Positions 1-64,000 of a stretch of 64,000 bases of DNA are shown here, in pieces. Under the pieces are notes generated by a model, which was not told the DNA's origin, searched no databases, and was given only the letters and a program-made list of their open reading frames with translations. The stretch is from Opitutales bacterium. GTDB lineage: Bacteria; Verrucomicrobiota; Verrucomicrobiia; Opitutales; PNEW01. How positions within the stretch are numbered: position 1 is the first letter of the stretch; every line of letters starts with the position of its first letter. The stretch spans positions 1,504,001 through 1,568,000 of the forward strand of contig CBDANS010000007.1 of assembly GCA_965197745.1 (NCBI GenBank), written 5' to 3'. The position numbers and the translations under genes were made by a program.

Positions 1-2
1 TG

Positions 3-2159
3 CGCGAAACAAACGATTACGAAGTGTATCACTGGTTTCCAGCATCGCGCTCGCGTTACCTCATCCACCCGAATCTTAACCTTTGGGTCGACCCCGATAA
101 TCCGGTAACCCAAATGAAACATGATCTATTAAATGACAATCGCTTCCGCCAGGCGCTCTCCCTCGCGATCAATCGCCAGCAAATCATCGATATAGTATAC
201 AACAGGATAGGAGAACCGGCGCAGCTATCACCCGGTAGGGAATCGTATTTCCACCATGAAAAACTGCATAAAAGTTATACCGAGTATGCGCCCGACCGAG
301 CTAATCAACTGCTCGACGCGATAGGTCTTACCGGACGGGATACCGCTGGCTACCGTACGTTTAAGGACGGTACGCGCATGACCTGGCACTATTCTCTGTC
401 GCAGGGGGAAGATGAGGGACCGACTGAGCTAGTCATCGAAGACTGGAGCCGTATTGGCATTCGCGCCATTCAGCGTCAGCCGCCGTCTGCTCTCTTTAGA
501 ATACAACAAACATCGCGCAAAGTGGAATTTTCCATGTGGCCTGGAAACGCAGAATACATTCCTATCGTCGGACCCGAACGTTTTGTGGGCTTATCTAGTC
601 TACAAGCTCACGGCTATTTTAACTGGTATTTGAGAGGGGGACTTTCAGGCAGTACTGAAGCCACTCAACACGACGGCATCGAGCCCCCGATCGATCATCC
701 CTTAAGGCGATCGATGGAATTACTCGAAGAAGCTTACGGTGCGACCACCCGCGAAGCGCAACGCGAGATATTTAATAATATATTCGACATCGCTGCAGAA
801 AATGTCTGGTCGATCAGCATAACCACTTCTCCACCGCATCCGGTCGTAGTTAAAAATGATCTTAAAAATGTTCCTCGTAAGGCAGCCTATAGTGGACGCT
901 TTCACCCTCCGTCCAACGCGGGTTTGGAAACCTACTACTTCAAAGAACCGTATCATTCACCGGGAACCGTTGCACAGATTAAAAAAGAATTAATCGAAAT
1001 TACACCTGCTCCCTATCATCTGGTTGCCGACAAACACGAATCGAAAAGCATTAAACATCTGATAAAACTAGTGAAGTACTTGTTAATCGGCGTTTTCATC
1101 TGCGGCATGATTATGGTCGGGGTGCGGCATCCCTACATCGGCAGACGGCTGCTCATCATGGGCCCGTCGCTTCTCATCATCTCGGTTATCTCTTTTGTTA
1201 TTATCCAGCTGCCTCCGGGGAATTTCATCGAAACTAAAATTCTGGAGCTGCAGTTAAGGGGCGGTCGCATGGATATCAGTGAAGCTGAAAAGCTGCGCGA
1301 GATCTTTCACCTCGATAAGCCTATCGTCGAACGTTACGCACACTGGCTTGGTCTTTACTGGTTTACTTCCTTTGAAAAAAAATACCAGGGCTTATTGCAG
1401 GGTCACATGGGTTTGTCGATGGAGAACCAGAGTCCGGTCAACGAAGTGGTTGGGGATCGCGTCCTCCTCACATTCCTCATATCGTTAGGGACTATACTCT
1501 TTACCTGGGCGTTAGCTTTACCCATTGGCATTTATTCGGCAGTGCGCCAATACACCTTGGGCGATTATGTATTTACCTTGATAGGTTTTATCGGGATGAG
1601 TGTTCCCAGTTTTCTCCTCGCCTTAATCCTGCTCTATTGGAGCGGTAAATATCTGGGCATTAATATCTCGGGGCTATTTTCACCGGAGTATGCGATCCAA
1701 CCGGGATGGCCGAGAGAAAAAATTCTCGACCTCTTACAGCACATCTGGGTACCCGTTGTCGTCCTCGGTGTCACGGGAACCGCGGGGATGATCCGGGTCA
1801 TGCGCGGTAACTTGCTCGACGAGTTGAAAAAACCTTATGTCATTACCGCCATGGCCAAGGGGCTGCGACCTTTTAAACTGTTGATAAAATATCCCGTGCG
1901 CTTGGCGCTTAATCCGTTTATTTCCAGTATCGGCGCGATCTTCCCGCAACTGGTTTCAGGTGGTGCTATTGTCGCGATGGTGCTCAGTCTCCCCACGGTG
2001 GGTCCGTTAATGCTCGATGCTCTGCTGAAGGAAGACATGTATTTAGCAGGATCGATGCTCATGGTTCTCAGCTTGCTCGGGGTCCTGGGCACCCTGGTCA
2101 GCGACCTCTTGCTCATGTGGCTGGATCCCCGGATACGAATGGAAGGAGGCAGCCGTTAA
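3..2159 (+). CDS. Fused ABC transporter family-5 substrate-binding domain + OppB/DppB-type permease (5'-partial)
   Basis: Frame is open from position 3. The N-part has SBP_bac_5 motifs (FRQALSLAINRQQI, NVWSISI, VVKNDLKNVP). The C-part is a multi-TM permease with an EAA-loop-like RGNLLDELKKPYVITAMAKGL and ends WLDPRIR. Confidence 0.9.
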   Translation, partial: RETNDYEVYHWFPASRSRYLIHPNLNLWVDPDNPVTQMKHDLLNDNRFRQALSLAINRQQIIDIVYNRIGEPAQLSPGRESYFHHEKLHKSYTEYAPDRANQLLDAIGLTGRDTAGYRTFKDGTRMTWHYSLSQGEDEGPTELVIEDWSRIGIRAIQRQPPSALFRIQQTSRKVEFSMWPGNAEYIPIVGPERFVGLSSLQAHGYFNWYLRGGLSGSTEATQHDGIEPPIDHPLRRSMELLEEAYGATTREAQREIFNNIFDIAAENVWSISITTSPPHPVVVKNDLKNVPRKAAYSGRFHPPSNAGLETYYFKEPYHSPGTVAQIKKELIEITPAPYHLVADKHESKSIKHLIKLVKYLLIGVFICGMIMVGVRHPYIGRRLLIMGPSLLIISVISFVIIQLPPGNFIETKILELQLRGGRMDISEAEKLREIFHLDKPIVERYAHWLGLYWFTSFEKKYQGLLQGHMGLSMENQSPVNEVVGDRVLLTFLISLGTILFTWALALPIGIYSAVRQYTLGDYVFTLIGFIGMSVPSFLLALILLYWSGKYLGINISGLFSPEYAIQPGWPREKILDLLQHIWVPVVVLGVTGTAGMIRVMRGNLLDELKKPYVITAMAKGLRPFKLLIKYPVRLALNPFISSIGAIFPQLVSGGAIVAMVLSLPTVGPLMLDALLKEDMYLAGSMLMVLSLLGVLGTLVSDLLLMWLDPRIRMEGGSR

Positions 2160-2231
2160 TATTGGCAGAAGCAGGCACCAGACCCTACCATCATTATCAA
2201 AATAAGAAAGGGGCAGGTTACGCTTAAGCCC

Positions 2232-2424
2232 GTGTTATGTTTTAAGTGGAAAAGTTCAAGGTTCACGGTTCGGAGGTATCAGTATCCAGTCGCTTTTAAT
2301 ATTACAAAAAAGGTGGAACGCGGTGTCCCAACCGCGTTTAGAATTATTAATTATTAATCAACTAAGAAGCGTGCTAGGGACAGCCCGCTCCACCTTAAAA
2401 CCTAACACATAAAACTTAACACTT
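2232..2424. repeat. Inverted heptamer arrays (GTGTTAW/GTTTTAG type) enclosing a GTGG-type REP doublet (2312-2394)
   Basis: gtgttatgttttaag at 2232 faces ttaaaacctaacacataaaacttaacac at 2395. Inside lies ggtggaacgcggtgtcccaaccgcgt ... gcgtgctagggacagcccgctccacc. Both motif families recur elsewhere in the window. Confidence 0.75.
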
Positions 2425-2434
2425 CTCGAAGAGA

Positions 2435-4693
2435 TCACTCGATCGTGATTTCCTCTGTCGTCACCGTGATCTCATCACCGTCCTCGTTAGCAAAGGTAGC
2501 ATTAATGCTCTGAGTCGGCTGAGGGGTATTGTCCGATTTGAAATTGTTCTGAGAGATCAGGGTATCAAAGCCGGTTGTCGTCGATCCGCTCTCTGCTACC
2601 ACGATTGAAGCTCCGTTCGTCTGTGCCAAGTCGCCTCCAGTGATCCGCAATCCTGGGTTGCCCGCGGCCACCGTAAAGGAACCTGTCCCAAATAGTAAAT
2701 GCGGTACCGCATCACCACTGGCGTCGATGCCACCTACAGTTAAGCGCACCGCGATCGGCACCCCGCGCGCATCGAAGCCGACCTTCCCCGTGCTACCACT
2801 GAACACGGCATTCGATAACTGTACTCCTCCCAGTCCCGTGGAGTTGACTACTTCCACGAGGGCCACGTCAGCCTGGGCGTCATAGACCTGTCCCACGGGG
2901 AACAGTGCCTGGTTAAAGGCGTTGATCTTGCCCACGGTGAAGATGCTGAAGAAGGTATTGGAGTCCGCTCCGTCGATGACCACGCTCGGTTTGCCCGTCA
3001 CGTACTCCACGGCCTGGTTGTAGCGCGGGGGGACGGCCGGAGGCAGGAAGGTGGCCGGGTCGAGGGATACGGTAAAGGTACCGTTACCTGAGAACTCTAC
3101 CTGTACAATGTCCTCGTTTTCGTCCATGAAGGAAACGCGGGTGATCTGTCCCGGTTTGGCCTGGAGTTGGACGGACTCTCCGGTGAGTAATATCTGGTCG
3201 AAGACGTTGCCGTTGGCATGCTGAATGTCTTCACCCGCGATATCCCCCGAGCCGTCGAGGACGAGAGGGACGGAAGGTGCCGCTACGGTGATGACCGCGG
3301 TATCGCTGTCAGCGCTTCCACCAGCGTTAGTTATCTGTGACCAGTAGTTAGTGCTCGCAGTGAGGGCACCGGTAGTTAAGGTACTTCCGGTCGCCCCGGC
3401 GACAGGACTGGCTGTGTCACCGCTGTTGCCGGTGTACCACTGGTAGGTGAGATCATCACCGCTGGCGGCGACGGACAAGCTCACCGAAGCCCCGGATGCA
3501 ACTACCTGGCTCGCCGGCTGGGTGATGATGGTGGGGCCTTGCGCAGGGGGCGGTCCGTCCGTGCCGCTCCCCGGGGCACCGATCGGGGTAAATCCGAAAT
3601 CGTCGATACCGTTACGTGTAAATACACCTTGGTTCACATCTTCATCATCACTATAAACAATCTTCCCAATGCCTCCGGGTGCTCCCAATTCATCTGCATT
3701 AAAGGTAAGAAAAAAGGGTTTAAAAACCGGATCAACAGACGTCTCCAATTCTGTTACAGTCACGAGCAGGTTATCATTAGTATCGAAGACTTCAATTGAG
3801 CAATCGATTTCTCCTGTCTGCCCCAATACACTTTCACAATTTGCATAAAAATCCACCTCATAAGCGGGAGTTTCAAAGGTGATTGTGAATTCTCCCCCTC
3901 CAGCCTCTACAATAAAAGATTGGTTAACAGAATGATTTGATGCGCCGCCGCCACTCGCTCTAATCCCCCCTCCACTACCACCAGTACTGGTAAAAGTAGC
4001 GGTGTAGGGAGAAGTCCCAATAGAAATAGGTTCCAGTCTACCATCACCTACTCCAAATCCTTCATTCGACTCAAACCGGGTATAGACCGTATTATTGACA
4101 GGCTTATCCGTGGGCGTGTAGCCAAGATCATCAATGGAAAATATACCTGTAACATTGAAAATTCTTACTTCTTTTATACCTTCAAGGAATTCCAGATCCG
4201 TGGCATCAAGAAAAATGCCGCTGTCAGCGACAAAGCTTTGCAAGGCAGGGTTGGCTTCTGGGCTGATGTTAGCCGGCAGTCCTACAACTTCGCCATTATC
4301 TCCTATCACGATTATAACTTCACGATTAAAGCTACCAGGTATATCCGGCGAGTTTATATCTCCTCTGACCTCGATTTTGCCACTCCCTGTTGATTCGGTT
4401 GCGTAAAATTCTAAGGTATTAAACCCCGCGCGGCTACTTATAATTTTCCCTTCCTGACCGGGTCCAAGGGTTAAAGCTTTCGTTCCTGAGTGTAATAGCG
4501 CCGGATCTTCTAAAGTCTCTATGGTGAAGCCAATGAACTGGATATCATTCGGCGGTTCACCGAGTCTAAAATCTCCCGATCCTTCGGCATCTTCAAAATC
4601 GAGAAATACTTCCTGGTCTTGAGGAAGAGCTCGAAGAAGAAGAGAAAAAAACAGTGAGATCAGCAATACAGATATAATTTTCTTTAAACTCAT
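2435..4693 (-). CDS. Secreted Ig-like-domain surface protein, paralog 1 (752 aa)
   Basis: Signal peptide, then two related beta-rich repeats ending DDLGYT/DDFGFT, a Pro linker, an Ig domain (ITQPASQ..LSVAASG..LTYQWY..YWSQITN) and a conserved ~280-aa C-terminal domain shared with 13455-15680 and 16526-18733. Confidence 0.85.
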   Translation of the reverse strand: MSLKKIISVLLISLFFSLLLRALPQDQEVFLDFEDAEGSGDFRLGEPPNDIQFIGFTIETLEDPALLHSGTKALTLGPGQEGKIISSRAGFNTLEFYATESTGSGKIEVRGDINSPDIPGSFNREVIIVIGDNGEVVGLPANISPEANPALQSFVADSGIFLDATDLEFLEGIKEVRIFNVTGIFSIDDLGYTPTDKPVNNTVYTRFESNEGFGVGDGRLEPISIGTSPYTATFTSTGGSGGGIRASGGGASNHSVNQSFIVEAGGGEFTITFETPAYEVDFYANCESVLGQTGEIDCSIEVFDTNDNLLVTVTELETSVDPVFKPFFLTFNADELGAPGGIGKIVYSDDEDVNQGVFTRNGIDDFGFTPIGAPGSGTDGPPPAQGPTIITQPASQVVASGASVSLSVAASGDDLTYQWYTGNSGDTASPVAGATGSTLTTGALTASTNYWSQITNAGGSADSDTAVITVAAPSVPLVLDGSGDIAGEDIQHANGNVFDQILLTGESVQLQAKPGQITRVSFMDENEDIVQVEFSGNGTFTVSLDPATFLPPAVPPRYNQAVEYVTGKPSVVIDGADSNTFFSIFTVGKINAFNQALFPVGQVYDAQADVALVEVVNSTGLGGVQLSNAVFSGSTGKVGFDARGVPIAVRLTVGGIDASGDAVPHLLFGTGSFTVAAGNPGLRITGGDLAQTNGASIVVAESGSTTTGFDTLISQNNFKSDNTPQPTQSINATFANEDGDEITVTTEEITIE

Positions 4694-4832
4694 ATTAACC
4701 CTTTTTATATAGATTGTACCCTAAACCTGGGCTATTACGACTGCTCTTATTTGACTCGTACCGGTAAATGATGCAAATAATATATTATATCCTGTCGAGT
4801 CAGGTCTATACAGCCTAAGCCTAAATAGCATT

Positions 4833-6857
4833 ATGAAGGTAAGCGATTTCAGGATGCCGATCATAATATTATTGACGGCAATCATATATGCAGCATGGGG
4901 CTGCAGTAGGAACGATGACCCCCAATCAAAAGGGGAATTGGATGCCCCGGAACGAGCCGCGGTCAACACGGAAGGATTCAGTTTTATTTACAAGGGGCCG
5001 ATCCCAACCACATTCAGTGAAGCCCCGGAACTGGTGAAACGCGTTACCGCGGGGGAGTTGCCTCCGGTTGAAGATCGTTTACCGGAGGAGCCATTGATTA
5101 TTCCGCCCATCGAACGTATCGGCCGATACGGTGGTACCTGGCGCCGCGGGTTTAAGGGGCTTGATACTAACAATGTCGACCGGTTAATACATGATCATGT
5201 AATTTACTATGATATCGACGGATACACGCTGGTCCCTCACATCGCGAAATCATGGGAAATCAGCGAAGATGGGACAACATTCACATTCCATCTGCGTCCG
5301 GGCATGAAGTGGTCGGATGGTGCCCGGTTCACCGCCGATGACTTTGTCTTTGCCTTCGAAGAAGTAATATTGAATGATGATATCAACATAGTTAAATCCA
5401 ATTACTATAAAGCGGATGGGCAACTGTGCAAAGTAGAACAGTTAGATGAGACCTCTGTTCGCTATACCTTTCATAAACCCAATTATGTGTTCATCGAGAA
5501 TGTTGGAGGTTTAGCCGTTGGTGGCCAGTTCGTTAACGGGGGAGCGAACCCTCCCTACGCACCCCGGCATTATTTAAAGCAGTTTCTCCCGAAGTATGCT
5601 CACTTAAGTGACCTGAAAAGTAAAATGAAAGCAAAAGGGTTAAGTAGTTGGGTGCAACTCTTCAAACACATGGCTTCGCCCCACCGGAACCCGGAGTTAC
5701 CGGTGGTCGGTGCCTGGAAATTGGTGACTCCGATAACCAGTGAAATATACTCCTTGGAACGCAATCCCTATTACTTTGCTGTCGATCCCGAGGGGAACCA
5801 GCTTCCCTATATCGACAAGATTCTACTGCGCCGGTTCGAGGACGCGGAAGTGTTTAATGCACGCGTCATAGCAGGTGAAGTGGATATGCAACATCGTCAT
5901 ATCCTTTTAGACAAAGTCCCTGTTCTCAAGCGGGAAGCAGACAAGGGTAACTACCGTATTCTTATCTGGCCTAATTCAGGGGGATCAGACGCCGTGATCA
6001 TTAACAATCAGACCTGGCAGGGAGACCCGGAAATAGAAAAGTGGCTGAGAAGCCGCAATTTTCGGATCGCCCTATCGCTGGCCATCGACCGGGAGGAGAT
6101 CAACGAATTAATTTTTCTGGGCATGGGCAAGCCAAGAGCTTACGTGGCTTTGTCCGATAATCCATATTATCCCGGACCTGAATATGAAAAAAAATACGCG
6201 GTGCGTGATCTCGATAAAGCCAATGAGATCCTCGATATATCAGGCCTCGATAGAAGGGACCGCGAAGGGTACCGATTGCGGACTGACAATAATGAACGGC
6301 TTATTATTACGCTCTCCATAAAGAGGCAGGCGATGGTAAATTTTGAAGGTATCGCTGAGCTTCTCGTCAATCACTGGAATGATGTCGGCCTGAAAATACA
6401 TTTAAGCGTTGAAGGAGAAAGTTACTATGCGATACGCAATAGAAACAACGAACACCAAATTAATATGTGGGTTACCAGCGGTTCTGAAAATCCGTGGATA
6501 TCCGGTACCTTGACCTGTCCCATTGCTACCAGTGGTTTCGCGCCCCTTATCGGCACCTGGTATTTAACTAACGGTCAAAAGGGTGTAGCCCCTGCCGGTG
6601 ATCTCAAACGGTTGCTGGAAATTTATGAGAAAGGAAATAAGCTCCCCCGGAATTTGCGGACGGAACTGGGAAAAGAATTATGGAGAATTCATAGTGATAA
6701 TCTGTATATGATTGGCACTGTTGGACAATCACCCGCCGTGTACGGCGTTGTCGTGGTGAAAAATAATTTTCGTAATGTTCCCGCCGTTGCGCCCAACAGC
6801 TCAGCACTGCAAACCCCGGGCATAGCCCGAACGGAACAATTCTTTTTTGAAAACTAG
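4833..6857 (+). CDS. ABC transporter family-5 substrate-binding lipoprotein
   Basis: Lipobox AAWGC; motifs GELPPVEDRLP, LRPGMKWSDGARFTADD, RNPYYFAVDPEGNQLPYID. Confidence 0.93.
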   Translation: MKVSDFRMPIIILLTAIIYAAWGCSRNDDPQSKGELDAPERAAVNTEGFSFIYKGPIPTTFSEAPELVKRVTAGELPPVEDRLPEEPLIIPPIERIGRYGGTWRRGFKGLDTNNVDRLIHDHVIYYDIDGYTLVPHIAKSWEISEDGTTFTFHLRPGMKWSDGARFTADDFVFAFEEVILNDDINIVKSNYYKADGQLCKVEQLDETSVRYTFHKPNYVFIENVGGLAVGGQFVNGGANPPYAPRHYLKQFLPKYAHLSDLKSKMKAKGLSSWVQLFKHMASPHRNPELPVVGAWKLVTPITSEIYSLERNPYYFAVDPEGNQLPYIDKILLRRFEDAEVFNARVIAGEVDMQHRHILLDKVPVLKREADKGNYRILIWPNSGGSDAVIINNQTWQGDPEIEKWLRSRNFRIALSLAIDREEINELIFLGMGKPRAYVALSDNPYYPGPEYEKKYAVRDLDKANEILDISGLDRRDREGYRLRTDNNERLIITLSIKRQAMVNFEGIAELLVNHWNDVGLKIHLSVEGESYYAIRNRNNEHQINMWVTSGSENPWISGTLTCPIATSGFAPLIGTWYLTNGQKGVAPAGDLKRLLEIYEKGNKLPRNLRTELGKELWRIHSDNLYMIGTVGQSPAVYGVVVVKNNFRNVPAVAPNSSALQTPGIARTEQFFFEN

Positions 6858-6867
6858 CAATGGAGTA

Positions 6868-6927
6868 ATCGAACAGAGCGCACCAGCGGACGCGGACAAG
6901 CCGCACCACTGAGCCTTGACGTTCTGC
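6868..6927 (+). mobile_element. Solitary integron attC-like site (59-base element)
   Basis: ATCGAAC-agagcgca-CCAGCGGA-cGCGGacaagCCGCa-CCACTGAG-ccttgac-GTTCTGC. It is 60 bp, has AAC...GTT ends, imperfectly paired inner boxes and a central hairpin, and starts 10 bp after a stop codon. Confidence 0.65.
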
Positions 6928-6956
6928 GGAAATAAAATCACAAGAGAATAGAAAAA

Positions 6957-8000
6957 ATGCGATTCATTCAAATTGGTGTAGGTGGATTTGGCAAAGGGTG
7001 GGTACAACGGCTGACAAATAATTCATCTGTCGAAGTCGTTGCGCTGGTAGATGTGAATCAGACTGCCCTGACGGCTGCCCGCAAAGTTGGGAATTACGGA
7101 AAAGATATTTGCTTCTCAAAACTGAACGAAGCGTTGAAGAAGGTCAAAGCGGATGCCCTCGTATGCGTTACTCCACCTGAGTATCACAAGCAGTGTGTGG
7201 TCCAGGCCATGAAGGCGGGTCTTGACGTGATTACCGAGAAACCGATGGCCGATAATCTTGCCAGTTGCATGTCAATCCTGAGAGCATCACGAAATACCGG
7301 ACAGACATGTGTTGTCAGCCAGAATTATCGCTATAGACCGGAAACATGGACACTCGCTCGTCTGGTCGAAAGTGGACGTATTGGCGATATCGGCCAGGTT
7401 AAGATAGATTTCTATATGGGCCATGATTTTGGCGGTGGATTCCGTCATGAAATGAGAGATCCTCTCCTAATTGATATGGCGATACATCATTTTGACCTCG
7501 TTCGCTTTGTTACCGGTCTCAATGCCATGTCTGTCCGAGGTGAAACCTGGAATCCTGCATGGTCAAACTACAAAGGTGACAGTTCGTCTTCGCTGGTGTT
7601 TGAGATGGAGAATAATGTACGTGTCGTCTACAACGCGAGCTGGTCTTCTAAGGGTCAATTCTGTAGCGCGGATGGCAACTGGCTGATTGAGGGTAGTAAG
7701 GGGTCCATTTCATATGAGAATGGAAAGATTTCTCTCAGGAAGGTGCCCAAGCTTTACAAGGTTAATAGGACAGATACGTTTCGGGCAAAAGGACCGGAAA
7801 ACACCATGCAGGATTTTGTTCTTAACGACTTTATTTTTTCAGTAAAAAGCGGTAAACGACCGCAAACAGATGTATATGACAACATACACAGCGTTGCCAT
7901 GGTTTTCGCGGCAGTCAAAGCGGTCAGAACCGGTAAACGAGTTCCTGTTCTGGACAAACGTGTGCAGCAGTTGAATGTAGATGTATGGGAAGAAGCTTAA
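6957..8000 (+). CDS. Gfo/Idh/MocA family oxidoreductase
   Basis: IGVGGFG Rossmann motif, EKPMA, DMAIHHFD. Confidence 0.93.
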   Translation: MRFIQIGVGGFGKGWVQRLTNNSSVEVVALVDVNQTALTAARKVGNYGKDICFSKLNEALKKVKADALVCVTPPEYHKQCVVQAMKAGLDVITEKPMADNLASCMSILRASRNTGQTCVVSQNYRYRPETWTLARLVESGRIGDIGQVKIDFYMGHDFGGGFRHEMRDPLLIDMAIHHFDLVRFVTGLNAMSVRGETWNPAWSNYKGDSSSSLVFEMENNVRVVYNASWSSKGQFCSADGNWLIEGSKGSISYENGKISLRKVPKLYKVNRTDTFRAKGPENTMQDFVLNDFIFSVKSGKRPQTDVYDNIHSVAMVFAAVKAVRTGKRVPVLDKRVQQLNVDVWEEA

Positions 8001-8150
8001 GATCCCCGGGAGTTAAGAAAGGGAAAGGTATAAACCTGAACGGGTTGGGTATTCTCAATAAGTCATATGGAATTACCCACCACTTTTATTTACCCCAAGG
8101 CTAGAAGCTTGACAGATATTTAGGAAGCTCGTCAACTTCATGATACCAAG

Positions 8151-9026
8151 ATGATCACCCATTCCCCGAACAGGGAACCTTTGTCCATGAAGACATCTGA
8201 CAGAGAAAAATACCAGGTGAGTCTTGACGAGCGACATTTTTTCGGCCGCAACGGCTATCTCAAGGTCGAAGGTCTGCTTTCCAACTCGGAGTTGCGGGAA
8301 CTTGATGCACACTCCATGAACCTGCTTCACAACAAAGTGGATCTGAGCCAAATCAAAGGACTGGATCCGAGAAACGACGGCACCACACCGGCCGATATGG
8401 AAGAAAAATATTTCCGCTTCTTTCAGTTCCACCGTCACCTCGAAATCCATGAGCGCTTCATGCTCCACCCCCGTGTCCTCGATGTCCTGGAAGCCCTCAT
8501 CGGCCCCGACTTGATGGCCATGCAGTCGATGCTGTTCTTCAAGCCGCCGGGCCACCCCGGGCAGGCCTTTCACCAGGATTCATGCTTTATTACCTCTGCG
8601 CCCGATACCCTCTGCGGCACCTGGATCGCGATCGATGATTGCGACGAGGAAAACGGCTGCATGTCATTTATCCCCGGCTCTAATTTCGACCCTATCTATG
8701 AAAATACAACCCTGCCTGAAAACACCGAAGATTTTCATGCCCAACTTTTCGAACTCGCGGGTGTGGACCAAAGCAAGGAAATTCTGGCCGAAGCCAAGGG
8801 TGGGGATGTGATTTTCTTCCACGGCCACCTCATCCACCGTTCACACCGAAACCGCAGTAAGAATCGTTACCGGCGCGCTTTTGTGAGTCACTACGCCAAC
8901 GCCCGCTCATATACCGAATGGAGCGGCGGTAATGCCAACCAAATCCTCGTCCGAGGCGCCACCCACCTGCCCTTTGCCCGAGCCCGTTTCATCGCGCACG
9001 AACCCGAATCCATCGAAAAGGAGTAA
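8151..9026 (+). CDS. Phytanoyl-CoA dioxygenase (PhyH) family Fe(II)/2OG dioxygenase
   Basis: FHQD (HxD), WIAIDD..ENGCM..IPGS, GDVIFFHGHLIHRS..N.S..YRR. The start may be a downstream ATG. Confidence 0.9.
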   Translation: MITHSPNREPLSMKTSDREKYQVSLDERHFFGRNGYLKVEGLLSNSELRELDAHSMNLLHNKVDLSQIKGLDPRNDGTTPADMEEKYFRFFQFHRHLEIHERFMLHPRVLDVLEALIGPDLMAMQSMLFFKPPGHPGQAFHQDSCFITSAPDTLCGTWIAIDDCDEENGCMSFIPGSNFDPIYENTTLPENTEDFHAQLFELAGVDQSKEILAEAKGGDVIFFHGHLIHRSHRNRSKNRYRRAFVSHYANARSYTEWSGGNANQILVRGATHLPFARARFIAHEPESIEKE

Positions 9027-9029
9027 TTC

Positions 9030-9263
9030 ATGTCACACATCAAAGTTCCGGCTATTTTCCTGGCCCAGTTTATGCGGGACGATGAACCCTACAACACCAT
9101 CGACAATATCGACTGGTGGGTCGCAGGTCTGGGATACAAGGGGGTGCAGATCCCGGCCTGGGACGAGCGCGCCATCGACCTGGACAAAGCCGCGGAATCC
9201 AAAACCTACTGTAATGAATACAGGGGCAAGCTCCAGGAGATGGGTCTCGAACCCGCCTTGTAA
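9030..9263 (+). pseudogene. Truncated sugar-phosphate isomerase/epimerase (AP-endonuclease-2 TIM barrel), N-terminal fragment only
   Basis: IKVPAIFLAQF...LGYKGVQIPAWD..IDLDKAAESKTYC matches the N-terminus of a ~350-aa family. The ORF stops at 77 aa and is followed by AT-rich non-coding sequence. Confidence 0.75.
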
Positions 9264-9604
9264 CCTTATTAACTGTTTGATTTTTAAGCGGTAATAAAAG
9301 GCATCTGGCTGTAAAAGAAGGACTTGGACGCGCAATCGTCCATTGCTTTAAATATTAGAAAAAGCGATCAAGCAGTAACTAGAGGTAAGTAATGGCAATA
9401 AATCTGATACAATTAATGGGGGCGGGGGCGGTAAAAAAACATACCCTTAATCAATCGATAATCCATTAACCCGTATGCGGCGGAGGTGTTTTTTCCCAGA
9501 GAGGATTTAATAGTTAACCAATCACAGGATAGTAATCTCAAGCGCTGAGGAGCGCTGACGACGTTTTTATGAATGAGGGGATAACTGGCATACCCCTTGA
9601 AGGA

Positions 9605-9766
9605 TCATTCGATCGTTTCCTCATTCACGGTTACCGCAATCTCATCACCATCTTCGTTTGCGAAGATTGCTTCGACAGTCTGCGTCGGTTGTGGAGTGTT
9701 GTCGGACTTGAAGTTGTTCTGGGAGATCAAGGTTTCAATTCCTTTCGTTGTCAGTCCACTCTCTAC
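9605..9766 (-). pseudogene. C-terminal remnant (53 aa) of a fourth Ig-domain surface-protein paralog
   Basis: Translates VESGLTTKGIETLISQNNFKSDNTPQPTQTVEAIFANEDGDEIAVTVNEETIE*, which aligns with the C-termini of the three full paralogs. It is not in the ORF track. Confidence 0.9.
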
Positions 9767-11805
9767 CAACCCCGATCAAAAAAGAATTGTTCGGGGCGGG
9801 CGATGCCGGGGGTTTGTAAGGTTCCGCTGTTTGGCGCGACATCGGGAACATTACGAAAATTATTTTTTACCACGACAATGCCGTTCATGCCCGGTGATTG
9901 CCCGACAGTGCCAACAACATAGAGATTGTCTGAATGGATTCTCCATATTTCTTTTCCCAGTTCCGTTCGCATCGCTTTGGGCAGGCCATTACCTTCCTCA
10001 AATATTTCTATCAAACGTTTAAGATCTCCACAAGGGGCCACGCCCTTTCGACCGTTAGATTCATACCATAAGCCGATTTGCGACGCAAAGGTACCGCGAC
10101 TGAGTGGTATGGTCATGCCGGGTAAAGTCCACGGGTTTTCAGAACCGCCCGAAACCCACATGCTAAGTTGGTGATCGTTGATTGATTGACGTCTGCTATA
10201 ATAACTTCGCTCTTCAACGCTTAAATGTATATTTATGCCGATATCCTTCCAATGATTCACGAGAAGTTCAGCTATACCTTCAAAATTAACCATCGCCTGA
10301 CTCAGCACTGATTGCGTAATAATCAGACGTTCCTTATTGTCAGTGCGCAGTCGGTATCCTTCGTTGTCCTTTTTATCCAAACCGATAGCGTCGAGGATCG
10401 CGTTGGATTGTTCCAGGTCGCGCACCGCATTCTTTTTTTCGTACTCCGGTCCGGGATAATACGGGTTATTCGGGAATGGGACGAAGGCCCTTGGCTGACC
10501 CATGCCCAGAAAGATCGATTCGTGTATCTCCTCTCGATCGATAGCAAGAGACAGAGCAATGCGAAATTTACGGTTTCTAAGCCACTTTTCTATTTCCGGA
10601 TCTCCCTGCCAGGTTTGGTTAATAAATATTATGGCATCGGAACCTCCTAAATTAGGCCAGAAGAGTACGCGGTAATTACCTCTTTTTGCTTCCCGCTTGA
10701 GAACAGGGACCTTGTCCAAGAGGACATGACGGTGCTGCATGTCTACTTCTCCAGCCATAACGCGAGCATTGAACACCTCTAAGTCCTCAACCAGATGCAT
10801 TACAATCTTGTCGATATAGGGAAGCTGATTCCCTTCGGGATCGACGGCAAAGTAATAGGGGTTGCGTTCCAAAGAGTAAATTTCACTCGTTATCGGAGTA
10901 ACCATCTTCCAGGGACCGACCACCGGTATTTCGGGGTTCTCGTGGGGCGAAGCCATGCGTTTGAAGAGTTGCACCCAACTTCTATCACCCGTAGACTTCA
11001 TCTTAATTTTCAGATCACTTAAGGGGGTATACTTCGAGTGAAACTGCATTAAATAATGCCGGGGAGCATAGAGAGGGCTTTCCCATCTGCGGGCGAATTG
11101 GCCTCCCACCGCTAATCCACCAGCATTTTCGATGAATACATAGTTTGGTTTATGAAAGGTATAACGAACCGTGGTCTCATCTAACTTTTCCACTTTAAAC
11201 CGTTGCCCATCCGCTTTTGTGTAGTTGGGTATTACCGGGTTGATATTATCATTCAAGGTCACGTCTTCGAAGGCGAAAACAAAGTCATCAGCCGTGAACG
11301 GCGCTCCGTCAGACCACTTCATGCCCTGGCGCAGATGGAAAGTAAACATTGTCCCGTCTACGCTGATTTCCCATCCTTTCGCGATGTGGGGCATCAGGGT
11401 ATAACCGTCGATATCGAAGTAAATTATATGATCGTGTATTATCCGGTCGATGTTGTTACGATCGCCACGCCCCGTAAAACCGCGGCGCCAGGTACCACCG
11501 TATTGGCCGATGCGTTCAATGGGTGGAATAATCAACGGATCTTCGGGCAGACGGTCTTCTACCGAGGGCAACTCTCCCGCAGCAACGCGCTTTGCCAGTT
11601 CCGGCGCTTCGTTGAAAGTTGTGGGAATCGAGCCCTTATAAATAAAACTAAATCCTTCAGTACTGACAGCGTCTCGTTTAAGTGTGTCCAGTTTTCCTTT
11701 TGATTGAGTGTCATTGCTCCTGCTGCAGCCAAATGCTGCAATAATGATTGCCATCATGCATAGTGTGATCGGTATCCGATACCTGCTGAAATAGAATACC
11801 TTCAT
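9763..11805 (-). CDS. ABC transporter family-5 substrate-binding lipoprotein, paralog of 4833-6857
   Basis: Lipobox AAFGC. Co-linear high similarity to 4833-6857 over its full length, and the ~30 bp upstream of the ATG is also similar. Confidence 0.93.
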   Translation of the reverse strand: MKVFYFSRYRIPITLCMMAIIIAAFGCSRSNDTQSKGKLDTLKRDAVSTEGFSFIYKGSIPTTFNEAPELAKRVAAGELPSVEDRLPEDPLIIPPIERIGQYGGTWRRGFTGRGDRNNIDRIIHDHIIYFDIDGYTLMPHIAKGWEISVDGTMFTFHLRQGMKWSDGAPFTADDFVFAFEDVTLNDNINPVIPNYTKADGQRFKVEKLDETTVRYTFHKPNYVFIENAGGLAVGGQFARRWESPLYAPRHYLMQFHSKYTPLSDLKIKMKSTGDRSWVQLFKRMASPHENPEIPVVGPWKMVTPITSEIYSLERNPYYFAVDPEGNQLPYIDKIVMHLVEDLEVFNARVMAGEVDMQHRHVLLDKVPVLKREAKRGNYRVLFWPNLGGSDAIIFINQTWQGDPEIEKWLRNRKFRIALSLAIDREEIHESIFLGMGQPRAFVPFPNNPYYPGPEYEKKNAVRDLEQSNAILDAIGLDKKDNEGYRLRTDNKERLIITQSVLSQAMVNFEGIAELLVNHWKDIGINIHLSVEERSYYSRRQSINDHQLSMWVSGGSENPWTLPGMTIPLSRGTFASQIGLWYESNGRKGVAPCGDLKRLIEIFEEGNGLPKAMRTELGKEIWRIHSDNLYVVGTVGQSPGMNGIVVVKNNFRNVPDVAPNSGTLQTPGIARPEQFFFDRGW

Positions 11806-12295
11806 AACGCTAATTAAGCTAAGACAGTGTAGTATCGATTAGGGTAGGTGATAATGTAAATGTTTCGTCATTGTTAGTTATCAGTATAATCGAGATAATC
11901 AATAATCTTTGCCTGCCTCTTCGTCACAGCTAATTTTTGGTAACTTTGATTCTTAACCCATATTTACCATATCATCATAAGAATATTTGCTTGCAATTAT
12001 CGCTATCTTGTTGATAATAAGTCATTTAATGCGACGTTAAGCAAGCAAACTCTCAAAATCCAATGGATGACGCAAGATTCTCTAACCGCACAGAATCACT
12101 CACGCCAGTATTCCTCGGGTAACGGTCAAATTCTCAATGAACAGTAATTACCGCCTATGCAACTTTCAGATACCACGGAGAAAGGATTGCCAAAGTGTCT
12201 TGAGAGGAGCAAAATGCTTTCGAAAGCTTCAGAGGTCGACAATTTTAACGATTCATTCCCGTCATATGGGAAATCCCGGATAACAAATCAAAGAT

Positions 12296-13054
12296 ATGAG
12301 TAAACTACGTGTTCTTATTTGGAATGAATTCGTCGATGAGAGAAAAATGGAAGAAGTGAAATCTATCTATCCTCAAGGTATTCATGAAACATTAATGAGG
12401 GAATTAATGGAAATTGGTAAAGATCTGGAAATTGAAACTGCTACACTCGAAGATCAAGAACATGGCTTAACTGGCTCACGTTTAGCTAAAACAGATGTGC
12501 TGGTTTGGTGGGGACACTGTGCCCACGATAAAGTTGACGAAACTATTAGCGAAAGAGTACAAATACGCGTGCTTGAAGGTATGGGATTTATCCCCTTACA
12601 TTCCGCTCATTTATCAAAAGTTTTTCTTCGCCTCATGGGTACGACATGTACGTTGAATTGGCGTGAAGTCGGTGAGAAAGAGCGGTTGTGGGTATGCAAC
12701 CCGGGGCACCCCATCGCCGAGGGAATCGATGAATGCTTTGAAATAGAAAACACCGAGATGTATGGTGAACCTTTCGATATTCCACCACCTGAAGAACAGA
12801 TTTTTATTTCATGGTTTGAGGGTGGAGAGGTTTTTCGCAGTGGGAACTGCTGGCGTCGCGGCAATGGAAAAATTTTCTACTTTCGACCTGGGCATGAAAC
12901 TTTTCCGATTTATCAAAATAAGACGGTTATCAAGATAATCTACAATGCGATAAAATGGGCCGCTCCGCAGGGGATCTGGCGAGAGTCTTTAAGAAATGTT
13001 CCGATCGAGCTTGCCCGTGAAAAAATTATCGGAAATCGTAGAAAAGAATCCTAA
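12296..13054 (+). CDS. thuA: ThuA (trehalose utilisation) domain protein
   Basis: IWNE..E, YPQGIH, DVLVWWGH.AH, LHSAH.SK, EMYGEPFDIP, SWFEGGEVFRSG, YFRPGHETFP. Confidence 0.88.
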   Translation: MSKLRVLIWNEFVDERKMEEVKSIYPQGIHETLMRELMEIGKDLEIETATLEDQEHGLTGSRLAKTDVLVWWGHCAHDKVDETISERVQIRVLEGMGFIPLHSAHLSKVFLRLMGTTCTLNWREVGEKERLWVCNPGHPIAEGIDECFEIENTEMYGEPFDIPPPEEQIFISWFEGGEVFRSGNCWRRGNGKIFYFRPGHETFPIYQNKTVIKIIYNAIKWAAPQGIWRESLRNVPIELAREKIIGNRRKES

Positions 13055-13236
13055 AAAGGGAGTTTGTTAAATTTAAGTTTTGCTCATCTATATGGTGCTT
13101 AATAGGAGAGGTACTAAGATAGTTAATAAAGCTTCGTCTTCGTCCGCAGAGGCGAGTTACCTGACCGCCGCTGTAACTTTAAATTGAATAGCGAAAGCTG
13201 ATCTCTAGCACGCTTCTTCAATGACGACATAATCAA

Positions 13237-13445
13237 ACGCGCTAGGGACAGCCTTCGCTGTGTCGTGATAGGCTACGGCGGTCAGGCAGCGCATTCCACC
13301 TTAATTCTTTCAAGCCAAGGTGGAGCGGGATGCGGGCGCTTATGCACGTTTTAGGTTTTAAGTTTTAGGTGTTAAGTAATTTAACCTAAAACCTAACACT
13401 TAACACCCGTGGCACGCCACAGCATAGCGACGGCGGCTAACACTT
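13237..13445. repeat. Composite repeat cluster: GTGG-type REP with nested 38-bp insert, followed by inverted heptamer arrays (13348-13445)
   Basis: acgcgctagggacagcc[ttcgctgtgtcgtgataggctacggcggtcaggcagc]gcattccacc, then gttttaggttttaagttttaggtgttaag facing ctaaaacctaacacttaacac. Confidence 0.75.
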
Positions 13446-13454
13446 ATCGATAGT

Positions 13455-15680
13455 TCATTCAATGGTTATCTCATCCACCTCGACGGATATCTCTTCGTCG
13501 TCCTCATTGACAAACGTTGCATTAATGGTCTGTGTCGGCTGAGGCGTGTTGTCTGATTTGAAGTTGTTCTGCGTGATCAAGGTATCGAATCCCGTCGTCG
13601 TCGATCCACTCTCCGCTACCACGACTGCCGCACCGTTCGTCTGTAACAAGTCGCCACCCGTGATCCGTAACCCGGGGTTGCCGGCTGGAACGGTGAAGGA
13701 GCCTGAGCCAAATAATATGTGCGGTACCGCATCGCCACTGGCATCGATGTCGCCAATCGTTAAGCGTACCCCGATCGGTACCCCACGCGCGTCGATACCG
13801 GTCTTGCCCGTACTTCCACTGAACACGGTGTTCGACAGTTGTATGCCGCCCATGCCCGTGGAATTTACAATTTCCACGAGGGTCACGTCCGCTTGCGCGT
13901 CATAGACCTGTCCTTCGGGGAAGAGGGCCTGGTTAAACGCGTTGATCCTACCCACGGTGAAGATACTGAAGAAGGTATTGGCGTCCGCTCCGTCGATCAC
14001 TACGCTCGGTTTGCCCGTCACGTACTCAACGGCTTGGTTGTAGCGTGGGGGGATGGCCGGGGGGAGGAAGGTGGCCGGATCCAGGGTTACGGTAAAGGTC
14101 CCTGCGCCCGAGAACTCTACCTGCACGATATCCTCGTTTTCATCCATGAAAGAGACGCGGGTGATCTGTCCCGATTTGGCCTGGAGTTGGACGGACTCTC
14201 CGGTGAGTAAAATCTGGTCGAAGACATTACCGTTGGCATGCTGAATGTTTTCACCGGCGATATCACCCGAACCGTCGAGGACGAGAGGAACGGCCGGGGC
14301 TGCGATGGTGATAACAGCGGTATCGCTATCGGCTGTACCTCCAGCGTTAGTTATCTGCACCCAGAAGCTTGTGCTCGCGGTGAGCGCGCCGGTGTCCAGC
14401 GTACTACCGGTTGCTCCAGCGACGGGAGCGGCGGTGTCACCGCTGTTTCCGGTGTACCACTGGTAAGTGAGATCATCACCACTGGCGGCGACAGACAAGC
14501 TCGCCGTGGTGCCGGATGCAACTTCCTGGCTCGCGGGCTGTGTGGTGATAGAGGGAGCATCAGCGGGTGGGGGACCCTCGGAGCCTGTGCCCGGTGCGCC
14601 AATGGGGGTAAAACCGAAATCATCGAAGACTGTCCGGCTGAAAGCTACATTTATATTGGGATTGTCCGTAACAAGCAGTCTGCCAATGCCGCCTGGAGCT
14701 CCCAACTCCACCGCATTGATCGTAGTTTGACGGGGTTTATTTAAAGAATTAAGACCCCCAGCACCCCCACCACTTCCAGCACTTTCCAAGTCCGAAATAT
14801 TAGCAAGAAGGTTATCATTAGTATCGTAAACTTCAATTGAGCCGTCGGGGTCAGTACCGCCAGCCAAAATAATGGCTGCGGCGAAAACATCGATCTCAAA
14901 TGCCGGAGTTTCAAAAGTGACCGTGAAGCTTTCTCCGTTAAAAATACCATAGGATACTTGTCCCGAGCGAACTGGACTGTCTGCAGCAGCAGCTAGAATC
15001 GAGCCACCATCAAAAGTAGCACTATTGGGTGATTCTCCAACAATAATGGGTGCCGTTAATCCTGCACCCACACTGAATTCCTCAAATGTAGTGAATACGG
15101 TGTTATTGGACGGTCTTTCCGTTATCGTGAAACCCAGATCGTCAAGGGAGAATTTTCCTGAAACATTTTTGATTTTTAATTCTTTAATGCCGTCGAGAAA
15201 GTCAAAATCGGTTGAGTCGAGGAACATATCACTGTCTGAAACGAAGCTTTGTAATGGGGGATTGGCACCGGGACTGATATTGGTCGGTAGACCTTCGACA
15301 ATACCATTATCCGCTAGAATTAATACAAATATATTGCCTTCAAAAGAGATATTTCCTCTGGGCTCGATTCTACCGGCTCCCGTATTCTCGGCCGCATAGA
15401 ATTGGATTTCATCAATTCCTCTTTCCGATACAATTACCCCCTCCTGACCAGGTCCTAGGGTTATCGCTTTTGTTCCGGAGTGTAAAAGCGCAGGATCCTC
15501 TAAAGTTTCAACGGTGAATCCGACTAACTTGATCCTATTGGGCTCTTCCCCGATAAAAAATTCACCTTCACCGCTGATGTCCTCGAAATCAGTGAACACC
15601 TCCAGATCTTGAGGAAGAGCTATTAGAAGAAGAGGGGATAAAACTGAGAAAATAATGATCGCTAACGAATTATTTTTCAT
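13455..15680 (-). CDS. Secreted Ig-like-domain surface protein, paralog 2 (741 aa)
   Basis: Same architecture as 2435-4693: ALPQD after the signal peptide, LLHSGTKA, FETPA, DDFGFTPIG, Ig domain, conserved C-domain. Confidence 0.85.
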   Translation of the reverse strand: MKNNSLAIIIFSVLSPLLLIALPQDLEVFTDFEDISGEGEFFIGEEPNRIKLVGFTVETLEDPALLHSGTKAITLGPGQEGVIVSERGIDEIQFYAAENTGAGRIEPRGNISFEGNIFVLILADNGIVEGLPTNISPGANPPLQSFVSDSDMFLDSTDFDFLDGIKELKIKNVSGKFSLDDLGFTITERPSNNTVFTTFEEFSVGAGLTAPIIVGESPNSATFDGGSILAAAADSPVRSGQVSYGIFNGESFTVTFETPAFEIDVFAAAIILAGGTDPDGSIEVYDTNDNLLANISDLESAGSGGGAGGLNSLNKPRQTTINAVELGAPGGIGRLLVTDNPNINVAFSRTVFDDFGFTPIGAPGTGSEGPPPADAPSITTQPASQEVASGTTASLSVAASGDDLTYQWYTGNSGDTAAPVAGATGSTLDTGALTASTSFWVQITNAGGTADSDTAVITIAAPAVPLVLDGSGDIAGENIQHANGNVFDQILLTGESVQLQAKSGQITRVSFMDENEDIVQVEFSGAGTFTVTLDPATFLPPAIPPRYNQAVEYVTGKPSVVIDGADANTFFSIFTVGRINAFNQALFPEGQVYDAQADVTLVEIVNSTGMGGIQLSNTVFSGSTGKTGIDARGVPIGVRLTIGDIDASGDAVPHILFGSGSFTVPAGNPGLRITGGDLLQTNGAAVVVAESGSTTTGFDTLITQNNFKSDNTPQPTQTINATFVNEDDEEISVEVDEITIE

Positions 15681-15816
15681 GGTTATTTCATATTAAGTGT
15701 TAAAATTCAAAAGATTCAATCTCCATTTAGTCTCGTTATTATCAATATATTAGGTTATTTAGTATACTTAGTTAAATCATAAGTTGTTAATATCAGATCT
15801 TAAATGATTAAATCGC

Positions 15817-15860
15817 TGGGGTGGCTAACCGGATTCGAACCGGCGACCCCGGAACCACAA
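15817..15860 (-). other. 3' half of tRNA-His(GTG); att-like integration scar, not an intact tRNA
   Basis: Minus strand reads TTGTGGT-TCCGG-GGTC-GCCGG-TTCGAAT-CCGGT-TAGCCACC-CCA: anticodon loop GTG, T-arm and His-type acceptor 3' strand. No D-arm or 5' acceptor strand lies upstream. Confidence 0.85.
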
Positions 15861-15981
15861 ATCGATACTGTAGATCTATAAGGGTTTTACCTAATTACTC
15901 CGTGGATTTGACGAAGCGAGCATAAGCGAGCGTAGATGGGTCAACCAGAGGTTGAGGGCAGAGCCCCGAACGTAGTGAGCC

Positions 15982-16135
15982 AATCCCACCCTCTCCGCCA
16001 GTTCGATTGTCGATTGCACCTGACGGATAAAAAATTGTTTATCTTGTGAACCATTCTAGAGACTTTCTTAATCAATCGAAAATCGTCAATCGAAAATCGG
16101 AAATTATCTATCCCTCTCCGCCACTTCGATTGTGG
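15982..16135 (+). repeat. Two direct copies of a tRNA-Ser-like 3' end (CCCTCTCCGCCA), each followed by TTCGATTGT(C/G)GAT, with AATCGAA-type heptamers between
   Basis: aatcccaccctctccgcca at 15982-16000 and ccctctccgcca at 16112-16123 (period 123 bp); aatcgaaaatcgtcaatcgaaaatcgg at ~16074-16100. Confidence 0.65.
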
Positions 16136-16188
16136 ATATCAGATTACGGATCGAATAAAAAGTCGACGGTTGTAGGTTATTTCCTTTT

Positions 16189-16404
16189 TGTCATTGCGAG
16201 GAGCAACGCGACGCGGCAATCCAGTAAAATGTCTGTTGCGTAATGTAATTCCCGTGATGTTAGGAATTACTCTCAACTAATCGATTTCCTTTAAATGAAG
16301 AGACGAATCCTCATTGGAAAGACCAGAGCAGAGATTTTTATTCGTAAGCACTATGACTATGTGCCTAGATTGCCGCAGTCGGTTGCACCTCCTTCGCAAT
16401 GACA
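16189..16404 (+). mobile_element. Non-autonomous, internally deleted relative of the GIY-YIG/TIR cassette
   Basis: Ends TGTCATTGCGAGGAG ... CTCCTTCGCAATGACA. Positions 16291-16347 encode LNEETNPHWKDQSRDFYS*, versus LIEKENPFWKDLSRDWYS* in the nuclease, followed by the homologous 3' spacer. Confidence 0.85.
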
Positions 16405-16427
16405 AAAAGGGAAGAGCGCTAATGCGC

Positions 16428-16490
16428 GTGTTATGTGTTAAGTTCCAAGTGTTAAGTAAATTAACCTAAAACCTAACACTTAACACATAA
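16428..16490. repeat. Inverted heptamer arrays (GTGTTAA/CTAACAC type)
   Basis: gtgttatgtgttaagttccaagtgttaag-taaa-ttaacctaaaacctaacacttaacacataa; right half nearly identical to 13381-13406. Confidence 0.8.
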
Positions 16491-16525
16491 TAAGCGTTGG
16501 TCTCCTACATTTTGACGTTTTGACC

Positions 16526-18733
16526 CTACTCAATCGTGATCTCTTCGAGAACAACCGCGATCGCATCGCCGTCTTCATTGGCGAAGGTGGCGTCGATACT
16601 CTGAGTCGGCTGAGGCGTGTTATCGGATTTAAAATTGTTTTGCGTGATCAGGGTCTCAAACCCGGTGGTGGTTGATCCACTCTCCGCCACGACGACCGCA
16701 GCGCCGTTGGTCTGCAAGAGGTCTCCTCCGGTGATCCGCATCCCGGGGTTGCCCGCCGGTACCGTGAAGGACCCATCTCCAAACAGGAGGTGGGGTACCG
16801 CATCGCCACTGGCATCGATGTCACCTACCGTTAAGCGTACCGCGATCGGCACCCCGCGCGCATCGAAGCCGACCTTGCCCGTGCTTCCACTGAACACGGT
16901 ATTCGATAACTGTACCCCTCCCAGTCCCGTGGAGTTGACTACTTCCACGAGGGCCACGTCGGCCTGGGCATCATAGACCTGTCCTTCGGGGAACAGTGCC
17001 TGGTTAAAGGCGTTGATCCTTCCCACCGTGAAAATGCTGAAGAAGGTACTGGAGTCCGCTCCATCGATGACCACGCTCGGCTTGCCCGTCACATATTCGA
17101 CGGCCTGGTTGTAGCGTGGGGGGACGGCCGGAGGCAGAAAAGTGGCTGGATCGAGGGTTACGGTAAAGGTCCCATTACCTGAAAATTCTACCTGTACGAT
17201 GTTCTCGTTTTCGTCCATGAAGGAGACGCGGGTAATCTGTCCCGGCTTAGCCTGGAGTTGGACGGACTCTCCGGTGAGTAATATCTGGTCGAAGACGTTG
17301 CCGTTGGCATGCTGAATGTTTTCCCCGGCGATATCGCCTGAGCCGTCGAGAACGAGGGGGATGGAAGGTGCTGCCACGGTTATCACCGCAGTTTCACTGT
17401 CATCACTGCCGCCGGCGTTGGTAACCTGCGCCCAGTAGTTCGTGCTCGTGGTGAGTGCACCGGTAGTTAAGGTGCTGCCGGTGGCGCCGGAGACGGGTGC
17501 TGCGGTGTCACCGCTGTTGCCGGTATACCATTGGTAAGTAAGATCATCACCGCTGGCCGCTACGGTCAGCACTACCGCCGTGCCAGACTGCACCTCCTGG
17601 CTCGCGGGTTGGGTAGTGATGGAGGGGCCTTGTGCTGGAGGGGGTCCGCCTCCATCTTCGAAACCCGGGGTTCCAATAGGAGTAAAACCGAAGTCGTCGA
17701 TGCCTGTTGAGCTGAATAATGGATTTACATTTTCATTATCGAGTAAAAGAATTTTAGCAATGCCGCCCACGGCTCCCAATTCACTGGCAATAAATGTATA
17801 ATGTGGAACGAGTGATCCCTTCAGGATATTGGTCGCCAGATCTACTTCCCTGGCAATTAAATTATCTTCAGTATCAAATACCTCAATAGTACCATCGGAT
17901 TCGCCTAATGCTTGGGCGACGATGGTTGCGGCAAAAAATTGTACTCGGGCTGCCGGTGTTTCGAAGGTGATCGTTCCCGTATCGCCATTCTGAACTCTCC
18001 AGTGACTACGTTGTGTGCGGAATTAAAAGCCGAGCAAATCTTCCGCTTCCTGGGATATATCTGCGCCTGAAAAGGTGGCGGTAAAAGGCGATGTTCCAAT
18101 AGTAATATCATCACTGGTAGGTTGGAATTCTGAAAAGAAAGTAAATACCGTGTTGTTCCTCGGCCCATCGATGAGGGTATAACCCACATCGTCGATGGCT
18201 AATTTACCCGTTACATTCAGGAATTTAATTTCATTCATCCCGTCAATGTAATTGAGGTCCGATTCGTCAAGAAAATTGCCACTAAAGGCAACGATTCTTT
18301 GCAGCGGAGGATTGTACTCCGGGTTGATGCTGTTTGGAAAGCCCGTAAAAACACCCTGCTGAGTTAATTCAAATACTTCTTGTCCTGTTGCATCTGTATC
18401 ACGTTCTCGAACCTCGATCTTTCCCGCGCCCGTGTTTTCAACCACGTAGAATTCGATTTCAGCAATCCCTTTTCTCGTGAAAATCTTTCCTTCCTGGCCG
18501 GGGCCCAGGGTTATTGCTTTCGTTCCCGAGTGCAGCAGACTTGGATCCTCCAGCGTTTCTACCGTAAACCCAATAAATTGGATTTGATTAGGTGGATCAC
18601 CGAGTAAAAAATCAACTGAACCTTCGGCATCTTCAAAATCTAAAAAATTTTCCTGGTCTTGTGGAAGAGCTCGGAGAAGAAGCGGGAAAAAGAGTGAGAT
18701 TAGTGATACGGATACAATATTTTTTAAGCGCAT
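16526..18733 (-). pseudogene. Secreted Ig-like-domain surface protein, paralog 3, interrupted by one in-frame TAA (18023-18025)
   Basis: ORFs 18023-18733 and 16526-17779 are in the same frame (2208 bp = 736 codons). Reading through gives ...DLLGF*FRTQRSHWRVQNGDTGTITFETPAARVQFFA..., co-linear with the paralogs. Confidence 0.85.
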
Positions 18734-18967
18734 TTTGACCCCTTTAATTTGATTTGAACCCTATAACCTGGTTTATTTGGCTACTGTTTTTCATAAGTAA
18801 CGGTAAAAGATCTCGGTTTCAACAGATAATTAAGATTTCAGTAATTTTTTTTAAATTTATCTTCGATTGGTCATTTATGTACTAGGATACTAAGGAGATT
18901 GAATAGTATTCGCAGAGGCTATTAGATGATTCTTTCTCCTCTCTACGGTGACTACTGATATCCCTAC

Positions 18968-19134
18968 TGTCATTGGGAGAAGCGTAGCGACGACGCTACC
19001 CAACGCAGCGACATCTTCCATTCCAGGGGTTTGCCGGTCACGTATTGACATCCCCCTGGAATGGAAGATATCGTCCCACATTTGCGGGACTCGGTAGCTT
19101 CGTCTCCCGCAGACGCGAGATCCTCGCAATGACA
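18968..19134. mobile_element. Non-autonomous palindromic (REPIN/MITE-like) member of the TGTCATTGCGAG family
   Basis: Ends TGTCATTGGGAG ... CTCGCAATGACA. The inner 21-bp inverted repeat cgacatcttccattccagggg/cccctggaatggaagatatcg matches the 5' arm of the GIY-YIG cassette. Confidence 0.8.
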
Positions 19135-19341
19135 ATAAAATTAATCTTTGTGTCTCTTGTGACACTGGAATATTTCAGTATGTTCGGCAGTGGCTATCTC
19201 AAATCCGCAGTCCGTACCGAGGACAAAGTCCGACATCATTCAAATCGAAAATAAAAAAAATGCTTCTCTCTATCTACCTATTCAATTGGCGATTGCGGAT
19301 TGGTTATTAACCATCTATGAAATTATAAGGTAAAGGATGTC

Positions 19342-20139
19342 ATGTTGTCGGACGGGCAGAAAATTTTTTTTAAGACATTTGGGTACCTTATCATGCGCCA
19401 GGTATTTACCGTGCAGGAAATGGATGAAATCTGTCGTGAGTCTGAACGACTTTTTCATGAGAATAGACAAGGTAAACCTTTTTCAGGCAAAAGGCGCCAG
19501 GCGGTGATGCCTTTTTTCGAAAAAAGCCCCATACTTATACGTTTTTTGGAAGATGATCGTATTAATCAGCTGGGCGTTGACCTTTTGGGGCCCGGGTTTG
19601 TCATGGTCTGCACCGAGGGTAACCTGCACGTGGGTGACACTCAATGGCACGGTGGTGGCATGGAAACTGCAGTTGTTCCACATATCAAGATTGCCCTCTA
19701 TCTGGAGCCGACAAGAAAAGACACCGGAGCCCTGCGCGTAATTCCCGGGACCAACCATCCGGAATTCAGGCAGCAACTGCAACCCCTGAAAGCCCAGTAC
19801 GATGATCCGAGCGTGCAGCCTTTCGGTATCCCCGGTGAGTTAATGCCTTGTCATTACTTCGAATCAGAACCGGGTGATATTTTCGTCTTCTCGGAAGACA
19901 CCTGGCACGCGGCATTCGGCGGCGCCCCGGGACGTTCCCAGCACGCCTTCAACTTTATGGCCAACCCGGTAACAGAAGAGGAAGTCGCCCATCTCAAGAA
20001 ACTTTATGAAGGTTGGGTTTATGCTCTACATCCCCCCGAGGAGCTAATCAACAGTGACCGACCCCGGCTCAGAGGCATGGTGGAAAAGCTATTAGAGTTT
20101 GAATTTGAACCAGCTCCACCAGCTGAAATATTCGCATGA
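19342..20139 (+). CDS. PhyH-family Fe(II)/2OG enzyme with HxG in place of HxD
   Basis: FFKTFGYL, GDTQWHGGG, GALRVIPGTNH, PGDIFVFSEDTWHAAFGG..GR. Confidence 0.85.
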   Translation: MLSDGQKIFFKTFGYLIMRQVFTVQEMDEICRESERLFHENRQGKPFSGKRRQAVMPFFEKSPILIRFLEDDRINQLGVDLLGPGFVMVCTEGNLHVGDTQWHGGGMETAVVPHIKIALYLEPTRKDTGALRVIPGTNHPEFRQQLQPLKAQYDDPSVQPFGIPGELMPCHYFESEPGDIFVFSEDTWHAAFGGAPGRSQHAFNFMANPVTEEEVAHLKKLYEGWVYALHPPEELINSDRPRLRGMVEKLLEFEFEPAPPAEIFA

Positions 20140-20171
20140 TCGGCAGCAGCAATGAAGGTTGCTCAAAGCAT

Positions 20172-21008
20172 TTAATGGCCGTTCGGGATTTGAGCCACCA
20201 GATTATAATAAATACTTTCGCCGCATTTAAGTTTTAAATAGGGGTAACTTCCCGTAGTCCCCGCAAAGAACGCTGCGGCTTTTCTAAAGGGGGTAGGGAC
20301 GGTCTCCTTAATCTTGCGTATTTTACGTTCATCGTCCTGGTGCATTGCGGCCATAACTCGATCCGTTATCATTTCTTCATCTTTAACAATGAGACCAGCC
20401 TCTTTCAAAAATATCAGTATCATATCGTAGACTACTTTTTCGATAACATCTGAACAAATAAAATAGCCTCCAGGTTTCAGGACCCGCAGCACTTCACGAG
20501 TGAAAGCTTTTTTATCAGATAATGCGTGAAAAGATTCAATACTCATAACAGCGTCAAAACTTTGTTCTTCAAATGGCATCTCCAGGGCGTTACCGTTAAT
20601 AAATTTTAGGCCAGGGGCCTGGTAATTACGATTGCAGAAATTCACCCCGTTTCGCGTCAATTCAAGACCGGTCATTGATTGAGGGTTGTGATTGCGATGG
20701 ACAAACGAAGTTCCACCTCCACGGCCCGATCCTACTTCCAGCACATCCAAGCCTTTCAGTGGGACTTTTGATGCTGAATAATGATACAGTGATAAGGGCA
20801 GTCGTTCTTTCTCCACTCCGGGTTTCAGTTCGGGTAAATCAGATTCTTTCAAAGGAAGGTACCCGTAATTTATACATCGCCAGTCCGAATGATTCCGATA
20901 GAGGAAATTAAGCATTTCATAATAGACACGTGTATAGTATCGCCATTTTCTTATCCTGCGATAACTGCGGACAAAAAAGTTATTTCTTTTTATTTCGAGT
21001 TCCGTCAC
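20172..21008 (-). CDS. Class I SAM-dependent methyltransferase
   Basis: INYGY, VLEVGSGRGGG, GNALEMPFEEQSFDAV, RVLKPGG. Confidence 0.9.
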   Translation of the reverse strand: MTELEIKRNNFFVRSYRRIRKWRYYTRVYYEMLNFLYRNHSDWRCINYGYLPLKESDLPELKPGVEKERLPLSLYHYSASKVPLKGLDVLEVGSGRGGGTSFVHRNHNPQSMTGLELTRNGVNFCNRNYQAPGLKFINGNALEMPFEEQSFDAVMSIESFHALSDKKAFTREVLRVLKPGGYFICSDVIEKVVYDMILIFLKEAGLIVKDEEMITDRVMAAMHQDDERKIRKIKETVPTPFRKAAAFFAGTTGSYPYLKLKCGESIYYNLVAQIPNGH

Positions 21009-21060
21009 GGGTATTATTTATCAATGATGTTAACTTAGAGAGATAAGCGTGTTACGGTGT

Positions 21061-21249
21061 TCAGACTTGATCGAGTTTCTGGCAACCTGGATTATCAACC
21101 TGCTTTTCTTCACCATCAGATCCACAGATGGCGCAACCACCGAGTCCGCCGCAACTGCCTTTGAGGCGACGTTTGCCAAAGATCACCCCAATAGCCATAG
21201 CGAAAATAAATGTAGCGAAAAATAATAATGTAATAAAGAACAATTTCAT
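21061..21249 (-). CDS. nqrM: (Na+)-NQR maturation factor NqrM
   Basis: TM helix, then MAIGVIFG..LKGSCGGLGGC..C; lies directly after apbE in the nqr operon. Confidence 0.85.
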   Translation of the reverse strand: MKLFFITLLFFATFIFAMAIGVIFGKRRLKGSCGGLGGCAICGSDGEEKQVDNPGCQKLDQV

Positions 21250-21255
21250 GGTCTT

Positions 21256-22311
21256 TTACTCCTTATCCTGATGTTCACTTTTGAAATGTGATGTTTCCTT
21301 TTCCAAAAATCCATTTTCTTCTTTAATGATAAATAATGCCGCTATGTTTTCTTTTTCAGCTAATTGGAACCCTTCCTCGGGCCCGAGAACAATAAGCGCG
21401 GTGGCCAATGCATCGGCTTGCATACAGGAAGTGTCAAGCACCGTAACGGAGGCGAGGCGATGCTGGATAGGCTGGCCTGTTCTTGGGTTAATCTCATGGG
21501 AATACCTTTTACCGTCTTTAACAAAATAGTTTCTATAATCTCCGGATGTGGCAATAGACTGATCTTTAAGGGTAATGAATTTATGTATCGCTTTATTGTC
21601 TATTATAGGGCTTTCGATGGCAATATTCCAGAGTGTTTCATTATTTTTTCTTCCACTGGTCTTTATTTCCCCTCCTATATCCACAATGTAGTTTGTTATT
21701 CCGAGAGTTTCCAGAAAATTTGCGATGGAGTCTACGCCAAATCCTTTAGCTATCCCGGATAAATCAACATAAAGGTCTATGAGGTCTTTTTTTAAGGCAG
21801 GAGGGGAGAGACGCGACTCCAGGTGACGGGAGCCTACTTTCATTAAGGCATTATTTATATTATCCGGGCTGGGGATCTCATTCTTACCCCCAGGGGGACC
21901 AAAACCCCATAGGTTTACCAATGGCCCAACTGTTATATCAAATGCGCCTTCAGTTAACCGGTGAATTTTAAGCCCTTCTGATACCACCATTGCCGTTTCG
22001 ACGGAAACGGGAAACCAGTCTGTATTTTTATAGTTATTAAAACGTGAAAGTTCTGAGTCGGATATATAGGTGGACATCTGAGAGTTGATCTTATCCAGGA
22101 GTATCTCAATGTCGGCCTTTAATTCCCCTTCCTCAAGAGAGGAGCGCAACGACGCCACGGTGACTCTGTAATAGGTCCCCATGGTAAGCCCCGACAGGGT
22201 AGTGGAATGATCTACAGGCGCAGACGGAGAGGGTTTACTACAGTGAAAGAGAGCTAAGCTGTAGAAAATAAATAACCAAACTACGAATAAAGATTTTAAA
22301 TAAGATAACAT
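21256..22311 (-). CDS. apbE: FAD:protein FMN transferase ApbE
   Basis: TMGT, GAFDITVGPLVNLWGFG, DLSGIAKGFGVD, ATSGDYRN, YSHEINP, ADALATA. Confidence 0.95.
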   Translation of the reverse strand: MLSYLKSLFVVWLFIFYSLALFHCSKPSPSAPVDHSTTLSGLTMGTYYRVTVASLRSSLEEGELKADIEILLDKINSQMSTYISDSELSRFNNYKNTDWFPVSVETAMVVSEGLKIHRLTEGAFDITVGPLVNLWGFGPPGGKNEIPSPDNINNALMKVGSRHLESRLSPPALKKDLIDLYVDLSGIAKGFGVDSIANFLETLGITNYIVDIGGEIKTSGRKNNETLWNIAIESPIIDNKAIHKFITLKDQSIATSGDYRNYFVKDGKRYSHEINPRTGQPIQHRLASVTVLDTSCMQADALATALIVLGPEEGFQLAEKENIAALFIIKEENGFLEKETSHFKSEHQDKE

Positions 22312-22415
22312 AATTCCAATTCAACTCCTGGGGGAATTTACGACCCTTTCAATATATTATGATCATTGAATGGAATTTATACTTGAGCAAGGGACGGGAT
22401 AAGTTCCGAAAAATA

Positions 22416-23654
22416 TTATCCACCAAAATCATCGAAGAGGATATTTTCTTCTTCAACGCCGAGGTCGGTGAGCATATTAATGACCGCTGAGTTCATCATG
22501 GGGGGCCCACAAATATAATATTCGCAATCTTCCGGTGCCGGGTGACCTTTAAGATAATTATCGTAGAGGACCTGATGGATAAATCCCGTATAGCCTTCCC
22601 AGTTGTCTTCCGGCAATGGTTCAGACAAGGCGACATGCCAGGTGAAATTATCATGTTTTTCCTGGAGCATATCATAGTCCTCGACATAAAACATTTCCCG
22701 CAAACTCCGGGCCCCATACCAGAAGGTAATTTTCCTTTTTGAATGTAAGCGACTGAGTTGATCAAAGATATGAGATCGCATCGGGGCCATACCCGCGCCA
22801 CCCCCGACAAAAATCATTTCGGCATCCGTTTCTTTGGCAAAGAATTCCCCAAAAGGTCCGGAAATGGTGACTTCATCTCCCGGTTTCAGATTGTAAATAT
22901 AGGAGGACATTTTGCCCGGGGGCAGCCCCTCTGGCGCTCGTGGGGGAGGAGTCGCAATTCGAACATTGAGCATGATAATTCCTTTTTCTTCCGGAAAATT
23001 AGCCATGGAATAAGCTCTGAATACCTCTTCATCGACAACCGATGTATAACGCCAGATATTAAATTTATCCCAGTCCGGTTTGTACTCATCATCAATATCG
23101 AAGTCTTTAAAATTGACAGCATGGGGCGGGCATTCGATCTGGATAAACCCACCCGCGCGAAAATCGACATTATCACCTGGTGGAAGCTCAAGTATCAGTT
23201 CTTTTATAAAGGTGGCGACGTCATCGTTGGAGCGGACTTTGCATTTCCATTTTTTGACTTCAAATACTTCAGCCGGAACTTCAATTTTCATGTCCTGCTT
23301 GACGGATACCGCGCAGGATAGCCGCGTGCCCTCGCGCGCTTCTCGCTTTGTAATGTGAGAAAGCTCTGTGGAAAGTATATCACCGCCTCCTTCATTAATT
23401 TTCACCCTGCACTGACCACAGGTACCCCCCCCACCACACGCGGATGAAACGAATATTTTCTCCGAGGCAAGGACGTTCAACAATTTGCCACCAGCGGGGA
23501 CAATTATTGATTTGTCCGGGTCATCGTTGATCATAATGTTCACGTTGCCGCTTTGGACCAGTTTAGCTTTGGCAATGAGTATGAATACCACGAGGAACAG
23601 CACGACGGTGGTAAACATGGTAACACCCAAAAGAATTTGTAAAATGTCAGACAC
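22416..23654 (-). CDS. nqrF: Na+-translocating NADH:quinone reductase subunit F
   Basis: [12 protein letters not shown] 2Fe-2S motif, [31 protein letters not shown]-terminus DDFGG. Confidence 0.97.
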
Positions 23655-23681
23655 TTCTGTTTCTTCCTTTTTCCCTGATTA

Positions 23682-24293
23682 CTAAAGCTGAATTCCGGAA
23701 AAAGCCATAAAGGCCAATGACATTAATCCAACCGTAATAAAAGTGATACCCAGTCCCTTGAGACCATCAGGAATATCACTGTATTTCAGTTTCTCGCGTA
23801 TACCCGCCAGACCGGCAATAGCGATGGCCCAGCCGAAACCGGTGCCAAAACCAAAAACCACACTTTCGGAAAAATTATAATCGCGTTGCACCATAAATAG
23901 GGACCCACCAAGAATAGCACAATTCACGGTAATGAGGGGCAGAAATATTCCCAAAGCGTTATAGAGAGCAGGGACAAATTTATCTAATATCATTTCCAGA
24001 ATCTGTATCATGGCGGCGATGACACCGATATAGGAGATAAAACCAAGAAATGAAAGATCGGCGCCATGAATCCCTGCCCAGGTAAGCGCATCCTCCTTAA
24101 GAAGATATTGATAGATCAGATTATTCGCGGGGATAGTGACGGTCTGGACCACGATTACCGCTATTCCTAAACCGATGGCGGTGTCGACTTTTTTGGAAAC
24201 TGCGAGAAAAGTGCACATCCCGAGGAAGAAGGCCAAGGCCATATTTTCAACAAAGACAGAGGTAAAAAATATACTGAGATAGTTTTCAATCAT
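23682..24293 (-). CDS. nqrE: Na+-NQR subunit E
   Basis: [32 protein letters not shown]-terminus FSGIQL. Start placed at ATG 24293 (MIENYLS) rather than 24329, which overlaps nqrD. Confidence 0.95.
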
Positions 24294-24298
24294 GGGTA

Positions 24299-24922
24299 TT
24301 AATCTTCCTCCACTTGTTCCTCTTTCCAACTCCTTAAGATCCAGATAAAGAATCCTATGATAAAGAATGCACTGGGGGGCAGCAGCATCATGCCATTAGA
24401 TACATACCATCCCCCTTCAGTGGAGAGCGGGAGAATAACAAAGCCGTATAATCGGCCGGACCCAAACAGTTCTCGGAGAACACCGACGACAATAAGAATC
24501 AGGCTATATCCTAACCCGTTACCAATTCCATCAAGGAAACTCCGAAAGACCGACTCTTTCATGGCGAAGGCTTCGGCTCTTCCCATAACGATACAATTGG
24601 TGATTATCAATCCGACAAAAATGGAGAGCTGCTTGCTGATGTCATAAGCAAAAGCTTTAAGGATCTGATCAACGATGATGACGAGTGAAGCGATGATTGT
24701 CATCTGAACGATTATCCTGATGCTAGTAGGGATATGATTCCGAATAAAGCTGACGCTGGCATTAGACAGTCCCAGGACAAAAATTACGGCGACAGCCATG
24801 ACGAATACCGTTTCCAGCTTGGTGGTAATGGCTAACGCAGAGCAAATGCCAAGCACTTGAAGCGCAATTGGATTATTGTTAAAGAGTGGGTCCAGTAGAA
24901 CTTTGGATGATTTACTAGCCAT
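24299..24922 (-). CDS. nqrD: Na+-NQR subunit D
   Basis: [33 protein letters not shown]. Confidence 0.97.
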
Positions 24923-25700
24923 GGTTTACTGATTCACTGTTTCTTAATTTATTTAAAAAAGGTTCAAATCCATTATCCCCCAGCCAGTATTGGAGAAGGC
25001 CTGATATTCCACGACTCGTGATCGTGGCTCCCGATAAACCATCCACCTGGTATTGAATAATGGGACTGCTGGGATTCACTTTTCCTTTAAGGACTTCTAT
25101 GCGGGTGTTCCATTTATCGTCAAATGCTTTTTTCCCAACCCATTGAGCTTTCCAGAGAGGATTATCAACTTCGCCTCCCAATCCCGGGGTTTCCCCGTGT
25201 TCATAAAAGGCAAAACCATTAATGGTACTCAAGTCCGCATCCAAAGCAAGAAACCCGTATAAGGTGGACCAAAGCCCTCTTCCATGAACGGGAAGAATCA
25301 ATTGTTGCAAATTTCCTGCTTCATCTTTGGCGATGTAGACGAGCGCAAATTTCGATCGGCGTTTGTTACCCCCGAAATCCACTTCTTTCGGAATACCTAT
25401 TCCGAATTCCTGGCTTTTCGCGGCTTTTCGTTGATCAAAAATCTGGGCGTCAATCTCGTCATTAAATTCCCCGGTGGTGAGTTCAACCACCTTGATTTCA
25501 AATTCTCCAAAGAGCTCATCAATGGACTTACCCTCTTCCAGAAGACCCGCCGCCATGAGGATGTTTTTCTTTCTGTCCAAATCCTTATTTTTTATCTGGT
25601 TGGATTTCAGGAAAACCGCGGCGCCGGAGACAAATATAGAACAGACGATGGAAACCAGTCCCGCTACAATAAAGGTCTTTGATATCGTATCTTTAGCCAT
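24915..25700 (-). CDS. nqrC: Na+-NQR subunit C
   Basis: [31 protein letters not shown]-attachment motif. Confidence 0.96.
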
Positions 25701-26904
25701 ATCGAAGCTTCCTTTTTTTAATGTGCGCGTTCACTACCAGGTAGTCAATGACGGGCGCGAATACATTGCCGAAGAGGATCGAGAGCATCATCCCTTCGGG
25801 GAAAGCGGGATTAATGACACGGACGAGGATGACAAGAAAGCCAATAAGGAAACCATAGATCCATTTTCCCGTATCAGTCATAGCGGCAGATACGGGATCG
25901 GTTGCCATAAAGACAAGGCCGAAAGCAAATCCGCCAAGGACCAAATGCCATGCCGGGCTCATCGCAAACATGGAGTTCGTTTCACTTCCAATCGTAAAGA
26001 GAAAACCGGAAGTAACGAGAGCGCCTATTAACAACGAGAGCATAATGCGCCATGAGCCGACACCGGTAAGGACAAGCAATGCGGCTCCGATGAGGCAAGC
26101 CAGCGTGGACGTCTCACCCATCGAACCTTGAATCTGTCCGAAAAAGGCCTGCTTCCAACTGATTGCCGCAGTGAGATCTTCCATGCTTTCAGCAGCGACA
26201 AGACCAAGGGGAGTGGCTCCACTGAAACCGTCAACAGCGGTCCAGACGAAATCTCCAGACATCTGCGCGGGGTAAGCGAAAAAGACAAAGGCGCGGGCCG
26301 TAAGCGCGGGATTGAGAAAATTTTTCCCTGTTCCTCCGAATATCTCTTTGCCCACAACCACGCCAAAGGTAATACCAACGGCTACTTGCCAGAGGGGAAT
26401 GGTGGGCGGAAGGGTTAGGGGGAAAAGCAAACCGGTTACAAGAAAACCTTCGTTAACTTCGTGTTTTCTAATGGCCGCAAATATCACTTCCCAAATACCA
26501 CCCACGATATTACAAACGAGGAAGACGGGTATAAAATAAAGCGCTCCATGGAGAATGTTCGAAATTATACTCTGCGCATCATAACCCACACCCAATGTTT
26601 GCATGACAATACCCCGCCATCCGGGCACTGATAACACTCCCATTTCTACGATAGCGGTATTGGCTTGATAACCGGTATTGTAGATGGCCATGAAGATGCA
26701 CGGAACAAGGGAAATGGCGACCGTGATCATCATGCGTTTCAAGTCCATTCCGTCCCGCACGTGAGTAGCCCCTTGGGTGACCTGTCCCGGTGAATAAAGA
26801 AAGGTATCAATCGCTTCATAAAGCGGGTAAAGTTTTTCCAACTTTCCGCCTTTAGCGAAGTGGGGGTGTAAACTATCCAGTGATTTTCTTAAAATTTTCA
26901 TCAA
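25693..26904 (-). CDS. nqrB: Na+-NQR subunit B
   Basis: [45 protein letters not shown]. Confidence 0.97.
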
Positions 26905-28247
26905 CCCTCTATTTCGATACGCGTAAGATTTTGCCTTAATATTGGACCATAATCAGATTTACCGGGGCAGACGAATGTAGATAGAGCCAGGTCTTCTTCA
27001 TCAAGTTCCAGGCACCCTAATGCTTGAGCTTGATCGGTGTCTTCGACGATGAGTGCCCGCAGAAGAAATGTAATAAATATATCCATGGGCATGATTTTCT
27101 CATACATACCAATGGGAACCATGGCACGCGGACTTCCTTCCGTCGATGAGGTGAAACCAAATTTTTTCCCCGGTATAAATTTTGAAATAAAAGTAGGTTT
27201 GACCGAAAATTTATCAAAGCCGGGACGGTGCCAATCCATGAACACGCGCTCCCGATTTTCAGCGATGACGCTGATTTGAAGATGATAGCGGCCAAGAAAA
27301 GCAAATGGACCATCAGCATGATGCCCATATAATACAGAACCCGAGATGACGCGTGTTTCACCATCTATCAATTCATTGGCGACAATGTCTTCAATATTCG
27401 CCCCTATGCGCGTGCGCAGCAGGCGCGGGCGATTTACCATGGGGCCGGCGAGAGAAATAATTCTCTCCACATCAATATTCCCGGTCGTGAAGAGGGAGCC
27501 TATGGCCATGACGTCCTGGTAATTTAAATGCCAAACCGTTTTCCTGGTGCTGACAGGATCAAGAAAATGAATGTGCGTTCCCACCAGACCCGCGGGATGG
27601 GGCCCATTAAAATCAGCCGTTGTGACAAAATCCAAATCGGCACCGGGCAGAGAAATACCGGTCTCATGACAGAGATAAAGTTTTCCATCAGTAAGTTTTG
27701 AGATAAGTGTTAATCCATTGATAAAATCTTTATCTCTCCCTTGAATAATAAGATGGGGTTGCAGGGCCAGGGGATTGGTATCCATGGCATTGACGAATAT
27801 AGATTGAGGGATGGTTTCGGGTGCCGGCACCTTGCTGTAAGGTCGAGTTCGAAATACAGGCCATAGACCGGAAGCGAGCAGATTTTCTTTAACCTCCTCT
27901 CGAGTAAGATTCGAAATCCTCTCACTCGAATAGGAAGTGAAAGTTTCCTCATCATTGCCACTTACTTCAATGACCACGGATAGCAAGGCTCTTTTATCAC
28001 CGCGATTAATGGCAATAACCTTACCGCAGGCTGGGGAGGTGTAGCGTACTCCCGGGGTTTTTTTGTCAGTAAAAAGGAGCTGTCCCAGCTTCACCGGATC
28101 ATCGACTTTTACCGCCATCGTGGGTTTCATTGCCACATATTCAGTGCCGATCACCGCAACGGTCTTAACCGTAGCAGCTTCTTCAACTGTTAACTCGGGC
28201 TCTCCCTTAAAAGGTAAATTTAACCCTCTTTTAATATTATAAGACAA
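26901..28247 (-). CDS. nqrA: Na+-NQR subunit A
   Basis: [54 protein letters not shown] start with AGGAG RBS. Confidence 0.96.
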
Positions 28248-28503
28248 ACCTGCTCCTAGTTCTTATTTTAATATGTATTTTCAAGATATTGCCGAATTGG
28301 TTATACAATTTCCAGCCCACGAAGGTAGCCGATTTTTAGGGAGTTCAATATAAGAGGAAATTAAAAACGTGAATTTATATTTTCTAATACTAAATGCAAG
28401 TAAGTTGCCCAATATTTTCAACTAATGAAAGCATCTATTAGTAGATACAAAAACTTCAATCAGATCAGCTTCATCCATACGAACAATTTATAGGCATAAG
28501 TAT

Positions 28504-28663
28504 CTTCGTCTTCGTCTGCCTCGTCGTCTTCGTCCCTGCATTATTTTTCTGGAGGGACGCACTCCGTTGCGTCCGCTGGGAAGTTTGAGATATTACCTCA
28601 GAGTTATTTCAATTATTTAATTTATCAGGGGGCAATGACGCAGACGAAGACGCGGACGAAGAG
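28504..28663. repeat. CTTCGT hexamer repeats and their inverse, enclosing a GGAG-type REP
   Basis: cttcgtcttcgtctgcctcgtcgtcttcgtc ... ggagggacgcactccgttgcgtccg ... gacgcagacgaagacgcggacgaagag. The same cttcgtcttcgtc occurs at ~13132. Confidence 0.6.
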
Positions 28664-28668
28664 GAATA

Positions 28669-29955
28669 TCAATAAACACCTTTAGCTTTTTGAATAGCGT
28701 CAGTGGTCAAATCCGGCTCCCAAAGCCACAAACAATAGCCGTCAAAACCATTTTCCCTTAAGCATAGGATCTTTTCCTTCAAGCTATCGAGGTCATGATT
28801 GTAAAGCCATACGTAGGGATACATGGGAATCTTCCCTTGCAGGGATTGAAGATGTTTCATCTGTCGTCCAATCGTTGAAAGATCAAAGGTGTCTGAGTAA
28901 TACATGTCTTCTTCCTTGGGATAACTGGGCTGATAAACTTCAGGTCCCGGTCCGAGATCACACAGCTCGTGTATCCCCTTTCGTAATACCGTGGCATCCC
29001 CTCGCTTGGATTCATTTGTAATTTGGTCAACAGCAAGGGGAATGATGGAACCCGTAAAATATTCAGGAAACTTGGGAGCGACCCAGTCGTAGAGGGTATA
29101 GATCTCATCATAAGCGGTGCCAAAAAGCCTGGAAACTGAAGGGAGAAAAAACTCCAGTCCAATCTTAAGGTCCGGTTGGTGATCTTTTGCCGCAGCGCGG
29201 CAACCTTCAGTTATTTTTTTTATGAATGCAGTTAAAGCATTCATGCGAAATTTTATCCATATCGCCAATTGAGGTCTTTCCATTAAAAAGTTCAGGATAC
29301 CATCAGGAGTATTAGCAAAATGGTGTTTCAGTTTTTCCGTGGAGGAAGCCAGAAAAAGATAAAATGCTTCTACTTCCTGTTTCATTTTCTCAAAGTCGAT
29401 TCCTTGAGCCTCTGCTTTATCCCGACAGTGATTACAAAAACAGAGGAACATACCCTTGAGCCCATGGCGCGGCCAGACCGGATATTCGACATGATTCAGG
29501 TGTACGCTATCAAGGGTTGACCATGTGGCGACTGTTTCACGTATCATCGTCTCTCCCCATTGCAAGACTTCGGGATTATTGGGACAGCCGTGTAAGATCG
29601 AGGCATCCTCTTTCGCATTGCGATCGGTAATATCAACCATTCTCAGCTTATCGAGATCAGTGAAAGAGGGATGCAGTGGACAAATATTAGAAGTGACCTT
29701 GAACCCTTTATCTTTTGCCAGGCTAAGAAATGACATCATGGAAGCGTATTCGTCGTCGGTGACCTTTGGAGGGCCCGGACCCTGAAAAGCATTAATTGAT
29801 GGAAGGATTAACGGTGCGCCTTCACGTCTCCATCCCCAGCAGGTGTTACTTACGGTGATGACATTAATATCGGTCCAATTTGCGAGATCGTCGAGGACAC
29901 GCTCCGGCTCCTTTAGTGCAACCGGCCAGTGCATAAACAATGATTTTATCGACAT
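28669..29955 (-). CDS. Hypothetical protein, probable glycoside-hydrolase-like TIM barrel
   Basis: 428-aa ORF with GCPNNPEV, DSVHLNHVEYP and CFCNHC, resembling GH-like barrels with a Cys cluster. Co-oriented with the upstream genes. Confidence 0.6.
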   Translation of the reverse strand: MSIKSLFMHWPVALKEPERVLDDLANWTDINVITVSNTCWGWRREGAPLILPSINAFQGPGPPKVTDDEYASMMSFLSLAKDKGFKVTSNICPLHPSFTDLDKLRMVDITDRNAKEDASILHGCPNNPEVLQWGETMIRETVATWSTLDSVHLNHVEYPVWPRHGLKGMFLCFCNHCRDKAEAQGIDFEKMKQEVEAFYLFLASSTEKLKHHFANTPDGILNFLMERPQLAIWIKFRMNALTAFIKKITEGCRAAAKDHQPDLKIGLEFFLPSVSRLFGTAYDEIYTLYDWVAPKFPEYFTGSIIPLAVDQITNESKRGDATVLRKGIHELCDLGPGPEVYQPSYPKEEDMYYSDTFDLSTIGRQMKHLQSLQGKIPMYPYVWLYNHDLDSLKEKILCLRENGFDGYCLWLWEPDLTTDAIQKAKGVY

Positions 29956-29993
29956 GGCCGAACAGTAATCATGCGCAATTTTAAATGAGCAGA

Positions 29994-31187
29994 TTAAATA
30001 TCTTCACTGATTTTCTCTTTAGGTACTTCCGTGAAACTAAAGCGCTCATCCGCGGCCCGGCACGAGGCTTCGGGCAAACTAAGTTCGCGTTTTACCGTAT
30101 TTGCTCCCATTACCGTGGATACGCATTTATAGAAAGCTATTCTTCGTGAAATTCCTTCCCGACCGAAGCCGCAATCCGAGGAGAGAACCAGTCGTTCGGG
30201 AGGAATGTAATTTAAAGCTTTTCGGATGAGATCAGCGACGAGGTCTGGGGGTTCTACCACGGTATTTGTATGGTTGACGACACCGACGCCAATTTTTTTG
30301 GAAGATTCATGCTTACCAATCTGTTCAAGGTCTTTCCCGAAAGTACTGGCACATTCAAAAGTAATAACATCTGCATTCATATTAAAAAAATGGGGAATCG
30401 CATTTTCGTAAGATGGTGGGATCCATGATCCACGCTGCTGATTGGGGTTTCCCCAACAGGTATGAACCCATATCTCGGCATCGAGCCCCTCAACTTCGCG
30501 ATTGAAAGCTTCAGTAAAGAATTCCAGGTCTTTATCTTTAATATTATCCCTGAGAGCGAGGAAATGATGCATCGGTTCTTCTACTTGAATTAGGGTGCAA
30601 CCTGAGGCCACCATTGCTTTATACTCTTCATTCATAATAGCACTCAGATCCATGATCAGTTCCCTGTCTGACGGGTAGAATTTATTCCAGATCATGGCAT
30701 TCAGACTCTGGGCACAAACGGCGCCAAATTTAACCGGTTTATGCGTCAATTTCTGAGCAGTTTTCCAAATCGCATCATATTGGAGAGGGCCGCGGGTTAC
30801 TTTGTCTACGAGGTAGGGGGCCTGATAAGCTTCCTGTACCTCCCACATGATGCGGCCGGGCGCGATTCCATGACTCGACATAAAACCCTTAGCCAAATCC
30901 GAGAAACCGCTAAAACCTCCCAGTCGTTCGAGGACGTAGAAGAACCAGGATTTGCCCCCCACCTGGAGATCAAAGCGGGTGTCCCCATCGGTTAGAATAT
31001 CGAGGCCAGCGGTATCCTGGTCGGTTAATATCGTAGCGACTGCATCGAGGTACTGTTCGCGATAGAGACTGTCTCCCATCGCCTCTTTGAATGTGCGTCC
31101 GTGTAAAGACTGGTTAAACCAGTTTGGTTTGGGATAAGAACCGGTTGTAGTGGTAGGAAGGACCAGGTCCTGAGTCACTTTAAACAT
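29994..31187 (-). CDS. Cobalamin-independent methionine synthase II (MetE C-terminal-like) family protein
   Basis: TTGSYPKP, GLDILTDGD, Zn-ligand motifs HTCWGN, FEC and SSDCGFG. Confidence 0.88.
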   Translation of the reverse strand: MFKVTQDLVLPTTTTGSYPKPNWFNQSLHGRTFKEAMGDSLYREQYLDAVATILTDQDTAGLDILTDGDTRFDLQVGGKSWFFYVLERLGGFSGFSDLAKGFMSSHGIAPGRIMWEVQEAYQAPYLVDKVTRGPLQYDAIWKTAQKLTHKPVKFGAVCAQSLNAMIWNKFYPSDRELIMDLSAIMNEEYKAMVASGCTLIQVEEPMHHFLALRDNIKDKDLEFFTEAFNREVEGLDAEIWVHTCWGNPNQQRGSWIPPSYENAIPHFFNMNADVITFECASTFGKDLEQIGKHESSKKIGVGVVNHTNTVVEPPDLVADLIRKALNYIPPERLVLSSDCGFGREGISRRIAFYKCVSTVMGANTVKRELSLPEASCRAADERFSFTEVPKEKISEDI

Positions 31188-31258
31188 TGTTTTTCCTCTT
31201 TATCTTACCACTACGAAATCGATTTAAATATTCATTGTCCTGAATCAATGCCTGGGCA

Positions 31259-32140
31259 TTACTCATCAAGGAAAAAAGGTTGAGTCCAGGCGTTTCTCTC
31301 ACCTTCTCCCCAACACTCAAAACGCACATAACGGTACAGTTCGGATACATCCACTTTAATCGAACCGCTATCACTCCAGGCAATGCGTTGCCCATTCAGG
31401 GTTATTCCTACGATTCTGCTCGCATTTTCACATTCTATGACGATTTCGGGTCCTTCCACATGAATGGTTTTAATGACAACTCCGGTAGAACAATAAAAGC
31501 GTCCATTTCTTAAAGACTCTACAATATCTTCAAGGTTGGACGAATCAGCATAGACGACATTCCATCCAACTCCGACATCAACATTATCCGGCATGAAATG
31601 AGCATCATCATGGGCATAGCCCCATAGACGCCGTCCTTCAGAGAGAAGCATATCCCATTTGTTTGTTGAGTAAGGGCTGCCCGTGCACCTCCCCACCGTC
31701 GCATTGAAAATTTCCAAGCCCACGTAATCTGTCCATTGCTGCAATAGTTCGATTGGACAAAAATTAAAATTGTAATCCAGGTTTGGATGGGCAACGACGA
31801 CGAAACCCTGGGTCGCTTTTGCTTCATCGAAGACCAGCTGTCGGTTGACGTGGGGTTTGATTAGACGGTCACCATTAACGTGCACCAAATGCGGTCCATC
31901 CTTTGAGATTTCATTTCCTGGTATGAGCACGAGACCCTTACTGTCGATCTGTTCATAGACGCTTTGGCCGGTGAATATGTCATGGTCGGATATTGAGAGA
32001 AACTGGTAACCGAGGTCTGCGTAAGTATTTATTACCTCCTGCATCTCGTGGGTGCCGTCACTGTTGGTTGTGTGCGTGTGCAAATTTCCTCGAAGCCAGG
32101 AGCCACCGGTTAAGTTTTCGTAGGGATGAGTTATATGCAT
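31259..32140 (-). CDS. PHP-domain (CehA/McbA-like) metallohydrolase
   Basis: GNLHTHTTNSDG, FLSISDHD, GNE, VAHP, DDAH, GRFYCSTG, AWTQP. Confidence 0.88.
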   Translation of the reverse strand: MHITHPYENLTGGSWLRGNLHTHTTNSDGTHEMQEVINTYADLGYQFLSISDHDIFTGQSVYEQIDSKGLVLIPGNEISKDGPHLVHVNGDRLIKPHVNRQLVFDEAKATQGFVVVAHPNLDYNFNFCPIELLQQWTDYVGLEIFNATVGRCTGSPYSTNKWDMLLSEGRRLWGYAHDDAHFMPDNVDVGVGWNVVYADSSNLEDIVESLRNGRFYCSTGVVIKTIHVEGPEIVIECENASRIVGITLNGQRIAWSDSGSIKVDVSELYRYVRFECWGEGERNAWTQPFFLDE

Positions 32141-32323
32141 AATAAGTTTTCCTCGATTAAATTTTAAAGATCATAGATTTTATTTCACTTTACGTTAGCG
32201 GCTGGTATATTGATTCACTCTATCCGTAATGCCAAGAGTAATACCATGATTATTCAAGAGAAAACCAATGTGTGGAACAATCGACATTCGCATACAGTAC
32301 CGAAAGCGAAGCTCACCTGCCTG

Positions 32324-32403
32324 CCGTCCATAGTTCTCCCGCACATGCGGGATGGAACGAAGGATGGCCGTCCATAGTCTCACGACTGCGGGACGACGGA
32401 TGG
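32324..32403. repeat. Tandem doublet of a small palindromic repeat (CCGTCCATAG...CGAMGGATGG)
   Basis: ccgtccatagttctcccgcacatgcgggatggaacgaaggatgg followed by ccgtccatagtctcacgactgcgggacgacggatgg; resembles the insert at ~37638. Confidence 0.6.
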
Positions 32404-32493
32404 ACATTCTCCAAATCGTAAATTGAATCGATCCCCATTGACTTAACCTTGGATCAGGAAGATATATGAACGGAGGCAGCAAGCTTAGTTATC

Positions 32494-33306
32494 ATGATAT
32501 TGACTGAAGCGCAGATGGATTTTTACCGAGTTTTTGGGTTCCTGATTTTTCGGCAGCTCCTGGTACCGGAAGAAATGGTTTGCTACAACCGGGAATTTGA
32601 TTCGGGCATGGAGGCGTGGCGCAAGCGTTTTAAGGGTGAGCAAATTAACCATTTTTGTGTGCCGCTAATGGACGGTGATACCCCTTTCATTTGTTCACTT
32701 CTGGATGACCACCGTTTTGCCGATGTCGCCGAACAATTATTAGGCACGGATGTTATTGGTATATGGTCCGATGCGGCCTGGATGTCTGGGGACACACAAT
32801 GGCATACGGACCAGGTTACCTCGAAATACCGGGCCGTAAAATTCGCTATTTATCCAGACCCTCTCAATGAAAATAACGGGGCATTGCGTATATTTCCCGG
32901 ATCCCATCACAATGTATTCTCAAACCGAATAAACGATAAGACCCTCGGGATGGATACGCGTGTAAAATACGGCGTATCCCCCGAAGAGATGCCGGCTTAT
33001 GTTTTTGCTTTAGGACCCGGAGATGTTGTCGCTTTTGGCAACCCCCTTTGGCATTCGTCTTACGGCGGGAGTGATCAACGAAGGATGGGGGTGGTTATGT
33101 TTACCGAAGATCCACAAACTCCCTATGCCCTGGATAATATTCAGCGCATTATGTATAATATGCATAAGCGTGTGGCTGTAAATTTCAAGGGTCGGTTCTA
33201 CCCCCACTATTGGCGTTCAATTGACAACCCGCGTCATCAATACTGGGTGCGTCGCCTCAAAGAACTGGATATGCTCGAGACGGCAGAAGCTTCCACTTAT
33301 GAGTGA
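32494..33306 (+). CDS. PhyH-family Fe(II)/2OG dioxygenase
   Basis: FYRVFGFL, GDTQWHTD (HxD), GALRIFPGSHH, PGDVVAF..PLWHSSYGG..RR. Confidence 0.88.
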   Translation: MILTEAQMDFYRVFGFLIFRQLLVPEEMVCYNREFDSGMEAWRKRFKGEQINHFCVPLMDGDTPFICSLLDDHRFADVAEQLLGTDVIGIWSDAAWMSGDTQWHTDQVTSKYRAVKFAIYPDPLNENNGALRIFPGSHHNVFSNRINDKTLGMDTRVKYGVSPEEMPAYVFALGPGDVVAFGNPLWHSSYGGSDQRRMGVVMFTEDPQTPYALDNIQRIMYNMHKRVAVNFKGRFYPHYWRSIDNPRHQYWVRRLKELDMLETAEASTYE

Positions 33307-33359
33307 AATTAAATCCTTTATAGCTTAGAAACAAAGTATACATCAATGTAGGGATTGTC

Positions 33360-34139
33360 ATGCGTTTGAAAGATAAAGTAGCTATCGTGACCGGAGCCGC
33401 GAGCGGGATTGGTCGGGCCACCACACATAAATTTATTGAGGAAGGGGCGGTAGTCGTAGCCGTTGATATTAATGAAGACGGGTTAAAAGAAACGGTAAAG
33501 ACCTTGTCCGATAAAGGGAATGGGACACTGCAAACTTTAATCACCGACGTGAGCTGTTCAAAAGAAGTCAAATCCCTCATGGATTCTGTAGTTACACAGT
33601 ATGGACGCCTTGAAGTTATTTTCAGCAACGCGGCTGTCATGAAAGACGGTTCGGTGATCGATTTACCGGAAGAGAATTGGGATGCCATGTTTGCCGTGAA
33701 TGTAAAGGGTGCATTCCTTTTAGGTAAACATGGAATTCCGGTAATGATTAATTCAGGGGGAGGGTCCTTTATTATTACCGCATCGGTGAACAGTTTTTAC
33801 GCGGAATCAGATATCGCCGGTTATTGCGCCACTAAAGGCGCGTCGATGCAAATGACACGGGCGATGGCCATCGATCACGGTCCAGATAAAGTAAGGGTAA
33901 ACTGTATTTGTCCCGGTTGGATCGAAACGCCGATGTCGATGCCTTATTTATCTGAAAATCCCGAGGGGCGTGCGTTTGCCGGGAAAATTGCGCCTGCGGG
34001 GCGAATTGGACAGCCGGAAGACGTGGCGGCAGTCGCTTTGTTTCTGGCAAGTGACGAAGCAGCATTTGTCACTGGCGCCGCTTATAATGTTGATGGTGGA
34101 TGGACGGCAGGTATGACGAAAGCTATAGCATTAGTTTGA
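33360..34139 (+). CDS. SDR family NAD(P)-dependent oxidoreductase
   Basis: TGAASGIG, SNAA, YCATKG, RVNCICPG, VDGG. Confidence 0.95.
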   Translation: MRLKDKVAIVTGAASGIGRATTHKFIEEGAVVVAVDINEDGLKETVKTLSDKGNGTLQTLITDVSCSKEVKSLMDSVVTQYGRLEVIFSNAAVMKDGSVIDLPEENWDAMFAVNVKGAFLLGKHGIPVMINSGGGSFIITASVNSFYAESDIAGYCATKGASMQMTRAMAIDHGPDKVRVNCICPGWIETPMSMPYLSENPEGRAFAGKIAPAGRIGQPEDVAAVALFLASDEAAFVTGAAYNVDGGWTAGMTKAIALV

Positions 34140-34218
34140 TTATAGTTTTAATGTTTATAAATTACTTCTGCCTACTGCACTTAAGTAATCCGAAAAGCTA
34201 TATTTATATAAACAGGGA

Positions 34219-34950
34219 ATGAGACGGTTCTGGTTAATAGTGGGATGTGTTGTGATTGTTGCACTTATCGCAATTTTCAGCGTTCGAGAAAATATTCTAT
34301 CTGAAGAGGGCGTTGATTCTTACCTGGAAGCCCGCTATCGTATGGTTGACGCGCAAATGGAAAAACGTGGAATTAAAAACCCCGAGGTTTTAGCTGTAAT
34401 GCGGAAAGTTCCACGCCATGAATTCGTCCCTGGATTTTATCGCAGGCAGTCTTACAATGATCACCCCCTGCCGATCGGCAAGGGTCAAACCATTTCACAA
34501 CCCTACATTGTAGCGCTTATGACAGAACTGTTGCAGCCAGAGGATACCGATCGCATCCTCGAAATCGGGACCGGTTCAGGGTATCAAGCAGCAGTCCTCG
34601 CTGAACTGGTGGAGGAAGTTTATACCATTGAAATCATTCCCGCTCTTGCCGAGAGTGCCAGAAAAACACTAACCAGACTGAATTATAAAAACATCCAGGT
34701 GAAAGCAGGTGATGGTTACCTTGGGTGGCCCGAAGCCGCGCCCTTCGATGGGATTATCGTCACCGCTGCTCCGCCTTACCTGCCCCAACCTTTGGTAAAA
34801 CAGTTAAAAGAGGGAGGGCGGTTGGTCATTCCTGTCGGCGACTTCTACCAGGAGTTAAAAGTATATACCAAAACGGATTCAGAGCTGCTTTCTGATAATA
34901 TTATTCCGGTTCGATTTGTCCCTATGACCGGCAGGGCACAGGAAAAATAA
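34219..34950 (+). CDS. pcm: Protein-L-isoaspartate O-methyltransferase with N-terminal signal/anchor
   Basis: VPRHEF, PLPIGKGQTISQPYIVA, LEIGTGSGYQAA, GDGYLGWPEAAPFD, VRFVPM. Confidence 0.93.
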   Translation: MRRFWLIVGCVVIVALIAIFSVRENILSEEGVDSYLEARYRMVDAQMEKRGIKNPEVLAVMRKVPRHEFVPGFYRRQSYNDHPLPIGKGQTISQPYIVALMTELLQPEDTDRILEIGTGSGYQAAVLAELVEEVYTIEIIPALAESARKTLTRLNYKNIQVKAGDGYLGWPEAAPFDGIIVTAAPPYLPQPLVKQLKEGGRLVIPVGDFYQELKVYTKTDSELLSDNIIPVRFVPMTGRAQEK

Positions 34951-35016
34951 AAGGTATGAATACCGTTATCAATTCTAACATTGCCATATTAAGACAGGTT
35001 ATAAGATAAAGCATAA

Positions 35017-36198
35017 GTGAATAAAAAATTATTGGATCAATTAAATGAATCAGTCCAGGTCGATCGTCTGGTCGATACCGCGGTAGCAATTGTCGGCATA
35101 CCCAGTCCCACATTAAGTGCCAGGCCCGCTGCCGATAAACTGGCAGAAATATTGAGCGAAGACGGCTTTGAAGTCGAGCGTCCGGAGGCTAATTGGCCTG
35201 AGTCACCAGCGGTGGTTACGCGTTATGATTCTGGACAGCCTGGAAAAACACTGCAGTTTAACGGACATTTGGATACCGTTCATTTGCCCTTTGTCGAACC
35301 CCGGGTGGAAGACGGCAAGCTGTACGGAAGTGGCGCGTCTGATATGAAAGGCGGTGTCGCCGCGATGTGTGAGGCACTCCGTATCCTTCGCGATACGGGA
35401 TTGTTGAATTCAGGTAAAATACTATTGACCGCCCATGATCACCATGAAGCCCCCTGGGGAGATGGCCGGCAAGTAAAAGCCCTGATTGATGAAGGCTATG
35501 TCGGGGACGGTGTTCTGATCCCCGAATATCTGTCTCATTGTTTGCCCGTCCTGGGTAGAGGCATGGGGATTTTCGAAGTCAGTATCACGCGGGAAGGAAT
35601 ACCGGTACACGAGGTGCAGGGAGGTTTGGAGCAGCCATCAGTGATTGCCGCCGGTGCAGAACTCATTCGCAGGTTTAGCGAGTTGGATATATCATTAACG
35701 AAACTGACTCACCCCTTAGGGACACGTGAAAGTATATTTATCGGGCAGGTAAGTTCAGGTGAAATTTATAATCAATCACCAACGGAGTTTAAACTCCAGG
35801 GCACCCGTCGGTGGCTGCCCGGAACTTCAAAAGATAAGGTTGAAAAGCAATTGCAGGATATACTTATGGAAGTGGGGCAGCTTGAGGGAATAAAAGGGGT
35901 GGGTGAATTTAATTTCCTCTTAGATCCCTATGAACTCAACCAGGATCACCCATTGTTGCCAGCTTTTCAGTCAGCTTACCAGGCAATCAAAGGTCAATCC
36001 CTTTCGCTTGGACCTAAACCCTTTTTGGATGATGGGAATAACTTTATCGCCAAAGCAGGCATTCCAGCGATCACTCATGGACCCGCTGCCATTGGGGCGC
36101 ACACCATAAATGAAGAAGTTTCGATTGACGAGCTGAAGCGGGTGGCGCTTACTTACGCATTAACCGCAATCAAATTCTGTAGTAACGACGATGAGTGA
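35017..36198 (+). CDS. M20 (ArgE/DapE-like) amidohydrolase
   Basis: FNGHLDTV, LYGSGASDMKGG, AHTINE. The usual DEE motif reads DHHE here. Confidence 0.88.
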   Translation: MNKKLLDQLNESVQVDRLVDTAVAIVGIPSPTLSARPAADKLAEILSEDGFEVERPEANWPESPAVVTRYDSGQPGKTLQFNGHLDTVHLPFVEPRVEDGKLYGSGASDMKGGVAAMCEALRILRDTGLLNSGKILLTAHDHHEAPWGDGRQVKALIDEGYVGDGVLIPEYLSHCLPVLGRGMGIFEVSITREGIPVHEVQGGLEQPSVIAAGAELIRRFSELDISLTKLTHPLGTRESIFIGQVSSGEIYNQSPTEFKLQGTRRWLPGTSKDKVEKQLQDILMEVGQLEGIKGVGEFNFLLDPYELNQDHPLLPAFQSAYQAIKGQSLSLGPKPFLDDGNNFIAKAGIPAITHGPAAIGAHTINEEVSIDELKRVALTYALTAIKFCSNDDE

Positions 36199-37558
36199 TA
36201 TCATTTCTGAAAAACAAACCCTCGAAGAACGGTATCTGCGGCAGATTTTTATCCGCGATCAGATGACCGAGTTTGTTAAGGAACCATTTGTAATGAGTGG
36301 TTCTGATGGCGTTTATTATACGGATATTGATGGGAAACGCTACCTTGATGGTATTGCAGGAATCTTTGTCGCTTCAGTGGGCCATAATAACCGACGGGTG
36401 ATTGATGCGATAAAAGACCAGTTGGACAAAATGTCTTTTGCCCCGATCATGCACGGAACGAATGCATTAGCGGTTCAATTAGCCAATATGCTGGCAGAAA
36501 TTGCCCCCGGTGATTTAAGTGCGGTAAAATTTTGCAGTGGCGGAGCCGAAGCAAACGAAACCGCTTTTAAAATGGCGCGCCAGTATCATAAACTCAGTGG
36601 AAATCCTAACAAGTATAAGATTATCTCGCGCTACCATTCCTGGCATGGGGGCACAATGGGGTCCTTATCGGCGTCCGGATTAACCTCACGTCGTGTTGAC
36701 TCCGAGCCACTGGCAGCAGGTTTTGTTCATGTCTTTCCTCCTTACTGCTATCGCTGTCCCTTTGGTAAAGAATACCCCAGTTGTAATATTACCTGCGCCG
36801 GACTGATCGAGGACACAATCATTATGGAAGATCCGGATACCGTCGCTGCCGTAATTGTTGAACCGATTGGGCATACCGGTGGCATCATGGATCCTCCACC
36901 AGAGTATCTGCCCCTATTACGCGAATTTTGCGACAGGCATAACGTGCTTCTGATTTTTGATGAAATAATTACCGGGATAGGGCGCACCGGAGAAATGTTC
37001 GCCGCTGATACATTTGGTGTTGTCCCTGATTTGATTTGTTTGGGGAAGGGATTGTCGGGGGGATACATGCCTCTATCCGCGGTTCTTTGTCGAAGACCCA
37101 TCGCTGATAAATTCTGGGGCGATAAGGAAACAAATCCCGGCTTTGTCTCGGGACATACTTATGAAGGTAATCCCATTGCCTGTGCTGCAGGATTGGCGAC
37201 GTTAACGGAAATTATTGAAAAGGATTTATGCGCAAACGCACGTAAGGTGGGCAGCCATTTACGCCAAGGTCTGGAGGGACTTCGCAAGCATGGAATCATC
37301 GGGGACATTCGAGGGAAAGGAATGTTTTTTGGTGTAGAATTTGTCCGTGATCCTGTGACTAAAGAAAAATTCTCAGATGATATTCCGATTTCCACCCTTA
37401 TTGGGAAACGGGCTTTAGCAAAAGGTCTCCTGTTGCGGTATGACCCGCATTGGATGTCATTGGGACCACCCTTAATCCTGACGGAAGAGCAAGCTGATGA
37501 ACTTGTTTCCATTTTAGACGAAAGCATCACCGAAGTGTTGCAGGAAATAAATAATTAG
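36191..37558 (+). CDS. Class III PLP-dependent aminotransferase
   Basis: SGGAEANE, SWHGGT, LIFDEIITGIGRTG, LGKGLSGG, GHTYEGNP; overlaps the M20 gene by 8 bp. Confidence 0.93.
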   Translation: MSDIISEKQTLEERYLRQIFIRDQMTEFVKEPFVMSGSDGVYYTDIDGKRYLDGIAGIFVASVGHNNRRVIDAIKDQLDKMSFAPIMHGTNALAVQLANMLAEIAPGDLSAVKFCSGGAEANETAFKMARQYHKLSGNPNKYKIISRYHSWHGGTMGSLSASGLTSRRVDSEPLAAGFVHVFPPYCYRCPFGKEYPSCNITCAGLIEDTIIMEDPDTVAAVIVEPIGHTGGIMDPPPEYLPLLREFCDRHNVLLIFDEIITGIGRTGEMFAADTFGVVPDLICLGKGLSGGYMPLSAVLCRRPIADKFWGDKETNPGFVSGHTYEGNPIACAAGLATLTEIIEKDLCANARKVGSHLRQGLEGLRKHGIIGDIRGKGMFFGVEFVRDPVTKEKFSDDIPISTLIGKRALAKGLLLRYDPHWMSLGPPLILTEEQADELVSILDESITEVLQEINN

Positions 37559-37587
37559 AGCGGCAGTCCGACATTTATAAATATCCG

Positions 37588-37782
37588 GAGGGCGACGGCT
37601 GATCGTGGCCTTAACAACAAAGAGGTGGAGCGGGCTGCCTGACGGCCATAGCGTAACACTGCACAGCGACGGCTGTTCCCCAGCACGCTATGTTTAAATA
37701 ATGAATAACGGTTAACGCGCTACAGCACCGCGTTCCACATGATATTGATAAATATTTGGAGGGCCACGCTCCGTCGTGGCCG
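37588..37782. repeat. Mosaic (BIME-like) REP cluster, left of GIY-YIG cassette 1
   Basis: ggagggcgacggctgatcgtggcc; a GTGG-REP with nested insert; acgcgctacagcaccgcgttccac; ggagggccacgctccgtcgtggccg. Segment 37624-37782 is a direct repeat of 38374-38494. Confidence 0.8.
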
Positions 37783-37876
37783 TAGCGTATTAGTGGAAAC
37801 GGGGCAATTTGCCGCTATGCGTAAGTTCAAATAAATAACAACAAGATGCACAATAGATACAAGCTCATGCCCCTTT

Positions 37877-38338
37877 TGTCATTGCGAGGAGTAATACGAC
37901 GCGGCTACCGAGTTCAGCATCTGCGGGACGACATCTTCCATTCCAGAAATATGGGATTAACCAATATCCCATATAAACCGATTATAAATATGTGCGCACA
38001 ATATATTACGTTTATATCCTCACCAATAAACGTAATGGAACACTTTACACAGGAGTCACTCGCAGTTTATTACGTCGCTTATGGGAGCATAAAAATAAAT
38101 TAAAGGTGGGGTTCACCAAGAATTACGATATTCATAGACTGGTATATCACGAATCCTTTTACGATATTGAAAATGCGATTCTACGTGAAAAGCAAATCAA
38201 AGCCGGTTCGAGAAAAAGGAAAATTGCCTTAATTGAAAAAGAGAACCCTTTTTGGAAAGATCTGAGCCGAGATTGGTATTCGTAAGAACAATGACTATTC
38301 GCCTGGATTGCTTCGTTGCATCACTCCTCGCAATGACA
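37877..38338 (+). mobile_element. 462-bp GIY-YIG nuclease cassette with perfect 15-bp TIRs, copy 1
   Basis: TGTCATTGCGAGGAG ... CTCCTCGCAATGACA. Manual alignment gives 8 mismatches to the reverse complement of 41543-42004. Confidence 0.9.
37992..38285 (+). CDS. Small stand-alone GIY-YIG nuclease (UPF0213/YhbQ-like), 97 aa
   Basis: YYVYILTNKRNGTLYTGVT..L.RR..EHK...GFT..Y...LVYHE......AI.REKQIK...R..K..LIE..NP.W.DL. Confidence 0.92.
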   Translation: MRTIYYVYILTNKRNGTLYTGVTRSLLRRLWEHKNKLKVGFTKNYDIHRLVYHESFYDIENAILREKQIKAGSRKRKIALIEKENPFWKDLSRDWYS

Positions 38339-38373
38339 AGAGTAGAGCAAAAGCGAACACTATAATTTCTCTA

Positions 38374-38552
38374 GGTGGAGCGGGCTGCCCCTAGCACGCT
38401 ATATTTAAATAATGAAGAACCTCAAACGCGGTAGAGACACCGCGTTCCACCCGACATTGATGAAAATTTGGAGGGCCACGCGTCGTCGTGGCCGCGATTC
38501 AAGGTACAGCTTATAATGGAAAATACGCGGACGCGACAACGCGCGTCCCTCC
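38374..38552. repeat. Mosaic REP cluster (GTGG doublet + GGAG doublet), right of cassette 1
   Basis: ggtggagcgggctgcccctagcacgc...acgcggtagagacaccgcgttccacc; ggagggccacgcgtcgtcgtggccg...cggacgcgacaacgcgcgtccctcc. An inverted homolog lies at 45562-45686. Confidence 0.8.
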
Positions 38553-38610
38553 ATTATTCTCATGTTCCTATTATCCTGTGTTATCTAGAACAGCCAACCT
38601 GCAAACAGCA

Positions 38611-39444
38611 TTATCGAACAGCGTGTTTGAACAGGGGTTTGGCTTTTTCCGGAAGCTTATCATAAACTTCCAGTGGCATCGGAGGGTATTGGATAACCCT
38701 CTGCTTGGGGTCATCATTAACAATTTTCATTTCTGTCGATCCTGGTATATATATATTCTGGTTCATCCACCAGGGCGCGTAACGGGCAACCATGGAGATA
38801 CGGGGCTCATCCGTTTTATTTGCCCCGCTCGCATGCCACATGCGACTGTCAAAAGCGAGGACGCTACCCTCAGATCCGGTCACCTGTATTTCATCGGGAA
38901 AAGGATCTAAAGTTGGTTCTTCACCATAGGAAGGATTTGTGTCTCGCTTATGGCTGCGCGGCACGAGGTGGGTTCCACCGTTATCCTCCCTAAAGGGGGA
39001 CATCATCCAGATTGTGGTTATGGTCATTAAAATTGTATCAGGGTAGGGGCTTTCAATATGCCCCGCATAGTTTCCTGCGAAAGGTTGATCCCCATGCCAC
39101 TCCCTACGATCACTGCCTGGTATATTATTCGTGGTTGAAGTGGCACAAACGCGAAAATGAGGGCCGAATAAATTTTCTATCAAGGAGGTCATTCTGGAAT
39201 CAGCGAGATATTCGGCAAAGGACGGAATATAATTTATGGAAGATGCGCAATATAAGGTATATCCGTTAGTAACTCGGGTGAACGGTTTGTTTTCGGGTTC
39301 ACCCTGTCCGATCGTGATCAGTTCGTCTCTAATAGGAGCTATGCGATCTTCTGGTACTACATCCTCGATTATACACCAACCCTCTTCACGTATCTCTGAT
39401 GCCAATGACTCCGTTGATTTTACCTCTTGAATATTAGAACTCAT
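38611..39444 (-). CDS. PhyH-family Fe(II)/2OG dioxygenase
   Basis: EEGWCIIEDV, WHGD (HxD), NGGTHLVPRSH, GSVLAFDSRMWHASGAN....PR. Confidence 0.9.
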   Translation of the reverse strand: MSSNIQEVKSTESLASEIREEGWCIIEDVVPEDRIAPIRDELITIGQGEPENKPFTRVTNGYTLYCASSINYIPSFAEYLADSRMTSLIENLFGPHFRVCATSTTNNIPGSDRREWHGDQPFAGNYAGHIESPYPDTILMTITTIWMMSPFREDNGGTHLVPRSHKRDTNPSYGEEPTLDPFPDEIQVTGSEGSVLAFDSRMWHASGANKTDEPRISMVARYAPWWMNQNIYIPGSTEMKIVNDDPKQRVIQYPPMPLEVYDKLPEKAKPLFKHAVR

Positions 39445-39563
39445 TGCTGGTTATTAAATTAATAATGAAAAATATTAGATCAAGAAATATTCAGAAAAAA
39501 TATATTTCTTTAAGGAGTAAAATATGAGATCGACTATTTATAATTTAAATACATAATGAATAA

Positions 39564-39594
39564 TGAGGGTTATTACCCTCAATTCGAATATAAT
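39564..39594 (+). promoter_or_regulatory. Palindromic operator TGAGGGT-N4-ACCCTCA plus TATAAT upstream of a prepilin gene
   Basis: Perfect 7-bp inverted repeat at 39564-39581; TATAAT at 39589-39594; ATG at 39606. Confidence 0.5.
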
Positions 39595-39605
39595 ACCATC
39601 TAGAT

Positions 39606-40079
39606 ATGCATACTAAGAAAATATCGGGGCTTTCGGGTTTTACTTTGGTTGAGGTCATGATCGTGGTTGTGATTATTGGTCTCCTTGCCTCGTTTGCGAT
39701 ACCCGCTTTTAATAGAACGAGGATCGAATCGAGGGGCACGGCGTTCACCAATGACTTGCGTATATTTGCCGACGCTGCAGATACTTATATGCTGGAAACC
39801 GGCGACTACCTGGAAGATTCCGGTAGTGGGCAATTGCCTACGGGGTGGGATAATTATGTTCAGGTGGATAAATGGACGGGTGGTACCCCCATCGGTGGAG
39901 TCTGGGACATGGAATTGGATTCATTTGGATTCAAAGCTGGATTGGGTGTTCATGGGCCTGATTTTACGGTCCAGCAAATGCAAAGTATCGATGATCGGTA
40001 CGATGATGGTGACCTCAATACTGGAAAATTTCGCCGCATTGCGGCCGACCGTTACTATTTTATCCTCGAGGATACCTGA
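39606..40079 (+). CDS. Prepilin-type N-terminal cleavage/methylation protein
   Basis: G|FTLVEVMIVVVIIGLLA; C-terminal IDDRYDDGDLNTGKF. Confidence 0.9.
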   Translation: MHTKKISGLSGFTLVEVMIVVVIIGLLASFAIPAFNRTRIESRGTAFTNDLRIFADAADTYMLETGDYLEDSGSGQLPTGWDNYVQVDKWTGGTPIGGVWDMELDSFGFKAGLGVHGPDFTVQQMQSIDDRYDDGDLNTGKFRRIAADRYYFILEDT

Positions 40080-40188
40080 TAACCGTTAGGAATCACTTCG
40101 TTTGTTTTGCCCATCAGGCAATAAATGCTTGTCCCACACCCAGGGGATCGCAGGATGGCCATGAATACAGTTAAACAAGTATAATCTA

Positions 40189-41439
40189 ATGCCAACTCCC
40201 GGGGACAACTTCACTGAAATTAGTGCCTATCTTGGCAGGCAAGAAGGCACGCTGATTAAATTTCTTCAAGGTCTGATACGAATGCCAACCGTAAATCCCC
40301 CCGGTGATTGCTATACAAATTGCGTAACGGTTCTTGAAAAAAAACTTCATGCCATTGGGATGAAAACCCAGGTCATTCGTGTGCCCTCGATTAAGCAGAG
40401 AAAAGTGACTCTTGACTTCATGAAGTATCCCCGGTTTAACTTGATTGGGAGATGGAATACCGGGGCCACGAAAACACTACACTTTAATGCTCATTATGAT
40501 GTGGTCCCTGTCTCTGGTAATTGGAAATATGGGCCATTTGAACCGAGGGTAAAAGACGGGTGGATTTATGGGCGGGGGTCAGCGGATATGAAAGGCGCCA
40601 TAGCCGCCTGTTGTCTTGCCATTCAAGCCATGAAGCGATGCAGGAGAATTCCAGGGGTCAATGTCGAGGTGTCCTTCACTGCGGATGAAGAAACAGGGGG
40701 CGAATTAGGAGCCGGGTATATAGTCCAGGAAAAGCTGGTAAATCCTGATTATGCGGTGGTGTGTGAGGGCGGCAGTGGAAGAACTGTCGGTTGCGGTCAT
40801 AATGGGGTTCTCTGGTTGGAGTCGATGATAACCGGGAAATCCGCGCATGCCGCGCACCCGCATAATGGAATTAATGCTTTTGAAAACATGTCAGCGCTGG
40901 TCGTAAAATTACACCGGTGGAAAAAAATCCTGCAAAAACGCAGCTTCGTCGGTCCCAATGGAAATAAAAAGCATCCCACCATTAACATAGGAGGCGTATT
41001 CGGGGTTGGTTCAGGGGCGAAAGTAAATACGGTACCTTCTCACGCGAGTTTCACTATTGATAGACGCATTATTCCCAGTGATTCATTTCGCGAATCGGAA
41101 AGAGAAATTAAAAGTGTGATCAATGAAGCCAAAAGGCAGATACCGGATCTTCGCGTGAAAACATCACGCCTTTTAGCCATTAAACCCTGTCTCGTTGATC
41201 ACGAAAGTTACTTTCCCCAAACGGTTGCCCATGCGGTCCGTTCTGTCCTTGGTGGCCGTACTCAATTTGGGGTATGTGACGGGTTTACCGATATGAACCG
41301 CTTTGTTACAGGTAAAATTCCGACCGTGGGCTATGGTCCTGGGGGTAAGAATATTCACAGTGTCGACGAGCGCGCAAAAGTGCGTGATATACTGCAAACG
41401 GCCAGGGTTTATGCAAAACTGATGCTCTCACTTAAATAG
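40189..41439 (+). CDS. M20 ArgE/DapE family deacylase
   Basis: TVNPPG, FNAHYDVVP, YGRGSADMKG, ADEETGG, GKSAHA, IHSVDE. Confidence 0.92.
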   Translation: MPTPGDNFTEISAYLGRQEGTLIKFLQGLIRMPTVNPPGDCYTNCVTVLEKKLHAIGMKTQVIRVPSIKQRKVTLDFMKYPRFNLIGRWNTGATKTLHFNAHYDVVPVSGNWKYGPFEPRVKDGWIYGRGSADMKGAIAACCLAIQAMKRCRRIPGVNVEVSFTADEETGGELGAGYIVQEKLVNPDYAVVCEGGSGRTVGCGHNGVLWLESMITGKSAHAAHPHNGINAFENMSALVVKLHRWKKILQKRSFVGPNGNKKHPTINIGGVFGVGSGAKVNTVPSHASFTIDRRIIPSDSFRESEREIKSVINEAKRQIPDLRVKTSRLLAIKPCLVDHESYFPQTVAHAVRSVLGGRTQFGVCDGFTDMNRFVTGKIPTVGYGPGGKNIHSVDERAKVRDILQTARVYAKLMLSLK

Positions 41440-41542
41440 GGTGAGGGCGACGGCTGATCGTGGCCGTAACGAATAAGTTGGGTCGGAGCAATTTACCACC
41501 GTGTGTAAGTTCAAAAAAATAGCTACAAGCTAATGCACCTCT

Positions 41543-42004
41543 TGTCATTGCGAGGAGTGATGCAACGAAGCAATCCAGGCGAATAGTCATTGTTCTTACG
41601 AATACCAATCTCGGCTCAGATCTTTCCAAAAAGGGTTCTCTTTTTCAATTAAGGCAATTTTCCTTTTTCTCGAACCGGCTTTGATTTGCTTTTCACGTAG
41701 AATCGCATTTTCAATATCGTAAAAGGATTCGTGATATACCAGTCTATGAATATCGTAATTCTTGGTGAACCCCACCTTTAATTTATTTTTATGCTCCCAT
41801 AAGCGACGTAATAAACTGCGAGTGACTCCTGTGTAAAGTGTTCCATTACGTTTATTGGTGAGGATATAAACGTAATATATTTTGCGCACATATTTATAAT
41901 CGGTTTATATGGGATATTGGTTAATTCGATATTTCTGGAATGGAAGATGTCGTCCCGCAGATGCTGAACTCGGTAGCCGCGTCACGATGCTCCTCGCAAT
42001 GACA
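41543..42004 (-). mobile_element. 462-bp GIY-YIG nuclease cassette with perfect TIRs, copy 2 (inverted)
   Basis: Same length and TIRs as copy 1, with the interior reverse-complemented. Flanked by direct repeats GACGGCTGATCGTGG at ~41449 and ~42047. Confidence 0.9.
41596..41889 (-). CDS. Small stand-alone GIY-YIG nuclease, 97 aa
   Basis: Identical to 37992-38285 except T3K. Confidence 0.92.
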   Translation of the reverse strand: MRKIYYVYILTNKRNGTLYTGVTRSLLRRLWEHKNKLKVGFTKNYDIHRLVYHESFYDIENAILREKQIKAGSRKRKIALIEKENPFWKDLSRDWYS

Positions 42005-42130
42005 AGAGTAAGCAAATGCGATCAGCTAACTTCATTACCGCGGGACGACGGCTGATCGTGGTCGTTTCTAAGTTACCTGGTCCCTAATGCCTTTTAGTGG
42101 GGTCGATTTAATAAGCTCAAGTTAATTGAA

Positions 42131-42937
42131 TCAATTTAACCCTCTATAAATATCCCTAATATAGCTTTCTGTTTTCGCCTTATGATGATTCTCGGCAGTA
42201 TTAATACCCGATTTTATTTTATTCAGAGAAATTATCATTTCATCGAAAGTTTTTTGAGCTTCAGCGATACCCGACCCCTCCTGTTCCTGAATTAATTGCC
42301 GGTAATAGGACCCCAGTTTTAACTGGGGGAGAGAAATTTCATGATATGGGGTGCCACGGACCAGTGTATTGTGATTTCTCGTTAGGGAGTTAAAAATTTG
42401 TTCTTCATCTTCTACAGCCTCAGCGGACCTGAATGCTTTGTCTATTTCCCGTTGTGCCGTATCTGAAAACTCCTGATTCTCGCTATCGTAGGCGGCGGTC
42501 ATCGTATTTCTCGCACTGCCTATATATTGGCTTAAATATTTTATTTTAGTCCTGATACTATTGAAGCTTTCATTGACATCAGTATAAATCACTTCGATCG
42601 CTTCCCCTTTTTGAAATGATTCATCAGACTTGGCTAAAGCCATCTCTATTTCGAGATCGATTCGTTTTCTCAGGTTTCTGGCCTTCCTGATAATCGTAGC
42701 AAGTATCCTTTTTTCTTCCCTAAGCTGTCGCTTGAGTTCTTCGATATTCCCATCCTTATTCTTCCTGGATTTTGATTTGCCAAGCAATAATTCAAGTATG
42801 GTGTACGAAGTTTCTGACTTTTGTAGATGAAGGTTCAAACCCTCTATAGCCTGAATCTGCATCTCCCTGGCCATATTAAGCTTAGATCGTTCACTGATAA
42901 GCGATCTGATATCATCTGGAATGGTTAAAGTATTCAT
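42131..42937 (-). CDS. Hypothetical coiled-coil protein
   Basis: 268-aa E/K/R/L-rich helical ORF with no recognised motif. Confidence 0.6.
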   Translation of the reverse strand: MNTLTIPDDIRSLISERSKLNMAREMQIQAIEGLNLHLQKSETSYTILELLLGKSKSRKNKDGNIEELKRQLREEKRILATIIRKARNLRKRIDLEIEMALAKSDESFQKGEAIEVIYTDVNESFNSIRTKIKYLSQYIGSARNTMTAAYDSENQEFSDTAQREIDKAFRSAEAVEDEEQIFNSLTRNHNTLVRGTPYHEISLPQLKLGSYYRQLIQEQEGSGIAEAQKTFDEMIISLNKIKSGINTAENHHKAKTESYIRDIYRGLN

Positions 42938-43100
42938 TAATATAAATCCCTGACCCGTTCAATAATGGTAATATTACGGCCGTCTGATACTCCAGTGAAA
43001 GTTAGTAAAGTATTTTATTTTTGTAAGTAAAAAATACTTAAAAACTACGTCAAGTTTTCTTGAATATTATATTACTAGTGCAGTCGTCAAAATGACTGAT

Positions 43101-43559
43101 TTATTCCAATTGATAGTCATAGTTCATAGCCCCTTTTTTCTGGAATCGCCCGGAGGACAAGTCTCCATCATCTAATAATTGATCAATCTGCACCATGACT
43201 TCCAGAGAGGCGTTTGGTTTTAATAACCTTAATGTAGATTGAGCTTTCTGCCACATATAGCCACTGCCCGGCCCGGCACTGGTCGTGTAATTCGCCGGCA
43301 GAAAATCTTCCATTCCCAAGGGAATTTGGTTTAATCCGGCGGTCGGGGGCCAATCCCCGAATTCTGTGTTATAAAGTTCAAAGGCATCGGTATATTTCAC
43401 AAGATTGTTCACCAAAACCGTAGAATGAGATTTTTCGTTCGATTTATTGGCTGCCGGTATTAAAAGTGCCGCCAGGATTCCCACGATTACAACCACAACC
43501 ATGATCTCCACGAGGGTGAACCCTTTTGCTCGGTAGAGAGATTTTTCCTGAGTGATCAT
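43101..43559 (-). CDS. Prepilin-type N-terminal cleavage/methylation protein
   Basis: G|FTLVEIMVVVVIVGILA; IDQLLDDGDLSSGRF; starts 36 bp after the PEP-CTERM gene. Confidence 0.9.
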   Translation of the reverse strand: MITQEKSLYRAKGFTLVEIMVVVVIVGILAALLIPAANKSNEKSHSTVLVNNLVKYTDAFELYNTEFGDWPPTAGLNQIPLGMEDFLPANYTTSAGPGSGYMWQKAQSTLRLLKPNASLEVMVQIDQLLDDGDLSSGRFQKKGAMNYDYQLE

Positions 43560-43595
43560 TGACAGGAAACTAACAGATATTAACTGAACGACAAT

Positions 43596-45214
43596 TTATA
43601 TTTTACGCCTGAAACGGTAAAATACAAGTGCGCAGCCCAGTCCCATCAGGGCCCAGGTGGAAGGTTCAGGGACGACAGCAAGGTCGAGAGAATTGAGATT
43701 GTAGACAGGCTGGAAAAATAAATTACCGGAAAAGCCAAATTCATCATCGACGGAACCAAACTGTCCTGATCGCGTCCCTGTCCAGGTGAGGACCGTAAAG
43801 GTATCACCTAATACCGGTAAACTCCCTGAGAGGATGATGTCCAGAGAACCGCTCGAGAACGACAGCTCACCGTCAATATTTAAGATACTCCAATCAACCG
43901 TATCCTCAATAGAGACTTCAAAAATACTGCCAGCCGCAAAATGGAGATCAAGATCGACATCAAGAGGGTGTAGGGTATCAGGCGCGATCGTTCCAAAGTT
44001 GCTGAAAGTGGACCCACCGGAAGGATAGACATGTCCAGCCCCTTTAAATTGACCATGGTTAATGACATCATTGGTGATCAATTCCGATTGCCCAGAGTAA
44101 TCAGTGAACATTTCTACGATCCCGTTTGTCCCAACTGTTACGGAATCAGCTGAAAGAACCCCATCGTAATGAATGCGAATCGTATTGGTCGGCCCCGTAG
44201 GGCCAATCGTCCCTACGAAGGCATTACTGGCGGTAACTAAACCCCCGGAAGATCCCCCCCATATATATCCATTATACCCTGGCCGGAAAGGCCCACCTGC
44301 AGATCACCGGCCACTCCTAGAATGGCATTGTCATACACCTCAATAGTTCCGTCACTGCCGGAATTAAAACCAACAATCAAATCACCACCGACATCAACTC
44401 CCGCCGTATCCGTATTGCCCCCTATTGTAAGATCACCGCTACCACTACCGCCCACGACAAAGCGTCCATCGATGTCAAGTTGTGTATCGCCAGTCTCGAC
44501 TGAAGCACTAACTACGATTTCACCGAAACTGCCAGAATTAACCCCAATGATTGCATCAAAACTGCTGTTGTTAACGGTCCCCGTCGCTCCATCGGTAATT
44601 TCGAGGAGACCATCACCCTGGGAGTTTATGCCTACATTCAGGTCCAGGGTAGTGAACTGGGATCCGCTTCCCTCGACAAATAATCTACCGGGGCCGTTTT
44701 TCCCGATTTCTGAAAGGTTGGAGATATTGAGTATTCCCCCTGAATCTATAGTGAGGATACTTTCTGCGCCCAGTCCCGCGCTGTTGGTCGTCAACAGGTC
44801 TACCGCATTGACCGTCCCATCCTGGATTCCCAGATCGGTATCATCATTCCCTCCCTGCGAAAGATCAAAGTCTGAAAGAATATTTAAGGTATTCAGGTTA
44901 AGATTAAAAATCAGCGTATCATCCAGTATTTTGAGAACATTAACAGTTTGAGCCGTAGTAAAACTGACCGTATAACCTGTAGAACCGATATCGAATTTCG
45001 CGGTGTCACCGGAACCTGGAGCGATTCCTCCCGTCCATTTACTGTCATCGTCGAAATTACCACTTACGTCACTGTCCCAGGCGATCACCCCAGCCCATGT
45101 TGGCAGTGGGATTATGCCTATTACTAAAAAGGCAGCTGTTGCGGTCAGGAATTTTATATTAAATTTAATACAATCCGAAATGGCTCGATATAAAAACGGC
45201 ATGAGTTGGTTCAT
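43596..45214 (-). pseudogene. PEP-CTERM surface protein with T5SS/PEP-CTERM-associated-like repeats, frameshifted at a G7 tract (44254-44260)
   Basis: C-terminus VPEPSTWALMGLGCALVFYRFRRKI. One extra G joins MDIYGG to GSSGGLVTASNAFVG...IVEMFTDY, giving 540 codons. Confidence 0.85.
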
Positions 45215-45323
45215 CAGCTTATGATAACTAGTTATTATTGATAATATTTAAGTACACGTAATCATTAATCGTTTAAATAAATACCGGCAGGTGAGTAGAT
45301 TTTTTGAAAGAGTTTTAGATATA

Positions 45324-45340
45324 AGCAAAAAGGAAGCCAA
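45324..45340 (-). promoter_or_regulatory. Sigma-54 (-24/-12) promoter upstream of the PEP-CTERM gene
   Basis: Minus strand TTGGCTTCCTTTTTGCT = GG-N10-GC, ~110 bp upstream of the ATG. PEP-CTERM genes are known sigma-54 targets. Confidence 0.65.
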
Positions 45341-45561
45341 TGGCGAGAGAAAAATAAGTAAAAATCCTACACTTATTAGAGATTAAACCCTAGATTATCC
45401 TCTGTAAGTCGTAGCCATGCTACAACCTTCATCGCAGGAGTGTGTTCACATCAGGTAATGCAATTCCAGCATGTCTTTGTTTATCGAAGAAGCTCAATCT
45501 CGATACCATGGCGAATTAAACTGACGATCTTAATCGTGTAACCCCTTAAATTAATTTCTTT

Positions 45562-45686
45562 TGGAGAGACGCGCTCCGTCGCGTCCGCATATATTCCATT
45601 CAATGCTGTACCCTAAAGCGCCTACACGGCCACGACGGAGCGTGGCCCTCCAAATTTTCCTCAATGCCAGGTGGACGCGAGGTGCC
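45562..45686. repeat. GGAG-type REP doublet plus adjacent GTGG half; inverted homolog of ~38437-38552
   Basis: ggagagacgcgctccgtcgcgtccg ... cggccacgacggagcgtggccctcc aaattttcctcaatgccaggtgg. Confidence 0.8.
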
Positions 45687-45925
45687 TGTCGGTAATAACC
45701 CAGAGGGTGAAGGGTGATCAGGTCCGCGATATCAAGTAATTGGATACAAGCGTGCTTCTACTTTTAATAATACAGTACACAATTTTATGCGATGTTTTGC
45801 ACGATTATTGATTTTAATCATTGATAACTGTAAGGATATATTATAATAATTAATTATCAGTCTACTACTGGAAGTTGCTTAATAAGCGGTACTGATTTTA
45901 AAAATTAAAATCGAAGGAAACTAAA

Positions 45926-46793
45926 ATGAACACAGGCATTGTGAGAAAAATTCCGATACTGGGTATAATACTGTCAATTGGGCTGTGCATGCTCTCAGCA
46001 TCCACTGCTTCAGCGAAACCGAAAAAACACGCATTTCAACTGCCTTCTCATGCCCTTGAAGTGGCCCCTGGATTATTTTATCTGGGCATTGCAGAGGATG
46101 TCGATTTCAGGCCCGTTCAGGGCTTTGCCATCATCCACCCAAGGAGGGGCTTTGGTCATAAACCCGGTCACGGAGGCGGGGGAAATGGCGGCGGCGGAAA
46201 TGGAGGCAATAAAGGTAATGGCGGCGGAGGCGGGTCCACTTGTTTTGCTTTCCTCGCTAACGGTGCCCGATGGAAGGCGACGGAGGATTATGCTGTGGAC
46301 CCGAGTAATGATGACAGTCTCTCAGCTGCATTCGTGACCGATAGCATTGAGGCTGCCCTGACAGCCTGGGATGATGAAGTGGGATTTGATATTTTTGGTG
46401 ATGAAATCAATGCCGTTGTTGACGGGGTAGATGAGGTAAGCCCGGACGGAACAAACGAGTTTCTCTTTGGCAATATTTCCGATCCCGGAGCTATTGCCGT
46501 GACGATTGTCTGGGGAATATTTTCAGGCCCTCCGCGGGGTCGAGAACTAGGTTGAGTGGGACATGCTTTTCGACGATGGGGACTATACATTCGGTGACGT
46601 TGATAGTGGAGATAGTAATGTTATGGATTTCCGGAATATTGTCACCCACGAATGCGGACACGCGGCGGGAATGGGTCACCCCAGCGATGACTGCACGGAA
46701 GAGACCATGTATCGTTTTGCCGACATTGATGAAATTAAGAAGATAGACCTCAACGCCGGAGACATCGCCGGTATTAAAAAACTCTACAAGTAA
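45926..46793 (+). pseudogene. Secreted matrixin (M10-like) zinc metalloprotease, +1 frameshift at 46550-46551
   Basis: Signal peptide and Gly-rich linker. Removing one G from cta-g-gtt joins PRGREL to VEWDMLFDD...HECGHAAGMGH (HExxHxxGxxH) and the ETMY Met-turn; 289 codons. Confidence 0.85.
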
Positions 46794-46917
46794 GACTGAA
46801 GGGATTTTCTGCTGCTGCGGAATTCTATCAGACTATTATAAAGTGATGCTGCGGAGGAGTAATTAATCTCAGATTTATACGCTCGCTAAGTATCAGGCAT
46901 TGTATAAATAGTGAGGG

Positions 46918-47433
46918 ATGAAACGTTTATTAACGGTCGTTATAATTATCACCTTATTGTTCTCTGTCGCGCATGCTAAAAAGGATAAAGGTAAACCGAA
47001 GGGTGATAAAGCTACCGAAAAAGCAACGGTAGTATCAGAAAAATCGAGAGAGAAAGATTCTGATCCCTGGATAAAATTTGAAATAAATACCGGGGAAAAA
47101 GAAATCACCGAAAAATATATTCTACAAAATCAGTCTAAAGGATCAAAAGGTGGAAAAAAAAATAAAAAGAAAGCACTGCCGCCCGGATTAGCAAAAAAGG
47201 TGAGCCGGGGCGGTGATTTACCTCCAGGTTGGCAAATGAAAATTGCCCGTGGCGAAGTGTTATCAGGCGCTGTTTATAAAGAAGCACAATCGCTTCCAAG
47301 TGATCTTATAAGGATACTTCCACCCTCGCCAAAGAGAACTGAATTAATAACGATTGATGGGAAGATTATTCGATTACTCGGCGCGACAAGAGAGATACTC
47401 GACGTCTTCGATCTCGATCCGCTGGTAAATTAA
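46918..47433 (+). CDS. Secreted hypothetical protein with LPPGLAKK/LPPGW motif (RcnB-like)
   Basis: Signal peptide, Lys-rich segment, LPPGLAKKVSRGGDLPPGWQMKI, TREILDVF. Confidence 0.7.
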   Translation: MKRLLTVVIIITLLFSVAHAKKDKGKPKGDKATEKATVVSEKSREKDSDPWIKFEINTGEKEITEKYILQNQSKGSKGGKKNKKKALPPGLAKKVSRGGDLPPGWQMKIARGEVLSGAVYKEAQSLPSDLIRILPPSPKRTELITIDGKIIRLLGATREILDVFDLDPLVN

Positions 47434-47567
47434 TCTTACGGTCAAAATCGCGTAGCGTCAGGTTAAGATAATTGTAGTTCGTTGTTTTACGATGTATAAA
47501 TTTTCGTCTCCTGTCTATAACGACGCGAACTATTGTAATTAAATATGATAACATAGGCGTAATTGTT

Positions 47568-48020
47568 CTATTTAAAAGAGAGAACATAATTTTTAGAACC
47601 TTGCTTTTGAAATTGTCCCGTATTCAAGTCGCCATCATCGATTTTTTCATCGAGTTCGATCATGGTCTCCTCAGTCGCTTCAGTATTCTGTATTATTAGC
47701 TTTGCCGCACCTGTCCAAATTAAATCACCACCGAAGGGACCGCCCTGGGTGTAACCGTTAGGCAGATAACCCTGCATGCCGGCTGGGATCTTATTCTTTC
47801 CCGCGCCCGATGGCCATGTCCCATTATAAAAATAATACTGATTAAAGGCGTCGGAGTACTCCATTACATCGTTGAGCAACTCAATTCTCTGCGTACTTAG
47901 GGTTACTTTTCTGAAAATCGGTAAAGCCATCGAGGCGAGCAGTGCGATGATTGCAACGACAATCATAATCTCGAGTAAGGTGAACCCTCGCCCACTGTAC
48001 ATACGCGTGCGCATGGGCAT
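47568..48020 (-). CDS. Prepilin-type N-terminal cleavage/methylation protein
   Basis: G|FTLLEIMIVVAIIALLA; LDEKIDDGDLNTGQF. The start could be ATG 48014. Confidence 0.9.
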   Translation of the reverse strand: MPMRTRMYSGRGFTLLEIMIVVAIIALLASMALPIFRKVTLSTQRIELLNDVMEYSDAFNQYYFYNGTWPSGAGKNKIPAGMQGYLPNGYTQGGPFGGDLIWTGAAKLIIQNTEATEETMIELDEKIDDGDLNTGQFQKQGSKNYVLSFK

Positions 48021-48067
48021 ATTATAGAGTAAAACCCCTATATAAGTAGAGTAAAATACTCTATAAT
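48021..48067 (-). promoter_or_regulatory. Tandem palindromic boxes (TAGAGTAAAACCCCTA, TAGAGTAAAATACTCTA) overlapping a TATAAT
   Basis: Boxes start at 48025 and 48047 (22-bp period). The outer 11-bp inverted repeat is attatagagta/tactctataat; minus-strand TATAAT at 48021-48026. Confidence 0.55.
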
Positions 48068-48223
48068 TACTATTATTTACCTTTTCTTTACAAAAATATT
48101 ACTGAAAGAGCTAATTCATCTATTATTATCAAAATTAATGACGAAAATGAACTGAACTATTCCCGATGATTCACTGCGCTGTTCGAATATTGTGGACAGC
48201 GAAAATAAATAATACCTGGAACT

Positions 48224-49384
48224 CTACCAGTTGGTAAATGAACCGTCGCGCCGATAAATATGTGGCCCTTCCCAAAATTTAAAGGACTCTTTGGTGGCCG
48301 ATTCTTCATCAACTTCTATCCCCAACCCCGGTCCCTCAGGCACCGGGAAACGGCTGCCTTCTAATTCAGGTTGTAGCGGGAAGATATCTTTATCCGAGAA
48401 TCCGAGATTCTCAGTGGGTGAGGTTCGGACCTCCAGCCAGGCGAAGTTGGGCACAGCCGCTGCGAGGTGAATTGTCGCTGCGGTGCAGATGGGACCCAGG
48501 GGATTGTGCGGCATCAGTTCGATATAATGCGTTTCCGCCATACTTGCCACTTTTACTGCTTCGGTGAAGCCACCGACATTGCAGATATCAATACGCGCAA
48601 AATTCGTAATACCGCGTTCGATGTAGGGAAGAAAATGCCATTTGCTCGATATCTCTTCACCAATAGCAAAGGGGACATCGGTCATCGTTCGGAGCGATTC
48701 ATAGGCCTCTGGAGTCTCGTCGCGTATGGGTTCTTCCAGAAAATCAAGAGTGCCCGATGGCATACGTTGACAAAAGGAAGCAGCTTCAGCGACATTCAAA
48801 CGGTGATGGTAATCGATACCGAGAATCGGTTCATTGCCGACAGACTCTCGCAGTTTGGTTAACCAGGTTGCGGTAGTTGCGATTGATTCCCGCGGTTCAT
48901 AAATGTTTTTATCTTCGTCTGAACCTGGCCAATCGGGCGTCGTCCGGATAACGTTCCACCCATTATTAATCAATAATTTCACATCATCCAGCAACTGGGG
49001 CCCCATCGGTGCCGGTGTCGTAGCAAAGCAGGGGACGAAATCCCTTTGTTTCCCGCCGAGGAGCTGATAGACAGGGACATTGAGAGCTTTACCTGCAATA
49101 TCATAAAGGGCGATGTCGATTGCTGAGATAGCCGCGGTGAGAACACGTCCCCCCTCAAAGTATTGGCCGCGGTACATTTCCTGCCACAGCGCCCCCATCT
49201 GCATGGGATCTCGACCGATGAGGAATTCCCGGTAATGCTTTACTGCACCATCGACTGCCAGTTCACGACCGGAAATTCCTGATTCTCCCCAACCGTAGAT
49301 ACCCTCATCTGTTTCAACCTTTACCGCCATCTGATTGCGTCGGCCTACCCAGACGGGAAAAGTTTTTATATCGGTTATTTTCAA
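48224..49384 (-). CDS. Mandelate racemase/muconate lactonizing family dehydratase (galactonate dehydratase-like), copy B
   Basis: KVETDEGIYGWGE, AISAIDIALYDI.GK, DYHHR, FLEEP, IGEE, PHNPLGP; TTG start. Confidence 0.92.
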   Translation of the reverse strand: MKITDIKTFPVWVGRRNQMAVKVETDEGIYGWGESGISGRELAVDGAVKHYREFLIGRDPMQMGALWQEMYRGQYFEGGRVLTAAISAIDIALYDIAGKALNVPVYQLLGGKQRDFVPCFATTPAPMGPQLLDDVKLLINNGWNVIRTTPDWPGSDEDKNIYEPRESIATTATWLTKLRESVGNEPILGIDYHHRLNVAEAASFCQRMPSGTLDFLEEPIRDETPEAYESLRTMTDVPFAIGEEISSKWHFLPYIERGITNFARIDICNVGGFTEAVKVASMAETHYIELMPHNPLGPICTAATIHLAAAVPNFAWLEVRTSPTENLGFSDKDIFPLQPELEGSRFPVPEGPGLGIEVDEESATKESFKFWEGPHIYRRDGSFTNW

Positions 49385-49430
49385 AGGGTGCTTTATAAAT
49401 TACAGCGATAATGAATAATTACCTGGAACC

Positions 49431-50576
49431 CTACCAGTTGTTTAAAGAACCATCGCGTCGATAAATATGAGGCGACTCCCAAAATTTAAAGGCCTCTTTG
49501 GTGGCCAGTTCTTCATTTACCTCTATACCCAACCCGGGGCCCTCAGGCACAGGAAATCGGCTGCCCTCTAATTTGGGCTGTAAGGGAAAGATATCATCAT
49601 CAGCTGAGCCCTGATCTTTAGGTAAGGCTTGCGCTTCCAGCCAGGCAAAATTTGGGACGGCAGCCGCCAGGTGGATTGTCGCTGCGGTGCAAATGGGACC
49701 CAGTGGATCGTGAGGCATGAGTTCGATATAGTGGGCCTCCGCCATGCCTGCCACCTTCATCGCTTCAGTGAAGCCGCCCACGTTGCAGATATCGATACGC
49801 GCAAAATTCGTAATGCCCCGCTCGATGTAGGGAAGAAAATGCCATTTGCTCGATATCTCTTCACCAATAGCGAAGGGGACATCGGTCATCGTTCGGAGCG
49901 ACTCATAGGCCTCCGGAGTTTCGTCGCGTATGGGTTCCTCCAGAAAATCAATCGTGCCAGAAGGCATTCGCTGACAAAAGGACGCGGCTTCTGCTACATT
50001 CAAGCGGTGATGGTAGTCGATACCGAGAACCGGTCCATTGCCAACGGCTTCTCTAAGCTTGGTTAAGCAGGTTGCGGTGGGAGCCATGGATTCCCTGGGT
50101 TCAAAATTGTTATTCTGTTTATCCGAAAAACCAGTCCGGATAACATTCCATCCTCTTTCAATCAATGAATTTACATCATCGATCAGCTGAGGAACGGTGT
50201 TTAAGGCTGTCGTCGCAAAGCAGGGAACGAAGTCCCTTTGTTTTCCCCCCAGCAGCTGATAGACAGGAACATTAAGGGCTTTGCCCGCGATATCATGAAG
50301 GGCGATGTCGATTGCCGAGATGGCCGCGGAGAGAACGCGCCCCCCCTCAAAGTACTGACCGCGGTACATTTCCTGCCAAAGCGCGCCCATCTGCATAGGA
50401 TCACGACCGATAAGGAACTCGCGATAATGCCTGACCGCACCTACAACGGCCAGTTCACGACTGGAGAGCCCTGATTCACCCCAACCATAAATCCCCTCAT
50501 CCGTTTCAACCTTGACGAGCATCTGGTTGCGCCTTCCCACCCAGACGGGGATTGGTTTTATATCGGTTATTTTCAT
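49431..50576 (-). CDS. Mandelate racemase/muconate lactonizing family dehydratase, copy A
   Basis: Same motifs as copy B, with PHDPLGP; tandem paralog. Confidence 0.92.
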   Translation of the reverse strand: MKITDIKPIPVWVGRRNQMLVKVETDEGIYGWGESGLSSRELAVVGAVRHYREFLIGRDPMQMGALWQEMYRGQYFEGGRVLSAAISAIDIALHDIAGKALNVPVYQLLGGKQRDFVPCFATTALNTVPQLIDDVNSLIERGWNVIRTGFSDKQNNNFEPRESMAPTATCLTKLREAVGNGPVLGIDYHHRLNVAEAASFCQRMPSGTIDFLEEPIRDETPEAYESLRTMTDVPFAIGEEISSKWHFLPYIERGITNFARIDICNVGGFTEAMKVAGMAEAHYIELMPHDPLGPICTAATIHLAAAVPNFAWLEAQALPKDQGSADDDIFPLQPKLEGSRFPVPEGPGLGIEVNEELATKEAFKFWESPHIYRRDGSLNNW

Positions 50577-50681
50577 AGGTTGTCCTTATGAATTATTGTT
50601 AAGCTCTACTCCTGACGCTATTTTTTCAGCTGGTTTGAACGAAAAAAAGTTTAGAGCCGATGACAGGGGCATTGGGAAAAC

Positions 50682-51479
50682 TTAGATCTTTTCAACGAGC
50701 TTTCGCAGCCCCTCACCAATCTTCATCAAGTTCGTTTGATAGATGAAGCGGTCCCAGCCGAGACAGAAATGGCGGACGCCCAGATCAATATATCGTTTGG
50801 CCTGTTCCGGTTCTCCAATCTCGATCCTCGGATAAAGACCGAATTCGAGCGATTTTTTGATCACGAGTTCTTCGGTAGCGCGCATCTCTTCGGGGTCCCT
50901 CTTGCCCAATTTGCTGCGGGTGAGCGAGTAATCGGCCGGTCCCCACTGGGTCATGTCGACGCCTTTTTCTTTCGCCACGGACAACACCTCGTCGAGGTTG
51001 TCGACCGCGGAGCCCTTCTCGATCATGATCATAAAGACTATACCGTTAAGATCTTCGAGATAGCTATCGGCACTGAATCCACCGAAGGTCGGGCGTCGCA
51101 GTTTAACGCCCATATGCCCGTCCACCCCCGGGCAATCGGGCCGGATCACCCGGTGACAAATATTGACATCCTCAACGGTGCGCACATCGGTAAAGAGGAC
51201 GGACTTAAAACCCGCGCCCAAGGCAGCCTGCGCCCAAAAAGTCTGGCTTGCCTGATCGAGCTTGATCAAGAGTGGCAAGTTCGAGCACTGCCCCGAACGC
51301 GCCATATGAAAGAGTAATTGAAAGTCAAAAACGGTGTACTCGGCGCTGAATTCCCCGTAATCATACAAACCCGTATCCCCAATGATCTCCGGGAGATCCG
51401 GATCGGAGGAGAGATAATGGGTGCCAATCGTTGGCTTACCCTCGTTAAGTTTCTCACGAAACGTGTTGGACATGATCAT
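50682..51479 (-). CDS. HpcH/HpaI aldolase family protein
   Basis: PTIGT, EFSAEY, MIMIEK..AVDNLDEVL, WGPADYS. Confidence 0.85.
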   Translation of the reverse strand: MIMSNTFREKLNEGKPTIGTHYLSSDPDLPEIIGDTGLYDYGEFSAEYTVFDFQLLFHMARSGQCSNLPLLIKLDQASQTFWAQAALGAGFKSVLFTDVRTVEDVNICHRVIRPDCPGVDGHMGVKLRRPTFGGFSADSYLEDLNGIVFMIMIEKGSAVDNLDEVLSVAKEKGVDMTQWGPADYSLTRSKLGKRDPEEMRATEELVIKKSLEFGLYPRIEIGEPEQAKRYIDLGVRHFCLGWDRFIYQTNLMKIGEGLRKLVEKI

Positions 51480-51595
51480 ACACTTAATCCTTTTTTGAGG
51501 TTATCGTTTAAAAAATTCAAGAGGCGGAAAATCGCGTATGGATTATGTTCTCATAAGCGGATTGTCAAATTATCCCTTTTGATTTCTTGTGAGAT

Positions 51596-52639
51596 TTATA
51601 GATCTTCGATGTCTGGATGGGATTCCATGATCGATTGCGCGATTGCCATTACACGTGGAATAGAAGCTCTGACTTCATCAGTTCGCAGTCGTAGATCGTC
51701 GGGTGAGGTAATTCCAAGTTCAACAATCAAACTTTCAAATCCGGGGCTAAATCGGTCCAGATGGGTCGAGGTTTTCGTGTGATGAAAGGCTTTCATGCAA
51801 CGGGCATAGGTGGCGGCTATCCAGAAGACGGATTCGCGGTGATTACCCTGATTGATCAATTCCTGCGTGCCATCGATTGAGATAGGGCGTGAAATTCGGC
51901 TGAGGTCAGAGGAGTAGGGGAAGGGCCTCGGTTCTATATCGCACGCCACGTCGAATACCTCGGTGACGCTATCAAAATAAGTCTGCGTTATAACGCGGTT
52001 GAAGTGGCTCGATCCCTGGAGCGTATGGAGGAACTCATAGAAATCGAGGTGCCCATACTCAGACAGCACATCGTGTGCCGCCAGATACCTTTTCCTGATC
52101 GTTGGGTTCTTGAGGGCTGCCGCGAGGACAATATGGGTGGTGATACCGGTCGCCCACAACCAGGCAATCACCCTGTCGAATTCATTGGCGCGCTCACTCA
52201 CTGAATTCACATAATTCAGGCAGTTGGTCCGCGCGTCCTCGATCCGCTTACTCACCCAGCGACGCTGCGGAAATGCCTGTGACACCACGGCTGCCATCTC
52301 ATTCAGTTTGCTTGATGAGCTGGAAATGACATTCGCTTTTCGGAAATTATACCCAAGACGATAGTCGCTTAACACGCGTTCCAAGGGCAGCAGCCTACTA
52401 AACGGCCAGTACGAGACACCGAAAATTACTCCACTGTGCAGAAAATTACCAGGCAATACTTCCGGGGGTATACCTTCAAAAACCAGAGTTAGATCAAGGT
52501 CTGAAGTGATTGGGAATTCAGCGTCATTCTGAGCGCTATTAATGGACCCGCAGAAAAATGCACCCTTGAAACCCGTTAAACTGCTCGCCGTCTCAGATAC
52601 CCACTCTCTTCCTATTGCTCTGACAGCATGAACCTTCAT
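51596..52639 (-). CDS. Hypothetical protein with Pol-beta-like nucleotidyltransferase signature
   Basis: GAFFCGS...SDLDL (GS..DxD) followed by a helical domain; GGAGG RBS before ATG 52639. Confidence 0.6.
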   Translation of the reverse strand: MKVHAVRAIGREWVSETASSLTGFKGAFFCGSINSAQNDAEFPITSDLDLTLVFEGIPPEVLPGNFLHSGVIFGVSYWPFSRLLPLERVLSDYRLGYNFRKANVISSSSSKLNEMAAVVSQAFPQRRWVSKRIEDARTNCLNYVNSVSERANEFDRVIAWLWATGITTHIVLAAALKNPTIRKRYLAAHDVLSEYGHLDFYEFLHTLQGSSHFNRVITQTYFDSVTEVFDVACDIEPRPFPYSSDLSRISRPISIDGTQELINQGNHRESVFWIAATYARCMKAFHHTKTSTHLDRFSPGFESLIVELGITSPDDLRLRTDEVRASIPRVMAIAQSIMESHPDIEDL

Positions 52640-52699
52640 GAGCAAACCTCCACTTTAAAGGGTTTTAAGCGATATAGCATCTGGTTCATTTTCGCCAGT

Positions 52700-53696
<997 letters not shown>

Positions 53697-53781
53697 TTAT
53701 TTTGCCATAACTGATAAGGGGTGAGCGTAATTGACAAGAAACAATTAGGAATTCAATTTCAACAGCACACTGGAATAATTT

Positions 53782-54585
53782 ATGAACAAGCTGCACTGGA
53801 GTGTCGATTACGCTTATGCTTCTCCGCTGTCCGCAGATAAGTCGCAGGAAAATTTCGAGAGTGAATTTGGACGGATACTGGCTGACGCACTTTCATCTTC
53901 ACCCGCCGATTTTAATGCGGGGACGAAATCACACGGTTATACCTTACTGCCCAATTTCTGGGGGGGCTTCAAGCGCGGTGAGGATCCATTCCTGAATATC
54001 GGCCAGGTCTCTATCAAACGCAGACTTGATGACGGGGTAGGCTGGCGGTACACGATCGAGCATGAGAATACGTGCAGCGGTGAGAAACTAATTCTCAATT
54101 TTACCTGCGACAACAAACAAGCAAGACCGTTAGCCGGTTCATGGCAGATTAAGACAGAGAACAGTGCGGACGGTTCCTATGCTTCTCTATCCCTGACGGG
54201 AGCGTGCAATGAACAGATCGACGGGGATCGTGCTGTAACGATGACGACGGCAAGTGGACTCGCTATAGCTGCGGGAAACATCAGGCACGATGAAACGCTG
54301 ACCTGTAATTGGGCATTGTTCGACATTCTCCCATCGTTGAGCAAAGGTGACAGCCTGGATCGTCTGGCCATCCTCGACGACCTTGAGATCCTCAAAAATG
54401 ACTGTCAGATTCGTCCCCTCGATGATTGGGTTTTGGCGGTCGGCAATGAAAAGCATACATTTTCCGGGTACTGCGTATTCGGCACAGGATTTCCGCCTAC
54501 TTACTGGTGGCTGACCGAAAGCGGGGAGGTGGCCGTAATGTCTACAATGCTGTCTACCTACGTTCTTTGTGAACGAAGCGAATAA
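53782..54585 (+). CDS. Hypothetical protein
   Basis: 267-aa ORF; first gene of an apparent operon with the sulfatase and GGT (6- and 24-bp gaps). Confidence 0.7.
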   Translation: MNKLHWSVDYAYASPLSADKSQENFESEFGRILADALSSSPADFNAGTKSHGYTLLPNFWGGFKRGEDPFLNIGQVSIKRRLDDGVGWRYTIEHENTCSGEKLILNFTCDNKQARPLAGSWQIKTENSADGSYASLSLTGACNEQIDGDRAVTMTTASGLAIAAGNIRHDETLTCNWALFDILPSLSKGDSLDRLAILDDLEILKNDCQIRPLDDWVLAVGNEKHTFSGYCVFGTGFPPTYWWLTESGEVAVMSTMLSTYVLCERSE

Positions 54586-54591
54586 TATATT

Positions 54592-56079
54592 ATGGCGGAT
54601 AATCTGAACATCCTTTTTATCAATACCGACCAGCAAACGTGGGATGCCGTCTCTGCTTACGGTAATTCTCACGTTCACACCCCGCATATTGACCGGTTAC
54701 AGAAGAACGGGATATCTTTCATGAATAGCTATTGCGCGGATCCTGTCTGTGCGCCGGCTCGCGCAAGCTGGGTGACAGGACTCTATACGTCTGAAAATGG
54801 GGTTCCCTTTAATGGGGGCAGGATGCACGATGACATCCCGGACCTGGGCCAGATTTTGACACGTAATGGGTATCACGCGGTCCATTGCGGTAAGTGGCAT
54901 GTGGAAGACCGTCTCATGCGGGAAAGTTTTCACAATCTTTATACCGGAAAGCGTGATATTGGTGCCTGTGGTGGCGAGTATTATGACCGGGTCTCCACCC
55001 ATGCGGTGATTGATTTTCTGGATCGCTATGATCAACCGTTGCCGTTCTACCTCCAGGTAGGGCTGGTGAACCCACATGACATCTGTGAATACCAGCATAA
55101 CCATGAACACAAGACGATACCCGGACCAATCGAACAGGGTCTGTTTGCAATCGAGGAGCTCCCCCCATTACCTGGGAATTTCGAATACGATGAACGGGAA
55201 ATCCTCCTGCAGCGGATGCTGCATCGGGACGAGCAAGCTGCCATTCACGCCCCGATCCTTAAAGGCATTCGCGATTGGACGGAGTCCCAATGGCGGTACA
55301 TGTCCTGGAACCACTACCGTTTTGTTGAAGCCGCGGACCAGCAGATAGGGCTTATCCTGAATGCCCTCGAAAACAGCCGCTTCCATAACAATACCTTAAT
55401 CATTTTTGCCGTTGATCACGGTGAGGCCAGCGGCTGCCACCGTTTATTCCAGAAATTCAGCCTCTACGAAGAAAGTATCCGTGTCCCGTTTATCATCTCC
55501 GACCTCAGTGACCAGCTCGATATACCAAAAAACGTGTTAGACACCGAACACTTTGTCTCCGGTGTCGACCTCGTGCCAACCGTCCTCGACTACGCCGGCA
55601 TTGAAGTGCCCGATGGCGTGCAGGGACTGAGCCTGAACCCGGTTGTTGAGATGACGCACCGAAATGTCACGTCGGAAGTCAAAGCAGATGAAAGTGATAA
55701 AACGACGGCAGAGCATAAAATTCCGTGGAGAGATTTTGCTTATGTGGAATCCAACTTCTGGGGGCGGGCAATAATCACGGAGCGTTTCAAATATATTATG
55801 GAGTATCGTCCAAAGGAGGAGGAAGATTTCGTTCCACCCGGTCCGGAAGTAGATTCCGTTGGATTGGAACAGCTCTTCGATCTGATTGACGATCCGTTAG
55901 AGACCAATAACCTTGCCGGTGATTCGCGCTATAACGATACAATTGCGGACTGTCGTGAAAAACTGTTTAGTTTCGAAAAGAAACTTCGGCGTCGACCCTT
56001 GCGTGACGGAAGACCGCGCGATTATCTCCGAAAGTTGTCCGAACAGCTTCTTGAACGCTGGGCCATGATTGACGGGTAG
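54592..56079 (+). CDS. Sulfatase (formylglycine-dependent family)
   Basis: NILFINTDQQ, CAPARAS (CxPxR), GKWH, NPHD, DHG, LYEESIRVP. Confidence 0.93.
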   Translation: MADNLNILFINTDQQTWDAVSAYGNSHVHTPHIDRLQKNGISFMNSYCADPVCAPARASWVTGLYTSENGVPFNGGRMHDDIPDLGQILTRNGYHAVHCGKWHVEDRLMRESFHNLYTGKRDIGACGGEYYDRVSTHAVIDFLDRYDQPLPFYLQVGLVNPHDICEYQHNHEHKTIPGPIEQGLFAIEELPPLPGNFEYDEREILLQRMLHRDEQAAIHAPILKGIRDWTESQWRYMSWNHYRFVEAADQQIGLILNALENSRFHNNTLIIFAVDHGEASGCHRLFQKFSLYEESIRVPFIISDLSDQLDIPKNVLDTEHFVSGVDLVPTVLDYAGIEVPDGVQGLSLNPVVEMTHRNVTSEVKADESDKTTAEHKIPWRDFAYVESNFWGRAIITERFKYIMEYRPKEEEDFVPPGPEVDSVGLEQLFDLIDDPLETNNLAGDSRYNDTIADCREKLFSFEKKLRRRPLRDGRPRDYLRKLSEQLLERWAMIDG

Positions 56080-56103
56080 GAAAAAGGTAAAGTAGAATTC
56101 TCA

Positions 56104-57729
56104 ATGACTATCACAAATAAACAGCAGATTGGATGGAAGGGGACCAGCACTACTGGTGTCGTTGCCGCAGGTGGCGCGGAGGCCGTCGCGTCAGGAATCA
56201 GGATACTGGATGATGGCGGAAACGCTGCAGATGCTGCCGTTGCCACTATCTTTGCTCTCAATGTCACCGATCACGGCGCATGCTCTATTGGCGGGGAGGT
56301 TCCCATTCTCATTTATGACGCGCAGCACAAGGAGGTGAAGGCGCTCAGTGGTCAAGGGCGCGCGCCATTATCCCAGGAAGCTGTTGATTGGTACATGAAG
56401 CATGGAATCCCTGGAGGAGGAGACATCAAGATGGCCCCTGTTCCCTCCGTTGTAGACTCGTGCATTACCACGCTCCAGCAGTATGGCACACGCACTTTGA
56501 AAGATATCGTGGCGCCCACACTTGCACTCCTTGATGCAGGAAAGGAATCCTGGCACCCAAAGCTCGCGATCACCTTTCGCAGAATGGTTGAAGAGGAACA
56601 AATTGCTTCCGGGGGCCGTGAGGAGAAACTCCAGGCGGCTGGTGACCGTTTCTACGGACGAAGCAAGTATCGAAATGACATCGCGGATGATCTGGAAGCT
56701 TATTACATCGAAATGGGCGGATTCCTCCGTAAAACGGATCTTTCTGCACACGCAACCATGATTGAAGATCCGGTAACAGTCGATTACCGAGGTTATACAA
56801 TTTGTAAGTGCGGTCCCTGGACTCAAGGCCCCTTTCTCTGCCAGGCTTTGAGATTGCTGGAGGGCTTTGACTTGAGAGCCATGGGCCATCTATCGACTGA
56901 CTACATACATGTCGTTACCGAAGCCCTCAAGCTGGCCATGGCGGACCGCGATGAGTACTACGGCGATCCAGAATTTGTTGACGTTCCCTTGCAAGCTTTG
57001 CTTTCAGATGCCTACACTGAAATCCGCAGCCCGTTGATCGAGATGGAAAGGGCATCCCTGGAAGCGCGTCCGGGCGATCCCCATGAGATGAAACCGTTCA
57101 AAGATGGGGGTGTTTTTCGACCCGGGTTTGGTGGAACAACGACCTGTGTCGTGGCGGACCGCTGGGGTAATGTGGTATCAGCCACTCCCAGTGCCAATGT
57201 CCCCATAGAGCCGCGAGATGGTGGCAAAGCCGGCGTAACCTTTGGCAATCGCCTGCGCAGTCTTAACACGACACCGGGACATCCGAACTGCATTCAACCG
57301 GGAAAACGTCCCCGTAGCACGCTTACCCCTACACTGGTTCTTAAAGATGGCAAACCGATCATGGCGATCAGTGTCGCTGGAGGCGACCTGCAGGACCAGG
57401 CGACATTGAATCTCCTTCTCGATGTAATCGAGTTTGAGATGCTCCCTGAAGCAAGCGTAACCGCGCCACGCTTCGCCACCGCACATCACCAGGACTCTTT
57501 CGACCCCCATCACAACCGCGCAGAAACCTTTATCGAGCCGGGGTCGTTAACGATCAGCGATCGGGTGAGTGACTCTGTTCAGGAAGATCTTACCCGGCGC
57601 GGACACAAGAGCGAGGTAACGGCATCCCCGATTGCTACTCCCGTCATGCTCACTATCGATCAGGATAGTGGAGTGTTCTATGCTGCCGGCGATCCTGAAA
57701 CCCAACGCCACGCAGCAGGATTAGAATGA
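56104..57729 (+). CDS. ggt: Gamma-glutamyltransferase family protein
   Basis: GGNAADAAVA, EALKLAMADRD.YYGDP, nucleophile GTTTCVVAD, PGKRPRSTLTP, AGGDLQ. Confidence 0.9.
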   Translation: MTITNKQQIGWKGTSTTGVVAAGGAEAVASGIRILDDGGNAADAAVATIFALNVTDHGACSIGGEVPILIYDAQHKEVKALSGQGRAPLSQEAVDWYMKHGIPGGGDIKMAPVPSVVDSCITTLQQYGTRTLKDIVAPTLALLDAGKESWHPKLAITFRRMVEEEQIASGGREEKLQAAGDRFYGRSKYRNDIADDLEAYYIEMGGFLRKTDLSAHATMIEDPVTVDYRGYTICKCGPWTQGPFLCQALRLLEGFDLRAMGHLSTDYIHVVTEALKLAMADRDEYYGDPEFVDVPLQALLSDAYTEIRSPLIEMERASLEARPGDPHEMKPFKDGGVFRPGFGGTTTCVVADRWGNVVSATPSANVPIEPRDGGKAGVTFGNRLRSLNTTPGHPNCIQPGKRPRSTLTPTLVLKDGKPIMAISVAGGDLQDQATLNLLLDVIEFEMLPEASVTAPRFATAHHQDSFDPHHNRAETFIEPGSLTISDRVSDSVQEDLTRRGHKSEVTASPIATPVMLTIDQDSGVFYAAGDPETQRHAAGLE

Positions 57730-57778
57730 AAAAAGGGGTCAGGCTGTTTTAACGTCTTCGACTTTTTGACCTTTTGAC

Positions 57779-58669
57779 TCAATCCATTTGGCGTTGGGTA
57801 TACTGCCTTCCCTTCTTTGCCACCTCTTCATTCTGTCCCGAAATAATTCTAGCCCCTGAATCTATCGTTTTATCAATATTATCGGTGCTTCCCCCACCAA
57901 TGAAGACGATGCCATTTTCCTTACACGCGGTATTAACTCTTCTCCTTGCTTCAATAATCCTCTTGTCCTGATCAACCCCAGCACCGCTCCTGGCATCTCT
58001 TACTATACCCATCGACATCGACATGTCTCCCGGACCCATTTCAGCAAAGCCGATTCCTGGCACCCTTAATACCGCTTCACAATTTTCCAAACCTCTTACC
58101 GATTCAATCTTCAATCCTAATAAAAGTTCTCCTTCAGGATTAAGCGGCCAGGGATCGGCAAGATTTATATAATCATGAGAGTCGGTTCCCCATACCGTTG
58201 AGGCCGTGCCTTCAGAACCCACTCCCCGGGTGCCTTTGCCCAATCCTTCCCCAACACCGAGCGCATTTCTAGGATACCGGCAGGATTCCACAAATGCTCT
58301 CACCGCATCAGGGCTCTCGGTCTGGCATAATAATATTCCATGCACACCCCTGGCTAGGATCTGCCTGATCTGCCAGGCATTAAACCGGATAATATCTTCA
58401 CTAGCACCTTCAACAGGTAATTCAACGATAAGCGCGGGTGTTTTGTGTCCGGATTTCGTGGGACCTCCATCAATTAATCCTTTGATATAGTTATCAAGGC
58501 CCGTCATGTCAAAACAACCATGCTCCATACCGATATTGATGTAATCGGCCCATGTCTGAGCATCCTTTTTTCCCTCCTCATAAGTCAAAACATGACCTGA
58601 ATGGGCGCCAATATAATAAACTGGCTGATCTTCGCTTAATAATTCTACTGCTTTATTGATTCGTGGCAT
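57779..58669 (-). CDS. HpcH/HpaI aldolase/citrate lyase family protein
   Basis: MEHG, QILARGVHG, LKIES, EMGPGDMSMSMG. Confidence 0.87.
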   Translation of the reverse strand: MPRINKAVELLSEDQPVYYIGAHSGHVLTYEEGKKDAQTWADYINIGMEHGCFDMTGLDNYIKGLIDGGPTKSGHKTPALIVELPVEGASEDIIRFNAWQIRQILARGVHGILLCQTESPDAVRAFVESCRYPRNALGVGEGLGKGTRGVGSEGTASTVWGTDSHDYINLADPWPLNPEGELLLGLKIESVRGLENCEAVLRVPGIGFAEMGPGDMSMSMGIVRDARSGAGVDQDKRIIEARRRVNTACKENGIVFIGGGSTDNIDKTIDSGARIISGQNEEVAKKGRQYTQRQMD

Positions 58670-58785
58670 TTTTAGTTTTTATGGAATTTAAATATCTACT
58701 GTTATAGGATATGAATACAACGCAAAAAAATAAAACCTTGCTCCAGCTGCCAACACACTAAAATCACTGTTAATTAAATAGGGCA

Positions 58786-58945
58786 TTGACTTACATTTGT
58801 AATAATAGGATATTTACTTGTGCTTGCTGGAAGCATCCATGTCCGCGGAAAAGACTGAGTCTGACAGTATGATGATCAACAGTTGAGTGAAATTATAACC
58901 TTCTGCTTGGATCAGCGGACATCAGGCAAAAACATATAGGAGGTT
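58786..58945 (+). promoter_or_regulatory. Putative sigma-70 promoter and structured 5' leader of the ankyrin gene
   Basis: TTGACT (58786) - 17 bp - GATATT. Pairings: ATGTCCGC/GCGGACAT, TGATC/GATCA, AGAC/GTCT, TGCTT/AAGCA. AGGAGG RBS follows. Confidence 0.45.
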
Positions 58946-60250
58946 GTGATGAACAAACACAATCAACAGTTGCCTCCATCAAATCCTGATTTGAAACAAC
59001 TTAAAAATCGGGCTAAAGATCTAAAAAAGATCTTTGAAAATAGCGGTCCATCCGCAATCGAACGTATTCAGAATTTTCATCCGGAGTTTCTGAATGCTTC
59101 TGATGATAAAATCCAAAACGCAAAACTTGCGCTCAGTGATTTTCAGCTAATCATTGCGCGTGAGTATTCTTTTCCAAGCTGGCCAAAGCTCAAGCGTTTT
59201 GTTGAAACGGCGTCAGACCATACCGTTACCGAGTCAGCTAATCAGTTGAGATTAGCAATAATTGATGACGACGTCACCTCAGTTAAAAAATTAATCAAAA
59301 AGGAACCGGATTTAATAAATGAGCATGTATTAAGGCAGCAATGGGATTATAAAAATCAGCGGCCCCTTACTTATGCCAGTCAGATTGGTCGGGTAGAAAT
59401 TGTTAAAGTATTGTTGGATGCTGGAGCAGACCCAGGAGCGGATGGACACCTTGCTGTGGCTAGAGCAACCATTTCAGATAATAATCTGCCAGTAACACAA
59501 TTGTTTATCGAACATGGAGTAGATCCTAATGTGATGGTTCACGGTTGGGGTGCTTGGTTGTTATATCCCTGTGAAAGTTTGTCACCTGAATCTTTAGAAT
59601 ATTTACTAAAATCTGGCGCTGACCCGAATTTGATTTATGAAGATGGCAGATGCCGGGAAACACCAATGGAAATGGTGTTGGGGACTTATATGAGATCTGA
59701 AAATCGTCATAAATGTATTAATGCTTTAATCGGTGCCGGTGTCCATTTTGATGACGGTCCGGTTATGGACATTCATCGAAGGCATCTCGATCAGCTTGAA
59801 GACAGGCTTAGAACCAAACCATCTTTGATAAGTGAATGCTTTGATAATGTTGACCATGGTGGTACAGCTGGACGAGGTATGACTGAAAAGGGTGGTACGC
59901 TTTTACATATTGCTGCGGAATGGTGTGAAACTGAATCCGTAGAGTTGCTCTTAAAGTACGGTGCAGAGGTTAATGCAAAAGCAAAAGTAAATGAGCAGAA
60001 TGTCGGAGGGCAGACTCCAATATTTCACTCGGTAAGTCAGAATAAATGGAAAGGTGAAGGTTATGTCATTACAAAGCTTTTGCTTGAGGCTGGTGCTGAT
60101 ATTTCAATAAAGGCAAATATACAGGGAGAATTTGATAAGAAGAATAACGTGGCGATATATGATCCTCTCGAATATGCCGAAGCCTTCCCGGCTCAAGAAA
60201 AATTCCGCGATGAAAGAATCGTTGATCTATTAGTGAAACATAAAAAATAG
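58946..60250 (+). CDS. Ankyrin-repeat protein with N-terminal LP..PDLKQLK.RAK...QL.IAREY.F.SW..LK domain
   Basis: Several ankyrin repeats (PLTYA..GRVEIVKVLLDAGADP; TLLHIAA...VELLLKYGAEVN; TPIFHS). Confidence 0.9.
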   Translation: MMNKHNQQLPPSNPDLKQLKNRAKDLKKIFENSGPSAIERIQNFHPEFLNASDDKIQNAKLALSDFQLIIAREYSFPSWPKLKRFVETASDHTVTESANQLRLAIIDDDVTSVKKLIKKEPDLINEHVLRQQWDYKNQRPLTYASQIGRVEIVKVLLDAGADPGADGHLAVARATISDNNLPVTQLFIEHGVDPNVMVHGWGAWLLYPCESLSPESLEYLLKSGADPNLIYEDGRCRETPMEMVLGTYMRSENRHKCINALIGAGVHFDDGPVMDIHRRHLDQLEDRLRTKPSLISECFDNVDHGGTAGRGMTEKGGTLLHIAAEWCETESVELLLKYGAEVNAKAKVNEQNVGGQTPIFHSVSQNKWKGEGYVITKLLLEAGADISIKANIQGEFDKKNNVAIYDPLEYAEAFPAQEKFRDERIVDLLVKHKK

Positions 60251-60308
60251 GGTGGAACTGTTATGGGGGTGCCTGACCCATTTCCCATTTTCATTGAAAT
60301 GTTTTAAT

Positions 60309-60414
60309 TGTCATCGCGAGGCTGCTTGTCGGCCGTGGCGATCCAGTGGAATTTCGATCAACTATTGACAGCCCCCTGGACTGCCGCAGTCGGCACACCT
60401 CCTTCGCAATGACA
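60309..60414. mobile_element. Short (106 bp) non-autonomous member of the TGTCATTGCGAG family
   Basis: TGTCATCGCGAG..GCGATCCAG ... CTGGACTGCCGCAGTCGG..CCTCCTTCGCAATGACA. The right arm matches 16370-16404; the spacer tattgacagccccctgga matches 19043-19060. Confidence 0.8.
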
Positions 60415-60495
60415 AAAGAAAAATGACTTTTGACTTTCAGCTACAGACAACCTGGAGTTGACATGACCCGTATGGGTATACCCACATATACAGCT

Positions 60496-61251
60496 ATGAA
60501 AAAAGATATTCACCCCATCCCCGACGACCTGATCGTTCTTGTATTCGATGATGCTGTAAAATCTCACGTTACTTTTGTCGCGCCGCTGCTCAAACGCTAC
60601 GGCTTTAATGCCACTTTTTATGTTACCGAGGGCTTGGGCTTTCTGAAAAATAAAGAACGCTATATGACTTGGGAAGAGATTCGCGAGCTGCATGAAGCGG
60701 GTTTTGAAATCGGCAACCATACTCGCCAGCACAAAGCGGTGAGTAAACAGTCACGTGAGGAATTGATCGCTGATATCGAGCAGATTGATAGCCGATGCGA
60801 GGAATATGGCATTCCCGTTCCTGAAACATTTTGTTATCCTGGGGGACACCATTGCCCGGAGGCGGTAGCGGTTCTCGAAGAGAGACAATTCCTTTTCGCA
60901 AAACGAAGTTTTGAGATGGAACCCTCTTGGTCAGATGATGATGAGGGAAAAGGGGGGCTGGGCCCTGCCTATGATCCCACCCTTCACCCTCCCTTACTCA
61001 TCCCAACGACCGGAATGTCAGGACCCAACTGGCCATTTGAAGATTTTGTCCGTGCGGTAGAGCTGGCCAGGGAGGGGAAAATCACTGTTTTTACTTTCCA
61101 TGGCGTGCCGGATCTGGATCACCACTTTGTAAACACCGATCCCGATAAATTTAAAACTTACATGGAATACTTGTACGAACATAACTGTACCGTTATTGCC
61201 GTCCGCGATTTGACTCAATACGTTGACCCTTCGGCTGCTAATAGAGATTAG
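60496..61251 (+). CDS. Polysaccharide deacetylase (NodB-like) family protein
   Basis: LVFDD, ATFYV, FEIGNHT..H, FCYPGG, FHGV. ATG 60496 is preferred to TTG 60430. Confidence 0.88.
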   Translation: MKKDIHPIPDDLIVLVFDDAVKSHVTFVAPLLKRYGFNATFYVTEGLGFLKNKERYMTWEEIRELHEAGFEIGNHTRQHKAVSKQSREELIADIEQIDSRCEEYGIPVPETFCYPGGHHCPEAVAVLEERQFLFAKRSFEMEPSWSDDDEGKGGLGPAYDPTLHPPLLIPTTGMSGPNWPFEDFVRAVELAREGKITVFTFHGVPDLDHHFVNTDPDKFKTYMEYLYEHNCTVIAVRDLTQYVDPSAANRD

Positions 61252-61469
61252 GTTTCAGGTGTCGGGGTTCAGGGTGGAAGATGTCGGGCTACGCCCTCGG
61301 TACAGGATGCACATAACGACGCCGATTATATAATGGAAAAGATTGAATGCCAATAAAGTTGAGAAAAGTATTATCTGTCAGGATCCATCCGCATATACGC
61401 ATTTACACTTATTCACTTTCTCGCATTTCCCTTTTGACTTTTTGATCTTTTGACTTTTTGACTCAACAA

Positions 61470-62285
61470 ATGACTGAAGAACAAAAGTTCTTTTTTGATC
61501 TCCGGGGGTGGATTCTTTTACCTGCCGTGTTATCGTCAGCCGAGATTGATGGGATGAAGAAAGAGGTGTATGATGGCGCTAAGAATGGTTATGAAGGATT
61601 ACTTCAGAAGTTGCTCGACCATCCGGCCGTCGTGGGTATTCTGACCGAGCTTCTTGCGGAGCCCTCTTTTGTTTCGAACGATTACTATAGCTTCCGATGT
61701 GAGAATTCGTTTGTCTTGAACCGCCCTCCCGGATGGAGAATAAGCGATAAAGCTAATTCTGGTGGTACCGGTATGCCTCATGTTGTGCGTCCTCCACAAC
61801 AGGCGAACGCCATGCGGTACCAGGTACAAGGGGATAAAATTTTTGCAGGGTTGACCCGCGTAGTCTGGGAGCTTGAAGAGGTGAAAGCGGGACAAGGGGG
61901 AACCACCTTCCTCAGCGGATCACACAAAGCTCATTTCAACTATGGTGGACCCGACCCGTATAGACCCAATGTCAGTGAGTCGCCCTGGGAAGAAAGCATT
62001 CGTGAGACCATGGAGGATTACAGTTGTCCTGCCGGATCTGCCATCGTATTCACGGAAAGCCTGATCCATGCCGCCAATGATTGGACCAATCCCAATAACT
62101 CGCGCTGCGCGGTATTCAATTGTTACAACTCTCTCTGGGCTCAATGGCACCTGCTCAATCTGGACCATAAGATTATCGAAAACATGCCCGTAAAACGACG
62201 GTCCCTCTTTCGAGGCACCTGGGAACTGGGAGAATTAAATGGCAGTCGCAATCACGGATATGCGGCAAATAATAGATCGCTGTGA
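61470..62285 (+). CDS. PhyH-like Fe(II)/2OG protein with atypical proximal motif (MPHVV)
   Basis: MTEEQKFFFDLRGW, GGTTFLSGSHKA, AGSAIVFTESLIHA....R. The TTG at 61458 lies inside an octamer repeat. Confidence 0.82.
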   Translation: MTEEQKFFFDLRGWILLPAVLSSAEIDGMKKEVYDGAKNGYEGLLQKLLDHPAVVGILTELLAEPSFVSNDYYSFRCENSFVLNRPPGWRISDKANSGGTGMPHVVRPPQQANAMRYQVQGDKIFAGLTRVVWELEEVKAGQGGTTFLSGSHKAHFNYGGPDPYRPNVSESPWEESIRETMEDYSCPAGSAIVFTESLIHAANDWTNPNNSRCAVFNCYNSLWAQWHLLNLDHKIIENMPVKRRSLFRGTWELGELNGSRNHGYAANNRSL

Positions 62286-62317
62286 TGGGAGCGTTGAAGC
62301 GCGAAGCGCATCAGCGC

Positions 62318-62347
62318 GTGTTAAGTTTTAAAGTGTTAGGTTTTAGG
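62318..62347. repeat. Heptamer array GTGTTAA/GTTTTAG
   Basis: gtgttaagttttaaagtgttaggttttagg, preceded by a gcgc...gcgc context like that at 13348 and 16428. Confidence 0.7.
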
Positions 62348-62519
62348 AAAGAGGATACAAGGTTCGGGAAAACATAGTTGCTACCATTAGGATCAATCGA
62401 CAATCGAAAACCCCTACGAAATTTACAGACTGAAATAAAATGTAATCGCCATCACAGTTATTCGGTAAATAATATCAGCTCTCCTTCGATTCCCGTAACA
62501 CTAACAAACAGGACAGATA

Positions 62520-63518
62520 ATGAAAATAGTACCCATACGACGGATCATAATTCTTACAATAAAGGGTATTTTATTTATTTCGGCTCCTCCTTGTATTGCG
62601 AAGGATCTGACGATTTCTAAAGAGTCGGACGAAACAAGTTCATCTTCATCGCACAACGCTGTCGTCCACGACTCGATTGAAATAGACGGTGTCGATATAT
62701 TCTACCGTGAAGCCGGACCGAGAGATGCACCAACGCTCTTTCTGTTGCATGGTTACCCGACTTCATCCCATATGTTTCGCAATCTGATGCGTGACCTCGC
62801 CGACAAATTCCATACCCTCGCGCCTGATTATCCTGGCTTTGGTCGTAGCGAGCAGCCGCCGATGGCCGATTTCGAATACACCTTTGATCATATGGCTGAA
62901 CTGATGAAGAAATTTCTCAAAGCAAAAGGCGCTGATAAATTCAGCATCTATCTTATGGATTACGGGGCACCCATCGGTTACCGTATCGCCGTCAAGCAGC
63001 CGAAGCGCATCCAAGGTCTCATCATCCAAAATGGCTGCGCTTACGAAGAAGGTTTACTCGAGTTCTGGGACCCAATCAGAAAGTACTGGAATAACAAGAC
63101 TGCTGAGAACGGTAAAGCGCTTGAAGGCTTTCATTCACTCGAAGGCCTTAAATGGCAATACACCCACGGCACGGGATCCCGCCAGAATCAAGTTAGCCCC
63201 GACAATTGGGAGATTGATTTGCGTCATTTAACCCGCCCGGAGAATAATGAAATTCAACTCGCCATGTTCTACGACTATCAGAATAACGTGCCACTTTATC
63301 CAAAATTTCAGTCCTACTTCCGCAAACGTCAACCACCAACTCTGATTGTTTATGGAAAGAATGATCACATTTTCCCTGAGGCTGGCGCGCATGCTTATAA
63401 AAAGGATCTAAAGAATATTGACTTTAATCTATTTGATACAGGTCACTTTGCTCTTGAAACTCATGGCAGAGAAATAGCCCTTTTAATTCGCAAGTTCTTG
63501 AGCAAACAGGGAAAGTAG
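62520..63518 (+). CDS. Alpha/beta hydrolase (epoxide hydrolase/haloalkane dehalogenase-like)
   Basis: LLHGYPTSSHMFR, APDYPGFG, MDYGAP (Asp nucleophile), QNG, DTGHFALE. Confidence 0.92.
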   Translation: MKIVPIRRIIILTIKGILFISAPPCIAKDLTISKESDETSSSSSHNAVVHDSIEIDGVDIFYREAGPRDAPTLFLLHGYPTSSHMFRNLMRDLADKFHTLAPDYPGFGRSEQPPMADFEYTFDHMAELMKKFLKAKGADKFSIYLMDYGAPIGYRIAVKQPKRIQGLIIQNGCAYEEGLLEFWDPIRKYWNNKTAENGKALEGFHSLEGLKWQYTHGTGSRQNQVSPDNWEIDLRHLTRPENNEIQLAMFYDYQNNVPLYPKFQSYFRKRQPPTLIVYGKNDHIFPEAGAHAYKKDLKNIDFNLFDTGHFALETHGREIALLIRKFLSKQGK

Positions 63519-63662
63519 AAATAAATTCCCAATGAGTAATAGGGTAACGCTGGATCTCATTTCACCTACGCCCAAGTTAGGCAGGTTCCGAAGTTCAAGA
63601 AATGATAATTATCACCCTCCGTATCAATCGACAATCGAAAATCGCAAATCGAAAATTGTAGA

Positions 63663-64000
63663 ATGCCTGTATTAAGCGAAGAAGATCGAGCGTTTTGGGA
63701 TGAGAACGGTTACGTCATCATTCATGACGCGGTTCCTCCAGAATACATCAAAGCTACTCAGGATGAAGTTTGGAATTTTTTGGAAATGCAGCCCGACGAT
63801 CGGGAGAGTTGGTATCCTGACCCGCCTCGACCGGGCCTAGGGGTGAAGATGCATCATCACTAGGTTTTGTGGAACAACCGTCAATACCCCCGCGTGCATC
63901 AGGCTTTTTCGGAGATCTGGGGAACAGAGAAGTTGTGGGTAAGTTTTGATCAGTGCAGCATGAGCCCCCCGCTCCGCGAGCACTTGAATGATGGCGGGAA
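63663..64000 (+). pseudogene. PhyH-family dioxygenase with in-frame TAG at 63861-63863 (3'-partial)
   Basis: LSEEDRAFWDENGYVII...MHHH*VLWNNRQYPRVHQAFSEIWGTEKLWVSFD continues in frame to the window end. Confidence 0.8.

Follow-up and report, generated by a model that had tools for sequence, protein, structure and literature searches.

An Ssn-type nuclease cassette in opposite orientations within direct homologous flanks of an Opitutales genome

Ssn nucleases and related repeat systems

The closest described relatives of the unit treated here are the Ssn nucleases, single-stranded-DNA nucleases associated with NTS/SRM hairpin repeats, such as SsnA of Neisseria meningitidis (Chenal et al., Nat Commun 2025, PMC11893778). 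These enzymes cut single-stranded DNA only, on one strand and just upstream of the repeat, and the published NTS consists of CGTCATT, a stem-loop and GGGAATCYRG (PMC11893778). It was remarked in the same paper that the repeat-gene-repeat layout resembles an insertion sequence, and no movement, exchange or reorientation of the unit is demonstrated there. In the window, a stretch of 64,000 nt from the genome of an Opitutales bacterium, two copies of a "nuclease cassette" had been pointed out in a preliminary description. Judged from its sequence, this cassette is a predicted Ssn-type nuclease gene between inverted hairpin repeats (SRM), of a family described in 2025 (PMC11893778), and as a system the SRM-ssn-SRM layout is of an already known kind. 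Like the Ssn units it has a single-domain GIY-YIG protein (97 aa, against about 94-95 aa in Ssn), a gene between inverted repeats that start with GTCATT, form a hairpin and end with AATCC(A/R)G, and many dispersed gene-less repeat copies in the genome (PMC11893778). Unlike them, its repeats fail to match the published degenerate SRM motif (PMC11893778), and its hairpin is bipartite, with a 5-bp outer stem and a variable inner hairpin or an extra module of 27-34 nt.

Other systems share part of this layout. Like REP/REPIN sequences with their RAYT enzymes (IS200/IS605-like, HUH type), the SRM are short, intergenic, dispersed hairpins, often in inverted doublets, and one or few nuclease gene copies are bracketed by repeats, but the enzyme here is of the GIY-YIG and not the HUH type. 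GIY-YIG nucleases form no covalent DNA intermediate, so that such a nuclease alone cannot cut and rejoin DNA as HUH enzymes do. The inverted duplicate genes tufA and tufB of enterobacteria undergo concerted evolution by gene conversion and, as in the present pair, two inverted copies are near-identical, the surroundings are diverged and the conversion tracts are mosaic; here, in contrast, the homology block is a selfish-looking cassette of 470 nt whose limits are its own terminal repeats. MITEs and their parent insertion sequences (Correia, RUP, Nezha) resemble the unit in their terminal inverted repeats, short gene-less derivatives, and presence or absence between related genomes. They differ from it in that no direct target duplication and no transposase of a known class are found here, and in that the only clean comparison of a filled with an empty site shows an inserted block exceeding the repeat-bounded unit in size. 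GIY-YIG homing endonucleases of the I-TevI type combine a nuclease with a DNA-binding domain and are encoded within introns or next to an empty allele that can be cleaved. The protein here, in contrast, is a single 97-aa domain with an intergenic gene, and searches of the relatives' sites, JGI metagenome contigs and GTDB species genomes revealed no empty allele.

The two cores and their flanks

In both copies the nuclease matches PF01541 over residues 5-77 (E 3.2e-13) and has no other domain; Y8, Y19, G21, R29, H33, E66 and N85 are invariant in 12 aligned sequences. The GIY-YIG protein is the only ORF product of the cassette: ORF and domain searches found no transposase of a known class in it, and nothing in NCBIfam exceeded its cut-off (TIGR01453 gave 20 bits against the 97-aa protein, with a cut-off of 56). 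The closest solved structure is the UPF0213 protein BH0048 (1zg2, E 1.5e-5). Relatives from Mastigocoleus testarum BC008 (L055) and Pelotomaculum terephthalicicum JT (L049) are 57% and 65% identical; both genomes are listed in Supplementary Data 4 of PMC11893778 with an SsnA homologue and a cd10448 hit scoring > 100, a correspondence that holds at genome level only. The features of the locus are as follows.

37587..37610, plus strand: REP-like hairpin, beta subtype (GGAGGGCGACGGCTGATCGTGGCC), from repeat analysis; REP family with >80 copies in the genome (blastn)
37623..37757, plus strand: R2 repeat copy 1 (long form), dispersed in high copy number, its first 28 nt matching 28 other places in the genome
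37758..37782, plus strand: REP-like hairpin, alpha subtype (repeat analysis, genome search)
37783..37872, plus strand: left flank L_A, direct homologue of L_B (genome searches, alignment against shuffles)
37873..38342, plus strand: core A, near-identical block of SRM-ssn-SRM plus 5 nt on each side (inverted-repeat analysis, base-by-base map)
37878..37946, plus strand: type-2 SRM at the upstream end of copy A (GTCATTGCGAGG...GCTACCGAG...CATTCCAG)
37992..38285, plus strand: predicted ssn gene, copy A, encoding 97 aa from a GTG start, with a single GIY-YIG domain whose catalytic residues are intact
38302..38337, minus strand: type-1 SRM at the downstream end of copy A (GTCATTGC...GCAATCCAGG on the minus strand)
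38343..38372, plus strand: right flank R_A, sharing homology with R_B over its first 18-20 nt (alignment against shuffles)
38373..38494, plus strand: R2 repeat copy 2 (short form), then a REP-like alpha hairpin (repeat analysis)
38611..41439, both strands: segment X between the cores, with a PhyH-type dioxygenase (minus), a prepilin-type protein (plus) and an M20 peptidase (plus)
41443..41465, plus strand: REP-like hairpin, beta subtype, beginning 4 nt past the M20 stop codon (repeat analysis)
41467..41538, plus strand: left flank L_B (genome searches, alignment against shuffles)
41539..42008, minus strand: core B, reverse complement of core A (inverted-repeat analysis, base-by-base map)
41544..41579, plus strand: type-1 SRM of copy B, at the end downstream of the gene
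41596..41889, minus strand: predicted ssn gene, copy B, 97 aa, intact; residue 3 is K, against T in copy A
41935..42003, minus strand: type-2 SRM of copy B, at the end upstream of the gene
42009..42039, plus strand: right flank R_B (alignment against shuffles)
42040..42063, plus strand: REP-like hairpin, beta-like, in direct orientation relative to the hairpin at 41443 (repeat analysis)

The two cores lie 3.2 kb apart and, as the preliminary description had it, point in opposite directions, forming the arms of a 470-nt inverted repeat that is 98% complementary. Base by base they differ at nine positions, every one of them within 37873-37999 (127 nt) and five of them in a 6-nt patch (37892-37897) inside the type-2 SRM of copy A, while the 343 nt from 38000 to 38342 are 100% identical; the shared block is thus a mosaic. 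Similarity ends sharply beyond 37873 and 38342, at both ends 5 nt beyond GTCATT, and the two loci show three tiers of identity: 76% in the flanks, 93% in the upstream part of the core and 100% in the remainder. Among eight full-length cassettes of three genomes, identity in every pair other than A/B is 74-81%, close to that of the A/B flanks. The near-identical core is the sole such pair in the genome, despite about 45 other SRM doublets as possible recipients.

The left flanks repeat each other in the same orientation, with one match of 97 nt (73%) and another of 61 nt (80%). Their first 35 nt or so are a high-copy REP-like hairpin, and the remaining 80 nt or so, 76-78% alike, match, in the 4.45-Mb genome, only between L_A and L_B (76.5% over 81 nt, E 7e-10); searches of the same genome (G000) and of three relatives (G001, G002 and G003) gave E 1.3e-5 and 1.6e-5, A matching B only. 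The earlier claim of direct homology holds, in that L_A and L_B align locally with a score of 50, above the maximum of 30 in 2000 shuffles, against a score of 13 (p 0.44) in the reverse orientation. It holds equally for the right flanks, which have 18 nt in common just beyond the terminus (score 19, p 0.006), a match that is short but position-anchored. Alignment of L with reverse-complemented R gave no similarity, by which L was ruled out as a decayed arm of the terminus. It had also been argued, correctly, that the flanks are more diverged than the interiors (about 76% against 98%) and that simple duplication or recombination between the copies cannot give flipped interiors in direct flanks. 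What had been missed is that the cores pair antiparallel and their homology ends at the repeat termini, so that the flanks cannot be homogenised by gene conversion; the contrast in identity would then arise from gene conversion between the inverted cores.

Just outside the termini lies a short palindrome, CTCTT / AAGAG. No direct target-site duplication is seen, the six bases outside the shared block being atgccc / tagagc at A and atgcac / taagca at B. The gene order and orientation of segment X are the same in all three relatives, and the neighbouring genes (an aminotransferase, the PhyH dioxygenase, the pilin-like protein and the M20 peptidase) include no recombinase or invertase gene. An Rfam scan of 36000-44000 (E <= 1) returned no match, and scans for sigma-70 promoters and for terminators gave no hit within either cassette.

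The four flank-core junctions were each covered without differences by Logan contigs from four runs of three studies, two of them with copy-specific letters in the supporting contigs, and at two the supporting contig reaches just 30 letters into the core. No assembly error is indicated by this check; the depth of the core contig is about double, and the assembly contig is 2.1 Mb long. Only reference junctions were seen in the four runs, in contigs that drop rare forms and are, being short, blind to in-cell inversion of the 3.2 kb between the cores. Among the joints listed none skips a whole core, and in joints such as 37783>38528 and 41617>38296 the sides are short, at 22-42 letters, and fit other REP or SRM copies. 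In run X3 an apparently different mosaic of the same variable positions was found.

Repeat termini in the genome and in relatives

The genome holds 166 SRM termini (at most one mismatch) and 45 close inverted pairs, the gene-less doublets; patterns made for this analysis counted 80 type-1 and 30 type-2 repeats. Exact termini number 59 in G001 and 85 in G002, with 0 for the reversed control. The SRM is laid out as GTCATTGC ... GCAATCCAGG, an oriented hairpin with a conserved 5' tag, in agreement with the NTS as quoted in PMC11893778 (GTCATT tag, hairpin, AATCCAGG tag). Its outer stem covaries over 80 copies (63 ATTGC/GCAAT, 17 ATCGC/GCGAT, 0 mixed), and 20 of 80 repeats fold with z <= -2. Long inverted outer arms, up to 57 nt at about 70%, occur in six of 45 copies, and as a general trait of the family such arms were rejected. 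The published degenerate motif had 16 matches in the genome, a chance level, and none in either cassette; on contig C7 it had 12 matches, against 8-12 in five shuffles.

Full-text literature searches for GTCATTGCGAG or its complement returned, among the matches listed, just unrelated primers, and a search of literature from 2025 on combining Ssn, GIY-YIG, single-stranded and repeats gave nothing relevant besides PMC11893778. Literature on GIY-YIG, inverted repeats and mobile elements in bacteria contained, by title and abstract, nothing on this element.

Site B is empty in all three relatives and site A in two of three; the R2 repeat is also present in G001, at the orthologue of site A. The orthologous locus L114/L145 has a left flank with 91% identity and a 14-nt terminus agreeing at 12 of 14 positions, beyond which the following 60 nt are unrelated (56%). 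At L137/L180 and L115/L144 the interior is kept (97% and 93%) and the adjoining 100 nt differ. As read from these alignments, sister species do swap modules with breakpoints within the conserved SRM terminus.

Flips are rare, with none in 14 other informative element pairs: 0 of 8 orthologous pairs between G001 and G002 (locus L016 of G001, 857 kb, being left out as the region is rearranged) and 0 of 6 clear paralogous pairs in G000, where four pairs had both flanks strongly alike and two had one, always in the same orientation. Four weaker pairs in this paralogue screen scored higher for a flip and were counted as uninformative. Three of these involve C6:994601, whose flank orientation is ambiguous because its own flanks are inverted arms, and the fourth, C6:595857/C6:596296, had near-equal scores. 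With the 68-nt flank windows of the screen, the A/B pair itself falls below the flank threshold.

Origin of the reversed core

Reversed interiors in direct flanks suggest that the framed unit was exchanged as a block. As the best explanation we tentatively propose that the SRM-bounded core of one locus was overwritten, and that its likeness to the other is maintained, by recombination whose limits are the symmetric SRM ends. A larger block of REP hairpin, L, cassette and R would have reached both sites in this lineage after the split from the sister genus, and the flanks of both loci would have drifted to about 76% identity. Later the core of one locus may have been overwritten by that of the other, through recombination starting and ending in the SRM termini; since these read alike from either end (19 nt perfectly, 40 nt at 78%), the incoming copy could land reversed. 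Gene conversion between the inverted cores may since then have kept their likeness in patches, and a likely trigger would be Ssn nicking single-stranded DNA a few nt outside each SRM. Block exchange is supported by the confinement of all nine differences to 127 nt beside a fully identical stretch, by the loss of similarity past the termini, by the lower identity of all other cassette pairs (74-81%) and by the apparently different mosaic in run X3, and the use of termini as junctions by the three breaks in the relatives; the empty sites of the relatives likewise favour this reading. Against it, neither a donor-recipient intermediate nor an empty L-R site was found, the near-identical core occurs in one pair only with no other flip in 14 pairs, and both terminal repeats of the A/B cassette fold weakly alone. 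Five of the differences cluster at 37892-37897, within the terminus, which a clean swap at the outermost 16-19 nt does not account for; either a further event or a crossover farther in must be assumed.

A doubtful but possible alternative is inversion in place, in which the whole L-cassette-R was duplicated and one core then inverted via its own 19-nt (40-nt imperfect) termini, followed by gene conversion. Conversion tracts differing in age would then account for the three identity tiers; the variant mosaic suggested by run X3 fits as well, and no resident SRM element is required at the recipient site. The perfect homology is, however, very short for inversion, no flip was seen in the 14 other pairs, and the contigs of four runs, blind as they are to rare forms, hold reference junctions only. 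It also needs constant homogenisation of the core while the flanks diverged by 24%, and other cassettes in the same genomes are without such homogenisation (74-81%).

The preliminary description had favoured either an interior that inverts or homing into old, pre-existing repeat sites. Under homing, L-R would be an old two-copy target, each empty copy having received the nuclease gene in a separate event and in either orientation; homologous, direct flanks on both sides of the insert and the palindrome just outside the termini agree with this, but we consider it improbable. The L/R flank occurs at the two loci only, in searches of G000, G001-G003, JGI metagenome contigs and GTDB species genomes (as a degenerate 28-mer, L had 0 matches in either of the latter two), it is missing at the relatives' empty orthologous sites, which have neither pad nor cassette, and no empty L-R junction was seen in the same searches. 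Nor is there a visible target duplication; the single 97-aa Ssn-type GIY-YIG domain is without the DNA-binding domain typical of homing endonucleases, and those of its relatives that have been characterised leave double-stranded DNA uncut (PMC11893778). Neither an old landing pad nor classical homing is thus borne out.

A swap of flanks is similarly improbable. If the cores once had inverted outer arms (L with reversed L, R with reversed R), a single crossover between them, inverting the 3.2 kb and redistributing the arms, would give direct flanks around inverted cores and would explain L as one pair only, and six family members do have long inverted arms. Yet 39 of 45 copies are without extended arms, and with the order and orientation of the intervening genes as in the three relatives, the armed state needs an earlier unexplained inversion and then a second one. 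An assembly or polishing artefact, with one core mis-oriented or copied from the other, is very improbable: a near-identical inverted repeat of 470 nt is a classic assembler trap, but the four junctions recur across three studies and the gene order agrees with the relatives on a contig of 2.1 Mb. The inverting interior, taken as a programmed switch worked by a site-specific recombinase, is scarcely conceivable, for its fit to a repeat-bounded segment found in both orientations relative to similar flanks is met by the lack of an invertase gene nearby, of a sigma-70-like promoter in the cassette for a flip to redirect, of any but reference junctions in the contigs and of any flip in 14 pairs.

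Overwriting of the core at its SRM termini, the reading preferred above, has a bolder form that we consider unlikely: the SRM-ssn-SRM unit would be an autonomous mobile element with a new mechanism, whose own single-strand nicks a few nt outside each terminal hairpin start its copying into any other SRM site in either orientation. Were this so, the A/B pair would be a caught example and the limits of the block would mark the nick sites. The resemblance to an insertion sequence is raised in PMC11893778, which shows no movement, and the A/B locus provides a natural footprint. The block ends 5 nt beyond the terminal repeats and can lie reversed in unchanged flanks, and relatives swap modules at the same terminus, which leaves as models those in which recombination is delimited by the repeat termini. 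The locus thereby supplies concrete substrates for testing models of exchange. The terminal repeat is also widespread: among the 80 best relatives of the nuclease, from many phyla, GTCATTGCGAG (at most two mismatches) lies inverted on both sides of the gene in 69, on one side in nine and on neither in two, and it escapes the published search motif (PMC11893778).

The inverted cassette pair and its flanks

A repeat search of the window returned a 470-nt inverted repeat, the arms of which (37873-38342, core A, and 41539-42008, core B) are complementary at 98%. Both arms contain an ORF of 97 aa in which a profile search recognised a GIY-YIG domain (PF01541, E 3.2e-13). When mapped base by base, the two cores differed at 9 positions, every one inside 37873-37999, while the 343 nt at 38000-38342 had zero differences; the similarity ended abruptly beyond 37873 and beyond 38342.

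Features of the inverted pair and of the sequence around it
37992-38285, + strand: ssn ORF of copy A, 97 aa
41596-41889, - strand: ssn ORF of copy B, 97 aa
37875: difference between the cores
37892 and 37894-37897: a cluster of differences between the cores, within the variable stretch of the terminal repeat upstream of the gene
37953 and 37955: differences between the cores
37999: difference between the cores, changing residue 3 from T to K
37623-37757 and 38373-38469: dispersed repeat R2 (also at site A of the relative G001, locus L013, about 1631-1740)
37587-37610, 37758-37782, 38470-38494, 41443-41465 and 42040-42063: REP-like hairpins

A perfect 9-bp hairpin (37949-37974, z -2.4) lies directly 5' of the ssn start in copy A, and its counterpart in copy B (41907-41932) is disrupted by two substitutions. 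The terminal repeats themselves folded weakly in a fold test, and an Rfam scan gave no match at the two cassettes.

In the repeat search the left flanks of the cores (L_A and L_B) were direct repeats, with one match of 97 nt (73%) and one of 61 nt (80%). The opening ~35 nt of the left flank is a REP-like hairpin found in more than 80 copies in the genome; the ~80 nt that follow have no match in the 4.45-Mb genome apart from that between L_A and L_B (a genome-wide search gave E 7e-10 and 76.5% over 81 nt). Their local alignment scored 50, against a maximum of 30 among 2000 shuffles and a chance-level score in the opposite orientation, and the right flanks (R_A and R_B) have 18 nt in common immediately outside the terminus (p 0.006). 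The arrangement reported in the preliminary description, opposed interiors within same-direction homologous flanks, is thus real and statistically sound, and the flanks are, as it held, more diverged than the interiors (76.5% for the left flanks vs 98% for the cores). This flank divergence is about that between unrelated cassette lineages.

The R2 repeat, which begins with AGGTGGAGCGGGCTGCC and ends with CACCGCGTTCCAC, stands on both sides of the A block in direct orientation, and its first 28 nt had 28 further matches elsewhere in the genome. The REP-like hairpins take the form GGAGGGCCACGC..CGTCGTGGCC, with a GGCTGAT-loop subtype. The five in the window point in one common direction and bracket both the A and B blocks; elsewhere in the genome such hairpins are frequently close inverted doublets.

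Affiliation with the Ssn/SRM system

As described by Chenal et al. 2025 (PMC11893778), Ssn proteins are GIY-YIG nucleases with a single domain, ~94 aa long, which bind an oriented hairpin repeat termed NTS or SRM (NTS, CGTCATTCCCGCGMAVGCGGGAATCYRG) and cleave single-stranded DNA directly upstream of it, ~3 nt upstream in the case of SsnA; ssn genes often lie between inverted copies of the repeat. Judged by its sequence, the A/B element is a new example of this system, with a repeat variant that escapes the published motif. The published degenerate SRM motif had 16 matches in the genome, which is the chance level, and zero in the A/B cassettes. The terminus at the gene-downstream end (type 1) reads ttGTCATTGC-GAGG-(variable hairpin)-GACGMRGCAATCCAGG, and in that at the gene-upstream end (type 2) GCAAT is replaced by an extra module, ...GCTACCGAG-hairpin-GACATCTTCCATTCCAGG. 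The genome holds 166 termini at one mismatch or fewer, where our own arithmetic predicts ~20 for a random 12-mer, as well as 45 close inverted terminus pairs (48-464 bp) and, with patterns built in this analysis, 80 type-1 and 30 type-2 repeats. The outer stem covaried (63 ATTGC/GCAAT, 17 ATCGC/GCGAT, 0 mixed), which is supportive rather than independent evidence since the copies share descent.

Of 594 candidate stretches, at least 572 were confirmed as encoding relatives of the protein. The best 80 of these were 57-80% identical and came from many phyla; inverted GTCATTGCGAG was found on both sides of the gene in 69 of these 80, on one side in 9 and on neither in 2. The catalytic residues were invariant in a 12-sequence alignment. 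Supplementary Data 4 of PMC11893778 credits two genomes, in which the relatives are at 57% and 65% identity, with a homologue of SsnA and with a strong hit to cd10448, which lends only indirect support to a putative membership of the 97-aa protein in cd10448. The SRM enrichment given for these two genomes, only 1.2-1.6 fold, is consistent with a repeat type missed by the published motif.

At loci L021-L100 the 97-aa protein was 57-69% identical over Opitutales, Cyanobacteria, Patescibacteria, Dehalococcoidia, Rickettsiaceae, Bacteroidota and others, and its REKQIKAGSR motif was invariant. Such conservation is unusually high for this taxonomic spread, which suggests horizontal transfer. Among the doublets (gene-less close inverted pairs of terminal repeats), those at C6:1103752-1103852 and C7:1497253-1497380, outside the window, are paralogous, with nearly identical flanks, and differ by a 27-nt module within the terminal repeat, by which a type-1 end becomes type 2. 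Six of 45 doublets are enclosed by longer inverted arms, which reach 57 nt (at ~70%) and form a hairpin within a hairpin; several long arms contain CTTCGTC repeats.

Doublets with long outer arms, outside the window
C6:994601-994882
C7:1151680-1151924
C7:483522-483957

Sites A and B in relatives

G001-G003, three genomes from another genus of the same family, have a gene order and orientation identical to those of the genome under study: aminotransferase (+), PhyH (-), pilin-like (+), M20 peptidase (+) and the next gene (-). Site B was empty in all three, with neither L nor R sequence. Site A was empty in G001, where the R2 repeat stands alone, and in G003, and in G002 it carried a cassette at 85% identity, oriented as A, without L and R. 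Hence the cassette and its L/R flanks would both have arrived at sites A and B in the lineage of the genome under study. The B block begins directly at the stop codon of the M20 peptidase gene (41425-41442 vs L013, about 4761-4790), which comes a few codons earlier than in the three relatives; the B insertion may have replaced the last codons.

A and B are the only intact close ssn copies in the genome, which also has one at 77% (one TAA within the match) and a further three that are broken; there are three in G001 (one broken) and one in G002. None of the four ssn sites of G001 and G002 was common to both, despite flanks 95-98% identical. In the only clean filled/empty comparison (G001 L018 vs G002 L020) the additional DNA came to ~670 nt, made up of the repeat-bounded unit and additional stretches of ~150 and ~100 nt.

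Between G001 and G002, for which 43 and 56 clusters of terminal-repeat sites were fetched, exchange at SRM termini is visible. In one locus pair (L114/L145) the left flank was 91% identical and the 14-nt terminus matched at 12/14, and the following 60 nt belonged to another repeat variant (56%). In two others (L137/L180 and L115/L144) the interior was retained (97% and 93%) with the adjacent 100 nt unlike (50-69%), and in L109/L162 far flanks 94-98% identical enclosed dissimilar interiors (37%). A separate difference, a 168-nt block with one terminal repeat present in G002 L175 and missing from G001 L103, has short GCCC microhomology at its bounds and looks like a deletion that turned a doublet into a solo repeat.

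Origin of the opposed interiors

SRM termini are exchange junctions in this lineage, and the block shared by A and B is a mosaic that reaches 5 nt beyond GTCATT at either end. By analogy to SsnA (PMC11893778), the predicted Ssn cut would lie no more than one or two nucleotides from these edges. The A/B element adds circumstantial evidence that the repeat-bounded unit may have been exchanged as a block. We propose that a larger block came to occupy both sites and that its flanks then diverged, after which one core would have been overwritten by the other via recombination within the terminal repeats; as the two termini form an inverted pair, either orientation would be allowed. Gene conversion between the inverted cores would then go on and could not reach the flanks, since homology stops at the termini, and this confinement would explain the greater divergence of the flanks relative to the interiors.

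The rival explanations are taken in descending order of weight. The first is an inversion in place, with concerted evolution over a long time afterwards. Among eight full-length cassettes from three genomes, all pairs except A/B were 74-81% identical, so there is no genome-wide homogenisation. Flips are rare, A/B being the sole case seen. The interior orientation was the same in all six element pairs of the genome with clearly homologous flanks (four weaker pairs were ambiguous), and 20 G001 loci had a flank-homologous partner in G002, of which the 8 that were orientation-informative agreed in every case. An interior that inverts, as the preliminary description had offered, finds little support in this record of no flip in 6 and 8 pairs, or in a locus where no invertase was found.

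The second rival, independent homing into pre-existing pads, was its other suggestion. The interpretation in the preliminary description is partly supported, in that the interiors are reversed within same-direction flanks. The old pad itself was not supported: no L or R was present at site B of the relatives, no empty pad was seen at their orthologous sites A and B, and L, sought elsewhere as a marker of empty or differently filled sites, was not found in the rest of the genome, in JGI metagenome contigs or in GTDB species genomes. Neither target duplication nor transposase was found at the A/B loci. A crossover between the cores, swapping arms that were originally inverted, is disfavoured since the intervening genes stand in their ancestral orientation.

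Assembly error has less weight still. The stretch is present in seven public runs, and contigs of four runs from three studies confirmed the reference junctions at all four places where read mapping had been called for, as contigs that are blind to a 3.2-kb inversion in part of the population and from which rare forms are dropped.

Contigs across the junctions
37623-37927: L_A to core, with the A-specific patch covered; no differences
38313-38551: other core end into R_A; no differences
39156-41568: the segment between the sites via L_B into the core; no differences
41954-42400: B-specific patch into R_B; no differences

Two of these junctions have just 30 contig letters within the core, as expected of k-mer contigs at a repeat edge, and a core contig (37898-38342) was about twice as deep as unique DNA. 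For run X3, matching of the contig out of L_A ended at 37892, and a core contig of double depth combined the B-type patch with letters of the A type at 41926 and 41928, which hints that the core mosaic varies from sample to sample. These A-type letters fall at the 9-bp hairpin upstream of the ssn start. A programmed switch comes last by weight. Runs X2, X5 and X6 also contained a second 449-nt contig over the PhyH gene (38718-39166) with 41 differences and similar depth, which suggests that another strain or a close paralogue is present.

Follow-up and report, generated by a model that had tools for sequence, protein, structure and literature searches.

The 64,000-nt stretch of an Opitutales bacterium genome analysed here (the window; contig CBDANS010000007.1, positions 1,504,001 to 1,568,000) contains two 462-bp units, which lie 3.2 kb apart in opposite orientations at 37877-38338 (+) and 41543-42004 (-), exactly where the original prediction had placed them. 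Each carries a single open reading frame of 97 aa, the ssn gene, encoding a single-domain GIY-YIG nuclease, and is bounded at both ends by GTCATT-type repeats whose tags face outward. In copy 1 the left-end repeat (37878-37912, +) is followed by ssn (37992-38285, +; GTG start) and by the inverted right-end repeat (38303-38337, -) with its GTC tag outward. Copy 2, in reverse orientation, comprises the repeat on the 3' side of the gene (41544-41578, +), ssn (41596-41889, -) and the repeat on its 5' side (41969-42003, -). The full repeat is approx. 35 nt long and consists of GTCATTGCGAG, a variable inner part (15 nt in copy 1) and a terminal GCAATCCAG (type A, found on the 3' side of the gene) or GCTACCGAG (type B, found on the 5' side), the latter lacking the AATC tag.

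The two copies are 98.3% identical. They differ at exactly eight positions (16, 18-21, 77, 79 and 123 of the element), all within the first 123 bp, and a pairwise comparison found the other 339 bp identical, in agreement with the difference-free remainder beyond the first ~125 bp described originally. Five of the eight differences fall in the variable inner part of the left-end repeat of copy 1, and the sole amino acid substitution is T3K (T3 in copy 1, K3 in copy 2). Every unit opens with TGTCATTGCGAGGAG and closes with its reverse complement; since the identity between copies continues 4 nt outward on each side (CTYTT before GTCATT, with one mismatch; 37873-38342 for copy 1), the inverted ends are approx. 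19 nt long. Outward of both GTCATT motifs, this identity breaks off after 5 nt. The predicted terminal inverted repeats are thus present as inverted ends, but the 15-nt sequence taken for the whole repeat is the outer half of a ~35-nt tagged, oriented repeat, whose dialect starts with TT-GTCATTGCGAG. The twins look like a recently copied, putatively mobile selfish unit.

Assemblers can collapse or duplicate near-identical 462-bp repeats situated 3.2 kb apart, and one copy might in principle be such an artefact. This is next to impossible here: mis-assembly, named at the outset as a point to check, is contradicted for both copies by contigs from three studies (runs X1, X2 and X4), which bridge all four unit/flank junctions and join them to unique flanks; one of these runs may be the one from which the window itself was assembled. 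A 735-nt contig of run X6 covers the entire copy 1. At 37953 and 37955, within copy 1, a flank-anchored contig of X6 shows the alleles of copy 2, i.e. alleles have been swapped between the copies in one strain.

In a profile search the 97-aa protein matched the Pfam GIY-YIG domain (PF01541) over residues 5-77 (E 3.2e-13), with no second domain. Residues Y8, Y19, R29 and E66 are invariant among 25 homologues; Y8, Y19 and E66 are spaced like the catalytic Y6, Y17 and E64 of the meningococcal enzyme (PMC11893778), an equivalence by position only. The closest solved structures by sequence are those of the UPF0213 proteins BH0048 (PDB 1zg2; E 1.5e-5) and EF2693 (1ywl; E 0.37). Proteins of this group share the size and single domain of the nuclease, but the similarity is distant, and we know of no association between them and repeats. 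As predicted, no evident transposase, integrase or RAYT was seen among the open reading frames in 36000-44000 that are 50 aa or longer; the only PF01797 match in the genome is one Y1_Tnp gene outside the window (G000:C6:163380-163706).

On sequence grounds, the units belong to the system of Ssn nucleases and Ssn-related motifs (SRM; NTS repeats) described by Chenal et al. (2025, Nat Commun 16:2388; PMC11893778; family cd10448). The assignment is based on the end motif shared around homologues and on the exact Neisseria NTS core found at others. The published repeats are oriented, with a GTC tag 5' of a palindrome that is directly followed by a C, and four family members bind ssDNA and cut it site-specifically a few nucleotides 5' of the repeat, the AATC tag being critical for binding (PMC11893778). 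These enzymes leave the hairpin itself uncut and are inactive on double-stranded DNA and on RNA (PMC11893778). The suggestion that the nuclease cuts hairpin repeats therefore disagrees with the behaviour reported for the family, and the proposed cruciform substrate would be the wrong assay design. Family membership is defined by assignment to cd10448 or by blast homology to N. meningitidis SsnA (E below 1e-10, the criterion of that paper), and the role demonstrated in Neisseria is control of transformation rather than mobility (PMC11893778). Our query protein had no match in the N. lactamica or N. mucosa genomes, whose only small GIY-YIG ORF represents a different type and is not flanked by NTS.

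The resemblance to the published system (PMC11893778) extends to a single-domain GIY-YIG protein of ~95 aa, a gene placed between inverted oriented repeats that start with (C/T)GTCATT and end with AATC(C/Y)RG, about a hundred copies scattered in the genome, the canonical NTS core on the flanks of close homologues, and an architecture already termed IS-like. By contrast, the repeat dialect in the window is longer, its inner part having 12-21 additional nucleotides, each gene-bearing unit has the untagged type B on one side, the host lies outside the groups covered in the published text, and there are several gene copies, sharp-edged twins included, of a nuclease predicted from its sequence.

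The window contains ten occurrences of GTCATTGCGAG with at most one mismatch, against 1.05 expected, a number reached in none of 100 shuffles. Copy number was among the checks proposed for the repeat: the exact 11-mer is present in 116 copies in the 4.45-Mb genome (~2 expected by a simple arithmetic estimate), and full repeats number 102 (62 of type A and 40 of type B) against none in the reversed genome. The published degenerate SRM pattern gave 16 genome matches, compared with 19 in the reversed-sequence control, and none at the units, which it misses because their inner part exceeds the length allowed. The ends described as hairpins are weak ones: the end repeats of the twins fold no better than shuffled sequences (z +0.4 to +1.7), and z averages -0.9 over type A repeats and -0.3 over type B.

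The expectation that related nucleases would also be flanked by the repeat was borne out. Homologue loci from many phyla were compared, 80 in all: 39 have GTCATTGCGAG (at most one mismatch) upstream of the gene and its complement downstream, a further 11 have the motif on one side only, and 30 on neither. Ten of these 30 carry other GTCAT-type inverted ends, three of which (L033, L049 and L071; 56-60% identity to the query protein) contain the NTS core GTC[A/G]TTCCCGCGAAGGCGGGAA. The core is found on both sides of the gene at L033 and L071; at L049 an upstream core 49 nt before the gene was seen in one of two examinations. Proteins with 55-69% identity and a matching end motif occur in unrelated phyla. 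That nuclease and repeat form a cognate pair is supported, because the motif flanks homologues across phyla and family members bind and cut beside their repeat (PMC11893778).

The genome harbours four ssn copies or pseudogenes plus fragments, some of them frameshifted: besides the two twin units there are one diverged intact copy, decayed copies and ~50 gene-less end pairs. Among the latter, 48 convergent pairs of 48-528 bp were analysed, some of which retain remnants of the ssn 3' end. Three gene-less derivatives lie in the window: two inverted type A repeats around an ssn 3'-end remnant (16190-16403), two type-B-like left ends forming a long palindrome (18969-19133), and a short pair (104 bp) with degenerate ends (60310-60413). 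The first has a 96% identical twin at G000:C7:1499989-1500202 and is considered a segmental duplicate, because the flanks of the two are homologous. Only four pairings of gene-less pairs reach at least 90% identity, and two of these are segmental duplicates, as judged by homologous flanks; the gene-less copies thus appear to be mostly old. Non-coding derivatives had been predicted to exist and to be spreading: they do exist, but their age speaks against the second part. No direct repeat indicative of target-site duplication was found beside the ends in any of the 48 pairs (in 32 the inverted repeat reaches at most 2 nt beyond GTCATT), and none of the convergent pairs under 1.5 kb exceeded 528 bp, so that a longer element bounded in this way was not found. 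The behaviour of the unit in this genome is that of a small family of selfish repeats.

The surroundings of the twins are also related. The left flank of copy 1 (37774-37851, +) is a same-strand homologue of that of copy 2 (41458-41538, +), with a local score of 42 (maximum of 300 shuffles, 15), so that the core is inverted relative to its flanks; flank identity is 76.5% over 81 bp, against 98.3% for the core. At the orthologous spacers of relatives, G001, G002 and G003 all lack the unit at site 2, and G002 alone has it at site 1. The search for empty alleles therefore yielded presence/absence differences but no clean empty site at any of the five orthologous spacers compared. At all five the remaining spacer is also non-homologous or swapped for other repeats, which makes insertion indistinguishable from replacement or deletion.

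The original prediction regarded the unit as an analogue of RAYT/REPIN systems. The analogy is reasonable, although not new, an IS-like and RAYT/REP-like nature having been raised in the Discussion of Chenal et al. (PMC11893778). As in REP/REPIN-RAYT and IS200/IS605 systems, a small nuclease gene is framed by structured repeats recognised as single strands, gene-less pairs and clusters populate intergenic DNA, and there is no target duplication. However, the enzyme is a hydrolytic GIY-YIG nuclease and not a Y1 HUH protein with a covalent intermediate and rejoining, and one-strand peel-and-paste excision is excluded, since inverted ends leave one cuttable site per strand. Membership in the REP/RAYT group was rejected, as the framed gene is not of PF01797 and the nearest GTCATTGCGAG lies ~5 kb from the Y1_Tnp gene. 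Homing endonucleases such as I-TevI and T4 Seg share the GIY-YIG catalytic domain and a proposed spread by lesion and copying of a filled template; unlike them, the 97-aa protein has no DNA-binding domain, and its presumed target is the element's own repeat in ssDNA rather than an empty host-gene allele. The group I intron endonuclease model TIGR01453 scored 20.4 bits (cut-off 56.05) over residues 7-40 only, and this membership was also rejected. Bacterial MITEs (e.g. Correia/NEMIS and RUP) form many intergenic inverted-end pairs 50-350 bp apart, as seen here, but the present pairs have neither target-site duplications nor a cognate DDE transposase, and their putative autonomous partner is a 462-bp unit with a 97-aa nuclease. 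Classical IS or MITE status was dismissed on the missing duplications (48 of 48 pairs) and the absence of a longer element with these ends.

Taking these data together, we consider it rather probable that an Ssn-type gene framed by cognate motifs is copied or homogenised as a unit by repair following Ssn nicking. When DNA becomes single-stranded (at forks or in incoming DNA), Ssn would bind the oriented repeat and nick a few nucleotides 5' of the GTC tag; by analogy with the characterised enzymes, the protein of the window may do the same. With tags that point outward, the nicks would fall just beyond the unit, next to its left end on the top strand and next to its right end on the bottom strand. 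Repair of the lesion by copying another repeat-bounded copy would then result in homing-like gene conversion, moving or homogenising exactly the repeat-to-repeat segment, and might be the route of spread; as both ends share the same outer half, conversion would be possible in either orientation. The limit of identity 5 nt 5' of GTCATT at both ends is consistent with cutting a few nucleotides 5'. Anatomy, copy numbers, the linkage of gene and repeat across phyla and the sharp identity edges are direct observations. We counted in favour of this reading the domain match with its invariant residues, the cross-phylum linkage, the size of the repeat family, the sharp identity edges, the inverted core in same-strand flanks, the X6 allele swap, the lack of target-site duplications, the presence differences among relatives and the published enzymology (PMC11893778). 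Counted against it were the inability of a hydrolytic GIY-YIG enzyme to join DNA itself, the type B left ends without the tag critical for binding and the demonstrated role in transformation (both PMC11893778), as well as the lack of a clean empty site, the old gene-less pairs, the weak folding and the failure of the published pattern to detect these repeats.

Alternatively, Ssn may be a domesticated host enzyme of ssDNA restriction or recombination control, with the repeats as genomic marks and the twins produced by duplication and gene conversion of an immobile unit. Such a role would agree with modulation of transformation, the only biology demonstrated for the family in the published text (PMC11893778), with the age of the gene-less repeats, with the missing clean empty site and with allele exchange in strains between copies only 3.2 kb apart. 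We nevertheless regard it as unlikely: several ssn copies, frameshifted and fragmentary ones included, form the birth-and-death pattern of a selfish element rather than of a single host gene, identity ends symmetrically at both repeats around a core inverted within homologous flanks, and 55-69% identical proteins share the end motif in unrelated phyla. It is improbable that a segmental duplication was merely followed by inversion of the core via its own 19-nt ends, with no element-encoded activity. The flanks of both loci are indeed paralogous (76.5% over 81 bp; score 42) and elsewhere in the genome simple segmental duplication accounts for two further repeat pairs; however, identity rises from ~76% to 98.3% exactly at both unit ends, and a later replacement or homogenisation of the repeat-bounded segment would consequently be needed. 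That the inverted-end pairs are classical MITEs, mobilised by the transposase or RAYT of another locus and with ssn as a passenger, seems more improbable still. The 48 pairs without target-site duplication, the size of the convergent pairs under 1.5 kb (at most 528 bp, too short for a transposase), the ~5 kb between the Y1_Tnp gene and the nearest motif matches, and a gene-repeat linkage persisting across phyla all contradict it, even though inverted ends, many gene-less copies and the single Y1_Tnp gene (G000:C6:163380-163706) speak for it.

Taken alone, the window is a further instance of the published Ssn system, and mobility of the unit is a proposal, in Chenal et al. (PMC11893778) as here. 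That paper settled the action of the enzyme on DNA, but not why, in thousands of genomes, the gene is framed by repeats that are targets of its own product (PMC11893778). With 98.3% identical twins, sharp ends, opposite orientation, allele exchange and no target-site duplication, the window is one of the cleaner natural hints of block-wise copying. Moreover, the reach of the Ssn family may be underestimated, because the published search pattern misses this repeat dialect. We judge the chances to be evenly balanced that the 462-bp unit is an autonomous transposase-free mobile element, whose nuclease nicks ssDNA outside the ends and which host repair copies, in either orientation, into repeat-bearing sites. 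If true, bacterial mobile DNA would gain a mechanistically new class, one that is found in most phyla and has given rise to a large part of the GTCATT-type intergenic repeats. If confirmed, a mobile element requiring only a 97-aa nuclease and host repair would explain how such repeats colonise intergenic DNA.

The two 462-bp units of the original prediction, each with one GIY-YIG gene, are real. Copy 1 lies at 37877-38338 on the forward strand (site 1) and copy 2 at 41543-42004 on the reverse strand (site 2). In pairwise comparison they are 98.3% identical overall, with 8 mismatched positions, all confined to one terminal quarter of the unit, and the other 339 bp without difference. Five of the eight fall at element positions 16 and 18-21, within the variable part of the left end repeat, two lie in the leader (positions 77 and 79), and the last, at position 123, changes codon 3 of the nuclease gene (ssn) from Thr to Lys. 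The identity extends 4 nt past each unit end (CTYTT before GTCATT, with one mismatch) and then stops, and the inverted ends are therefore about 19 nt long. Each unit contains a single 97-aa ORF with a Pfam GIY-YIG match (E 3.2e-13); by sequence, the closest solved structure is that of BH0048, a UPF0213 protein (PDB 1zg2, E 1.5e-5), and the ORF scores well below the cut-off of the model for group I intron endonucleases. Neither a sigma-70 promoter nor a terminator was detected by scanning 37700-38500, and an Rfam scan of 37000-43000 (E up to 1) returned no matches. Since contigs from four public runs (three studies) bridge all four unit junctions, and a single 735-nt contig covers copy 1 plus both flanks, the mis-assembly of one copy, named at the outset as fatal to the prediction, is excluded, although the assembly itself may derive from one of these runs.

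The window contains 10 copies of the end motif where 1.05 are expected, far beyond chance, and the 4.45-Mb genome has 116 exact ones. When all 116 copies listed were read in context, the 15-nt sequence originally taken for a complete terminal inverted repeat proved to be only part of a longer oriented repeat (about 35-45 nt), namely its outer half. This repeat consists of TT, GTCATTGCGAG, a variable inner part, which frequently makes a small stem of its own (CCCGC...GCGGG, GGCT...AGCC and others), and a closing tag of one of two variants: type A (GCAATCCAG, 62 in the genome) or type B (GCTACCGAG, 40 in the genome), each with 0 occurrences in the reversed-genome control. The 8-10 nt preceding the GTC tag are pyrimidine-rich, with TT nearly fixed. 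In both gene-bearing units type A stands on the 3' side of ssn and type B on its 5' side, and the GTC tags of both ends point outward. As single strands the repeats are weak hairpins (mean folding z of -0.9 for type A and -0.3 for type B); a strong hairpin in the individual ends of the twin copies was rejected, as all four fold no better than shuffles.

The units very probably belong to the Ssn/SRM (Ssn-related motif) system described by Chenal et al. 2025 (PMC11893778). SsnA is a 94-aa single-domain GIY-YIG protein (CDD cd10448), and the NTS repeat of Neisseria, CGTCATTCCCGCGMAVGCGGGAATCYRG, belongs to the wider SRM class; motifs occur near 71% of SsnA homologues and on both sides of 42% (PMC11893778). 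This assignment is based on protein size and domain, on GTC-tagged oriented repeats at both ends, on the AATCCAG that ends the type A repeat, on the dispersal of copies in the genome, and on the canonical NTS core framing close homologues. The Opitutales repeats differ in being a longer dialect, which the published degenerate SRM pattern misses, giving no enrichment (16 genome matches vs 19 in the control). This dialect and the host lineage are what is new here, although the supplementary tables of PMC11893778 may list either. The original interpretation, a RAYT/REPIN analogue spread by its own nuclease, is partly right but is essentially a hypothesis already in print, since the Discussion of that paper, which regards the NTS-ssnA-NTS architecture as identical to that of insertion sequences, draws the comparison with IS200/IS605 and REP/RAYT (PMC11893778). 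The same Discussion suggests domestication and does not demonstrate mobility (PMC11893778). Among the papers listed by literature searches, judging by titles and the first lines of abstracts, none demonstrates that such units move, and PMC11893778 is their sole treatment. The hairpin or cruciform DNA proposed as substrate gives way to single strands: four purified homologues bind the motif solely as ssDNA and in a single orientation, and they cleave a few nt upstream of it, the GTC preceding the palindrome being important for cutting and the C following it for binding (PMC11893778). In N. meningitidis, transformation by NTS-bearing DNA is reduced by the Ssn enzyme (PMC11893778). The genome of N. 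lactamica NS19 contains NTS repeats; ssnA was not found there with the queries used, the Pfam search giving only UvrC-like matches and a 91-aa GIY-YIG ORF (L221:1489-1764), which is of another type and is not flanked by NTS repeats.

Relatives of equal length are numerous (6342 at E up to 0.001). One genome per species was scanned for homologue loci, and the best 80 of 588 (52-69% identity) come from Alpha-, Gamma- and Deltaproteobacteria, Chloroflexota, Patescibacteria, Bacteroidota, Cyanobacteria, Planctomycetota, Nitrospirota and further phyla. With GTCATTGCGAG (up to 1 mismatch) sought over 400 bp upstream of the gene and its complement over 300 bp downstream of it, 39 of these 80 loci have the repeat on both sides of the gene, 11 on one side only and 30 on neither, so the expected association of this nuclease with flanking repeats was borne out across genomes. 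Other GTCAT-type inverted ends occur in 10 of the 30 loci lacking GTCATTGCGAG. Three of these 10 (L033, L049 and L071) carry GTC[A/G]TTCCCGCGAAGGCGGGAA, which in L033 and L071 stands on either side of the gene; the close upstream copy in L049 appeared in one of two examinations only. In the Hyphomicrobium protein P0028, the gene call has an N-terminal extension reading through the upstream end repeat, which illustrates how such repeats produce spurious extensions in annotated proteins.

The suggested copy-number search confirmed that the family is dispersed in the host genome. Besides the exact motifs and the twin genes, tblastn revealed a third intact ssn gene (C7:483586-483876, 76% identity), a frameshifted copy (C6:787805-788240) and fragments. 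Among 209 motif matches (up to 1 mismatch), 96 make up 48 convergent pairs, 48-528 bp apart, three of them in the window; in 32 of the 48 the inverted repeat reaches at most 2 nt past GTCATT, and none shows a target-site duplication. Several gene-less pairs (inverted ends without ssn) retain the final 60-100 bp of ssn beside the type A end, as internal-deletion derivatives would. Neighbouring elements stand head-to-head with a common spacer of about 40-57 bp, a clustering that resembles BIMEs. Seven such junctions of outward-facing ends were located (C4:88500-88576, C6:950784-950859, C6:980095-980173, C7:385169-385245, C7:733566-733643, C7:1369157-1369219 and C7:1457141-1457218), and four of the seven spacers appear to have partly conserved sequence in common. 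The search for convergent pairs extended to 1.5 kb, and none of the pairs could accommodate a transposase. The sole Y1_Tnp (RAYT/IS200-type) gene of the genome (C6:163380-163706, within a 199-aa open frame) has no repeat of the GTCATTGCGAG type within about 5 kb. Three more small GIY-YIG ORFs, of other types and without ssn similarity by tblastn, lie at C5:56623-56832, C7:982391-982645 and C7:1846203-1846346, the first and last of them between other repeated sequences.

Only four pairings of element copies reach at least 90% identity: two are segmental duplicates, as their homologous flanks show, one is a partial 91-bp match and one is the ssn twin. The gene-less copies are thus old, with no recent burst of the gene-less family. 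The gene-less pair at 16190-16403 and its 96% twin at C7:1499989-1500202, about 20 kb away, share homologous flanks over 355 bp, which marks them as products of segmental duplication and not of transposition. The ssn twins have sharp and symmetric boundaries around their core. Read on the same strand, the sequences flanking the two units are paralogous (left, 76.5% over 81 bp, local score 42 vs a shuffle maximum of 15; right, 16 vs 15) and unrelated when compared in element orientation (scores 8 and 7), and therefore the core is inverted within old, diverged landing pads. Contigs of public runs also record exchange between the twins: one from run X6, anchored in unique flank, has copy-2 alleles at 37953 and 37955 within copy 1. 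Run X2 contains a double-depth unitig in which 41926 and 41928 have the copy-1 alleles, and further variants in this run lie at 37903-37922. The strain-variable part (37890-37960 and 41920-41990) coincides with the terminal quarter in which the twins differ. We consider it probable that the units are copied as a discrete block.

As to the route, by analogy with the published enzymes Ssn would act immediately beyond the unit wherever the DNA there is single-stranded, nicking the top strand at the left end and the bottom strand at the right end. The end of copy identity, 5 nt 5' of GTCATT, matches these positions within a few nt, which is weak evidence, because the flanks have a general consensus. 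A peel-and-paste route is unlikely, since there is one cuttable site per strand and a GIY-YIG enzyme is unable to rejoin DNA. We tentatively favour lesion-induced, homology-directed copying between repeat-bounded sites, a possible rather than a probable route, from which the missing target duplications, the mosaic make-up of the ends (types A and B) and inner parts, and the allele exchange between copies would all follow, as would the flipped orientation, the two ends being identical over their outer 16-19 nt. The explanation as a whole is on balance favoured.

No unit excision or inversion of the 3.2-kb segment was seen among the contig joints listed (contigs only); many short-sided joints at 37780-38530 trace to other dispersed repeats. 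A second family, GAGGGC[C/G]ACG, 4-10 nt, CGTGG[C/T]C, more abundant (82 genome copies), flanks both ssn units (37758-37781, 38470-38493, about 41443-41465 and about 42041-42064), and two further families, CACCGCGTTCCAC (16 copies) and GGTGGAGCGGGCTGCC (13 copies), occupy the same spacers as the second.

Filled and empty alleles were compared at sites 1 and 2 against three same-family genomes (G001-G003), and at two ssn elements and one gene-less pair of G001 against G002 (flanks 93-98% identical); loci L225, L233 and L235 (insufficient synteny) and L236 stood outside the comparison. The unit of site 2 is absent from all three relatives, and of the three only G002 has one at site 1, 85% identical and in the same orientation. 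Metagenome contigs of a collection without this organism, and therefore without power for such a test, gave no match to the site-2 empty-site pattern and two chance matches, without wider homology, to a 19-mer of its left flank. Presence of the unit varies at all five orthologous spacers, and the anticipated clean empty site did not emerge at any of them: neither exact terminus nor target is readable, because the remaining spacer likewise differs or has been replaced by other repeats. Between G001 and G002, two orthologous spacers carry wholly different repeat families (L227 vs L230 and L234 vs L237), and a third (L226 vs L229) is mostly conserved around a 690-bp vs 16-bp difference. The intergenic DNA of this lineage is in very fast turnover involving several repeat families, and is exchanged by the lineage like cassettes.
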